Shown: piece after piece, positions 1-64,000 of the stretch | Numbering within the stretch: the first letter of the stretch is position 1 | Layout: every line of letters begins with the position of its first letter | From: Podarcis erhardii | Lineage: Eukaryota | NCBI GenBank assembly: GCA_964252035.1 | Contig: OZ176200.1 | Strand: one strand, 5' to 3' | DNA: 64,000 nucleotides | The notes under the pieces: model-generated | Database searches by the model: none | What the model was told of the DNA's origin: nothing | Seen by the model: the letters and a program-made list of their open reading frames with translations, nothing else | Made by a program: the position numbers and the translations under genes

Positions 1-415
1 CAATAGCATCAATGGCATTAGATAACTGACTTCTTTTATTGTATCTCTGTTTGTGAAAGAGGAAGCCAATGAACTTTCACCATTGTGTCACCCTGTCCTG
101 TACTCCAAATCTGTTAGCATTAGTAGCAGGTTGTGAGGCCCAGACAAAACCATGCCGATGTTCTTTACCAACTGCTGGTTGGTCATCCTGATCTGATTAA
201 TGGATGAGTAATCAATGAAATGACTTTATAAAAAAGATATTGGTGAAAGGACATTTTCATTATTTTGCATTTTAAGACCATTAGCAAGGTTTGAATAACT
301 CTAATTGTCAAGGCACATTATATCAATAGACCACCCATATCCAACTATTTTAATTGATTTAGAATGCATGATGTTCCAGAACTCATGTTTATTATATTGA
401 TCAGATGGCAGGCAT

Positions 416-745
416 ACATACCTGAAGGAGCGTCTCCACCCCCATCATTCAGCCCGGACGCTGAGGTCCAGCGCCGAGGGCCTTCTGGCGGTTCCCTCAT
501 TGCGAGAAGCAAAGCTACAGGGAACCAGGCAGAGGGCCTTCTCGGTAGTGGCGCCCGCCCTGTGGAACGCCCTTCCAGCAGATGTCAAAGCGATAAACAA
601 CTACCTGACATTCAGAAGACATCTTAAGGCAGCCCTGTTTAGGGAAGTTTTTAACGTGTGATATTTTACTGTATTTTTGGTTTTTATGGAAGCCGCCCAG
701 AGTGGCTGGGGAGGCCCAGCCAGATGGGCGGGGTATACATAATAA

Positions 746-779
<34 letters not shown>
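416..779 (+). mobile_element. L2-clade LINE 3' end with (TAT)n tail
   Basis: Degenerate L2 ORF2 C-terminus (the intact-frame version is read in the 5005-5390 copy) followed by a 3' UTR and a (TAT)n tail; near-identical in inverse orientation to 5005-5390. Confidence 0.85.
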
Positions 780-1543
780 GTACAATTTTAAATTGATAAA
801 TGTTCACTTCTGTAACTGCAGAGACTATTCAACCTTCAACCATGTGTGAAGTATCTTGTGCTGAATGGGACTCTCTCTGTGTGACTGTTTCCTCCTCTGA
901 ATTTCTTGACTCTCCTCTGCTTTTCCTGTTTGAATGGAATAAGGAGTCTCTGTTAAGAGACCTTGGACAGCATCCCATTGAATCCTTTCACTGTGATTTC
1001 AGAGTGAGCCAAGATACCATCTCTCTATTAAATTCCTTTAGGAAAGCACAATTTCTCCAAGTGTTGAAAAAAATCATAGCCTTTCCAAGAGATCATGGAG
1101 AGACAACAGTTCAGAACAGAAGAACAAGCAAATGAATCAAGTACTCTGTGTGTGTCAGGTTGGTTTGTGGAATCTAATTTTCTGTTACAATTCACTGTAT
1201 GCTCAGTGCCTTTCAGATGAAATTTATAAGTGTATTAGTACACTAAAGAACTGCATTACACAATTCATCTTGGAGACTGACCCATGATATGAATAATAAA
1301 GGAATGTGCTTGAAATAAATATTTGAAAAATACTTTAAGGAAATGTTAGATTGGATATAGTGTTGAAGCATAAACTTGTTCCCTTTTGAGTGCATATGTT
1401 GTAGATGGCTGCACAAAACATATTGCCACACTACGCATAACGTTTTATCTTAATTACTAAAATAACATGTGAGTGGTGGACCATTTCAGTGGTTATTTGG
1501 CGACCATACATTTAGAGAGCTATAACAAGAATTTAATATAGGG

Positions 1544-2952
1544 CTTTGGTTTTCAACCAGTGTGCCGTGGCACTCTGGAGTGACTTGAGAAACGTTCAGG
1601 AGAGACAGGGGAGCTGTCCTTTCATTAACTTATAGCTCATATCTTCCTTCATTATCTCTCTCTTTCCTTCTTAGGAACATTCAGGGGAGCTGGCAGCTTT
1701 AACTTGCAGCCCATTATCTTCCCGAAATAAAACAACAGCAAAACTGTTTATCTTCTTAAAATCTTCCCCCCAACAAAAATCTTCCTCTCAGCTTCACTAA
1801 GTAACAGTTCCTTAGTTTTACACAGAGGGCTTGAGAAATGCAAGAAAATAGCAAAGTAGCTTTATGGTGTGTGTGCCAAGATGTGTGTGTGCTCTATAAG
1901 AAGGGATTTAAAATAACCTTGAAAGTGTCTGTGTTTCCCTCTCCTACCTCCAACATCCCTCCCTCCCTCTTCTTCTCTATATCTCGCCACAGGCACTCCC
2001 CTCTTCCTTAACAGTCACCAAACTTTATCAGGACAGGGAGAATGTTGCAGAAAAGGACAGTGTCAACTTACACAACACTGTCAAACTGATAGTTACGTAA
2101 ATTCAACTAACAAATATACCCACAACGTAACTAGCTGTGTTTAACTATATAAATTCCTTATACATCATATAAACATAAGTCTTTTCACATTATCTAATTG
2201 AGTAGAAGAAATTAAGAACCAACATTTAGAACAGGAAATAAAAATAGATCAGTTCTTATATACGTAATGTCCAAATAGAAGCTTTTGTGTTCCACGTATG
2301 TACAAATGAATCAATTTTTTAAAGCATAATGTCCAAATAAAAGCTTTTTGTGTTCCACGTGTGTCTTAGCGAATACAAGTGTCAAATGCAACAACTTTAA
2401 GGAGCAGGCTTGCAAAAGATGAACTTTTCTTTGTAATGTTCCACATCTGCCTTTGCAAAGTATGGTTGTTGTATGCAGCTGCTGTGTGCAGGTATCAGAC
2501 AAAGGATACGAAAGATCTTAACATGTGCCTTTGCAAAATACAGTTGTATGCCGGTGTCAGACGAAAGAACTTAAAACGTGACAAGGATTCCCGGAATAAT
2601 AACAAAATATTTCTCCTTCTGATGTTAATCTTGTTTCGCCCTCCCTCCCCCCATTTGTACATTACCGGTAATTTAGGAAAAGGCATGCTGGGGATGCCTT
2701 GCGGGATGCATCAGCTCGGTCCTGCAGAGCAGTGGCATTACTTGGGTTCCCGTCGACACATGCGTTCCCACTTACACGTGCCCCAAAAAGGCACCGAAAA
2801 GGGGCATGGCGGAATGGAGTGGGGGCGGAACGGGGAAACCCCCACTTATGCATGTCCTTTAATGGAACCCCAGTGTAAGTGACTTCCACGGAGGAGCAGC
2901 AAAAAGAACATGGTTGGTCAAGGGAGCCGTGGACTCAGGTTGAAAACCACTG
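1544..2952. mobile_element. Non-autonomous hAT DNA transposon, 1409 bp
   Basis: Left end ctttggttttcaacc, right end ggttgaaaaccactg (imperfect TIR); exact 8-bp TSD ATATAGGG at 1536-1543 and 2953-2960; tgccgtgg/agccgtgg subterminal motifs. Confidence 0.8.
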
Positions 2953-3821
2953 ATATAGGGTATCACAAAGATGACTGACATCAGAGCATATAGGAAACTA
3001 CAAAGAGAGATGCTTGAACCAAGAGCTCTTTTAATATTGCCAAGGAAATTTAACAAGATTAGAGGGCTGATAAAATGCTTTGGAGAAATCCTACAGTACA
3101 CTTTGGACACACCAAAGAGAGATGAGAAGATATAAAAATAACCAAACTTTACTGTCAACGGTACTAGAAACCTTAGCACCTAATATAGTTAGTGGGCATT
3201 TACTGGAAAATATGTGTGGAGGGAAATAATGGGGTAGGAACACTTACAAAGGAAGTCCCTTGGGTTTGAGTGCATACTTCTAATATGAAAACACCGAGAA
3301 AAGGATAAAGAAGGGATCACTGCTTCCCAACATGCAGCAAAACAGGCATATGTGTGATCTTCACATGATAGATGTCCACAAGTGTACTATACTCTTTCCT
3401 ATACTTATGCAAACCAATGTGAGAAAAATGCTGCCTATGAGGTACATCTAAAATAAAGTGGTGTTGGAGGCTTTGAGGTAAGTATCAGTCCATACTGAAA
3501 GATAGCCTTTTCAGCATTGCTTAGCTTAGTTTTTGAATTGAATAAAACAAATATGTGATCAAAAGCAGAAAACAGACCCTTGCAAAAGGACAAAGGCAAT
3601 CTTCCTGGTTGACTGAAGAGAAGAAAGTCTGTTTATCTACGGGAAAGGTAAAATAGGGTACGGAAATGTTTTGGTGAGCAACACCTGGACACACATGGGC
3701 AATGAATGTGCCTACATGGTGAAAAAAAAAGACATAGGGTGCACTTTAATACTCATTATGAGGCATATATAAAAATAAGAAAGTCAGATACTGATTTATT
3801 CTCTACATTTCTTTTATACAG

Positions 3822-6800
3822 AACCGAAATCTAGAAAATTCACTCTCTACGTTTGTGCAAGAAGAAAATGTAGATAAGAAGTATCAAGGTGAGGGATCTA
3901 TCCTTACACACATTGCAGAAAATGGCTTTTTTGGGGGGTGTATACATGTCTGTGTTATGGTGAAAAGAAAGTTGTGGCAGACAGGAGCCACCAACATGCC
4001 ACCATGATTAACTATTATTGCTTTATAAATACACAGACATGATGGGGACAGAAGGCAAAAGTTTACTCCTTTTCCCTAATTTCCAAATTGCACCTGTAGC
4101 TAGGCCCATGTAAATCAAGTGATAAATTTCTCTGGATTACATTATAATCAAAGCCTAGTCCAATTCTCATCTAAGGGAAACTAAGTGTCCACTGCCCTTT
4201 TTTACAGTGGTGTACATAAGCAAATATATGGATACGCATCTGCTTTTTCATGTACAGTGGTACCTCTAGTTATGTACTTAATTCGTTCCAGAGGTCCGTT
4301 CTTAACCTGAAACTGTTCTTAACCTGAAGCACCACTTTAGCTAATGGGGCCTCCCGCTACTGCCACGCTGCCGCTGCGCGATTTCTGTTCTCATCCTGAA
4401 GCAAAGTTCTTAACCCGAGGTACTATTTCTGGGTTAGCGGAGTCTGTAACCTGAAGCGTATGTAACCCAAGATACCACTGTACAGACAACGGCCAACTGA
4501 CGTGTGATTGCACACGCGCACACAGTTCCAAACCCAAAAGTGACCCAAAAATGCCACTAAAATATCACTAACATAGTGGAATAGGGGTGGGGTGAAAAAC
4601 TTTATGCAGGCCCCACTAACATGCAGGGGATCCTGAATAACCTCTGTGCAAAATGAGGATTGCCTGTACTGTACTGTATATATAAACAAGAATTTAAAAC
4701 AGTTTTTGTATACTCCTAAGTACAAGGCAGAGGATGACATATATTTCTGACAGGGGAGTGGCATCTGTAGTTCGTTAAGGGTACTGGGATTTGTAGCTCT
4801 TTGAGGGGTCAACTACAGTTTCCATAATTCTTTGGAGGATGTTATGTGCCTTAAATGTGTGTTGAATGTGCCTTGAAACGTATATAGTGTGGATGTGACC
4901 ATGTTGCTGCTTTTCAGTTAATAATTTCAAGGTTAGCAAAAAGTGTCTTTCAGCCATCAAATACCTGGATATACAGAAACTTTTTAAAGTTCCATCTGAA
5001 AGTTAATAATTAATTAATTAATAATACCCCACCTGTCTGACTGGTTTTCCCCAGCAACTCTGTGCGGCTCCCAACTGAATATTAAAAACACAATCAAACA
5101 TTAAAAACTTCCCTAAAAAGGGCTGCCTTCAGATGTCTTCTAAAAGTTGTGTAGTTTTTTATCTCCTTGACATCTGATGGGAGGGCGTTCCACAGGAAGG
5201 GCGCCACTGCCTGGTTCCCTGTAACTTCTTGCAGTGAAGGAACCGCCAGAAGGGCCTTGGACCTCACTGTCCGGGCTGAATGATGGGGGTGGAGACACTC
5301 CTTCAGGTATACTGGGCTGAGGCTGTTTAGAGCTTTAAATGTCAGTAACATCACTTTGAATTGTGCTCGGAAATGTACAGTACTGGGAGGGAGACAGATG
5401 CACCCCACTCAGAAGGGCATTTCACAAATACTGAACTGCCACCAAGGCTCTAACATGGGTCAACACCAACTGGGCACTAGCCAGAGGTGTAACCACCAAC
5501 AGAGTTTTTACTACTGGTTGTAGGCACTAAGATGGTTGATAGTAGGAGAGGTGCTCTTTTAGGTACATGGATCTCAAAGTGCCATCCTTCATTTATAACC
5601 AGTACAGCACTTTCAGGACCCATTTACCAATTTTGCAAGATAGTGGTATTTTAAAAATTCAAAAAAGAAAATGGGTGGGAATTGGCATCCACTTGATAAA
5701 TAAGGCTGGCAATATTCGCTGTTGTGCTTTTGCACACTTTCTGGGTTTTTTCTTTTTTTAAGGTAAGCAGACCACCACCACCCCATGCCCAGAAAAGAAA
5801 AAGATAGTGGAATGTATGGGAGGAGTGAGTATAGGGAGGGGCATAAAACTCAGGCAGCCCAGATGCATTCTACCAAGCTCTACCCGTTGGTATGGAATCG
5901 CAGTTAAAACTGTGACTGAAAAAACAGGGCTATTCAGCTCCACTTGGCAGTTGTGGAAGCAGGATGCCACAATTGGATTTTGCCCATATCTTTCTTTGCA
6001 GACACTCTAGGGGGCAATATTGAGCTATATCAGAGTATTTGTCACAGACATTTATCTTGCAATGTACTGAATTCATAGCAGAATATAGGCTTTCTGGTTG
6101 CAGAGGATATTTTGAAGACATTTTACGTCCCTTCATCTTACCTCTGTCTTTCCACTGTGTAGAACTCACTTTGGGTAAGCAGAACATCCCAATAATTGAA
6201 CCTGAGATCAAGATCAAGGGTCCCCAGCCGCTCCTCGTAGCTATGATTCCATCAATAGAACAGCGACGGAGCCTCACAAAGTCATCCATCAAACAGCACC
6301 CATTTTCCTTCCATTTACAGCCTGATGAAGAACTTAATGAGAAACAGAATGCAGGTACAGGACTGGGGTAGTTAAGCAGACAAATTTACCTGTGAGGTTA
6401 AGGGACAGAATGAGCATTTAGGAGTGAATGATCCTAATAAGAAAATTCTGCCAGATGAGGAAGACAAATTTAGGTGTGAATCTGGACAAGATGGGTACTT
6501 GTTCTCTTTAACTGGAATGTCTGTCAGACACCAAATCTAAACCATTGTATTAAGTGAAACAAGACATTGAGGAAAATTCACATCATTGCTGATTTTAGTC
6601 CAGCCAGAAATGCACTACTGCTGTTTCGTTTTGATTTGGCATTTGTGTTTCCTTTTACTTCTTTACAGGCACTTGTGTTTCATCCGAATGTCCTCGTGGT
6701 CTTGGAGTCAAACGACACAGGTACTACCGGGTCAGAACTCCTCCTGGGCACCATGACAGCCTCCTGAAATGGCATTGATTTAATTGTCTAACTTTAGGCC

Positions 6801-8373
6801 TTTTCACTTACAATTTACTTATATGATGATACATGTGCAGGAAAACATTACATGTACTTCCAGGAAGCAAGGTGGATTAGTCTTTTGCATAAAAAACAAC
6901 AAGTGTCTTGTGGCACCTTAAAGGCAAATACATTTATTGTGGCATAAGCTTTTGTGGAATACAGTATACTGCAAATAAGTATTTCATCTGTGTTTTTGGA
7001 CCTCATTTACAGCCACCCTCATCATGTATACAACCCCCCTCCCACCCCAAGAAAACCATGTGTATGCATTGTTCCCATAAGGAATTTTTTAGTGTTTAAG
7101 AGGCCACAAGACACTTATGGTGCTAGGTTTACAGTTATGTGTGTAGTGTGATGTGAATGCTCTTTACATGCTGAGGCTGTGTAAAGGGCATGTTCTGTAC
7201 TCACTGACTGTTGCCTGGTGTGTGTGTATTATAATCAGGTTAAACTAGGTGAATTGAGGCTGGGTGGCTAATGTGTGGTGTGATGTAGTTTCTATTTCAT
7301 GCAAGGTGAAACTTGGAAAGTAGCCTTGGCTAGTTGCTCTTCATTTATCTTTGAGCTATATGATAATTCAACAAATAAAAGGCTACTCGGTTGAGACACA
7401 CAAAAGTACCGGTAATCTTTGTCAGCATTCCAGCGATTGCTAATCCTGCTTGGTAAAACAACCACCACTGTATTGTATTCTCTCACCTTTTAGAACATGA
7501 ATGAAAATCAGAAATCAAGGCCAAACTACATGCTTTATTATGCTTTATTGCATATGTCTCAGGATTTTTGTTAAATGGCCGCTGGAAACTTGTTGGGATT
7601 AGGACCATGGTAGGGCCCATTTTCTACTGTGTTGCAGTCTAAATGAAATTTGCTCCTGGAAACTGCTTCTGTTGTTAGGGAGAAGCTCCTCCCCTCCCCT
7701 CCCCTCCCCTCCCTGTATACTGTGGTCCTGTTTCTATTCAGGGGTCCTTGCAACTGTTATTTAACAAACAATGCCGCCCAGACATGTTAAATACAATTGC
7801 TCAAGTTAAGAGTCTAACCCTGATAACTGACATTTTCCTGCTTTGAACTGCATGAAATGCTAATACCTTTAGGTTGTGGTTAAGTCTTGGTCCCTACTAT
7901 GTCTTTGTGAAATGAATTTCTTTCACTCTCAATTTATTAATTAATTACAAGTGCTTGTATACAACTTTTTATCTACAATACAGTATTTGAAATTTAATTA
8001 TTTAAAAGAACTATTTTTCTCCCCCAACCCTTTTTTTAGGTCCATGTGGTGGAATCCTGAAGTGCCTTCTGTGACTTTAATGCTGCGTCGAAGTCTTTCT
8101 TTGAAATCTCATAGCATTATTGACAACAAAAACCTGTGGAATCTGAACCAAAGCAGGTCACAGATTATTCCCTACCGAGAATACAAATGGAAACCACTCA
8201 AAATTGACTACATGGTTCTGAAGTCTGAAAATGAACATCATGCCAAAGTCAGGGGAACTCCAAACATGATCGGACAAAAATATGCATTACTGAAGAACAG
8301 AGAGGCTAATCCAAAGGCAAAGTTTGTGCACAAGGAACATCTTGTGCCCTCCTATGAAGCCATAGACGTTTAA
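3822..8373 (+). CDS. 3' coding exons of an unidentified gene (possibly the divergent C-terminus of AGBL2/CCP2)
   Basis: Phase-compatible GT-AG exons 3822-3888 (NRNLENSLSTFVQEENVDKKYQ), 6669-6720 (GTCVSSECPRGLGVKRHR) and terminal 8040-8373 (SMWWNPEVPSV...YEAIDV*). A further compatible exon at 1993-2096 lies inside a hAT element. AGBL2 is suggested only by its position 5' of MTCH2 in human and weak recalled similarity. Confidence 0.5.
4255..4480. mobile_element. Tc1/mariner (Tigger-like) MITE
   Basis: TIR cagtggtacct...gataccactg flanked by TA on both sides. Confidence 0.85.
5005..5390 (-). mobile_element. L2 LINE 3' fragment
   Basis: Minus frame reads FRAQFKVMLLTFKALNSLSPVYL...LWNALPSDV...FRRHLKAALF, the L2 ORF2 C-terminal signature. 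Confidence 0.85.
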
Positions 8374-10699
8374 TAACTCACAAAGAGTTAACTTGTTAGA
8401 AGGAAAGCTGGCACTCTCCTGTTGCAGGCCTATTACAAATGTTTAGCACAAAGTCTACTGCATTTTGATGATGAGAGAGAATTTGAGGTGTTGATAAAGA
8501 GGATGGGAGATTTCAGTTGTCTTATTTTTATAGGTTTGTAGCTGAGATTAACTAATATGAAAGGGCAAAGCTTTCCCCCCTGTTAAGACCTTTGGTTAGT
8601 ACAATGCATTTCAGGAAGAACACATAATTTCCACCTCTATATTTTATTCATAAGGTGAATATGTAGGAAGTACTTGCAAGGAAGTATTGGCAGGTAGGAG
8701 GTGCTGAACCTCCTTGCCCGCAGCTTCTGCAGATGCCTCACATGGCTATTTTTAATTATTCCCCACCAAGTCAGGGTTGAAAATCAGAAGAGGGGAAAGA
8801 TCCAGTGGGCATAGGATGACTCAGTGAGTGTGAGGGGTTAAACAGCCTTTCCCTCATGCTAATTCTCTATAAATTCCACTTCCACCATCAGACACGCATT
8901 CCTCAACCCTCCACCATTACTTCCCAAATTCACATTTACTGAGGTTGCATGTCATTCCACCATTTTTTTTCTTTTTGTAACCCCCCCCCCCAAAGTTTCC
9001 TATCAAATGTGTACATGAATTATTATTATTTTAATGATGAAGGGTGAATATCTGAAAACTATTACGTTGAATTAATAATAGATGATTGTGTAGCAGTGGG
9101 CACAATAATAACAGAAACAATTCTGTTGCTGTAATGTTGGAACCACACAAGGAAAAAATGCAATACTCAGGTACAAGTTTTGTTGCGTTTTTACCTCTAA
9201 AGTGGTACTGTTACTCTCTGTGAGTGAAAAGTATGTATTGTTGAACATTAAACGGCATAGTAAAGGTACTGAAGGTGCAATTCTATTTTTTTAAGTTTTC
9301 AGTTGTCATAAAATAATTGTTAGTGTTCTAAAACACACCCAAACAGAACATATTTATGTAGAAATCTATTGAATGATATTTCATTTTGCATAATGTAGCT
9401 AAAAACTATTTCTGTGAAGAATCCATCCACTCGGGTGTAAACTTTGATGACCTGTTATAAACAAGTCAGTTGTGTTACCATTAAGCTATAATTTATTCTC
9501 ACTATGAAGATTTTGGATTATAATCCAGGAAGGAACGAAGAAATCTCACATTAAATATGTGTCTGAACTGCAAATGAGAAACAGACTGGCAAATCTACAT
9601 GCATTTTCCTCTTCCTCTCTTTAGTATTAAACTAGCATCTACTAGTTTAGCATCTGCTACAATTTGTTTCTGTCAAGTAACTCTTTCACTACCTATTTTT
9701 GTCCCAAAATACACAAAAAATCTAGGAAAAGTACAATTTCATATATTTTTTAATCAGTTATTCTGGCAGGAAAGCGTATTTGAACTAAAATGCACCTTAT
9801 ATGCAGCTATAATTTTACCTTGTTCACTGTCACCTCCTGCCTTTCTTCCCTATGTGTAAGTGCCTTGGAAATTTCCTTCAGTGTCCAAATAATGGGAGAG
9901 ATGTGTTGGTTTCAAAACATTGGGAATACTTCACCTGTCCACTCCATTTTCCTTGTTGCTATTGCTGCTGCTGTTATGAGAATGAGAGGGAACTAGTTTT
10001 TTTCTGTAAAAGGGCAGGCATGTGCACCAGCAACATTTTAAAAATCAAACAGTCAATGCTTGGTTTTCTCTGGAAAGTGGGAAAGGGAGAGATGATGAAG
10101 GGAAAATTACAGTGGGGATGGACTTAAAGGATATTACATTTTGAGACCGCACAAGAGTCTAGGTGCTGAGCAACAATGCATAAGCTCTTCTCTTAACACA
10201 AGCCGGAAGCTTTGAAATGCTAGAACCATTACTTGCTTTGGTAGTATTGCATATTAACCGAATGTGGAAAATTCCTGGGTAATAATTAAAGCACTTTAAA
10301 ATGAATGCTTGATTTTGGTCTAGGCAGCTTCCCTGAGAGCAAGGATGTCCAAAGTAAGATGAGACTTGAATTGCAAACTAAATAGAGCGGCGGCGGCGGC
10401 AGCGCTTGCTTTGTTAGTTAGTTTGACTTTCTGCTAGGAAAGTGATCCTGCAAATTCTTACTGAAGAAGTCCTTTGTAGTCAATGTCAACTGTACTACAG
10501 TTCTGCCAGGAAGGCATGGAAGTAGAAGAAAAACAACAACCCTGAGTTTTCATTATCCATGAACATTTTAACTAGTAAGCCTCTAATGGTACACAGAGCG
10601 AAGAAAACCTAACGATTGCTGAAAACCTGACGTATTGGCGAATAAACTAACTATATTAAACACTCGTTGACGGTCCCGACTTCAATGCCCTCTACTACA

Positions 10700-11800
10700 C
10701 ATCCGGCGCCTGCCAATGACTTACTTATGTAGCTAAAACTGGGCGCGGATGGTGGACTCTTCTCGCGACAGCTTCTTCCCGGCCTCTCCTTCTGCAGTGG
10801 CTACTCCGATTCAAAATCTACAATTTCCTACCTCTAGATCAGAAGATTCTTAGCCCACCTACCGTGTGACGCAAAAGCCTATTTTTTTCTCTTATTGGCT
10901 ATCAGAAACAGATCTAAGAAGCACGACGAGAAATGCCAAGAGAAATTCAATGGGGCGGGGGGATGTAGAGTTGTAGTCCTCGCTGACACTTCAGTTCTAG
11001 ACCCCTTTTACCACCGAGCTGCAAAGCTATAGAGCGGCGACCATAGAGAATCATAGCTTTCGAGTTGGTGGGCTTTTACCGGAAGTTCAGGCTGCAGGTC
11101 ACTGTCAATATTGCTCCCCCCCCCATAGGCTAGGCCTATCGCGCTCTAGAAGTGGCAGAAACAGGGACTAGCTGGAACCGGAAGTAGTTGGAGTGGGCGG
11201 GGAGGGAAAGGACGTGGAGGCAGCGGCTCGAGCCGTATCTTCCTCCACCGCAGGTCACGTGGAGGTGGCGCGGTAGCCTCTGCTTCCACCTGCCCCCCAC
11301 CCCCTCGGCGGAGCCCGGCGCGGCTGCAGCATGGCGGACACGGCCTCTCAGATGCTGCTGGGCTCCGGCCTCACGGTGCTCTCGCAGCCGCTCATGTACG
11401 TGAAGGTGCTCGTGCAGGTGAGGCCTTCAGTCCTGGCAGGTTTTCCTTGCTCGTGAGGGCGGCACTGAGTGGGTGGGAGGAGGTCAAAGAAGCCCCAGGT
11501 CGCCTCCCGCCCTCGCTCACTGGGGAAGAAGTTGCCTCCTCGCTCCCAAACGCGTTTCCATAGCAGCGCCTCCCCTCCCCGCGTAGCCAGCAGCCCCTCG
11601 GAGTAGCGGAGTCGCCCTTCGCCTTGGGTCGTATTCGGGCCTTGCTTTGCTTCAGACTTCCTTTTCGCAGGGCGGCGGCTGCTCGCCTCCCTACCCCGAG
11701 GCGTAGCAGCCGCGCCGCCGCCCCGGCGAAGGAAAAAGAAAGCCGCTCGTAGGGACGCGGGAAGCGCTTCCTCACTTTCGCACCATCCAGACAGCAGGCG
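10700..11800 (+). promoter_or_regulatory. CpG-island promoter of MTCH2
   Basis: CpG-rich; ETS/GABP CCGGAAGT at 11079-11086 and 11178-11185; ZNF143-like gagttgtagtc near 10970; TCTCGCGA core near 10762. Confidence 0.8.
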
Positions 11801-14800
11801 CCGTCATTTGCAGTGCAACTTCGCTTTTGAGTCTTTCTTTATTGCGCTGCCTAGTACCGCAGGTGCTGAGGTGGGTCCGGCGAGGGAAGCCCTTGGGAAT
11901 CAGCAGCTGCAGCCTGTTCTCTTCCAGAGTTGAATTACGAGCCCCACCTCGAGACTGGTCGAGGGGAAAGACTTCCCCAGGGTAGAATTTCAGTCCAGTT
12001 GCGGTGAACGGCTGGGCAAGGGTCCCTGGGTCCTTTGCAGAGAGCCTCCCTGTTGTAGAAAGAATGCTTCCTGCGGGGTTTGGCTGCTGTCAAGCACTCC
12101 GCCAGCTGCTTGTCACACTCGCATGCCATCCTGCCGCAGATACTCGTGGACTGGCATTCCGTCTCTGATCCGTTGCACGAGAGTTTGTAACGCTGCCACT
12201 TTACCCTGCGGTGACACTTTAAGGAGACCCTGGCGTGGCGGTAACAGCAGTCATGAATGAAACAGCACTGATCCACTGCATCCACAGGGCTTCCAGAACC
12301 ACCAGTTCCACAGTAGCAGCCATATAGATTGAGTCCTAGCAGTGGGATTTGCAACCGGTGCCGGTAACACCAGAGGGTCAAAATCAGATCCAAGACACTG
12401 CGTTTCTCTCGCTTGCTGCCTTTGCTGTGCCCGCATTCCTGAGAGAACAAAATTGCCAGTGCTAGCCACAGAACAATCCTCATTGCAGAAGCCAATGTTT
12501 AATTTTAGCCAGTTTCAGACTGGCATACCTCACTCAAATGTTTTTGTGAGCCTGGCTGATTTCTGAATCTGGATCAGTTTTCTGCTCTGGTTTTATGTGT
12601 GCCTCGTATTCAAATTTGTCCTCTTCTCATTTTTATTGGTAGCGTTTCGGACACTCCCAGTAGTTCCAGCCTCAAGAACTTCTTTATTTAGTATATTTGG
12701 CTGCATGTTGCTTTTGGCCAGCTGTGGCTTTGTACTTGTATCATCATTGGCTGAAAAGCATAGCTGCCCCAGGTACAACAGCCCTGTCTGTTAAAATATT
12801 TAACAGCCTGCATATCCACCTTCTAATAAAAAATGCAGGAACGGGAAGCACATTAGCATTTCTGAGTTTGGATGCACAAATTCCTATAATATAAGGTTCA
12901 GAATTTAAGGACAAAAGACAATTGTGAGGCTTCCTGTTATTAACCTCACAGTGGTTCTCATATGATTCACTACACAGAGGATATGTGGAGCTATGTAGTG
13001 GGATATCTATCTCAAAAATAAATACCGCCTACCTCTGCCAAGAAAGCACATTGTCTTCTTTGGTAAACTGGACTTGTGAAACACAGTATCCAATTTGTCC
13101 GTAAAACTTTTTGCTAAATTGCAGACCTTGATAATGTGAGTTATAAACTATGGAAAACATGTTGCCTAGTATGATATATTGTGACAAATCAAGTGGCTAT
13201 TCACAGCATAAAAAGCAAAATAGCTCCATGTTCTCAACTAGTTGTTTAACATTTAATCACAGCAAACTTATCTTCAGAGTCACCTAGATCACATCAAGGA
13301 CAAACATTTTAAAATAACTTTACCTGGTTGGAAAAAAATGCAAGGGGGAATCACTTTGGAGCAAAGAAGTGGGGGAATATAGTGTGGTGTCTGTGGAGAT
13401 ATATGTTTGGTCTGTAGCTCCAAATTTTATTTAAAGTATTTATTTCCTGTTCTTTAGCCAAAAAGATTCCCAGAACATCTTACGACAATCACTATATATG
13501 TATAGCACTAAGAGATGGCACCTGGTATGCAGTGACTCTGCCAGACTTTCTGCTGAGCTGCAGACCACCCAGACATTTAATGTGAGCTACGAACTATTAC
13601 CATCTTCTGAATATAGTGGTTTTAGAACTTTAAACTTACAGTTAGTAGCACAGCCATAGAATTCTAAGAACAAAAAAATCGATCATATTTTCTCTTATGG
13701 TTCAGTTTTCAAATGTCCAGTGAGTGGAACAGCCATAGTTGTTCACTGCTAGGGAATGTTGGGGTTATTCCTTCGGGTGCTGTTCACACTGTAGAGGTTG
13801 CTGCAGGCTGTCTCTTTATTTTGAAGGTGGGATATGAACCCCTCCCTCCAACTCTGGGAAGAAATATCTTTGGGCGACAGGTCTATCAGCTGCCTGGTCT
13901 CTTTGCTTATGGTGAGTGCATAATGTATAAGATTTGTGAATGAGCCAGAAAGACTTAAAGCAGGATTGGATTGCTGTAATTGCTGCACTGCACTTGGCGG
14001 TGCCTACGCCTTTGAAGCAGAGCTTCTCATGTGTACAAGAATTAGCTAGAGATCCTGCAACTGTTGGAATAGTGGTAGTTTATATAGGTAAAGTGGTGAG
14101 TCTCAACTCTCAAGAAGCTTCAGTGCTACAGCCATGATCATTGGCTTTTGAATTCATGCAGTGAGACAGAGTTAGAATAACAGGAAAGTACAATGTTTGG
14201 GCACCTGAGCCTCTCTCTTCCTGTAGCCTATTGCCCTTCAAGTATCCTTCATATGATTTAGCCTGTGCATGCATGTGCATGTCCCAGCAATGTCACACTT
14301 CATGCTCCGACTTGTATATTATTGGCTCTGAGCTTGCTTGCTTTCTTGCACACTGTTACTCAAACTTAGGATCATTAACAAGTAACTTGTTACTGCAACC
14401 CAGAGATGGGGGAGCTGTGACCCTCTAGATGTTGTTCAACTTCCTAACCATTTGGCAATATCTGGGAAACCTGTGACTTTCCCTCCTTGCTGTAGAGGAT
14501 GGCAGAGTTTGGGAAGGGCAAGCCGGGTTCTGGTGCATGCTGACATTATTTTAAGTGTAGTCCAATGTTCAGTTAAGCATGCTGAAATAAATAGGACATG
14601 AGCATGCTTTGCTGTGCAGGAGATTATGCCTGCAGCTGTGTATGGTGACCTTTGTACTGAAGTTTCTAACTTGGCATCAGGCCCCGTCTTCTCTAGCATG
14701 GGATAGGCCGAGTTTTAAATAGTTTTGCATCCCTAACTTCTTCTTTTTTAAACACATTTTTGGGTGCTGGAATCTCCTCTAGGCAGGTGTGTGAATGGGG

Positions 14801-17800
14801 TGAGAGTCAGTGTTGAGTATGATCCTTTAATCTGTATTGACTTCTGTTTTCAGCTAAACACATTATGAAGATTGATGGAAGGGCTGGACTCTTCAAAGGT
14901 TTGACTCCTAGACTCTGCTCAGGAGCTATTGGCACTATAGTGCACAGTAAGGTTTTACAGGTACTATATAATTTTATTCTATAGCAACATTAGTATGCTA
15001 AACATTTCACAATCTGATAAAGTCAGCCATGCCCTGCTAAGCCCTGCCAATAAGGTGTTAGTTGCCTTTTTAAGGCAGTGAAAGTCGTTATTTGCAGCTT
15101 CAGGTATTATTCCCACCTTCCCTAGACTCAAGTTGCGTTCTGTAGCTTGTCAGAGATTGGAAGGAATGCTTGCTATGGCAAATATGAGGAGGGTGTTTGT
15201 TGTTGTCTAGGATTAAGCCTTAGTAAACACAGTGGGCTGTTTCCACATGGAATGTATCACTTGAATGAGTTTTATCTGCTCCCCTCCTTCTCTTGTGTGC
15301 TCCCATTCATTAAATTGCATCCTCTTCAGTGTAAGGCCAAATTTCCAGTTGTCTTCAAATAATCAGGGTATGGTATGTACTCAGCATTCACACAGGGGTT
15401 GTAAACTAGCTTAAAGCCTTGGCAGACAAAATTTGTTCTTAGAGCACCAAAGCATAGCTTGGCATTTTATGGCCCAAGCCAACAACAGTTCCAAATATAG
15501 GTATTTGCAAGTTATACTTTTTGGTTGCTGCCAATAATTATTGTGATTGATGCTGAGAGTGAATGGGAAGATACTTGACAGTTTCATGGGGTGGTTTCCA
15601 GCAAAGTATTTTATTAGTGCAAGGGCTTCTGGCTGTGCAGCAGAACTTCCCTTCCATCTCCTCTCCCCATGCATCCTCGAAATGTGTTCTAGGGGTTACC
15701 CCAATCCTCTGAAGCAGATTTTGGGAGGGTGCACGGGTGAGGAGAGTGAGATGAAGTTCTGTTGCACTAACAGAACTACTGTTTTGGATACCACACATGG
15801 TTTTGACCATACAATCAGGTCTCTGAGCATAAAAACTGTTTATTTATAGGATGCACCATTTTGATCTAAATTTAGTTTAGCCTTGTTTTCTGTGGACTGC
15901 CTGGATTGCTACTGTGGCCACTTGGTTGTGCCAACCTGTAAGTAGCAGTTTCAGTTTTTTAAGGCTGTTTCTCTGCTTTTAGTTACACAGAAGAACAAGA
16001 TTGGCAGATGACTCAAATGCACATTGCTTTCAGTAATTAATCTGTGAAGAATCCTATATAACTCATAGATATATAAGTAGTGTTGTTGACTTAGAATACA
16101 TCTTGGAGAAATCACTGAAAATATTGTGGGATAATAGTTGCAGAGTAACATGCAGGTTTTTATAGGTATATGAAAATCCTTCAGAAGTACCGTATTTTTC
16201 CATCTATAAGATGCCCCCATGTATAAGAGGACCCCTATTTTTTCAGCCCCAAATTAAGAAATAAATATTTTAAACTTTCTGTGTATAAGACGACCCCCAA
16301 TTTTAAACTTTAAAAATTTTGGGGAAAATATAGTCTTATACATGGAAAAATATACTATGTATTACTTTTTCCCAAAAACTCAGCTGGCTTGCAATAAGAG
16401 TACAAGAAGTAACATGTACTTTCTTTTCATTGGGAATAATTCAAGTAACAATCTTGAGGACATTTTTGAGACAGACGGCATGGAATATTGAAATATATTT
16501 TAAAAATTAAAAAATTGTCCAGTAGCACCTTAGGGACCAACTAAGTTTGTTCTTAGTATAAGCTTTCATGTGCATGCACACTTCTTGAGATACACTGTAT
16601 CTGAAGTAGTGTGCATGCACACAAAAGCCTATAACAGGAACAAACTTAGTTTGTCTCTAAGGTGCTGCTGGACATTTATTATTATTTTTTTATATATTTT
16701 GACAGCGTCAGACAAACACGGCTACCTACCTGAATCTAGAAGCATGGAATATTCTTATTCTTATTAATTAAATTTATTAGACACCTTTTCTTGCAATCCA
16801 ATCGTGGGAATGGGAAAGTGAATGCAAAGACAATTAGGTATGCTTAAAATGCTGAGAATGAGAAGATAAGCCATGGGCTCATTTTTCTCTGTTTTCCTAC
16901 TTCTAGCACTGCCAGGAAGCTGATCAAGTTGAGGTAAGTAGGTTCTTAGCTTTTATTTGTTTGCATGAGTTGCTTCTCCCTTTCCCACCCAAGTGATTGC
17001 TCCTCTATTTCCCTTCCCTGAGCTCATGGGTATTGGGAGGTGGCTGCTGCCTGTATCAGATGGTATGTAGAGTAGTGCATTCTCTGGGAGTTCTGGGGTT
17101 CTCCAGAATATCTTCCATCCAGAATTAGACAGCACAACAACTGCCTTCTACAGACAGCACTGGAAATGCCGTCACCCCATGACTTCTGATGCTCACTTTT
17201 CTCTCCAGGACCCAGGGATCAGCCCCAAGGAATCCTCGTCCTCCTTAGAGCAAGTTGTTAAGGAGGTAAGAGATGGATTCATTTGTCATGGGCTAAGCTG
17301 GGATGTATTAGGATTTCACATGCACAGGTGCCAGGGTTGAATGGTGACAATCTGTTCACTGACAGAACTGATCAAGCATTGCGTTTTGGTTAAATTAAGA
17401 TGGGCAGCCTCCAGGAATAGGAGCCAAGCTTGGCTCCCCTTCAAAAGAGGCACTGCCACCTACCCACTTCTAAAAGATGCTGGGGGAGCAGCAGGGTGTG
17501 TGAGGTGAATGACTGGGTGGCAAAGACAAGTCAGGCAGTGGGGAACCCTTTAGAGCAGTGGTTCTCAAGCTGTGGGTCCCCAGATGTTGAACTACAACTC
17601 CCATCATCCCTGAGCTCTGGCCTTGCTAGCTAGGGGTGATGGGTGTTGTAGTTCAACAACATCTGGGGACCCACAGGTTGAGAAAGGCTGCTTTAGAGCC
17701 TATGGGGCCCTTGGTTGGTGCCTGGCAATGGTGCAGAAGTGTCCCACATTGCAGCCTGCCAGTTTTGTTCCATATCAGTGAACAGAGGCCAGGAGAACTG

Positions 17801-20800
17801 ACTTTAAGCATGCAATATTGGGTTGTAATTAAGCCAGGGTTCTCCTTGCCCGAAGGAGCAATTTATTCTCTCCTCCCATTGTGCACTGTCCTGGGGGTTC
17901 TCTCAATCCTCCAGAGCAGATTTTAGGAGGATGTGGCAGGAGGAGAGGGAGGGCAAGTCCTGTTACGTGAGTGGAAATCCTTGCATTGGCTTCTATGGGG
18001 GGGGGACTGGGGGGAAAGCACATTGTACCTTGGGCAGGGCTTCTGCTGATGAGTTTGTTAGGTGAATCCCACCCAGTATGACAGGATGTCTACAAGCTGT
18101 TTAAAGGGGAGTGTACATCCAGGCACAGAAGTCCTAAAACTAGAGAGATGAGGCACCTAGAAAGAGCCCTTCCAGTGTGCTATAGTGGGCAATAGGATGC
18201 ACTTGGAAAGTCTGTGCCTAGCGTGATAATAGAGCAAAGCACTGTCTCTAAATGAGCTGAAACCTGTGGCTCGGCTGAAATTGGCTTTGATTGGTAGAGG
18301 AATTATGAACTCAGTTTTAACCTCAAAGTGCAGCTCCTTAACACAAATGCTTCGAGTTGTAACTCACACTAAGTGACAGCCATTAGGTGCTTTAGTGGAA
18401 CCTTGTCAGATGGGGAGCATCCTGTCACCTTAAATCTTGCCATTTCCTTGGCTGGCTTTTTGCTGATGTTTTTGCCATTCCTTTTGGTCATAGACTTCTC
18501 AAGAGATGATTGCACGTTCTGCTGCTACGCTAGTCACCCACCCTTTTCATGGTAAGTAGGGGCCAGTAGCCCTTTGGTCACTGCCAGCACACATTTACCT
18601 CCCTGGCAACAAGAAAGAGGAAAGTCATTCACCAGCCTTTCCTTGTTACATTCAGGTCCCTTCATGGTCATTGTTTTTTGTGCTTTGGGTATCCATCTTG
18701 CACAGTGCTGGCTTTGATCAATTATCTGATATGTAATTATTTCCTGATGACATTTATACTCCGTTTTTCCTAATCAGCTGAAGGTGCCTAACAAAATGAG
18801 TCAAAACACACTGGAAGCCAGTGCAGCTGTTTCAGTAAGGGAGTCACATGGTCCCTGTACGCAGCCCCTGTTAACAGGCTGGCTGCAGCATTCTGCCAAT
18901 TGTAGCTTTCAAAAGCAGCCCAATGCAGAGAGCATTGCAGTAATCCAAATGTGATGTGTACGAGGCAAGTGTTGTCGTGACCAAGAATGGGCATAGTGGG
19001 CACACTGGTGTCAGCTAGGCAAAGGCATTCTGGCCACAGCTGTCACTTGGGCATCCAAGGTCATAGCTCCTTACCATGAGCCTGAATTTTCAAGGGGCAT
19101 TCTATTTCATTTAACTGTGGTTGAACCCCTGTTCCCGAACCAGGGGCATATCTGTCCTGTCTGAGTTAAGCTTCAATTAGGAGAGTGGCGAAGTAGTGTG
19201 TTCCTGTGTTGGCCTGAGTAGGGGAAGGAGAGTGGGGAGGATCCTTGCTGATGTCATTTCCCTTTTCCCTCCGTCCTTGTCCTTCAGTGATCACGTTGAG
19301 GTGTATGGTGCAGTTCATTGGCAGAGAGACCAAGTACAGGTATGTGCATATTTGTGACCAGGCGGCTTCCTTTGGACTTTAACCCACAAGGCCAATGCCT
19401 TTTTTGTAGGAGAAGTTAAAAAGAGGCCAGGGAGCAATTAGTGTGTGAGCACAGAGGTTTCCTGTCATTGTTGAAGTTGAAAACGGGGAGGGGGTCAGGG
19501 AGAGCCACTTGTTTCTTGATTTCTGAGAGTAAATGAATTTCTTTCTTAATTTTCAGTGGGGTATTGAGCTCCTTTGTCACCATTTACCGGGAAGAGGGCA
19601 TCTTGGGATTTTTTGCGTGAGTACTTGCTTGTGTGTGTGTGGGGGGGTGAGCTTCCTTTTGTACCTGCCATGGTTGTTGGTTCATGGGGGACATGGGGAA
19701 CAGGGAGGGACAGAGGGCGAGTCCAATTATGGCCAGAGCTCGTGGGAGGCAGAATGTTTGACTAGTTGAAACTTTGGTCTAATTCAGCCGAGATTTTCTT
19801 AAGCAGATTGTGATCTTTCTTGGGATAATGTGTAACATTGTTCTTTGCACTAAAGTTGATCAGCCTCCCATCATGGAAATACAGCCAGACTTTCTGCCTC
19901 ACACACTGGAGGGAAGTGTGCTTATGTATGTAAGATCAGTGGCGTAGCGTGGGTTGTCAGCACCCGGGGCAAGGCAAGTAATTTGCGCCCCCTAACCCGT
20001 GGATTTGCGCCCCCTAACCCGTGGATTTGCCCTAACCCCAGATGTTGCGCCCGGTGCGGCCGGCCCCCCCTGCACCCCCCACGCTACGCCACTGTGTAAG
20101 ATGTTTTTTCCAGGCAGTATGTGGCCTCACTTATCAGTTTTTTTCCTTTTCCAGGGGCCTTATTCCCCGCCTGCTTGGGGACATCCTGTCCTTGTGGCTC
20201 TGTAACATGCTGGCCTACCTCATCAATACCTATGCACTGGAGAATGGGGTAAGTAGACTACAAGTAGTGTGATGTATGGGGTGTGGACAGTGGAGTGCTG
20301 GGCTCAGGTAGGCAGGTATGAAAGGTTTCCTCCCCTAGCCTTGGTCAGCTTGAAAGGTCCCTATCATGGTCCTGCTGCACATTCTCCTGAGCAATACAGT
20401 GGAACCTCGGGTTACGTTACCCTCAGGTAATGTAAACTTCGGGTTGCAAAAGCAGCAAACCTGGAAGTGTTTCGCTGCGCACACATGTGCAGAAGTGGTC
20501 TCTCCGGTTGCGAAAACTTTGGGATATGGCTGGACCTCCTGAACGGATCCCGTTCACAACCAGAGGTACCACTGTATATACTTTTTGTCCTCAACCTTTG
20601 AATGTGGTTGTATGTTGCTACCTCCATTACATCTAGTAATTTCAGGCAGCTCCTTCAGATTTTGCTCCAATGCAGGGATTATGATGGATTTGGGAGTGAC
20701 TACTCTTAATTGAGGAACAGGGGTCAGTTACTTTATTTCTCTTCTTTCTAGGTCTCCACCATGACTGAGATGAAAAGCTATTCTCAGGCTGTCACTGGAG

Positions 20801-23800
20801 TGAGTGTACAGTTCATTTCTCTTTCCTGTGGGAAGAGGGGGTGGGTTGTGTCCTGAGAATGTGAGCGTAGGCTTGAGCACTTCATCCTGAAGCTGGGGGT
20901 GATGCTGGTGATGTCCTGTGCAAGAAGCCTTGCAAGCTGTACACCTCAGGATCTCTGTTCAATACCTTTGAGATCCGTCTGATCTCTAGTGCTGAGCTCT
21001 TAAGTAGGTGCTGTTGCTTGGCTCAAACTACTGTTCGGTTTAAGCTGAACAATTACCAGCCGTTTCATTTTATCTGCTTTGTGATTGTGGTGAACTCCTG
21101 TCCTGAAACAGAATTGCAACTGCAATAACGCTTCACTGCCCTGTGGAGCTCCTTCTCTCTAGCCTAAGGCATACTCCCTGCAACTACAGGGTGACTGTTC
21201 GATTTGCTGAAGCTCTAAGAAGGTTCTGCCATTAACAGGCCATCAGCTGGGTGGGGCTTGTGAAGGAAAAATGAGGGCTGTTTTCACTGGTGTATTTTGC
21301 TGTATTGTATCTACAGTTCTTTGCCAGTATGCTGACTTACCCCTTTGTACTCGTCTCAAACCTGATGGCCATTAATAGTTGTGGGTGAGTGCAGAGTCTG
21401 ATTTCTCTAACTTGGCTTTTGATTGTGTGTTTTCAAATGTATAATACAAGCAGTTCAGTCTCATTTAGTCTTGGTTTGTCAGGTCCCTTTCCTTCATGAA
21501 GCAATGAGAGTTTTAGCAATGTGCTGCATCTCGCATCTGTTCTCTTCATATTTTCAGCAGCTGCTTTTCAGTGTTTAGGTACCACAACCCACAGAGCTTG
21601 AAAATAAAGCATCTGACATGGAAAGTCTCCTAGAATAGCTCTTAAGGGTTTAATTTAAAAGTTCAGTGGTCAAAGAGCCATCTCCTTCACTGCGCCCTGC
21701 CTATGTTCAAAATAGTTGTGGCTGGAGATGCAGCTAAGGACTTCTAAAAATTTGAACCTGGCTTTCAATCTTGTGGTCATCTGCAACTCCAGTAAATATT
21801 TTTAAATTCATGTGGACACTACAGGTCTATTCAATAGATTTCCAATCTCAAGAGAAAATAAGGGATCTGTCCTGTTTCTGCCTGTTGTTGTCAAGCTTTT
21901 TTTATTATTCATTTTTATCTTACTACAGTACATGGTTTATGGGTGTTGATTTTATTAATGAGTCTGATCACACAGAGGTAGAAAATTGTGATTCTTTCAT
22001 TGTTTGATGGGTTAGACCAAGCTTCCTCAACCTTGGCCCTCCAGATGTTTTTGAGACTACAATTCCCATCATTCCTGACCACTGGTCCTGCTAGCTAGGG
22101 ATCATGGGAGTTGTAGGCCAAAAACATCTGGAGGGCCAAGGTTGAGGAAGCCTGGGTTAGACACTGGGATGTACCTTCTGACCACTAGGAGACAGGATGT
22201 TTAGAACTGTGGAGTCTCTTGAGAAGATACTTAAATTATAGGTCTGGTTCATGCATCACATGAAACCATAGTTAATGTGAATGAGCATGTTATGGGCTTA
22301 TTGCTTGGTTGGGAAAGAAGCAAACCACAAACCCTGTGCTTCAGACACCACAACAAGCCAAGATTTGTGGTTTGTTGCTCCCCATGCAGACAGAAGCTGA
22401 GGAGAAGTGAAGTAAGGACTTCTGAGCCCACTGCGCTTTCACAATAAACCATGGTTAAACTTGCATTAAACCATGCTTTTAAGCATTAACTATGGCTACG
22501 TGCAGGGACGTGGGTGGCACTGTGGTCTAAACCACAGAGCCTAGGGCTTGCCGATCGGAAGGTCGGCAGTTTGAATCCCCGTGCTGGGGTGAGCACCCAT
22601 TGTTCGGTCCCAGCTCCTGCTCACCTAGCAGTTCAAAAGCATGCCAAGTACAAGTAGATAAATAGGTACCGTTCTGGCAGGAAGGTAAATGGCGTTTCTG
22701 TGTGCTGCTCTCGTTCGCCAGAAGTGGCTTAGTCATGCTGGCCACATGACCCGGAAGCTGTTCGGACAAATGCAGGCTCCCTTGGCCTATAGAGCAAGAT
22801 GAGCATGCAACTCCAGAGTCGTTCACGACTGGAACGGTCAGGGGTACCTTTACCTATGGCTACATGCAAGTCAGACCTATCATTATTTCTGTTTACAACA
22901 ACAGGTAGTCATATTCTCAGAGACAACTTGCAAGGAGAGCATGAAAGCAACAACCCTTCCTTGTCATTTGTCTCCAGCATATGATATTAATAGAGTCTGC
23001 CTTTAAACATGGGGATTCTATTAGCCACTGTATCAGTTATGTGAAAAAACATTTCTGTTTGTTAGTTCTGAATGCCCTGCCAGCTTGTTTCACTGTGTTT
23101 ACTCTCTCCCACCACAGTGCAAATCTAAGGGGGGAAATGTTTATATTTTTCTTCACTTATCCCTACATTATTCAAGATTTTATAAACCTCTTGCATTCTC
23201 CTCTGAACTCGTGTGTGGTTTTTTGTGTGTGTTTTTTTTACACTCTCTGGACAAATAATTTTGCTTTGCTTTACACCAGAGCTGACTCATCATGGTAGTA
23301 AAGATGGGCTTTGGTTTTCTGGGTGCCTTGCCTTGTACAGCACAGCAAAAAGCTGGCTGCAAGCCTGAACTGCTGGTGTACAAATGCATTTTTATCTAGA
23401 AGGAACAGACCTTTTACTTCGCTCATTGATTCAGACCTGTGTCACTCTCTTTTTTTTAATATAAAAGCTCAGCCTGAATGTTCTTTGAAGTAATTGCTCT
23501 AGTCTAGAAGTTGCATCTGGGCTACTGTTTCCCAAGTGACTATGAACCAAAAATGGATGTTCTGCACATGGGATATTGTTGGTGAGCCATTTTGGTAAAT
23601 TACCCTGGTCTCTTGCTGTTTTTCAGGCTCGCTGGTGGCCTCCCTCCTTATGCCCCAGCCTACTCGTCCTGGTTACACTGCTGGAGCCAGCTACAGGGGG
23701 AGGTATGTCTGTCTTGTCTGCCCTTTCATTAGAGGACCATAGCATATTGCCCTTGATGTGGGTGGGAGAGGAATAATTGGCAATACAGAGTCCCCCTCTC

Positions 23801-24313
23801 CAATTCTTCCAGGGGTTTTGGCCGTTGGGTATACCAGCCTCCCAAGCAAGGATGCCAGACCAAGATGTCACAGTGTGGCTTGGGGTGCCCTCACCTCTTC
23901 TGGGTGCATTCCAGCTGCCACACCGTGTTGATGTTCCAGGGTGGGCAAGCTTCATCATCTTGGGGCTTAGTTTTATGGTTGGGAGAGCCTTGAAATAGGG
24001 AGCCCTCTCCAAGCTCTTTCTTTCTTCAGGAAAGAAGAGAGAGAGAGAGAGAGAGAGACTCTGCCCCCACTCCAGTTAAAACAGATTACCCCTGACAGAA
24101 TTTGACCCTCAATAGGGGGAAAATCCCCTCTGTATTTGTTGCTGGAAAGATGCTGGACCTCTGTCCCCAAAGTCTCAGTCTCTATTCACATTCTCTCTCA
24201 TGCCTCCTTTTTCCTTGTGTTTTCAGGGTAACATGAGCAGAGGGAACAGCCTGTTTTTCCGGAAGGTGCCTGCAGGGAAGCGGTATGTGTGGGAAGAGAA
24301 GAGATTTCACTGA
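11331..24313 (+). CDS. MTCH2: Mitochondrial carrier homolog 2 (301 aa, 13 exons)
   Basis: Exons 11331-11417, 13827-13911, 14854-14960, 16907-16933, 17209-17265, 18494-18551, 19288-19339, 19557-19616, 20155-20248, 20752-20799, 21317-21384, 23627-23702, 24227-24313 (906 nt, all GT-AG, in phase). Reads [47 protein letters not shown]...[21 protein letters not shown] near 25513. Confidence 0.98.
11935..12483 (-). CDS. Secreted phospholipase A2, group X-like, single uninterrupted ORF (182 aa), nested in MTCH2 intron 1
   Basis: Signal peptide [15 protein letters not shown], propeptide ending KREKR, Ca2+ loop [20 protein letters not shown] (His48/Asp49/Tyr52), CECD (Asp99), 16 mature Cys. ATG at 12483-12481 (the ORF track begins at an upstream TTG); TAA at 11937-11935; minus-strand AATAAA at 11843-11838. 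Confidence 0.93.
15630..15780. repeat. Old dispersed repeat with related copies near 17840-17950 and 26680-26830
   Basis: Shared core ...gggggttcTCTCaatcctC.gagcagatttt.ggagg... in 15.7 and 17.9 kb, and a more diverged copy at 26.7 kb; family not identified. Confidence 0.45.
16190..16355. mobile_element. Tc2/pogo-like MITE
   Basis: TA-ccgtatttttc...tataaga at the left end and tcttata...ggaaaaata at the right end. Confidence 0.7.
16517..16740. mobile_element. Penelope-like retroelement remnant, inverted (palindromic) structure
   Basis: ccagtagcaccttag.gaccaactaagtttgttc...cacttcttgagatacac|tgtatctgaagtagtg...gaacaaacttagtttgtctctaaggtgctgctgg forms a ~155-bp hairpin, matching the recalled reptile Penelope terminal sequence. 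Confidence 0.65.
17556..17690. mobile_element. hAT MITE (hairpin type)
   Basis: TIR cagtggttctcaa...ttgagaaaggctg; exact TSD CTTTAGAG on both sides. Confidence 0.9.
18790..19180 (-). mobile_element. L2 LINE ORF2 fragment
   Basis: Minus frame [29 protein letters not shown], an L2 ORF2 motif. Confidence 0.85.
19937..20094. mobile_element. hAT MITE with CCCTAACCC-containing internal tandem repeats
   Basis: TIR cagtggcgtagcgtggg / cccacgctacgccactg; exact TSD TGTAAGAT (19929-19936, 20095-20102). Confidence 0.93.
20397..20574. mobile_element. Tc1/mariner (Tigger-like) MITE
   Basis: TA-cagtggaacctc...gaggtaccactg-TA. Confidence 0.85.
22018..22154. mobile_element. hAT MITE (hairpin type)
   Basis: TIR caagcttcctcaacctt / aaggttgaggaagcctg; exact TSD GGTTAGAC. 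Confidence 0.9.
22505..22855 (+). mobile_element. Sauria SINE, full length
   Basis: gggacgtgggtggcactgtggtctaaaccacagagcc...gttcaaaagcatgccaagtacaagtagataaataggtacc...ggggtacctttacct. Confidence 0.92.
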
Positions 24314-27300
24314 GCCCTGGGCCTCTTGCAGCCGCTCCAGATGCACAGAATGATGGCAGTGTGTTGATTTCTATACAGTTTTTTAAAAAAGAAAAATAAT
24401 CAAATTAATCTTGGGCAATGGACCTGGTTGTGAGCATGACTTAATGACAAGTGTGATGGGGGGAGTTTCATTTCTGTCTCTCAGATCGGTGGAAGGCAGC
24501 AGGGGCAAGGATGACAGGAAAGCTACCCCTGTCAGAGGAAGAGAAAAAAAGACGGCTTACACTGTTGGGAATGTGGAAAGTTCTTTTCCTTTTCCCGAGA
24601 GCACTGATGTCTTGTGTTGATGGGAATGCTATCTTTCTCCCCAGCTCCTACCTTCTGATGGTACCATCCCAGGACTACTGTGGGTTGCTGGGGGAAAGTG
24701 GACCAATATTTTTTTCCTCCTGTCCCCAGACAGTACAGCTCTTAGCCTTCTCCCCTTCAAACATTTTGTTATATTCAGGCATGAAAAGATTGCTGGCAAA
24801 TTGCTAGCCCTGCTTGGCTGTGCAGGGAGTTAAGCATTATGGAAGCTGTGGTGGGCAAATCAAGCATGTATGCTGTCACCAAGCAGATCTGGAGTGTGCC
24901 TCTAAATTTCCTTGGCAACACTCTTGTGATAGCCACCATGGAGAATGTTGCTTGAAATGGTTCCACACTGCCATTGCATTGGGGGGGCGTGTTTCAGGGC
25001 AGATGCTCACTGTGTGGATTAGGCAGGCTTCCTCCCCTTACCCAATCAAGCCACTGCAAGCAGTCAGATTTGTGGTGGAAATGACCCAGTCTGGCCATTA
25101 AGAGGTGGTGTGCACAAGGCTCCCACACAGTGGCAGCTGCCATATCGTGATCCAAATTGGCCTCTCTCTGGTCACAGTAATTTGTGAATTGGGCCTCCAC
25201 AGCCGAAGTGTTGGGGCACTCTGAGGAACAAGTCCCTGCATCTCACCTGCTACTGTTTCAGGGGTTCTGAACAAACTGGGGGTGGGGGTGGGAATAGAAA
25301 GCTACTGTCTTCTGAAAGTGTTTTTCCAAGAGGATTGAAATGTGTCAAATGCAGTCTATTGGCCATAAGAGGTTCTAGAAGAGGTGAGTTCTTATGTGTC
25401 TGTGCCTAGCAAAATTGCTCTTTGAAAGCATGACCGTGAAACCACTGGCAGTGCGGAATGTGACGTGTTAACTCAGTATGCTACTAGGAAAGTCTCTATT
25501 AGCATTCTTTGTTAATAAAGTTGTAGACAGTGTAACCAGAAGGCATAATTCCTGTAGGCTTTTGTTCTCGTACAAACCAGCCAGCTAAGGTGAGGTTAGC
25601 CCCCTGTCCTCATTCCTGTACGATCTGTGCTACTCGCTCTTGGACCTTCTATGATTTCACAAAAAAAGCACGGTTGCTGCTACTCACGTCACATTACCAT
25701 CTCCAAAAAGAAATGCTAGGTTTGTGAGGGATGGAGGTGGCGGTTTGCCATATTTGTCTACTGCCTAAAGATAAGCTTTTAGATGGGGGTATTTTGTACA
25801 CTCATTTGCAAATTATAAAAGGCAGTTACATTTCCAGTCACATTTTTCTTCTTGGCTCTCATCTTACACTCACTCTAGATGGCATTTAGGGGCTGGTTGG
25901 TTTGTGGATTGGAGCAAGGCTGCCATTTCCTGGAGGATGAATGGATCAAACTGCACTAGTATGTGACCAAATAGATAATAATGAATATGAATTAGGGTGT
26001 TGAACATAGGTGAACATAATGTCATGAAATGCAAAAGCAGCTGCATATCTACTTTGCTGGTGGGGCCAGTAGTACAGGTAAGATACTTACATTTCTAAGA
26101 GCCTAAATTGGCCTTCATCAATATGGTACCCACCAGATATTTTGGACTACAACTCACATCATCACTGATTATTAGTCATGCTAGCTGGGATGGATGGGAG
26201 TTATGCCCTTCAGATGTTTTTGGATCTAGAATAAGAAACATCTTGTCTAAATGGATAAAGAGGATAGGAGTGAAGATGGTGCAGAGAATTGCCCACAAGT
26301 ACTAAGGGTACACGCACACACCTGTGCAATTTTCCAGTAAACTATTAACATTGTACCAGACAATGTGTGTGTTTCCCCAAGCTTAGGTAGGACCTCTTGT
26401 GCTTGGCTCCTAGAACAGCTAAATGCATTATTACAGGGTTGTTGGGTGGGTTTGTGGGGGTTTTTTTTAATGCTCCAGATAATACTTTGTACTTGCTCAA
26501 ATGTAGCTATTTTATTCCTTGGTATCAGTAAAGTTTGAGTTGTTATTTGAAGCTGTCGTTCAGCAATGATGAACAGGCATGAGAAATGGGCTCCCAACAG
26601 TAGCCCTTGTGGTATACTGCTGGAAGTGCCCTCTTGCGTTGGAATACTAGAAACTATGGGAAGAATTGAGCTTCACACTCTTCTGTCACTCTTTCTGCTT
26701 GCCAGACAGACCAATCTCTCCTCTCCTCCCACCACATTCTGTTCTTGGGGTTCTCTCAACACCTCCCACCCTGTGAGCCAATTTCAGGGGACACATGGCA
26801 CAAGGAGAAAGCCCTATTGTGCTAGCAGAACTCCTGTGTGGGCTTCTGATGGGGGACCAGTTCGTTGACTCTGGCCCTATGTATCATCTACTGGTCCTCA
26901 GGCCAAACAGTGTGCATTTTACAAATATGATATACTTTAATTGGAATTTTCTGGTGTTAAAGTAAAACATTGTATAGCACGTGCCTTAACAGTTATCCGC
27001 AGCGATTGCACATAGCTTCTCCCAATACTTCATTTAAGGTTCTGTTTACAGACATTATCATTTCGATTACTTTACTGAGCCTCTACAAGAGGTCTACAGT
27101 AATGTTTTGTCAGGGCATAAACAGGGAGCAGCACTATTAGGTTAGCCAACTGGAGGCTTCAAACCTGTCAAAAATTCTCAGTAGACTTCCTTCAGTCATT
27201 CTGATTCATCATGATACAGTTCTGAAGCCTGGGAGTTTGTATGCTTCTGGGTGGCCCAGCAACCGTCAGATAAAACTCTTCTGGGAGCACAGATGGAATC

Positions 27301-27560
27301 GGTGAAAATCAAATCTATCCTTCATCTGCTGGCTATTTGTTTGAGGTCTGGATCAAATCGGTTTTAGCTGGAAAGGTATTGATTCAGCTTAGATGTTAAC
27401 TGTAGGGCCAATGTGCTTGTGTCCAGATTATTAAATGTGAACCTAGTTCTTGAAGCTTCATACAACTTAAAATATATATATATAGGAATTTTCTCATTTA
27501 AACCATCTGTTTTTGCTACCACTGGTTTATTTTTTACTGTCAGAGCTTTTGAATAGCCTG

Positions 27561-30500
27561 TCACAGCAGAGAAATGGGTGTATGCAGGTCATAGGACAGA
27601 AAGCAACTAGTAAAGTTGGCTTCAAGGCATTGTAGGGCTCTCTGCATTGATGTGTTGTTTTCCAGGACATCACCATAGACTGGGTAATTGAGGCTTTGTA
27701 GCTTCCTGCCTAGTGCTGCTATCACCAGCTGAATGTAGCCTTTGCCACGGTGCGCTGGCATGGTGTAAGCATGGGTCAGGCACCCAAATTGATCCAGCAG
27801 GACCCAAGAGATAGGACATCCTCCAGCATCCAGAAGGCAACTACTAGGGAAGCAGTTGATTAGCCGAGTCAGATAGCAGAGACTCTGCTCATTGCCACCT
27901 ACACTCCAGGTCTCATTCAGCAGGGCAGCATGAGTGGTGTTGAGAGATGAGAGTTTCAGCTCTGATCCTGACCTGAAGAATGAAAGAAAGGTTAAGGCCT
28001 ACCTTCAGAAGTAACACTTAAGGCACGATGAACCAGCCAGCTACAGCACCCAAGTGTCAAGCTTGAAGTCTGCAGATGGAGCTGGGGTGCCCTGCAACCA
28101 CCTGAAGGTTAACATGACAAAAGGTGTAACTGAGCCCTCTGTGGGTTTCCTAGATCTATGAGCACATGGTGGTGCTTGTTTGATCTCTAGTCATGGAGAA
28201 TGGGAGGCCCTAGCTAGTTTATTATTTATTAAATTTATTCCCTACCGTTATTAGTGAGGGACCCAGTTTTTATGCTGACTTCCTTACTTGGGCTACATTT
28301 TTCCAAAATTAATTAAGAGGGAATGATGAGTGGCATTGTTATGAGACTTATTAAATGCCACTAATGTTGTTTGTTCCTGTACTTGCTGCAACAGAGTTAA
28401 ATCTTGAATATTTAATACCGGCTTCCTCAAACTTGGCCCTCCAGATGTTTTTTGAGACTACAATTCCCATCATCCCTGACCACTGGTCCTGCTAGCTAGG
28501 GATCATGGGAGTTGTAGGCAAAAAGCATCTGGAGGGCCGAGTTTGAGGAAGCCTGATTTAGTACCAGCAAAGATTTAGTACAGAGGAGCTCATTACCTTG
28601 TGTAGCTGCTATTAGCCCAGTGGACTCATAGTAGTATAAACTACAGCTATGCTTTTGGTAAGTTGATCCCACTCTACAGATGAAATGTTTCAGGAATATT
28701 AATCCTATGAAAGCACAATCCTTTATTGTAATATGTATCAACAGTGATGTTACATTCTAACTTCACTGCCTGCCCAGTTGAATGTCCTCCCCTCCCCTTC
28801 CCATTTTACAGAGGACTTATCCAGTGGCCCTGATGAACATTACTAAGTATCTGCCTTTTGTAAAGCCTACAAATATGATTTACAGAGATACACAAACATT
28901 GGCTTACTAGCCAGCCATTGTTTGTGCTTGCTCCTAATCACCTTGCTTGTGTTCTTGGGCATGTACAGAGTACCTGGGTAAGAAACACGGATCATCTCTC
29001 ATTTGAATTATGGGGAAAAATCAGAAACATTGAGGAGTCTTTCTGCAGTTACAACTGCCAAGGTCTTTGTCCTTTTTTCCTGAAAAGATAACTCTGCCTA
29101 GCATAAGAGTCACCTCTTGGCTTTGAGTTTATTTCCTCTTGCACATATTTCCCCCTGTTACAGGTCTCCAGTGAGTGGGCACCATGCTCTAAATTACTAG
29201 TGCACTGGCAAATGTCTCCTGCCTTCCTTGTATTGCTTGCTACCTGGAACCCCTGAGTCATAGAGCGTGACATACGTGGGTGTGGAAGAAGACAAATTCA
29301 AGGGTTTCTGCACAACAAAAACCTGGGTCCGAGTCACCAGCTTTGCGGAGAAATGCTTGGCAGCTGCTAGGTTTTGAGATGTCTGATACACACCATCCTG
29401 CAGACCTGGGTGTAGAAAATGGTGAGGGGATTATTGAGGTGCTCAGAGGAGAGGGGCAGAAGTCGCAGAAGCATAGACCCATTATTATGGGAAAAGTAAA
29501 ATGGTGATCACCTTAAGGTAGCCTTGCTCTGACTAGTGAAGAGGATTTCAGCAGCACCAAAACTAAGATTTTCTTCCACAGATGCAGAACAGGTGACAAT
29601 AACACTTCTCTAAATGCATATGCCAATGTTGAAACAGTTTAGAAAAGTACACACGCACTCTTAAAACTTGTGCATACAATATTCCTTTTTTAAGAATTCT
29701 AAATTAGTAACACTGGCACATGCACAGAACTTTGGGTGTTGAGGTGTCTTACCCTGAAGTAAGAATTCTTGTTTCCAATCAATGGCATCAGAATCTTTCA
29801 CCGATTTCTCATAGGCATCTAGGTCCTTATAGAAAACTGCACAAGATTGGGTAAAATAGTTCCTTTCTGAAGGCACTTTCTAGGCAAATACAAGCAGGAA
29901 AGATGGGAAGAGGTCATTCCTTTGCACACACTAGCCCACCTAGGAGTCTTCATCTAAAGAGCAGGCATAAAAAGCTTTAAAACAGGTGGATAAGATTTTT
30001 ATCATAGCAAACCCTCTGCAAGACATAGGCAACCACAGAAAGCACACATCAGATTGCTCATCTGATCAGTGACAAATGCCCCTCTTCAGATGATGGAGGT
30101 GCAATTTGCATCCAGCCTCAGATGATCAATCTCATCATTTTTAAAATTTCCCCCCTCTTTTTGCTCCTGCTCCCAGTATCGGGGAGGTCTTTGATCTGAT
30201 CAGGCCTCTGGGTTGGGGGTTTGCCACCCTTGTTTTAAACTAATTAAGTGTTACTATGCAAAATATGTGCAGTTTTCCTGTTTTAGGGGGCTCAAATGAC
30301 TCTCCCCACTAGCATATCTGATGTAGAGAACAGCATTTCCCTAGCATTCAGCTGACAATATTTCATTGCCAGGAAAATATGCCCCAGCTTGTACCTCATT
30401 TATGAGTGTGCTGTGGAAAGTACTTGTGCAAAGGAGTTAGGCGCCTGTTGTGGTGTTGTTAGCACCCTGGCAAGAGATAATTTCCTGCACCAGGAATGCT

Positions 30501-31447
30501 CCACCTCCCAATCCTATCTTCCCCACTATGACTCTTTGTGGCTGTACTCTCCCTTGGGTAAAAGTGTGCATCATCCCCCTTTAAAAATAATGGGGCAGAC
30601 ATGTTGCTGCCCCAGCAACAATGCACCACACCCCTACACTATGAGAGCATAAGTACAAGTTACCAAGCTATCAGCACTAAATTGAGGTTAAGGCTAACAT
30701 GCAAAATGATTGTTCCCACTGGTAGTGCTTTCTTCATCCTCACAATTCAAGCCCTTTGCTGATGCTACTCACAGAACCAAGAAAAACATCCCTCTCTTAG
30801 GTGTCCCATCTCAGCAATACCTCTCTCTGGAGCCGTGCAATGACCACTTGGAAGCTGGGCCAGGAATCTACCAGTATCTCCTGATGAAAAGCGTTTCCCT
30901 GGCACACGTTCAGTACAGCCCCATGGACCTGGTGGGACAAGAGGGAGGAGGCACGGCAGGGCCATTTCAGTTATCTTGACGTAACAGAAACAGGAGCATT
31001 AAAAGAATTCAGATGTGTTCCTGGTTTCTTTCAAATGTCGCCTGTCAGTTTTGTGGCCAGCCTTGCCATTAACCTTGTCAGTGGTCAGTTGATCCATGAA
31101 GCCAACAGTGAGTCATGACATTGCCAGCCCAACCTTATCTGCCATTTTCTGGAAAGCCCTTGTGCCCAGAGTACAGTTCCTTGATCCCCTGACATTTCCA
31201 GCTCTAAAGGATAAGAAAGAAACCACTACTCCCTCCCCTCAGATTCTTGAAGAGGTATCTGTCAAAGACTGGGCTCCTGATGGTGTTCACATTAAGCTTT
31301 GGGTTGGAATCATCGCCCAAGCAGAGGTTCTGCATGCCTGGCAAAGAGCAGAGGAGGATGCCATCTCACCTTTAGAGATTCGGGGAAGCAGCTCCTCAGC
31401 TCTTTCTTCAGCACTCGAAGCTCATCCTTGTTGACTAACACCAGCAT
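27561..31447 (-). CDS. Glycine N-acyltransferase-like protein 3-like (284 aa, 5 coding exons)
   Basis: Exons 31447-31370, 30928-30821, 29879-29753, 29405-29276, 27972-27561 (855 nt, in phase, no stops). MLVLVNKDELRVLKKELRSCFPESLK|VHGAVLNVCQGNAF...LLNETWSVGGNEQSLCYL...TMPAHRGKGY; exon phases as in the GLYAT family and closest to recalled GLYATL3. Acceptor at 31466 implies an upstream non-coding exon. Confidence 0.93.
28418..28555. mobile_element. hAT MITE (same family as 22018-22154)
   Basis: TIR ccggcttcctcaaact / agtttgaggaagcctg; TSD ATTTAATA/ATTTAGTA (7 of 8). Confidence 0.88.
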
Positions 31448-31926
31448 TGTCAGAGTAGGCTGGGCCTGCAGATGCTCCAGAAATGAAGACAAAGACCAAT
31501 GGTGCTTGGGGTGAAAGGATCTAACCTTCCCTTATACTTCCCTTTCAGCAAAAATCTGCCATGGCAGAAAAAGCAACACACATTTTAATGATGCTGGGAT
31601 GTAGGTTTGCCAGACTCAGATTTACTTGGGTCATATGACTGGGTAAATGCCACAGAACACAGAAAATGAGCTGTACAAAATGGCACTGCTGTGCCTCCTT
31701 TCACACCTGGGCACTTGGAAATTGGAGTAAGTGCATTCAAGGTTAGTAACAGCTTGATCAGTAACAGGGTTCTGTCTCAACAGAGTCAGGAGTTTCTGAT
31801 GAATTCAAAGTCCAAGGCAAAATAACTTTTGACTAAGTCATCTTGGGACATCATCTAGCAAGCTAGCTTGTTCCTGAGGCCTTCCCCTTCATTTGTTTGA
31901 GAGAATCACCTGGAGCTACTTCAACG

Positions 31927-32219
31927 CAGGGGCATAGCTAGCTGCTCTGGCACCCGGAGGGACGGGGGCGCCACAGCAATCTACCCAGGGGGGTGCCTGG
32001 CAAGCTGCCCACGGAGTCCGCCTGGCAGACACAAGCCCCATGCTGCTGTTTCAGGCAGTGTGGGCTCCCAAGCCACTGCGTCACTCCCAGGAGAGACGTG
32101 TGGCTCAGGCGCACTGCAGGCTAGGCCCCGCAGTAAGTGATGCCCCCCACGGTGTGCCATTTTGTCACCCCCTCAGGGATGACACACGGGGTGGATCGCA
32201 CCCCCTTCCTATGCCCCTG
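31927..32219. mobile_element. GC-rich hAT-like non-autonomous element
   Basis: TIR caggggcatag / ctatgcccctg; flanks match only 4 of 8 (cttc....). Confidence 0.55.
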
Positions 32220-33989
32220 CTTCTATATTAACCCACCTTTCTGCAACACACCTATGCTCTGCTGGTAGCACCCTGCATCCAACTTTCCTGGATTTTGGAA
32301 TAGAGAGTAAATCAAATGGCATCTTATTTTTCTAAACTCTCCCAAGTGCTCTCAAACAGAAGAAAGGAGGACAATGTATTAAGTGGAGGAAGGAAGCACC
32401 AGATCACTCTGGAGAAATTTCAGAATTCAAGTCTTTCATCGATTGCCTTTCATGTTAATTTACACTGGCATCTGTCACACAACATTCATGCAGGAATAAC
32501 TTTTCTGCAGGTGCGCTAGCATTGACGGCAGTGTTCAGTGTTTCCCAAATGCCAAGCACAGAACTTGGAATGCCCTTAGAGCTAGGGTCCTGGGCCTTTA
32601 CTACTTGCACATGGTTGGGGCCTGTGTGCATCAGCCAATGCGTCTTCTGCTTATCTCTCCATAACAAACGGCATCTGTCCCAATTCTCTCTTACTCAGCT
32701 GTTAAAGGTACACGGTGCTTGTCCTGTGTGTCTGACAACCCTACACTAGTCAATAAAAGATTCTAGCTCCAGTGTGGACCCTTGGCACAATCTGATTTCT
32801 TTGTAATGGCGAAGCAAGACCCAGATATGCAGAAATCAACCTTGTTGAATATATCAAAAAGCAAAAGTATAACTTATCATATTAAAACCTAGCAGGAGAA
32901 GCAGCAGCTGTCAGTGCTAGAAAGGCAGCATAGATCTGAACTAAAAACACCAAAATACCTAATTGTGGTGTGTGGAGCTCTGTAGTGCTCCCATCTCCTC
33001 CTTAATTGGGCACTTACTGTCTGCAAAATGATATGAGGATGTTTCTGGATCCCATTCTGGGGACCTTGCAAAAGGGAAAGGAAATATTCTCTTCAGCAGG
33101 GCCTCTTACCTGCCAGGTACAATGGAAAGGGCTAGAGTCCTCTTGTCAGTCTACTACACAGTCATCAGAGGCAGTTAGGGGCAAAGCGAGAAGGTGGAGA
33201 GTCTTCTGCCAGATTGTTCTCATGCAGCAGACAAATGATTCATTCCCACATTTTCTGAGCCCACAAGGAAAATGGTTCAACCTAGCTTGGAAACAGTTAT
33301 CCTGTCCCTGTCAAGCATGTATTTTTATTTATTTATTGGTTAATTATTAAAAAAAACACATCCCTAACATCCTAGTTAAGAAGGTGAAGAAGAATGTAAA
33401 TGACAAAGCAGAAAAAAACTGAAGCTGGAGAAATGGGAAATTTGTGGCCAGCAGCCAGCTAGCACAACAGGACTAGGACAAAATCAAAATGAGAACAAAG
33501 CCTGCAAATGATGCAATGTAGGTGGGGGGTGTTCTCCACAGGTCACACATGTTTAGCAAGGCCTCAGAAGGACCCTTATTTACTTTAAAAAGTGCACAAC
33601 AATATATTTGAATTATATCTATTTATCTAGTGAAAATATCAGCCGTGTGAGGATATATAAAACTAAAATGATAAATTTTATACACAATCCTACAATAGTA
33701 TGTAAAATGTAAATATGCAGCAAAATTCTTACATAATTACATTTTGTCTTTAGTTCACTCACTTCCCATGTTTTTGTAAACACTCAGACACTCATAATTT
33801 AATCACCACCCTTTTATTTGCAATCTAGCTATCATGAGGAAATTGACAAAGCCTAGGCACACGTACCTGGGAGTCATTTCCATTGAACTCAATGGAGCAT
33901 ATAGGATTGAAGTGCAATTACTAGGGCAGAGCTTTCCAAACTTTTCATGTTGGTGACATGATTAGCAGTATGCAATAACTACTACGTTA

Positions 33990-34760
33990 TCTGCAGACTC
34001 AGTAGCTCCTGTACGAAGGCAAGGAGCTCCCCCGCAGACTAGGGAGACGCAACAGGCGCGCAAAGAAAAACGCGCAGGCGCAGACTGGGCTCAGGACGCT
34101 ACTTGGGACAGGAGTTGAGAGCCCAGATCCGCGCAACGCAGCAGCGCCGCCCGCCCCTTTGTTTACAATAAGTATAGCCGGCCGAGGCTGAGCCCGAGTC
34201 TTTCCGAAAGACTTCGGCTGCCGCCAGCCGCGTCCGAAGCCGGATACGGAAATAACCGACGACATCCGGCATCCGCCGAAGGGGGCTTCGGCGGCTCATC
34301 CGTAGGCTACGGAGACGCACGAAGGTTGCCTCGAAGCAAAACTCGGGCGAGGAGCCATCATGGCGGACCAGGTCGAGCAGCTCCGGGCGGATGGCATCCA
34401 GAAGCGGTTGGTGCAGGAAGGCCGAGGGCCCCAACCAGATTACCAAGATGGTACCAAGGTGAGAGAGGACGGTTTCTCAGGGCTGAGGCAAATAACGGAA
34501 CGAGGCCGGAGGAACGCGCATGCGCAAGCGAGCGGCGATGACGCACGAGGAGGCTAAAATACGCGTGCGCGGTGAAGACAGTGGGGTGCGGGGTTTGCGA
34601 GTTGAGTTTGTTACCCACGCTTTATACATCCAGAATTTTGCTAACTCGAGGCTGATTCGTGCCTGCCTTCGAGATGGAGGGATTCTTCCCTTCCCCCACC
34701 CCGCCCATAGATGTGCATTTTGCAAGCTGTGCTTCCAAGTCCACTTCGAATATGTGACGG
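33990..34760 (+). promoter_or_regulatory. CpG-island promoter of AIP
   Basis: CpG-dense; exact NRF1 palindrome cGCGCATGCGCa at 34515-34526 in intron 1. Confidence 0.8.
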
Positions 34761-37700
34761 GTTAATCCCGAGGGGGGGAAGGAAGTATGTGTGTGTGTGG
34801 GGGGTATTATTTATTTAATAAAATGTATACACTGCTTGGGGGACGCGGGTGGCGCTGTGGTCTAAACCGCAGAGCCTAGGGCTTGCCGATCAGAAGGTCG
34901 GCGGTTCCCCAAAGCATCAATTGATACAAGAGACCCTGGCTCAACCTTCAAAACAGGATCATATTTGCAGTGAGAACAGACTTGGTGCTTGTAAACTGAA
35001 TATGTGCATTAAAATAGGATAAAGCCACATCTGTGCTATCAGTAAACAGTTAACAGATTAATCTGCATAATTGGATAGTGAAGACACTTGACATGTGTTG
35101 CTTCTCCCAGTCGTAGTATGTGTGAGAGAAACCTTTATTCCTTTAAGAAGGGCCATAGGTGAGTAGCAGATCAGGTGCTTTGTATGCAGGTTCTGCACCA
35201 GGCATCTCCAATTAAACGGAACAGATAGGAAGGGAGAGGAAAGGGCCTCCTCTTCCCGAGACCCTGTTGAGCAGCTGCTGCTAGTCAGAGCACGCAACCC
35301 TAAACTAGGGGGCAAATAGTCTGATCTGCTATAAAGTAGCTTCCTGGGATAAAAGTCATCTAAGCCACCTTCAGCTAGTAGCAGATCTGTGTTTATAAGA
35401 TGCTGAAGCCCCTTCCTGCATTTACACTTCCTAATGCAGTAAACCCCCCCCTTTATTCTCTGCCTGAGAAATTGGGGGACAGAGACATTTATAAAAAGTT
35501 ATTTTTATTTGCTGTATAATTTCCTACAGCTTCATGAATAACAGTTTCTTCTGGCCCAGTAGCTTGTGAGACCTGCTGCTCAATCCACCCGCATAGCAGT
35601 ATGGTATGGTTAGTGGGCTGGTACAAGCTTGCGTTTAAGTCGTAGCCATGGGTGGCCAGGACTTGCATGTAGGTGAGTGAGTGGGCTAGCAGAGGAGGGA
35701 ATGGAGTGCTCTGTTCCTCTGCATCCAGCTTGGTACTACAACTCTCCAGTCTTTCTTTGCCAGCTCCCAGCTGGCTACTAAACATTTTTGTAGGCTAGGT
35801 AACTTTTCTGGGCTTATTTAAAACCCTGGGCTAGGACTTTCTATATCTATTTGCTGGTTGATTTGACCAGTTATTTAAATGGATGTTGAGAATCAAATTT
35901 GTATTTATTTAATGCTTCCCATATAAAATCCCAAAGTGATTTAGCAACATCCATGTGTGTGTGTGTGTACATGTCAAGGACAGATACAGACGGGGTGTGT
36001 GGTGGAACGCCACTTGAAAAGCTTATTGTAGAAAATGAAGGTTATTTGATAGGCACCTAAAAGATGAAATAGTTGGTGCCGGCTTGATGCCATGAAATGG
36101 AGCTTCATACCACCATGTTAAAGGTCCAGTTCCTACAGTGCATGGAATGGATCAGCTAATAAGCTGAAATTTCTACAAACTCTGTTCTGAACTTGATTAC
36201 ACTAACTCTTTCACTTGTATACAGTGAGGGCAATGTACTGTGCTATTAGCTTTATTCGTTATATTAGAAGTTGGTTTAATACCACATCAGTCCCTTGATC
36301 CAACCACTCTGCTTCCCCTTCTCTTCAGGTGACTTTCCACTACCGCACACTGCTTTGCAGTCCGGACCAGCGAGTCTTGGATGACAGCCGTACCCGAGGG
36401 AAGCCCATGGAGCTCATCATTGGCAAGAAATTCAAGCTGCCCGTTTGGGAGACTATCCTGCACACCATGAGAGAGGGAGAGATGGCTGAGTTCTTGTGTG
36501 ACACAAAGGTAATCCTTGTGGGATGATCAGCCTCATAGAATTGTTGAGTTGGAAGGGACCACGAGGGTCATCTAGTCCAATCCCCTGCAATGCAGGAAGT
36601 GGGGCTCAAACCCATGACCTTGAGATTAAGAGTCTCCTGCTCTACCAACTGAGCTATCATAGAACCAACATTCTTAAGTCTTAATTAATGCATGAAGGGG
36701 TTAATGCCACAGAATAAGCTGTCCTGCCAGGCTTAGTTAGGTCACTTCCCCTTAGGTCATCAATCCTATTGTACTAACCTCCACGCACATCTACCTGAGC
36801 TCAGCATGGCTCTCACAAACCACTCTTTTGAGTTCCTAGACCAATCATATAGAAACTTTAACCACTTTGTAACTTAGCCAACTTTCAGTGTCTGTGCAAC
36901 TTTATGAAGCCATTCGAAGTCAGTAAACCATTTTTAACTTACCCAATGTGTGGTCTTTTTCTGTGTTAGGGGAGGAGGAAAACTTTGGAAGGAGTTTGGA
37001 AGGGTGTATTATGAAGGTCTAACAACTTATATTTCCACACTTTATTTTGCTGTATATTTTGCTATTTTAAATCTGCTGGGGTTCTCTCACTAAACAGTAC
37101 TTACCTCAGACTTGGATCTTGGCATCCAGGTACTCTTCTTTCTATATACCTGTTTTTAAGTTGAACCCAGAACCCCCACTTCTGCAGCAAGCTAGCTTGG
37201 TCTAGTGTGGGAAGTGGCTTAGACATACCAGGCAAGGAGAGGTCTCTTCCCTAGCCCTGGCATCTGTAGTTTCCCTAACACATCCTTATGCTTTCTTGGT
37301 GCAGAATTGGAGTTTCCTTGGATGCAGCTTTCAGGATTCTCCTTCCACAACTCACAACTAAGTATTTGGATCTGGCACAGGTGATGGAATGCCAGATTTG
37401 TTCTTTTTGGAGAGAAAATACACCATTTCAGCACGGGCACAAAATTTTATCTCATATCTTTGGGGCTGATGGTTATTCCCTGGGAGAGGTTCTTCTCTCC
37501 TAGCAAGAAGGACTATGCCTGATCTTTTCTTTCTTTCTCTCCAGCATGTGGTCTTGTACCCAATGGTGTCAAAGAGCTTGAGGAACATTGCGGCTGGGAA
37601 GGATCCACTGGAGGGACAACGGCATTGCTGTGGCATTGCTCAGATGCATGAGCATCACTCCCTGGGTTACCCAGATCTCGATGAGCTACAGCAGAACCCC

Positions 37701-39551
37701 CAGCCCCTCATCTTTGCCATTGAGATGCTCAAGGTGAGGGGAAGGAAAGGTGAGGTCCTCTGGGACAGTCAGAATCAGGAGAGTGATGGCTCTCTTGTGT
37801 ATTTGGGAGTTTCTCCTGTATGTGGGTGTATGGATGTGCAAGAAGGGAGGAGAAAGCTGATTCCCAACAGATCTGTCTTGTTGTCTGCTTTTATTTTCTT
37901 GGCTAAGTACATGAGTTGATTTTGCTAGCTTTTTAAAGGTACCACACAGGGATGAAGCAGCAGCTGCCTACTGAGAACCCTCCTACTATTTCACTTCCCC
38001 CCAGTTTCATAAATCTCATCAAAGACGTGTTTTTTTCTTACCTGTGCCCTGAGATGCAGAAGGCACACCGTCAGATGGGCTCTTACAGTGCTCACATTGC
38101 CCCCACTATCTAACCCAGCCTGCTGCCTTTGTGCCTTGCTTAGGTGGAAGTTCCTGGCACATACCGGCAAGATCCTTGGGCCATGTCAGATGACGAGAAA
38201 GTGAAGGCCGTACCCCTGATCCACCAGGAAGGCAATGAGCTCTACAAGGAAGGCAAAGTGCAGGAGGCAGCTGCCAAGTACTATGATGCCATCGCTTGCC
38301 TCAAGAACCTGCAGATGAAGGTGACTGAAGGCGCGTCTTCCTCACACCCTAGTGCAGCTTCACTTTTGTCTACACATTTGTGTTAAGAGGGTGGGTGTGT
38401 GAGCTCCGGATGTAGCAGGGATCCCACCTCCCTTGCATCATGCTGCAGAGGCAGATGTGAGTTGTGGATTGATAAGCAGGATTGGCACCGCATAAAGGGC
38501 AGCCCTGCTTCCTGTGCAGTTCCTCCCCTGTCCATAAGGTCTGCTCTGATGGCAGAGCTTCCAGGAGGCCACTCCTTTTCAGTCAACAGGGCCCTTGGTT
38601 GTGCTGCCCAGCCATCATGGCACCTCTGTTCTCATATGTAGGGGAACCTTTGAAATCCTTCAGCTGTGCCTCACACTCCTTTCCTTGTCCTGTACCCCAG
38701 GAGCAGCCCGGATCCCCAGACTGGATCCAGCTGGACCAACAAATCACCCCTTTGCTGCTGAATTACTGCCAGTGTAAGCTGTTGAACGAGGAGTATTACG
38801 AGGTGCTGGATCACTGCTCCTCTATTCTCAACAAATATGAAGGTAAGGCATTTTGCTGGCCACACCATGCCCTAGTGGGGACTGGGAAGCAGCTCTGAAA
38901 ATAGAGAGTTGTGGGATTTGATTAATTTAACTTTGTGTTGCGAGGGACTGCATGTGGGGGCAGAGGCGACCTACTGTGGTTTTAGAGAGCGAGCGTGGTA
39001 TAGTGGTTAACGTGTTGGACTAGGACTTGGGAGACCAGGGTGCAAATCTTTCAGACATGAAGCTCACTGGGTGACCTTGTGCTATGCTAGTCACTGTCTC
39101 CTAGCCTATCCAACCTCACAGGGTTGTGAAGATAAAATGAGAAGGGGAGAACCCTGGTGCACCACCTAGGGGGATGGGTGTGACATATGTCATTTAAAAT
39201 AAATAAGAGAGTCCTTGCATGTAACTGGGGTTGAGGGGGGAGCTTTGTATTGTGCCCTCGTTGAAAGTGGAATAGACCACTGGGTGGGCCTGGTCAGAGT
39301 GTACGGAGCCTGCCTGCATTACTCAGGTGCTGGCTCTCCCCGCAGATAACGTCAAAGCCTACTTCAAGCGAGCCAAGGCCCATGCTGCTGTTTGGAATGC
39401 AACCGAAGCGCAGGCTGACTTTGCCAAGGTCTTGCAGTTGGATCCGTCGTTGGGCCCTGTGGTTGCCCGGGAGCTGCGTAGCCTGGAGACCCGCTTACGT
39501 CAGAAAGAAGACGAGGACAAGATCCGTTTCAAAGGCATATTCTCCCAGTAG
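34360..39551 (+). CDS. AIP: AH receptor-interacting protein (FKBP-like plus TPR domains; 330 aa, 6 exons)
   Basis: Exons 34360-34458, 36329-36508, 37545-37733, 38144-38320, 38701-38842, 39346-39551 (993 nt). [23 protein letters not shown]...[24 protein letters not shown]...[14 protein letters not shown]. Confidence 0.98.
34840..34907 (+). mobile_element. Sauria SINE 5' fragment
   Basis: gggacgcgggtggcgctgtggtctaaaccgcagagcctagggcttgccgatcagaaggtcggcggtt, truncated. Confidence 0.85.
35195..35345 (-). mobile_element. tRNA-derived squamate SINE fragment (related copies ~48330-48440, 49455-49612, 51425-51510, 52895-53050)
   Basis: Shared motifs tgcatgcagaaggt.cc.ggttc and gagagctg.tgcc.gtcag...gctagatggacca.tgg.ctgact in both orientations. 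Confidence 0.6.
36533..36658 (-). mobile_element. tRNA-Lys(CTT)-derived SINE with CR1-like 3' tail
   Basis: Minus strand gatagctcagttggtagagcaggagactcttaatctcaaggtcatgggtttgagccccac, then ttggactagatgaccctcgtggtcccttccaactcaacaattctatga; no acceptor stem. Confidence 0.8.
38985..39210 (+). mobile_element. tRNA/L2-tail SINE (MIR/Squam3-like)
   Basis: gcgtggtatagtggtt...gttggactaggacttgggagaccagggt...ctcactgggtgacctt...acctcacagggttgtgaagataaaatg. Confidence 0.7.
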
Positions 39552-42500
39552 CCACCATGCCGCCTGCTGCTGTCCCACTCGAGACAGCTGAGGCTTTGCT
39601 GTCGGTGCTCTATGGCCAGGCAGCGCCAATGGACCATGACACTCCTTGGCTCAGGGCTAGTGCGGCCCTCCCCTTTGCACACATATTGGGGAAGCCGCCC
39701 TTTCTTGTCAGCAAAGTATGTTGCCTCTGTGCAAATAGCAGTATTTGCCAAAGGGAAGAGGGAGAGAGAAGAGGCGGCTTTCTGATTTCCCAGGCCAAAG
39801 AGGAATGTGTCTGCCAGATTAGGTGTGAGCCTCTTATGTTATCCCTCCAAGTGACCCTTTACCCTGTTCCATTACACACAGTGCCTTTTCCTGTGTTGCT
39901 CATGAAGAGAGAAACTTAGCTTGTGTGAGAGCTGCCAGGAGATACTGTGAGGTATGCTTTGTGTTGTGGGCCAAGGCTGAATGGGCCATTTATGATGAGA
40001 GTTGCATGAAGGTGATCAGTTCTCCCTTTGAGTGCCATTCCTCCTTGCCATGCCCTCTGTGTGCAGTAGTGCATGTGTTTGCGCTTGTACTCAGTCCATC
40101 CTGGCTAGTGTGCAGGTGAGGTTGCCCTTTTCTGGCTGTGTGGGATGATGCCCCAGGATCCAAATACATCTCCCTTTGCGAGGGAACCTTAAGTGGTGTA
40201 TTGCTGAGTAAGAAGGAACCAAACCGTTGGATGCTCCATCCAGCAGGTCTTTTTAAAGGAAAAAGAGAGACTGCACCTACTGCATTGTGGTTGTTGTGTT
40301 GGAAACCCTTGGCTTCTTTAGTTAAAGTGTGTTGTGGTGTGATAGGTCAACCATAGACATGTGGTGCCCTGTGCTGCTTTGCAAACTAGGAGGCTCTGCC
40401 GAATGCCAGCTTCCCTGTTACTTGATGTAATGGCTGCTGTCAACATTCCTTGTTGTTCCTGGTGCTTTGTAGCTGGTTGGAGGAAGAAGCACTTTCAAAA
40501 AAAAATCTGCTAAAATGAAGAACTCTTCATTTCTTTGGGCCTTTAGTACATGACTGAGAGAGAGGAGTCTTGTGCATGTTGTTTCTTGATGCCTCCAATA
40601 GCAAATATTCCAAACTGATGCAGCACAGCAACAGGCCCCAGTTCTTCCTCCCTTCTCTGAGAGGTAGGGCTTGGGAGCAAATAGCAAAAGGTGAGGCCAG
40701 CCAACCAGCCCCTGCTAGAATGTATAGATTCGAGCAATATACTGTGCAGCATATTCTGAAACTCCAAGGGTGACTTTGATTAAGGGTGACTGTTGCCACC
40801 TCCTGAAACGTCTAAGCCACATCAAGTAGCACAGATAATTGTTGGCGCCAGTGACTTACCTAGGCCAAGGGCACACCAGGAGGGCAGTGCCTCATAAGCA
40901 CCAACTTTCCCTGTGAGTACAGCAGCCAACAGTAGGGGGATCATGTCAAAGGCTCAGAGTGTTTTTCCCTTCCTTCTGTGTAGGAAAAGATGATGGGTGG
41001 ACATGGTGTCATAAGCAGCTATTTCCCTTTAATTATTTCAGAAACTGAATCAAAGACAGTCAGATTCACTGAAAGACTTAGGATGCAAAGAACACTTGTT
41101 CAGGGCGTTCTTCCGTGAGGAAGGATCTTTGCCCCAACCCACCAAGGTTATTTGCTTGTTAGAATGGGTTTTGTGCTTGGATTGCCAATCTTGGGTACAG
41201 AATCAGTGGAGTTCATACCTGAGCAATGTCAGGACAATGGGCTCTTATAATGCCTTGAATCCCTGTTGTATGGTGAGTGTGATTGCAATCTTTGCCTGGA
41301 CTGTGAAACTGGCCCTAAAAGTGGGAGATACCATTTACCTACCCAGTTCAAATTGGATTACTTGTCTTCCTACCAAATACATCTACAGAGCCAATAATAA
41401 TGTATGATTTTAATTTTTTTACATCTTCCCAGTTACCTTTCCTTTCAAATCAGTTTATTCTGTTTTGTTGGTCTGTGCTGTCTCTCTTCAGTATACATCT
41501 GTACACAGTGCAGACCCCCCCCCCTCCAGACTGTTTTCAGCACCAGTGTGCATAGCACGGTCTGTATAGCTGGATTAAAAACTGTAGCTGTCAAGGTGTC
41601 CCATAGGGAAAAGGCACCTTGCTTTTTCAAAGTACTGTGTGCCTGTACACTCCAACTTCTACTCCAGAGGGCAGCCCATTGTTGTCCTGATATTACATGC
41701 ACTTGCAGAGAAAATGGGAGATCATCCAAACACCATACCAAATCAAAATTGAAATGTCATGAACCAAGCAGAAAGGAACACTTTGTTCATCCTTCTGTGG
41801 CTTTAAAATTTGCTACCCAGTGTATATTTAGCCCAGCACATGCCCCTAGGGATAAAGTGGGTGAACAGAGAATGTGGGATCGAACGCCACAGTTGGCACA
41901 ATCTATTATTTCTGTGCAGCTCCCATTCAGTTCAGCGGCTCTTACACTGGGGAACTTGGCAGTAGATTGTGCTCAGTAACGGTCATCTAAATAACCACCA
42001 GTAGAATTCAGAGTTGTACAATAAAGTTTCCTCTCTACCACAAAGTACTGCAAGAAAATGTTTTTGCTTATGTTTTTTAATGGTTAGATTATTGTACGTT
42101 GCCTGTCTTTGAGCTACAAAGGTTGTACTGCTTTTTTCTGGACCATATCTATATTTGGAGGAGGTAGGGCTCTGTTGGTCAGCTTTGAGTCTCATGCTAC
42201 ACCTATCAAAGTCTCTGTACTGCTAGTGCAAATCAGTCGCAGAAGACAAGCCTGGCTAACACAGAATCTTTGGGAAATAATTTTTAAAAATCATCATTGT
42301 GTTTCTATATTGCAGGTTCAAGTGTATGGTATTTGTTTATATAAAAAACATATTCAAAAGCAATTTGGTGACAGTTCTGGCATCTTTGGGTCCTGGTGGA
42401 AACTAGAAAAGAAGCCAGAGGATTAAAAAGTGGTGTGCTTAGTCTAGACCCCCATTTACCTCTGAATTGCCGTCAGTAAGGAAAATTGCAACTTTTTCTT

Positions 42501-45500
42501 CCAAGAATGAAAACAAGTAATTTGGTATAAAGGAAGGTTGAAACATCTGCATACCTACTCTCCTGTTCAATGGCTTGAACAAGGAGTTGGCGCAGGAAAT
42601 CAACCCAGGCACAGCCTTGTAAGTAAAATTATTGTACCCTGTTCAGTTGACTTTCTGTAGCCTAATCCCTCCCCTCAGTGATGGGATAGAAATTTTATAA
42701 AGCAGCCCAGGAAGGAATAGAGCACTTCTGAAACATGAAAAGCTGTAGCCCATGGGCTGGATACCCATAAGCAGGTTTTTCTGCTCAATTATTATTATTT
42801 TTTGGTCGTCTGTTACTAATAATTGACAGAACTCACTGTTGTGAAAATTTACATCTACTTGCACAACAGGACTTCCACCTTGTTTTCCTCACCTCTGCAG
42901 CCCCTGTGGTTCCTAAAACTGGGAAGACTGCAGGGGGAAGGAGATGAAGATGGAGTTCCGCTATGCAAGTTCATTCCACCCGTGCATGGACTGTTACAAA
43001 CAATCCAAGGAATTTGAAAAAAATAAAAAATGGGAAAGAATTCTACAAAAAAAATGTCTTGTGAGCCTGTGAGTGAGGTACTGAAACAAAGAAAAACAAT
43101 TCCAATACAATAATTTATTAAACTTCCATCTTGTAAAGCCAGTTACAAATTAAACAAACAAAAAGAGCAGAAGGAAATCTGCAATAGAATTAATGGAAGT
43201 TATACTTCTAATTGGGTTTAAGCTGCCTGCAGCAACCCATGAGCCAGGACAGAGCAGTAGTTCAGGGCTAAGGACTGGGGAGCAGGAAGGAGAACTAAGA
43301 AGGTTCTAGTATGTATCAGACCAAACAGGGAATATCAAGTTCACTAGTCGTCTTTGTTCCACTCTGCAACCTGGTGAGGGCCAAAACAAAGAGGTAAAAA
43401 CTCTTAATGTGACTCAGTCTGGTGTCTTAAGGCAATGTTTCTCTTTCAAAACTACAGAATGGTGAGACAGTCTGTCCAGCCTTGCTGATGCAACTACATA
43501 ACATGCACAGGATATTTGGGTGGGCACCTTACAGGAGAAAAGAGGTGGCTGCTAAACCCTGAACTGTGGCTTTTGTGTTTTCGCTTCAATAAAAAAGAAA
43601 GCAATTATAATTACATCACTGGATGGCTTCTTCAGACAGGTGTGACTTACTTTATTTGCATTCCCCGGGACAAAGGGATGGGAGTGTGGAAACGAGATCC
43701 CTGATTGGACAATCCTTTGTAGAGGAAAAGTTCCAGATTCTTTGGGTTTTACTGAGTGGACTGGACAAGAGATTTGAAATTCAACCTTGGTAGGTCAGAG
43801 CAGATTGGCAGCTTGATTTACCTAGCTGAAAAAGAAAGTGGAAAACCCCAAAATAGCCTGGAATAGGGAAAAATGCTGCCTTTGTGCTTAGAGAGGAAGG
43901 CATAGTTGAATATAATTCCCCTCATATTACAGAAACGTAGAAATGGATAGTAGACAAAGAATTCAGGATCCTGAGAATCTTGGCTGTATTTTTCTTTTAA
44001 AAAAATTAAGTCCCTAGCCCCATAGGCTATGAAAAGATGCATACAAATACCTGGGTAATTGCCAAAGATGTCTCAGAAGGCTGGAGGTGGGCAGAGTAAG
44101 ATTTGAACCCTTTGGGGACTGGATTGCAATACTTTATCCACCTCTTTACCCCTTTCCTACTGCTAGCAGAAGCAGGATAAAGAGACATATTTTGCATTAA
44201 CTGCCTTTCATCTGTCATCTGCCAACCCACAGCAAGCTATTAACTTTGGAGGGCTTATGTACATGGCCTTTCTAAGCAACCACAATGGACCAATGTGGCA
44301 CTTAGCCTAGTGGAACTTGTTGGTCTCCATAACCCCTCCATAAGCTCCCGCTAGAACAGCCCATGGACAGGGATGAAGGAAAGTGTAGCCCAGGAATATC
44401 TGGAGGGCCACAGATTCCCCATCCCTGCCCTAGGGCTTCAGCAGCTTACAGGATAAACCCATTCTTCCCAGGTTGGCATGCTGGAGGGTTTCAGGAGAGA
44501 ATGGAGCAAGTCCTCCGACAGGTGGGGATTCAGAGATGTGCAGCCAACTCATCTGACTCCTCCCTGTGCCCTGTTCCTTCCCTACCTCATCAAGCACAGA
44601 TGATTCCTTCAGCCTTCTGTGTTCTCAGTTACCTTGACTCTAGTTGGTTTTTCTCTCTGCCGCCTTCGCAGCCAGCTCCCTTCTCTTACCTTCTCAAAAT
44701 CCATTCATTTAGTCTGTTTTACTATCTGTAGCCTCCCAAGGCTTTGTGTGGCATAAAAACTAGCCTATAGAAAAGGATAAGGAATAAAAGCAGCCCAAAC
44801 TCCAGGAAGGAAGGGAAAGCAGCATCAAAGTGATTAGGGAAAAGGGACTGTTCTCCTTGCAACTGGATACACGTAGATCTATCCACAAATCTCACCCCCT
44901 GGACTCATCAGAGAAATGGGTTTTTTTATACTACCAAGTGGCAAACTCTCCAAACATGCACCATGAGAAATAGCTCCTCTCCAAAGGGCTTGGAAGAACA
45001 GCACCAAAAGAAATATGTGTCGTTTTACACACAGCTGGTGGTTTCCATAAGGATCCTGCTTCGAGAGTCACAAGCCTCTGTGAGGATCTCCGCTTACATC
45101 AAACAGAGTGGTGGCCTTTTAATAATTGTAGCTTTGAAAACTCTGTGATTTGGAAGTAATTAAACCTTAAACCTCTGGGGATGGTAATACTGATAACACA
45201 ACACAACCCGCCCCTCCATGCAGCAGAGAGGCTCCCAATACTATATTCAGTAGTAGCAGCTCATCCCTGAGCGAACATCAGCCCCCCAAAGGGTTAGTTT
45301 AGTCTTTACCATTGGAGAGCTTGGCTGCCAAATTAACTGGAACCTCTATCTCTTGCGCATGCGGGAATCTTGCTTGGTGCATCACAGCACAACATTGAGA
45401 CTCCCCACCCACCTGCTGCTTTTATTGCACAAAATATTTCCGCGCCTCAATCTCTTCAAGAAAGGTAGCCACATTTGCTTCTGGTGGTCTCACTTTGCAT

Positions 45501-45776
45501 CTGCAGTAAGGTCTTTACTCCAAGAGTGAGGCCAGAGGGAGCCTGGCCTCCAGCTGCCTTGAGTAGCTAGCCAGAGTAGTCGGGGTTGTGGTTTTGGTTA
45601 AAGAGCAAGCCCTACAGCTGTGGGTGCTCAGCATCAGTCCCTTTTTCCTTCTCTCAAAGCAAAGGACAAAAGGGAGATGTTTTCTCCTTCTTACAAAAAA
45701 GGATTTTTGCTACAAATCTGGCTGGAACACAGTGTGTATCTTTCCTCAAGGGCTCAGTGCAGCGCCACAGGCCTCA

Positions 45777-48700
45777 TCACCTCGTCCAGATACTCGCACG
45801 ACTGTCCAGGCTGGTGGCCGATTTGATGCTACAACATTTCTTCACAATCATGTTGATGTAGGCTTTCATGATTTTAATGATCTCTCCCACCTAATAAGAT
45901 AAGAGGGGACGGTCAGGATCACTTAACGCACTGAGCAGTTATATAGCAGCAATTTCTGATGGTGGCCAGAAGTCAATGGAATATAACTGGAATGGGGACT
46001 TGCGAAGGGTCTTCTGTATCCCCTTGCTTTCTCCCAACCCCTACTGCTACTATCACTTTGGGAAACGCAAGAAAGAAGCCTGCATTTCTTTGGCTGTGCA
46101 TACCTGTTCCCTGAGCAGAATTCAACCCCCGCTTGCACGTGAGGTTTAAATTCCGCTCAAGGAACAGGCACAGTCAGTCCAAAAAAATATGTCAATTGCA
46201 GGCTTCTTCCTAGCTCCCCCCACCCTCCTTTGCTCAGGGAACGGGAGGGAGAAATGCTTTGCCAGCTTTGTGACTGGTGATTCCAAAGCCCCACCCACCT
46301 GTCAAATCTGACCCATGTGGCCAATCTGGGGAGCTAAAAGGGTTCCCCACCCCTGCAACATACTTTAAAAAGGAAGCCTTTCGGCTTATGCTTTTTGCCC
46401 ACCCAATCCTGCCTCAGCACAAAAGTGCTTGTGGTCACTCACAAAACAGGCTAACTTAGTGTTCCATGAAGCATACCTGGGGGGTTTCAAAGTACATCTC
46501 TCTCTCATCCACTGTCAGCTTGAAGGTATTGGGCTGGGGAGCCCCAAAGAAGACAATGTGCTCATACTGGAACGTTTCTAGGGGTTTGGGGTCTCCCCGT
46601 TTGTACACCGACACATTCTCTGTGCTGACACTAAGCCAGAGGTCGTTGGGAAAGCCACCTTCCTTACACTGCAGGAAAGAAACAAGAAGAGTTAGCAAAG
46701 GGAAGGTGTTGCTTGGGGAAAAAGTCAGTGGACGGTTCAGTCAGTGGACGACTGAACCGAAGACTGAAAGCCCCTGGTCAAAAACCAATCCTCTCCCCCC
46801 CCCCAATCCAATGAAACCCAGAGTAATTAGTAAAGATTCCCACCTCAAAAGCAAATAATTTAAAAATGGTGTCAAAGACAGACCCAAAATATTTAATTTA
46901 TTTATTTCGATTTCCACTTCATTCTTTAATAGGATCTGCCAAATCTTAGCTCAACCATGAACAGGCTTAGTAGCCAATATTTATTTATTGTGTTTACATC
47001 CTGCCTTTCCAGATAGTTCAGGTCTGACTACTCTGTTCTCCTGCTTCCCTGTTTTATTCTCCAAACAATGCTGTGAGGTAATTTAGCTGTGACTGAGTTA
47101 GGATTTGAACCTGGGTGTACGCCCTCCTAGCCCAATACTCTTAGCTACACCCACATTGGCTCTTCAGCAATTCATCGATTAGCTTGCACCTCAATTCCCT
47201 CCCCCCACAATCCTCAATCTGTAATAGTGGGGGTAATAAAATAGAACCATCTTTGAAGGTTCTTATTAAGTGCAACTGAGACAATAAACATAATCCTCCT
47301 GTAGCATCTTTCAAAGAAGAAGGATTAATACTGAAGCTTCTTGTGTCTCTCACCTCCACATCAAAGACAGTGGAGCCATAGCCCGACCATTCCTTCATGA
47401 TGTTCATGTAGGCCACCATGGCTTGCTGCTGGAGCAGCCCCTGCAGTTTGCACCACTTTTCTGTTATGCTGGCCCGAGCCGCCGACAGCTCCTCTTTCAC
47501 CCACATCTCCATCATCTGCTCCTCTTCCACCTTTTGCTTCTTCACTGAGCCCGCCTTAAAGCTACGCTTCAGAGTGCCCTCCAGGAAGCTGGTCCGCCTT
47601 TTCTCCAGGGCATGGCTACTGGGACCGCTACTCTTCATGGACTGCAGGATTTTGGACTTCAGCCTCTTCACTGGATAGATGTTGTCCAGGGACCAGGAGA
47701 TTTTGGAAATATCCCCATAGAGGTACTGCAGCCTCAGAGCAGCCAAGTGCTGCAGTGTCTCCTCTGGGCCAGGGAAATGGCCGTCAATGAGACTTTCATG
47801 AGCCTGTGAATAGCAGAAGGAGCAATTTTATTTGTGGGTCTATAAATGTTGTTACTTGCTATTTTATTGTTCTTTGAAACTTTGGAATTTTAATACTGTA
47901 CATTGGTATGTTGTAACCAACCTTGGGAGGTAGATACACTAAAAAGCAGGCAAATAACTAGCTAACTAAAATACGTTTTTTTTCCAAAGGCTGTTTGCTT
48001 CAAGAGACCATCCCAATGCCTATGCTTACCCCTTTGGAATTATAATTAAGTTATGTATATTGCCTTATAAGTCAAGATGAACAACTCAGTGTCCTAATAG
48101 TAATGGGCTGTTGCAGGCAAATTCTCCACAACCCTGGCTTGACCCAGCCACCCACCTGCTTATTCTCTACCATGCGAAGACTTACCTGCTCAAACATGAA
48201 AGCAAATTCCACCCCTTCCTTGGGAACGTTTTCAACATCCAAGAAACAATACAGTTTAAAGTAGAGCTGCCAGTGCCCATCCTCATCCTCCTCTTCCACG
48301 GACCCAGCAAGTCTAAAAGATGAGGAAGAAGCTGGTTACCATCTGGTTCATTGGTTAAGAAGAGCTGGTCTACACGTAGCATCTGTCTCTGAAAACAGCA
48401 TCTCTGTAGCACGCTGCCATAAGGTCTCAGAGGACTACCAACATGGCAGAAGGCCTTCTTGTTTAGAAAGTATCAAATCCCCCAATGCTAAACAGGAGGG
48501 TTATTCCTGTGAAACACCTACCTCTCAAACTTGGCCAGAACATCAGCTACAATCACCCGACTCTCAATGGCCTTGTCCACATGCTTGTTGCGTTCAAAGA
48601 GGGCAAACATGTTCCGACTGTCTTCCATGGCCAACCCCCGGATCAGCTTCTCTACCACCTACAAAGGGAGAAGAGAGACCACATCACGCCACAAAATATT

Positions 48701-51700
48701 TGGTTGCACAAGGAACCTCTCAGACAAATGCAAACAGGCTGGACTAAGAGAGAGAGATATATATATTCCCTCCACTTCCACTAGTAGATGCCATCTGAAG
48801 CAAGCTGAATGCCCCTTCTTCCCTGGACAACTTTGCCTTGAAAATTCTGCCTTTGTTCTTACCTCTCCGGCAGTGGTATGAGAATTGATGGTAATTTGAC
48901 AGGAACCTCCTCCGTGGCAGTAGACAGTGGTGGTCATTTCCTCCCGGGTGATGAGGGCCTGTATTTCCTCCTGGGAGGGGACAAACTCCCTGCTCTTGGT
49001 TCTCTTCAGTGAATCAGTGATGAACTGAGAATACCGATCTATTTCAGTGCCTGGGAAGAGATCTTTTACTCTGGTTGAGGGAGGGTGAGGAAAGAGAAGA
49101 GGTAAATAACATATTGCCATTCTGTCATGAAACAAACTTTGACCTAGAACCGTGTCATTTGTATAGCAAGGCCAAGCCGACTCAAGAGGCTGTGGGCTAC
49201 CTGCGGCCTATGAAGATGTTGTATCACTTAATATAAGCAAATTTCATTCATTTGGACAGAGGTTATTTATTATTTTCTGCCTCTGAGACCAATATTTACA
49301 CCTTTGCCTAAAGATATCAGGACCAGCTTGGCACTGCTGCTTAGTAGAAAGCAGGTATGAGGGACAGTAGTACAGGAAGCACTGGAGTTTTCACAAAGCA
49401 AGATGGAGGTAAATTGGGGGTGGGTGGCCTCTGCAGTGATCTCTAAGGATGCAAGTATTAGGCAAAGGGCCTCCTGTTTGCATGCAGAAGGTTCCTGGTT
49501 CTATCTCCAGCTAGGACTGAATCCTGGAGAGCTGTTGCCCTTCAGCGGAGATAATACTGAGTTAGTCAGACTGATGGGCTGACTCAATATGAAGCAGCCT
49601 TCCCATGTTTCTATACGTCTGCAGCGACTGGTGCGTCTGGTGCTATGTAATGTATTCCTCAGTGCTCTGGAGTCAGTGAGCTAGCTACAATTGCAGAGAA
49701 ATTCCTCCAGGATGGTTCTTACCTTCTGAGGTGGAACTTGAGGTAACGGAGGATTCCTCTGCTGGGCAGGAAGGTGCAGCTCATGCAGGTCATCAGCTGC
49801 CAGTGGTGAAGGTTCCCTGGTCTGTTGGGCTGTGGCACGTGGTTTGTCTGCTTGATCAGCTGACAGTACACCTCGTCCCGGAGGGGCCTGAGATCATGGC
49901 AGGTCTGCAGAATGCCCTGGATAATGGGGATGGGGTCAGAGACTGTCTCGATCTCCTGAAGGGAGTTAAAGATCTTCATTGCTTCGTCCTGGAGGCTGCT
50001 GTAGCCTTTCTCTTGCTGCACTGCAGTGGGAGGAGGCGGCACAAACAACAAGGCAGGGAGAAGGCAGTCAGTATGTCCTCCAACTATGGACTGGCCAGCT
50101 GGTAGTTCATCACTCCAGGAAACACATTTGCTCATGCCCACAACCCAGAGGAGAAAGGAAACTCCTCTGATAATTATCATTACTCAAAGGTCACTTGAGA
50201 GACAATCCAGTTCCCCGCATTAGAAATGGTTACATGATAGGGCTATGATTCTGCTCCTTTCTTAATGCACAATTCTTTGTATATCAGCTAGTTAATTCCA
50301 TTTCATTGGTAAGTTCACTGCATCTTCCCACTTCTACAGTGTTTTTTTAAACATCAGAGTTCAGCAGGAGTCAACACAATAACTCTGATTTACAGTGCAA
50401 TTCTGTGCATGTTTATTAGGATGTAAGACCCACTGAGACTTACTTCTGAGTCAGTGTACACAGAATTCTTGTGCACACTCAGCTAAGAAGTAAGTTGCAC
50501 TGAAGTTGAACCTACTTTTGAGGAAACATGTATACTGGGTTGCACTGTAAAGCTGGATGACCTTCATCCTGGCAAGATTCTGCCTCAGTCCCATCCCATC
50601 CTCTAAAAAATATTCCTTTTGAACCCTTGACATAGCATCCTCGAAAGCCACCAAGTCACTCACAGTTGACCCCAACGTCCCCATATGGCAGTGGTAGAAG
50701 CGGCGAGTGCAAGGGATGCTGGGTGTATCTCAGGATAGGATTCCTCCGGTAGGTCTGTTCTACCACTTCAGGGTTCATGCTGTTCTCCTGAAAGGAAGGG
50801 GTGGGCAAATAGAGGTTACCTTTACAGGGCTTCTCTCTTTCCCTCCAACTATCTAATTGCACTATTAAATGGAAGTGCTCCCAGTCCATTACAGAAGAGA
50901 TAAAACAATAGTTAAAGGCCTTGTACTGCAAAAATGGCAAGGTGGTCAGCAACAGGGGAAACTGCCAAACCAAGTCCATAGAAGGATTTGGAGATCACTT
51001 TATATCACAAAATATCCAGAGTATGTCAGGCCAACAACAGCCCTCTCATCAAAAGGAATTTTGAATATTTAGAAACACGCCATGTTCTGACAGATCATAA
51101 TATTGCTTTTAGTTGTTGTTGAATAAAATGTGCATCTACACCCTTCTGCCGATTTTAATCGTGTGTGTGTGTGTGTAGGGAAACTAACCAAGTGTATATG
51201 TATTTCCATCTGTCTACCTGAAAAGGGGGGGCCAAACGGCAAACTTCAGAGAGAAAATTACAAGAGGTGCTTCCTTATAGCTCAGTGGAGGGATCCCTAT
51301 GATACAAACACGTGAAGCTGCCTTCTGTACAGTCAAACTGCTGGTTCAGCCAGTGTTCTTTATTCTGACCGGCAGCTGCCCTCCAAGGTCTGAGAGGTTT
51401 TCCTCAGCCCTGATACTGGATATCCTTCTTTCATGGGAGATGTTGGGTATTGTACCAGGGACCTTCTGTATGCAAACACTGTGATCTGCCACTGAGCTAT
51501 GACTCTCCCTTAAAAATGTGAAGCCTTTGGATTATCCTGCACGTATGAATGTGTCTTAACACACTATTCCCGCTGAAAGAGGGATTCTACAGTACCAGAG
51601 TCCTTTGTAGAATCCAGACCTAGTACTTAAGAATTAATAGACGCTGTCCTTTGTGTATGTTACATTCTTGCTTTTGATTATTCCAACGTGTGTGCAGAGA

Positions 51701-53606
51701 GAAATTGTATACCTAGAAGAGGGGTTGGAAGAAAGGGAAAGTGCCAAGGGACATCTCCGCTTCTGAACCGAACAGAATGATGCAAATAATGGGAGGGAAG
51801 CTCAAATACCTGGGTATTTACACACATGAGCAAATCCTAAAAGGTTGTATATGAAGAGAGCAAGGAAAGCTCATTTGCCTTAATATCTTAAACATGTGAG
51901 CATGAGGGGATCCTAGTAATCTGGATATAGAGCTTATAAAAAGGTAAAGGACCCCTTTACTCTGGGGTTGCAGCACTCATCTCGCTTTACTGGCCGAGGG
52001 AGCCGACATTTGTCCACAGACAGTTTTTCCGGGTCATGTGGCCAGCATGACTAAGCTGCTTCTGGCGAAACCAGAGAAGCGCACAGAAACGCTGTTTACC
52101 TTCCCGCCAGAACGGTACCTGTTTATCTACTTGCACTTTGACATGCTTTCGAACTGCTAGGTGGGCAGGAGCAGGGACTGGGCAACAGGAGCTCACCCTG
52201 TCATGGGGATTTGAACCACCGACCTTCCGATCGGCAAGCCCAAGAGGCTCAGTAGTTTAGACCACAGCGCCACCCACGTCCCTCATACTCATGTGCAATT
52301 AAGAGTTAGAGTCACTTACTTTAATGTCCCGAATCAGCTGCTGCGTGGGTGTTTCAATGGGAACCTTGCTGTCAATGACTCCTTGGATGGCAGAGACCCA
52401 GCGCATGGCTTCATTCAACAGCTTTGTGTAGAGCCGGTACGAGTGCTTTCTGCCATGCACAGTGATGTTCCAGTAGCCTGAAGGCACAAACAGAAACAGG
52501 CAACTACTGCCCAATCTTGGAGTAATTGAGATGGCAAATGACACAGCGAGAGAGAAAAGTGTGAGCTGGCAGAGGCCAGATCCTGGTGGCAATGTTGACT
52601 GCGCTCTATCAGCTGCTCATGACATGATGCAGTTGCCGTGCGATCTAAACTGGCCAATGGCACCCAAAGGGGTCTACAGAAAGCCCCTGATATTCCTTTG
52701 TGCACTTGATTGGCTTGGCCCATGGAGCACCAACTTAACCCCACAGGACTCACTCTGTGCCATCATTCCCATGACACAAATGCTATTTCACTCCAAAGAA
52801 ACCAGCAAATTAAATGTTATGGTTTATAGGATGAACAGAGTCAGTCTAGAAATTCTCTTCGGGCCTTACAGACTATGAATGCAGAACAGACAAAGGCATA
52901 TGAACATGTGATCTGCATCATACAAAGTCCAGCCATGGTCCCATCTATCCCAATACTAGCAGCTGGTCTCTCAGGCAGATTCTCCCAAGTGCTGATGCTG
53001 GATCCTTTGAAATGAGGATTGAAGCTGGGACCCTCTACATGCAAAATGCAGACCCTCCCCATAGTCTGCCAGGACTGTGTCCTATTACAAATGACCAAAA
53101 TGATATTCCACACATTTATAGCTCTGCACAAAATGGTAAAGAATGGAAACGAACACTCAGAGAAGGACACAGTGGCACACAAAGAACACCTTCCCCCCTT
53201 CCTTACCTGTTTCTTTGAAGACCCTTTCATCAGGCTGGACCACTGAGCAGAGGCTGTTCAGCACCAGTGTCCCGAGCTTGGTGGCTGTGCGCTCGGACGA
53301 TTTGTAGTAATCAAGGGCAGTGTTGGTCAGCACAAACCAGCGTTTCTTCACCTTCAGGGAAGAGGTCTTGCTACTGCTCTGGACCTCCTTATGAAGCCAG
53401 CCTGATGGGAAAGAGGGACAACGGGGCCCAATGGAATTGAAATTCAAGAAATCGAGTTTGCTCTCTTGCTAACGGGATGCTACTGGAGACCTTCAAATTT
53501 CTGTTCCTTTCTTTTAAAGAACAGAGGAAGGAGGAGGCACAAATCAGTCTAAACCTTCATCTCCCCCAGCTGATTTCCTGCCTTCACTATCAGAGCATGC
53601 GTTGCA

Positions 53607-53673
<67 letters not shown>

Positions 53674-56600
53674 TGTTTAGGTAACACTTCAACCACCCAA
53701 TGAGCTTTTAATGAACCATGTTTGGCTTTTGTGCTTGGAGGGAAGTGAGGGGGCGGGAGGAGACTGCTTGGGGCAAGTGGGAGAGGGCAGCTGAAGCGTG
53801 TGCTGAATGAGGGTTGGGAATTTTGACAATTGAGAGAGCGATGATGGGATCAGCATTTAATTATTGGGATGAATCACAGTCACCTCAAACCTCAGTCTGT
53901 TTACATTGTTCCTCAGATTAAATACTCTGCTGCTAACCCTGGGTATCTTGTCAGTGAAACCCACACTTAAAGGGTGTGAATACATACCTCAGTTCTTAAC
54001 ACTTATACACTGCTGTCAGAACATTAAGCTATGGTGGCTTTATCTTAGTAAATCCTTACAAGCATCCTGCAATGCCAATATGAACAGGTGGGGTTGAGGC
54101 AAAGAAAGCAGCAAACTTGCCCATGGCCACCTAGAGAATTCCTGGATGAGGGGAGATTTGAACTGGAGGCTTTCTCACCACCGCATGTTATGAGCCACTT
54201 CATTGCATCAGTTCTCATGGTCATCATCAGCTTCCTATCCCATTTATAAGGTGGGAAATGCCATTATCACTTTGGAAGAGTGAGCTGTGCCATGACTGTA
54301 GCAACTACTGCTATGGTGAGATAGGCTGCCTCAAAGGCCAGCAAATGGCTTATTTGTATTATTAACACCACTGGGGCAAGGAGGGTACTGTTTAGGTGTT
54401 CTGCCTCAGGCACAATATATTTAGCCAGCTCTTTCATCTTGCCTTCATACCTCTCACAAGAAACTCCTGCCCATCGACTCGAGATTCGCCTTTGGGCTTC
54501 TGCAGGAGGGAGATCCAGTGGTGCATCTCTTCAGGGATGTCACTGTTGCAGTGAATGACTCTATTTGCTGTGATGATCACAAAGGAGTTTGGCCTGAAAA
54601 ATCACCATCATCAAAATTAGTATCTCGTCGTCAACATCATCATCATCATCAATATTAATATTTTTCCAAAGCCACAACACAAATCTGTTTGTTTTTTGCC
54701 CAGACTCAAGCTGAGCAAGAAGAAAACATGTCAAGGTTAGGCCACACACAGAAACACATTGATTTTGCTCTCCTTTTCAAGGATGCAAGTCGGATTACTG
54801 CTTCAGATGCAACTTTTAAACTGTGGAAGCGCTTAGTGTTTGCCACGTCCAGAAAAACTACTATTCTGGAAGAAATGGGCATGTGTCGTGGGGAAGAGGG
54901 GGAAGTGTATGAAATGTCGGATTTGGCCGCAGTAACAGATGTCTTAGTTACATCCAGTTTGGATTACTCTAATACACTCTACATGGGGCTGCCTTTGAAC
55001 AGTACTCCGAAACTTCAACTGGCTCCAAAAGCTGCAGCCAGATTGTTGACAGGGGCTGGTTATAGGGAGCAGACGACTTCCTTGCTAGAACAGCTCCACT
55101 AGCTACAGGTCTGTTTCCGGGCACAATTCAAAGTGCAGGTTATTACCTATATAGTACCACATGGCTTACGCCCAGGCTGTATGAAGGACCTTATTGACCC
55201 ATACAAACCTGCCTGGGTCTTGAGGTGAGGCCCTTCTCCTAGTCCCGCCACCCTCACAGGCATGCTTGGTGGGGACATGGGAGAGGGCCTTCTTGGTGGC
55301 TGCTCCCAGTCTCTGGAACTTCATCCCTAGAGAAGCTAGACTGGCTCCTTGTTGCCTTTGCACTGGCAGATAAAGGCTTTCTTGTCCCAACAGGCTTTTG
55401 GGAACTGACTGCTTTTAATTAAATTAAAGGGCTGGTGCCATGCTGTTTTGATTGTAATTATTGGTATGCCTTAAACAGATTTTATATACGTATATAGTTT
55501 TCATTATTGATTTAAAAAAAAATGTTTTTAGTGGTTCTTGTTTCTATTTGTAAGCTGCCTTGAGTCCCAGCAAGGAGAAAAGTGGGGTATAAATAAATAA
55601 AAATAATAATTAACAACAAAAATGATGGTAATATATAAGGGAAAGCACCCCACAGGATGGTACTGTGCCATAAAAGCAGCCATCTCTCTGCAGAGCACAC
55701 ACAACTTTAGCTCATAGGGCAGGTGGTGTGTAGTTGCACACATTTTCCTGAAGTATGAAACACCCAGAGCTCGAGAACCCGAACCCACAGCAACTAGACT
55801 TTATTAAGAGGAAAGCAAATGCTTCAAGGAGCTTCTGGAGCCAATGGCCAGTCACTAAAAATAAACAGCCATTTGGGAGATATTTATACTGGCTGGAGGC
55901 ATTTTAAGTAGCTCCTTATCTGTTGCATTTATATTTACTCAAATATGCAATAGATGGATTTAAATATTTTCCCTTGTTACACAATTGTTGCTGCACCAAA
56001 AATATTTGAAAATCACAAAACGAAAAAGCACACACAAAGAGGAACTCAGCTGTAGCTTACCTGTCAGGATTGTCAGAAGCACAGACAGAGTCTATGAGTC
56101 CCACGTCCAGGGTTCCCTTTAAAACAACAACAAAAAATGGAACAAACTTCTAGATATATGCAAGATCCAGTTCCTACCATTCTGTTCCATTCCAGTGTGA
56201 TCCACACATAGGCATCCACTTTTTATTGCTTTTAAATTCATCTTGCTTCCCCCCCCCCTGCTGTTTTAAACTAATTTTTAGCTGTTTTTATTATCTTTTG
56301 TACATCACATTGGGATGTTTGTGGAAGACAGCAGCAGCAACAATACACGATGTGGCTCTGTAATTAGAAGTAGGCCACATTCGTAATTGTTGGTGTCACC
56401 AGGAGGCAGTGAAAATGTTGAGTGCACCCCTTTACTTTCTCTTAGAGGGCAACTTTCCTCAACCTGTGGCCCTTCAGATGCTTTGGACTATAACTCCCGT
56501 TAGCCTGAAACAGCATGGTCAATGATGAGAGATGATGGGACTGTAATCCCAACATCTGGAGCTCCTGTAGGAATGAATGACTGTGAGGATCAAAAACCTC

Positions 56601-59600
56601 TGACCTCTATGGATGACCAGGTTCCAATGTGTGCCAGGGGTGAGACATGGCACCCCCCCCTAAGTCCTTATACCGGTGTGTGAATGAGCTCTCTTTGTAT
56701 GTATGTGTGCATACGTTTATCTTATCTAGACATACACATACACACTGTAAAATCGAAGAAGCATCAGGGAAGATACCTTCAAGGGGAAATGGGGCTCCCG
56801 TATCCAGTGGCGTAGCGTGGGTTGTCAGCACCCGGGGCAAGGCAAGTAATTTGCGCCCCCTAACCCGTGGATTTGCGCCCCCTAACCCTAACCCCCAGAT
56901 GTTGCGGCCGGTGCGGCCGGCCCCCCCTGCACCCCCCACGCTACACCACTGCCACAAAGTAGTGCGAGGCTTAATCACATGGCGGGGAAGAAGGCAGCAA
57001 CTGGGTCCCGGGGGCGTCTCTGATGTGACTTTACGGGCACCATTTGCAAGCGGGGAGCGGCACCCCATCCGCGCGAGCGCGCCCCCAGACGCAGGAGCCG
57101 CGCAGGCAGGGCTGGGGGCTGAGGCGCCAATGGAGGGGAGATGAAGGGCCTGCGAAGCCCTCGAGCACCAGAGAGCTGCTCCTGGTTTCGCGGGGGGGGG
57201 GGGGCTCGGCCGGGGGCGGCAGCCCTTTTGTCCGCAGGATGGCAGCGGCGCCACCGGCCAGCCCCATTACCGGCCCGGCCAGCCTCCCGGGGCGCCAGGG
57301 CTCCGCCGCAACTAACACCTTCCCTCCAAAACTGGGCTGGTCGGATGTAGTTCTCTCCTGCGCTCAGCTCTGCGCTGGGCGGCCGCTGCATTTTCCCTCC
57401 CCCAGATAGTCCCTCCCTCGCTCTCTCTCCGCTCCGCAATGCACGCCTGGCACCCTCCCCCTCCACAGTGGGCGGCGACCCGGCAGCTCGGATCAGATTC
57501 GCACAGCCAGCACTGTGAGAGAGAGAGTGAGCCAGGACCAGGTAGGGGCAGAGAGCTCCGAGTGCGCCCCCAAAAATGTTGCGCCCGGTGCGGCTGGCAC
57601 CCCTTGCACCCCCCACGCTACGCCACTGCCCGTATCCCTTCCCCCTAAACAATTCTTTGAGGATGACAGTCCTGGAGGGTTGGTCACCTCTCCAAATGAC
57701 ACTTGGTGTACACTTGGTGTACACACTACTCCCCACAAAGATCTTCCTGGCACTGATCATAATCCCTTTGCCCAAATCCTGCTTCAGATACGTTCTTTGC
57801 CCAACATACCTGCCATCAAACTAGCTGAGGGCGTTAAATCCTTCAGGCAGCCTCCCTTTTATTTCAAACTCAGTTCTGTAAAAGGGTGCCCATGAAGAAC
57901 TCTCCTGCCGTTTACTGATGAACATAAGAAGAGCCCAGCTGCTGGATCAGGCCAACGGCCCATCTAGTCCTGCATCTCGTTCTCAGTGGACAACCAAATG
58001 CCTAGGAACATCCTTCATCAGCCAGAAGAGTGACAGTTTCAGGGGTCCACTTAACCCACCACTCACCACAGCATTCTTTGGGTTGGCTTGTTCATCCTGC
58101 ATCTCTCTCAGCTGTTGCTCTGTAGCACTGTGCACACGGCTCAGGACATTAAACCAGTCACTGTAAGAAAGACAGAAGCAGAAGACACTTAAAAAAAACC
58201 CCCGTATATATTTATTACTGAAATGGTTAATTTTTAATAGTCTAGAATACTATAATTAATATGCAGTTGTATACAAAGCATCATAGAAGTAATTAAATAT
58301 ATTTACTAATACCGATAACATCATACAAAGACTGAAACAATGATTTGATAACATGCATATCATGATTCATCTTCCACTCTCCTGCCTTTCCCTATTTTTA
58401 TAACTGCTTTTCTATTTAGAGCACATCATGGGAGGGGTGTTGCTTCCAGCTCTCCCACCCCTCGCCTTGGGAAAAAGCAGAAACCTTTTAAGAAAAACAC
58501 ACACCTGTCCTTGCATCCCCTACCTGGCATCCTCTGGTGATTCTGCCACTATGTGGTAAACTCGATCACATGTCACAATATCAAGGGCATTCTCTTTCTC
58601 GTGAATATCCACAATCTCCCTGAAAAACAACAAGTGTGAAGAGCCAGGATGAAAAGGCAGTTTGTCTATGTTTGGCATCCATCTCCATTGGCCTGCCTGG
58701 TCTCAAGGAGGCTCAACGCTTGAAAATACTTGAGAACAAGGAAGCAACAGCACCCAAAGATGAAGTAAGGTGACAGGCTGGTGTGGGAATGAGGGTACTG
58801 CCTACTGCACCTAGAGACCACCTTTGGGGGCTTTGTTGATAAGGAACCACTGCAAGGGCAACATCACTGAAAAGACTTTTAATGTGGGCAAAGAGACAGC
58901 TAAACCAATTCAAGTTGAAGGGTACTGACAAGAGAGGCCAGGGGGAGTGCACAAGAACGTGGGGCAAAATTTGCTACAAGAAAATTCTCAAATCAGTCCT
59001 AAGTAGGCCCATGCAGGTGGGGGGGGGGCAGTCAGTTGCACTTTTCACAGGCCTCAGAGGGCTAAACAGGCTGGGGGATACCACCAGGGGCCTGCCAGAC
59101 TTAAACTATCATGCCAAGAACAAGATTTCCATCCCAGGCCTCAAACAAGCTCTGCATGGGCTTGGTCCTAGGGTGTCATTATACATGCAGTACTGACACT
59201 GAAGCTTTAAAAATAGCCCTTGCACTCAGGTAAGGGGCTATAAGGCCCCACCCTCTCTAACAGCCTCAGGCCTAAAGATGTCCCACAGGACTTAAGGAGT
59301 CAAACAATTTCCCCTCAGGCCCAGGTTGTTAAGGATTCCCCAAACATCTCCTGTTACCAAGAATGGCAGGAGTGGGATACTGATTTATCCCTAGGGCTTA
59401 CAGACATAATAGTGTCCCATACTTGGCCTTCCTGATGTCAATCGTCCCTTTCAGCTTCTCTTCACTGTCGTTCTCAAAGTACATCAGCTTGGCCTCTCTC
59501 AGCACAAACCAGCGCCGTTTCCAATTCCGGCGAGACAGTGTGGACATGCCTCCTCCCTTCTTGTAAAGCCAGCCTGACTTCAAGGCCTCTTGCTTGGCTC

Positions 59601-60974
59601 GAAACCACATGAAGGCCTCGTTCTTCAGGACACACCAGCGCCGTCTCCAGGGGTTCATCAGGCCCCCTTGCAAGGAAGAGAAAAGAGACACAGTCAAAGT
59701 TATTGCACCACCAGAATGTCCCCACTCTGCACTCCACAAGCACCTGACAAAGACAGGGGCAGGTGTATCTTCCTGCCCTTGGCCATAACAGTTCCCTGAA
59801 AAATGTGGGGCTTCCTGTAGACACAGAATGCTAACATGCAAAAGCATGCAGAAGTTTAACACAGTGACATTAGCGGCAACGTACAGCGAGGCAGGGGTTG
59901 ACTTTTTGTATTACTACCTCCCCCTACAACCCTAAAAAAACACACCCTGGTCTGCCAGTTACCAAAGTAAAACTGGGAGTGGGGAGGTAAATGTGTGTAC
60001 TTGCACAAGCCCACACAAAACTGGCATGAGATATTTTGTTACCTGAAGTGAGGCCCAAATGGTGCCTCCTCCCTCCCCACTAAGACCAGTATCTTTTTTA
60101 TAAATGCAAATTTTGTAGCATCAAGCGTTAATTTCATTTATCCACCCCCTTACTACTACCCCAAATACTGCTTCACAGTGCTGCCAGATCACTTCAAGCA
60201 TGTTCCACAACAGGGCCTCTGCCATCTCTAAAAACTGTTATCATCTGTACATGCCCATTAAGGCACATCACAGCCTTTATGTGGATGCCAATGCAAAGCA
60301 ACCAAGGTCCCTTCTAATCCCTCCTTGACAAGAAGCCTTACTGACTTTATCTTGGAAATGAATAAGAACAAAGCAGCAAAACAGGGAGCAAATACTGAGA
60401 GGGGATTAGGGAGCAGGGGAAAATGGCTCAGCTTAGGGGACTGACCAAGCTGCTTACCTTTCATGTAGAGATAGCTGTGAAAATAGGCTGGCCCCGATCC
60501 ATTGAGCACAGTGACCCGGCTGCTGCAGAATTCTTCATCCGTGTCCATATAAGCATCCCCTTCATCCTCACTGTCTAGAAACTGGAGGCAAAAAGAATGG
60601 TTACGCTCCAGAAACAAAGCAGCACAACCTGCCAAGTCCTATCGCACTTCCACTACAGATCTAAGTGCTGAGCTGGCCAGGCAGTATGATAACCATACAG
60701 AAGCAGGAATGATCTAAAGTGGGTGAGTGATAGAGGCCAAAACCTGCCATACTCAGTTGCCAACATGTGGACTTTGGCCTCTATTTCCATTTTGGAACTA
60801 TCTGCTTTAAGAACCTCCAATTTTCTATTGCAATAGTTCTCTGATGTTCAGCCAAATGCATTCTGGCCATCTCAGCTTCTCTCTCTCTCTCTCTCATTAT
60901 CCCCCTTCTGGGGGGAGGCAGTCTAACCCCCTTCTGAGCAGATCATGTGAAAAGCTACAACTTTACACACAACC

Positions 60975-61016
<42 letters not shown>

Positions 61017-63080
61017 TGTCCTTATGGTCAGCACAAAGGCATTAAATAGATTAAACAGGGGTGAACTGCCATTCTACATGGGATAGCTTCTAAAGTACAT
61101 GAACTCCCTTTTTAAGATCACCCCCAAAAGGTTCATACAATGAGTGTGTTCTCGGGGACAGTAGCTGTTGTGTGCATGATTAATGGGGTCAAACAATATC
61201 CAGTAAGTGCCCTTGTAAATCTGGCAGACACAAATACCCATACAGTAATTGTAGCTGCAAGTAATGCACCAATACCAGGCACAAAATCCATATTCCAACA
61301 TATATAAAAAACATAAAAATGTGCATGAAGATGTGAAGAACAAATGGGAAATGTGCATATATAGGATGCATATGCAAACATATGCGCACAGACACACCAG
61401 TTGTGCAAGTAAGCTTTTAGTATCACACAGAAAAATACAGACACAGCAGAAAATGGGTAAAGTAACCAATAGGTTAAGGCAGTCAATGTGGTTTCCTCCA
61501 AATATTGTTGGACTACAACTTCCAGCATCCCCGACCATTGAGCCATGCTGGCTGAGGCTAATGGGAGCTGGAGGTCAAAGGCTACTCATGGGTTAAAGGA
61601 AACACAACACAATGGATTTTAACACTTAAGAACAAAACAAAATCCTGTGCCTATATTTTATTATTTATATCCTGCCTTTCTTCTATTATATTTATATCCT
61701 GCCTTTCTTCTATGATGGAACTCAAGGCAACCCACACAGTTCCCTGGAAGTCTCCCATCCAGGCATTGCCCAAGCCCAGAACTTCTTGGCTTCATCCAAG
61801 CTATTGCATCCTGTATCTTCAAAAACACATCCTGAGACAAGGGAAGACTGAAAAAGTTCCAAGGTCAGCTTGCAAGAAGAAGTAGAGTTCTTTAGGAATC
61901 AGTCTTGGGAGTTATTTTATTAACTACATTTTCCCCCTTCCTTTTTTGTTTGCAACTTGGATTGCAAACAGGAAGAGTGTGGATTGAATTTTCCAATGAA
62001 ACCAAGCTGGGAGATGCCTATGAGAGACCACAAGGATTGGACAGTTATGCAAGATGAAACTAGGCAATCCAATGGATGGGAGGGAGTAGAAATATGTTCA
62101 CAAGCATCATGATGAAATGCAATGGCTGCGAATGTGGACTGAAGAAAACAAAGTGCCTTTTAACCCCAAGGAGCACGTAACCAGTTAACACAAGAGAGCA
62201 CTGAGGTGCCAAATGTACACAGGAAAGATAAAAAGAAAAACACACTTCCTGCTTCAGAGCAGGATCTGTTTTTTGCTTCAAGGCAAATGGCCCTTACCGA
62301 GTCTAAGCTGCCACGGTTGGAGTCCATGCCGTTGCTGTGGGAATTGCGCGAGGCCTCCTCCCCATTCAGGGGCTCAGCGGACGTGCTGCCAGCCTCTCCA
62401 CTGCCATCAAACTCCTCATGGTCATAGTCAGACTCCACATCTGGAGGCAAGCTGTAAATTGGCTCTTCCGAGTCCCCATTGTCACTCTGCAGGATTTCCG
62501 AGGCTGATTGGTAGATGCTTTCCATAGGCTGCTCCTTCTGGGGGCTTGCAGGTCTCTCTGTGGAAAGACACAGAGAGTTGCCCTCCTCGTTCTCTCCCTT
62601 CCTAGGCACTGGCATATTCGGAGAAGCATCTTCCTCGGAGTAATAGTTGTCACTGGTTCTGGTGCTGCTGTCCTGGTTCAGGAGACTTGGGCTGGGAACT
62701 GGTGGTCCCTCTTCATCTGCAGGAAAGCCCTCATCTTCTTCTTCCTCAGCCAGGGGAGCTACAAGGCTGCATTCAATGTTGAGGGTCCCTTCGTTGGACA
62801 GAGAGTGCTCGAAGCCTTGCACGCTCTCATCCAAATTTCCAAAATCCAGCAGCTCCAGGAACTCCTGCGCAACCCTGGACGCCTCCTTCTCCAGCCTCTG
62901 GATCTCCTCTTCCCGCTGCCGCTTTATCTCGTTCTTGGTGTTCTCACAGGTGATGTGGTCGGTCTTCTGCTGCCACTGCAGCTTCTCAATCTCCCTCTCC
63001 AGTCGCAGGATCTCTTCCATCTGACGCTGCTCCTCTTCCTGTAAAGGCTGGTCTTCCTCTTGGGTCCTTAGTGCCTCCAT
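45777..63080 (-). CDS. Unconventional myosin-X-like, tail half (PEST, PH x3, MyTH4, FERM); 5' part outside the window
   Basis: 15 in-phase GT-AG exons: 63080-62298, 60581-60458, 59666-59423, 58619-58524, 58160-58067, 56116-56061, 54593-54451, 53401-53207, 52477-52320, 50787-50664, 50020-49723, 49070-48863, 48658-48522, 48312-48186, 47803-47354, plus 46668-46477 and terminal 45890-45777 (17 segments in total). Motifs GGLMNPWRRRWCVLK, GTLDVGLIDSVCASD, LRDEVYCQLIKQT, VYCHGGGSCQITINSHTTAGE. AATAAA at 45426-45421. Confidence 0.95.
51940..52282 (-). mobile_element. Sauria SINE, full length
   Basis: Reverse complement of the 22505-22855 family. Confidence 0.92.
53606..53672 (+). repeat. (GAAA)n microsatellite
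   Basis: Perfect tetranucleotide run of about 16 units. Confidence 0.98.
54840..55620 (+). mobile_element. L2 LINE 3' portion, degenerate
   Basis: LVTSSLDYSNTLYMGLPL...LQLAPKAAARLLTGAGYREQTTSLLEQLH*, followed by tail sequence and AT-rich end. Confidence 0.85.
56805..57628. mobile_element. Composite hAT element, 824 bp (complete MITE + GC-rich cargo + second right end)
   Basis: Exact TSD CCCGTATC at 56797-56804 and 57629-57636; MITE copy 56805-56951 same family as 19937-20094; second right terminus about 57565-57628. Confidence 0.88.
57915..58010. mobile_element. LINE/SINE 3'-end remnant (related copy 63245-63430)
   Basis: gaacataagaagagcc...ggatcaggccaa.ggcccatcta.tc..gcatc..gttctc shared by both copies; family not determined. 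Confidence 0.55.
60977..61014 (+). repeat. (CA)n microsatellite
   Basis: Perfect dinucleotide run. Confidence 0.98.
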
Positions 63081-64000
63081 CTGGAAGAAAGGGTCACCCA
63101 AAGGGGCGCAGATGACAACTTTCAAAGATCAGCCTTAATGGAGTCACAGTAACAGATCTGAGAAAGCAGGAGCTTGCATGGCGCCCAAGTGGCACGCCCC
63201 TCTGCTCCCTGCATGTGCAACATTTCTTCTAATTGTTCTAAGGCATGAGAACCTAAGAAGAGCCCTGCATCAGGGCTGCATCAGGCCAATGGCCCATCTA
63301 ATCTAGCATCTTGTTCTCTCAAAAGTGACCAACCAAATGCCCATGTCAAGCCTCCAAGCAGGACCTGAGTGCAACAGCACTCTCTCACTCCTTGTGATCC
63401 TAGCAACTGGTATTCAGAGTAATACAGCCTCTAACAGTGGCTGGAGATGGGTCTTACTTAAAATTTTATGTCCTCGTAAAGTTTAAGGTGGTTTGAGAGA
63501 GGGTTACTGTTTTGTGATGGGAATGTTCACACCACTTTTGCCACTGGTCTTTGGCTGTTTTGTATTGTTTTTTAAAAAAAACCTGGCCTGTTTAACGAGG
63601 TACTCATGGGACAAAAGAACTAAACATCTGTACTGTACACCATGGGAAGCAAAGGCTCTCACAAGCACTTCCAACTCTCTTAAAAGGCTATGGTCTATCA
63701 CCAAGCCAGGTGACAATAGGCTGGATTCAAATGTGCCTTGGATGGAAGTGTCTTTGATCCACCAGAAGATCTCATTAATGAACAGGGGTCAGTAGGGATT
63801 TATTTATTTTTTTTGCAGATTCCACCTCTCAGCTGCAACTCCCTCACCATTTTAAAAAAATGTGCCCCTTGAGCCTCTATCTGGCTCAAGAGAGAAATTT
63901 CCACTGGCACCAATGCAAGCTTTCATTCAGAGCCGAATAGCAGCTGCCCCCCCCCCCCAGTATTTTTCAACAGGACTGTGGCACAAAAGAAAGAGGTAAC

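Follow-up and report, generated by a model that had tools for sequence, protein, structure and literature searches.

The MTCH2 locus and its nested gene

The 64,000-nt stretch of DNA analysed here (the window), which contains zero ambiguous bases (N), carries the first exons of MTCH2 on its plus strand. The coding part of exon 1 (11331..11417, plus strand) encodes 29 residues and is followed by a GT donor (GTGAGG) at 11418. Exon 2 (13827..13913, plus strand), likewise of 29 residues, is directly preceded by the acceptor TTTTGAAG. Exon 1 falls within a CpG-rich stretch at ~11000-11800, with a GC content of 0.60-0.68. The intervening intron 1 (11418..13826, plus strand; 2409 nt) contains a complete single-exon coding sequence for a secreted pro-phospholipase A2 (11935..12483, minus strand), recognized by its open reading frame, its Pfam match, an AlphaFold model and its dN/dS values. 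Since this reading frame lies between MTCH2 exons 1 and 2 and on the opposite strand, it is nested inside intron 1, an antisense arrangement that the first-pass annotation had read correctly.

The sequences flanking the gene hold two candidate signals. An AATAAA polyadenylation-type hexamer is found at 11838..11843 (minus strand), 92 nt past the stop codon, where the first-pass annotation had also placed it. Its use is unproven, because the hexamer lies elsewhere or is missing at this distance in other species and the 3′ end is marked by no read; a search for poly(A) hexamers and TATA motifs across 14 loci returned no positionally conserved signal. Upstream, alignment of the 250 nt preceding the gene in six squamate loci recovers a conserved block, CCAATAAAAAT (12629..12643, minus strand), located 146-160 nt before the ATG. 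This block is a candidate CCAAT/TATA-like promoter element.

The encoded pro-phospholipase A2

The stop-free frame extends over 11935..12495 (minus strand) and is the sole reading frame in the ORF listing there. From the conserved ATG at 12483 it encodes 182 amino acids and terminates with a stop codon at 11935-11937. The protein matches the Pfam family PF00068 (PLA2) with an E-value of 2.3e-27 and a score of 96 bits, where the cut-off is 32, and 153 secreted phospholipase A2 (sPLA2) sequences in the PDB match it at E<1e-5. A search of the ESM Atlas with the protein returned generic PLA2 clusters alone.

Residues 1-28 (12400..12483, minus strand) form a pre-pro region, in which a hydrophobic signal peptide is followed by a propeptide ending in R-E-K-R. 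Residues 2-17 of the signal peptide adopt a helix in the predicted AlphaFold model. The R-E-K-R motif itself (residues 25-28; 12400-12411, minus strand) sits directly ahead of the mature N-terminus, and an RxxR motif precedes Cys11 in 38 of 39 members of the family to which this protein belongs, with R25 and R28 nearly invariant. The propeptide is predicted to be cleaved at this site.

The mature catalytic core (residues 29-156; 12016..12399, minus strand) is defined by its Ca2+ loop, its His-Asp dyad and 16 cysteines. The Ca2+ loop YGCYCGxGG (residues 54-62) is complete and follows the family pattern Y-G-C-x-C-G-x-G-G, which is invariant in the family alignments. The catalytic dyad His77-Asp78, equivalent to H48/D49, is encoded at 12250-12255, and Tyr81 (Y52), Tyr99 (Y73) and Asp124 (D99) are all present. 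All 16 cysteines lie in the mature part of the protein. The catalytic, Ca2+-loop and cysteine residues are invariant in the 17-18 family members aligned. Past the last cysteine, a C-terminal extension (residues 157-182; 11938..12015, minus strand) carries an N-W-T sequon at 11992-12000. This extension is modelled with a pLDDT of ~60 and is under weaker constraint than the rest of the protein. Within it, a CPAxxxNxTEI block is kept from sharks to squamates. An N-x-S/T sequon occurs past the last cysteine in 24 of the 39 family members and may be glycosylated.

The AlphaFold model (pLDDT 83.9) displays the three-helix and beta-wing architecture of the sPLA2 fold, and Foldseek aligns it to many sPLA2 structures with a probability of 1.00 and TM scores of 0.8-0.9, with values of 0.86-0.90 against PDB sPLA2s. 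The structure that it matches best is that of a pig enzyme into which the group X disulfide pattern was engineered. The dyad network, the Ca2+ loop, the Pfam score and the fold together place the protein among the conventional secreted PLA2s. The earlier description of an intact, intron-free coding sequence with signal peptide, propeptide and full catalytic domain is thus borne out by the reading frame, the PF00068 match and the individual residues. The frame is a real, intact and functional-looking sPLA2 gene, whose enzymatic activity is predicted from its conserved residues.

Purifying selection and expression

The PLA2 gene in the MTCH2 intron is under purifying selection, as the first-pass annotation had supposed. 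Pairwise dN/dS values among squamates range from 0.07 to 0.22, with bootstrap upper bounds of at most 0.40 and dS reaching saturation, and the mature core alone gives 0.09-0.19. All 11 coding sequences examined are uninterrupted single reading frames.

Expression was assessed over 11430-13820 in two raw RNA-seq runs of the same or a related species and in two contig runs. Among the sequencing runs listed as containing the sequence, none is recorded as RNA. About 12% of each RNA-seq run, of unspecified tissue, yielded 6 reads per run on 2.4 kb, a number that is not evidence of silence. Almost all of these reads fall outside the reading frame, and all of them run in a single direction, as expected of MTCH2 pre-mRNA. 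They provide no support for transcription of the gene, no transcription start site and no poly(A) site, and the contig runs gave short contigs of low depth. Three Logan contigs were considered as transcripts and set aside: L008 is genomic, as it carries MTCH2 exon 1, while L006 and L007 run out into divergent, GC-rich sequence and are uninformative.

Distribution and conservation of the locus

Protein searches recover orthologues at 47-85% identity in squamates, turtles, frogs, caecilians, a newt, the coelacanth, sharks, a skate, paddlefish and sturgeon. In a skink, an amphisbaenian, a snake, an anole, a turtle, a frog, a caecilian and a skate, tblastn places the orthologue on the opposite strand between the first two MTCH2 exons; its single-exon status in these eight species follows from a gene length equal to 3x(aa+1). 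The paddlefish has two tandem single-exon copies, positioned 1.1 kb upstream of MTCH2 exon 1. At the bamboo shark locus, MTCH2 exon 1 was not found in the 10 kb past the PLA2 gene, and nesting there is unproven; the skate locus was taken in its place. Because the gene occupies a common position in the skate and in tetrapods, its antisense placement within MTCH2, or at the 5′ end of that gene, most likely dates from before cartilaginous and bony fishes diverged. No orthologue was found in protein-database searches of mammals, birds, crocodilians and teleosts, and for mammals, birds and teleosts this points to an apparent loss of the gene.

The first-pass annotation had suggested a possibly undescribed sPLA2 of squamates. 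Tblastn placements in MTCH2 intron 1, a check of the kind it proposed, instead trace the gene well beyond squamates, through turtle, frog and caecilian to skate, and family members are already machine-annotated in many public genomes under inconsistent NCBI “-like” names. The locus is therefore an annotated, ancestrally intronless vertebrate gene, the alternative that had been named at the outset, except that mammals, birds and teleosts yielded none in the protein searches and that neither a paper on it nor a consistent name came up: in the literature on MTCH2-linked, intronless or nested sPLA2s and on sPLA2 synteny, no publication describing the family was found. Many members are listed by NCBI as “minor isoenzyme-like” and one frog member as “otoconin-90-like”.

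Relation to group X and other secreted phospholipases

In a maximum-likelihood tree the family forms one clade (support 98/96, present in 100% of bootstrap trees) that excludes group X (94/96), group II, the IB-like enzymes and the otoconin-90 domains. HMMER bit scores fall sharply past the family edge, from at least 127 to at most 106. A sequence from a Logan contig, P0008, branches basally in the turtle group.

The closest comparison is with PLA2G10. All 16 cysteine columns are common to 18/18 family and 11/11 group X rows of the alignment, which upholds the group-X-type cysteine pattern reported in the first-pass annotation; the propeptide that it described is borne out as well. By homology, these columns would pair to give both the Cys11-Cys77 bridge of group I type and the bridge of group II type between Cys50 and the C-terminal cysteine. 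Also shared are an intact Ca2+ loop and catalytic network and an N-terminal propeptide with a basic end suited to furin-type convertases, the enzymes that activate sPLA2-X (PMC7603386). The structure of human group X superimposes on the model with a TM of 0.88-0.90. The two differ in that the family occupies a separate clade with 31-37% identity to group X, and that its coding sequence is a single exon in MTCH2 intron 1 rather than at the PLA2G10 locus. The family is also distinguished by a conserved C-terminal extension of 10-40 residues with an N-x-T sequon, and no mammalian member was found.

That the family corresponds directly to PLA2G10, either as a very old retrocopy of the group X ancestor or as its sister, is doubtful, at an appreciable minority probability; the label “group X-like” would then hold phylogenetically at depth. 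The identical cysteine columns, the basic cleavage site in both propeptides, and the group X disulfides of the top structural match together with the fit to human group X would be explained in this way, and an AU test does not reject a clade uniting the family with group X (p 0.095). However, the family does not fall inside the PLA2G10 clade; the best tree groups group X with group II (81/50) and not with the family, and constraining the family to join group X costs 16.4 log-likelihood units. The phylogeny is based on about 137 alignment columns only, and domain 2 of otoconin-90 has the same cysteine columns, so the pattern may be ancestral. The phylogenetic comparison suggested in the first-pass annotation thus separates the family from the PLA2G10 clade, while a sister relation to group X is still allowed.

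PLA2G1B provides the top PDB matches by both sequence and fold, and is also a zymogen with a propeptide and Cys11-Cys77. It differs in lacking Cys50 (0/7 sequences) and, in all but one case, the C-terminal cysteine (1/7), and belongs to another clade.

Otoconin-90 raises the question of whether the main role of the family might be structural or ligand-binding and not enzymatic, for instance in an otoconial or biomineral matrix like otoconin-22 or otoconin-90. The otoconin-90 proteins are the next-best HMMER matches after the family, one frog member bears their name, and the taxa keeping the gene presumably overlap, roughly, with those having aragonitic otoconia. Such a role is nevertheless improbable: otoconin-90 has lost Asp49, Tyr52/Tyr73 and the Ca2+-loop glycines, for all of which the family is invariant. 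In the tree, the otoconin-90 proteins, which have two domains and 450-1100 aa, make up a clade well apart from the family. The “otoconin-22-like” gene of Koludarov et al., described as the closest relative of Pla2g2 and lying ~40 genes from the Pla2g2 cluster (bioRxiv 10.1101/583344), resembles the family as a single-copy, non-mammalian sPLA2 under negative selection and outside the classical mammalian set. On a comparison by description rather than by sequence, identity of the two was set aside on locus grounds (the Pla2g2 region vs MTCH2), and this difference in locus also speaks against the non-enzymatic role.

Proposed function and origin

Very probably, the locus holds a functional single-exon sPLA2 zymogen gene of an old gnathostome lineage, with a group-X-type set of cysteines, distinct from PLA2G10 and linked to MTCH2 since ancient times. 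Under this reading, the signal peptide would direct secretion of a pro-phospholipase, which a furin-type convertase would cut after R-E-K-R. Cleavage would release a basic enzyme of ~154 residues with a pI of about 9 and eight disulfides. Its His48-Asp49 dyad would then catalyse the Ca2+-dependent hydrolysis of the sn-2 ester of glycerophospholipids, and the mature enzyme would bear a C-terminal tail that is probably N-glycosylated.

Conventional sPLA2 genes consist of several exons. The intronlessness of the family derives most likely, at about even odds, from one ancient retroposition in a stem gnathostome rather than from a recent squamate event. No poly(A) tract or target-site duplications are visible in the flanks of the gene; such remnants are not expected after so long a time. 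The arrangement recalls the general class of retroposed intronless genes nested in introns, with which it shares a single-exon coding sequence on the opposite strand of a host intron. It differs from that class in that it is very old rather than lineage-specific and shows no visible scars of retroposition. The first-pass annotation had pictured a retroposed PLA2G10-like copy arising in this lineage; retroposition is plausible as a very old stem-gnathostome event, whereas a restriction to the lineage and a place inside the group X clade do not agree with the data.

By the same token, there is next to no probability of a squamate or lacertid insertion of retroposed PLA2G10 mRNA into MTCH2 intron 1 that gave a new, squamate-specific sPLA2: the intronless coding sequence, antisense nesting, 16-cysteine group X pattern and furin-type propeptide would all suit such an event, but turtle, frog, caecilian and skate carry this gene too, nested alike and in a single exon, and the family clade takes in sharks, coelacanth and paddlefish without falling inside group X. 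Nor can the gene credibly be a decaying or non-functional frame, or a mis-annotation, kept by chance in a conserved intron, for which the two RNA-seq runs without support and the inconsistent database names might be cited, given dN/dS values of 0.07-0.22 with dS up to saturation, 11/11 intact coding sequences, and catalytic residues and 16 cysteines that are invariant across the sampled gnathostomes.

The functional zymogen gene of an old gnathostome lineage can be given a fuller history, which we advance tentatively, at slightly below an even chance. The family would then be a twelfth, unnamed lineage of conventional vertebrate sPLA2s that combines disulfides of the group X type with a furin-type propeptide and a C-terminal tail bearing glycans. 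It would have entered the first intron of MTCH2 by retroposition in a stem gnathostome and remained nested there in antisense ever since, about 0.5-7 kb from the host promoter, with independent losses in mammals, birds and teleosts.

Implications

The catalogue of 11 sPLA2s established in mammals (PMC7603386) is usually treated as the vertebrate set. Non-mammalian jawed vertebrates, as judged from their sequences, keep at least one further sPLA2 with intact catalytic residues, a gene apparently lost in mammals. In comparisons among reptiles, amphibians and cartilaginous fishes it should be counted with the lipid-mediator, digestive, skin, reproductive and venom-gland sPLA2s, and it is relevant to the trees that root venom PLA2 evolution. 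The finding has no bearing on human MTCH2 biology and does not describe a new kind of molecule. It concerns an otherwise ordinary sPLA2 gene whose lineage is old and apparently unnamed, and whose nested position has apparently been conserved for a very long time. As an unusually long-lived nested antisense pair, MTCH2 and this gene could serve to test shared regulation against inertia as the cause of nesting.

A single-exon PLA2 gene inside MTCH2

The minus strand of the window, which contains no N, carries a single stop-free ORF at 11935..12495, in which a conserved ATG at 12483 opens 182 codons plus a stop. The encoded protein begins with a hydrophobic leader of the secretory type and bears the sequence R-E-K-R at residues 25-28, ahead of the mature domain. 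Sequence and alignments place in this domain the Ca2+ loop YGCYCGxGG, the pair His77-Asp78 (window 12250-12255, equivalent to the classical His48-Asp49), Tyr81, Tyr99, Asp124 and 16 cysteines. Residues 47-139 match Pfam PF00068 (phospholipase A2) with E 2.3e-27 and 96 bits (curated cut-off 32), and a PDB search returned 153 distinct sPLA2 sequences at E<1e-5. An AlphaFold model built from a 59-sequence alignment (mean pLDDT 83.9) displays the sPLA2 fold, in which a helix at the N-terminus is accompanied by two long antiparallel helices and a beta-wing. Foldseek matched it to many sPLA2 structures with probability 1.00 and TM 0.8-0.9; the top match was a pig enzyme carrying an engineered group X-type disulfide pattern, while TM was 0.88-0.90 for human group X. 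The computed pI of the mature protein is ~9.

Exon 1 of the host gene MTCH2 lies at 11331-11417 (+), with a GTGAGG donor, and exon 2 begins at 13827 (+), preceded by a canonical acceptor. The PLA2 gene (11935-12483) is thus nested antisense in the 2409-nt intron 1, 517 nt from exon 1. A CpG-rich stretch at 11000-11800 (GC 0.60-0.68) contains exon 1 and covers the start of MTCH2 together with the initial 400 nt of the intron. It stops ~130 nt short of the PLA2 stop codon, which brings the 3′ end of the PLA2 gene right up to the promoter region of its host. On the other side, a squamate-conserved block, CCAATAAAAAT, at window 12629-12643 (146-160 nt 5′ of the ATG) is a candidate promoter element of the PLA2 gene. 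The first-pass annotation had described an intact, intron-free ORF with leader, propeptide and full catalytic domain, and an AATAAA 92 nt past the stop on the minus strand. Each of these elements was found as described, and the antisense position was confirmed by the placement of both exons.

Constraint and predicted function

Coding sequences from ten other loci, uninterrupted in all ten, were compared with the window and with each other by the Nei-Gojobori method. dN/dS against the window was 0.22 for Rhineura, 0.16 for Tiliqua, 0.13 for Anolis sagrei, 0.15 for Pantherophis and 0.14 for Mauremys; other squamate pairs gave 0.07-0.17. Codon-bootstrap upper bounds were <=0.40. This bears out the purifying selection proposed at first pass. 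The mature core gave 0.09-0.19, and the C-terminal tail is under weaker constraint than the core. A 17-species alignment from sharks to squamates shows no variation in the 16 cysteines, the Ca2+ loop or the catalytic residues. As read from sequence, this is the pattern expected of a working enzyme gene and not of a young pseudogene.

The protein would be secreted as a zymogen and activated by a furin-type convertase, for which there is a published precedent in sPLA2-X (PMC7603386); 38 of the 39 family members carry an RxxR motif ahead of the mature N-terminus. The mature enzyme is predicted to hydrolyze phospholipids at the sn-2 ester in a reaction that depends on Ca2+. Its C-terminal tail may be N-glycosylated: an N-x-S/T sequon follows the last cysteine in 24 of the 39 members, and a conserved block, CPAxxxNxTEI, lies in the same region.

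None of the sequencing runs listed as containing the locus is recorded as RNA. Two raw RNA-seq runs of unspecified tissue, carrying the species label of several of these, were read to ~12% each and yielded six reads apiece over 2.4 kb. Almost none of the reads fall in the ORF and all share one mate orientation, as MTCH2 pre-mRNA would give.

A lineage distinct from group X

In an alignment of 63 domains, all 16 cysteine columns of the window protein are present in 11 of 11 group X rows. Cys11 and Cys77 are missing from group II, and Cys50 and the C-terminal Cys from IB-like sequences. The second domain of otoconin-90 shares all 16 columns but has lost Asp49, Tyr52 and Tyr73, whose equivalents the window PLA2 keeps. 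"Group X-like" is therefore correct as a structural description; as a phylogenetic placement it is less secure. In an IQ-TREE phylogeny (LG+C20+F+G4), in which a protein under the NCBI name group 10 sPLA2 serves as anchor for group X, the family forms one clade (support 98/96; 100% of bootstrap trees) apart from the group X clade (94/96), which is itself weakly joined to group II (81/50). HMMER bit scores drop from >=127 within the family to <=106 outside. Given this topology and score drop, the gene is not filed as PLA2G10, and on these sequence comparisons the family is a separate sPLA2 lineage. It may or may not be sister to group X: a tree constrained to join the two is 16.4 log-likelihood units worse and is not rejected (AU p 0.095). 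Identity with the "otoconin-22-like" Pla2 of Koludarov et al. (10.1101/583344) was rejected from its described locus, ~40 genes from the Pla2g2 cluster.

Two high-scoring proteins, P0035 (Rhinatrema bivittatum, 455 aa, four PLA2 stretches) and P0040 (Hypanus sabinus, 223 aa, two), have domains outside the family clade and may represent tandem arrays that gene prediction joined into one model.

Orthologues and conserved nesting

Protein searches recovered orthologues from squamates (Tiliqua, Pogona, Rhineura, Anolis sagrei and Pantherophis; 72-85% identity), turtles (62-67%), amphibians (many frogs, two caecilians and a newt; 53-67%), and coelacanth, sharks, a skate, paddlefish and sturgeon (45-50%). 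Their NCBI names are uneven, including "crotoxin basic subunit CBd-like", "PLA-B-like", "minor isoenzyme-like", "otoconin-90-like" and "F17-like". Inconsistent "-like" names are usual for the NCBI pipeline where a named orthologue is absent. Neither three word-indexed protein searches nor the strong matches of an exhaustive protein search included a bird, mammal, crocodilian or teleost protein, which at the level of protein databases is suggestive of absence from these groups.

At every locus retrieved the called gene length equals 3x(aa+1), and hence there is a single coding exon. MTCH2 exons 1 and 2 were placed by tblastn with the window's own exon peptides, and in eight species they flank the PLA2 gene, which is on the opposite strand. 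Intron 1 measures 2.4 kb in Tiliqua, 2.35 kb in Rhineura, 2.3 kb in both Pantherophis and Mauremys, 4.2 kb in Anolis sagrei, 10.9 kb in Discoglossus, 16.2 kb in Rhinatrema and 14.6 kb in the skate Leucoraja erinacea. AGBL2, a neighbor of MTCH2, comes next in squamate loci. In the bamboo shark, exon 2 is 4 kb from the PLA2 gene, and a search of the available 10 kb did not turn up MTCH2 exon 1. The paddlefish locus has two tandem single-exon copies (8575-9123 and 10001-10510 of its contig, L012; 49% identical to each other) outside intron 1, 1.1 kb upstream of MTCH2 exon 1 and divergently oriented; the sturgeon orthologue is 86% identical to the first.

The Logan contig L008 has the same PLA2/MTCH2 order as the eight nested species, with MTCH2 exon 1 lying 1.56 kb past the PLA2 stop. 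Its orthologue is 73% identical to the Mauremys protein and forms the basal branch of the turtle group in the trees. A crocodilian or a divergent turtle is a possible source of the contig; a crocodilian source would bear on archosaur retention of the gene. Lithobates has, beside the ordinary ranid orthologue P0026, a second and divergent frog branch of the family (the P0038/P0180 cluster), which occurs on 8-11 Logan contigs, whose near-uniform length of 1.4-1.7 kb hints at assembled transcripts.

Origin and novelty

Genes for group I, II, V and X sPLA2s have several coding exons. Loss of all introns at once, together with an antisense site in a host intron, fits retroposition, which is about as likely as not, the alternatives being intron loss in steps and a gene intronless from the outset. 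The window locus retains neither a poly(A) remnant nor a target-site duplication, and neither would be expected. Nesting occurs in a cartilaginous fish as well as in tetrapods and is most simply traced back to the ancestor that they share. Retroposition, if it occurred, would then belong to the stem gnathostome and not to squamates, where the first-pass annotation had put it. The suggested squamate novelty likewise gives way to nested orthologues in turtle, frog, caecilian and skate. Annotated orthologues and shared nesting point essentially to what that annotation had named as its refutation, an annotated, ancestrally intronless, vertebrate-wide gene.

The gene is a member of a well-known enzyme family and is already in public annotations under ad hoc names. 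A search for the family as a lineage found nothing in the literature; the lineage itself, its conserved MTCH2 nesting and what looks like its loss from mammals, birds and teleosts appear to be undescribed.

Other features of the window

Between 47141 and 63125 (-), ORF fragments give domain matches to FERM_M (47141-47746), PH (59398-59862) and the myosin-X coiled coil MYO10_CC (62160-63125). These suggest an unconventional myosin gene similar to MYO10, located downstream of MTCH2. An Rfam tRNA match at 36598-36657 (-), with 38.5 bits over model positions 7-64 and no ARAGORN call, is probably a tRNA-derived SINE fragment and not a tRNA gene.
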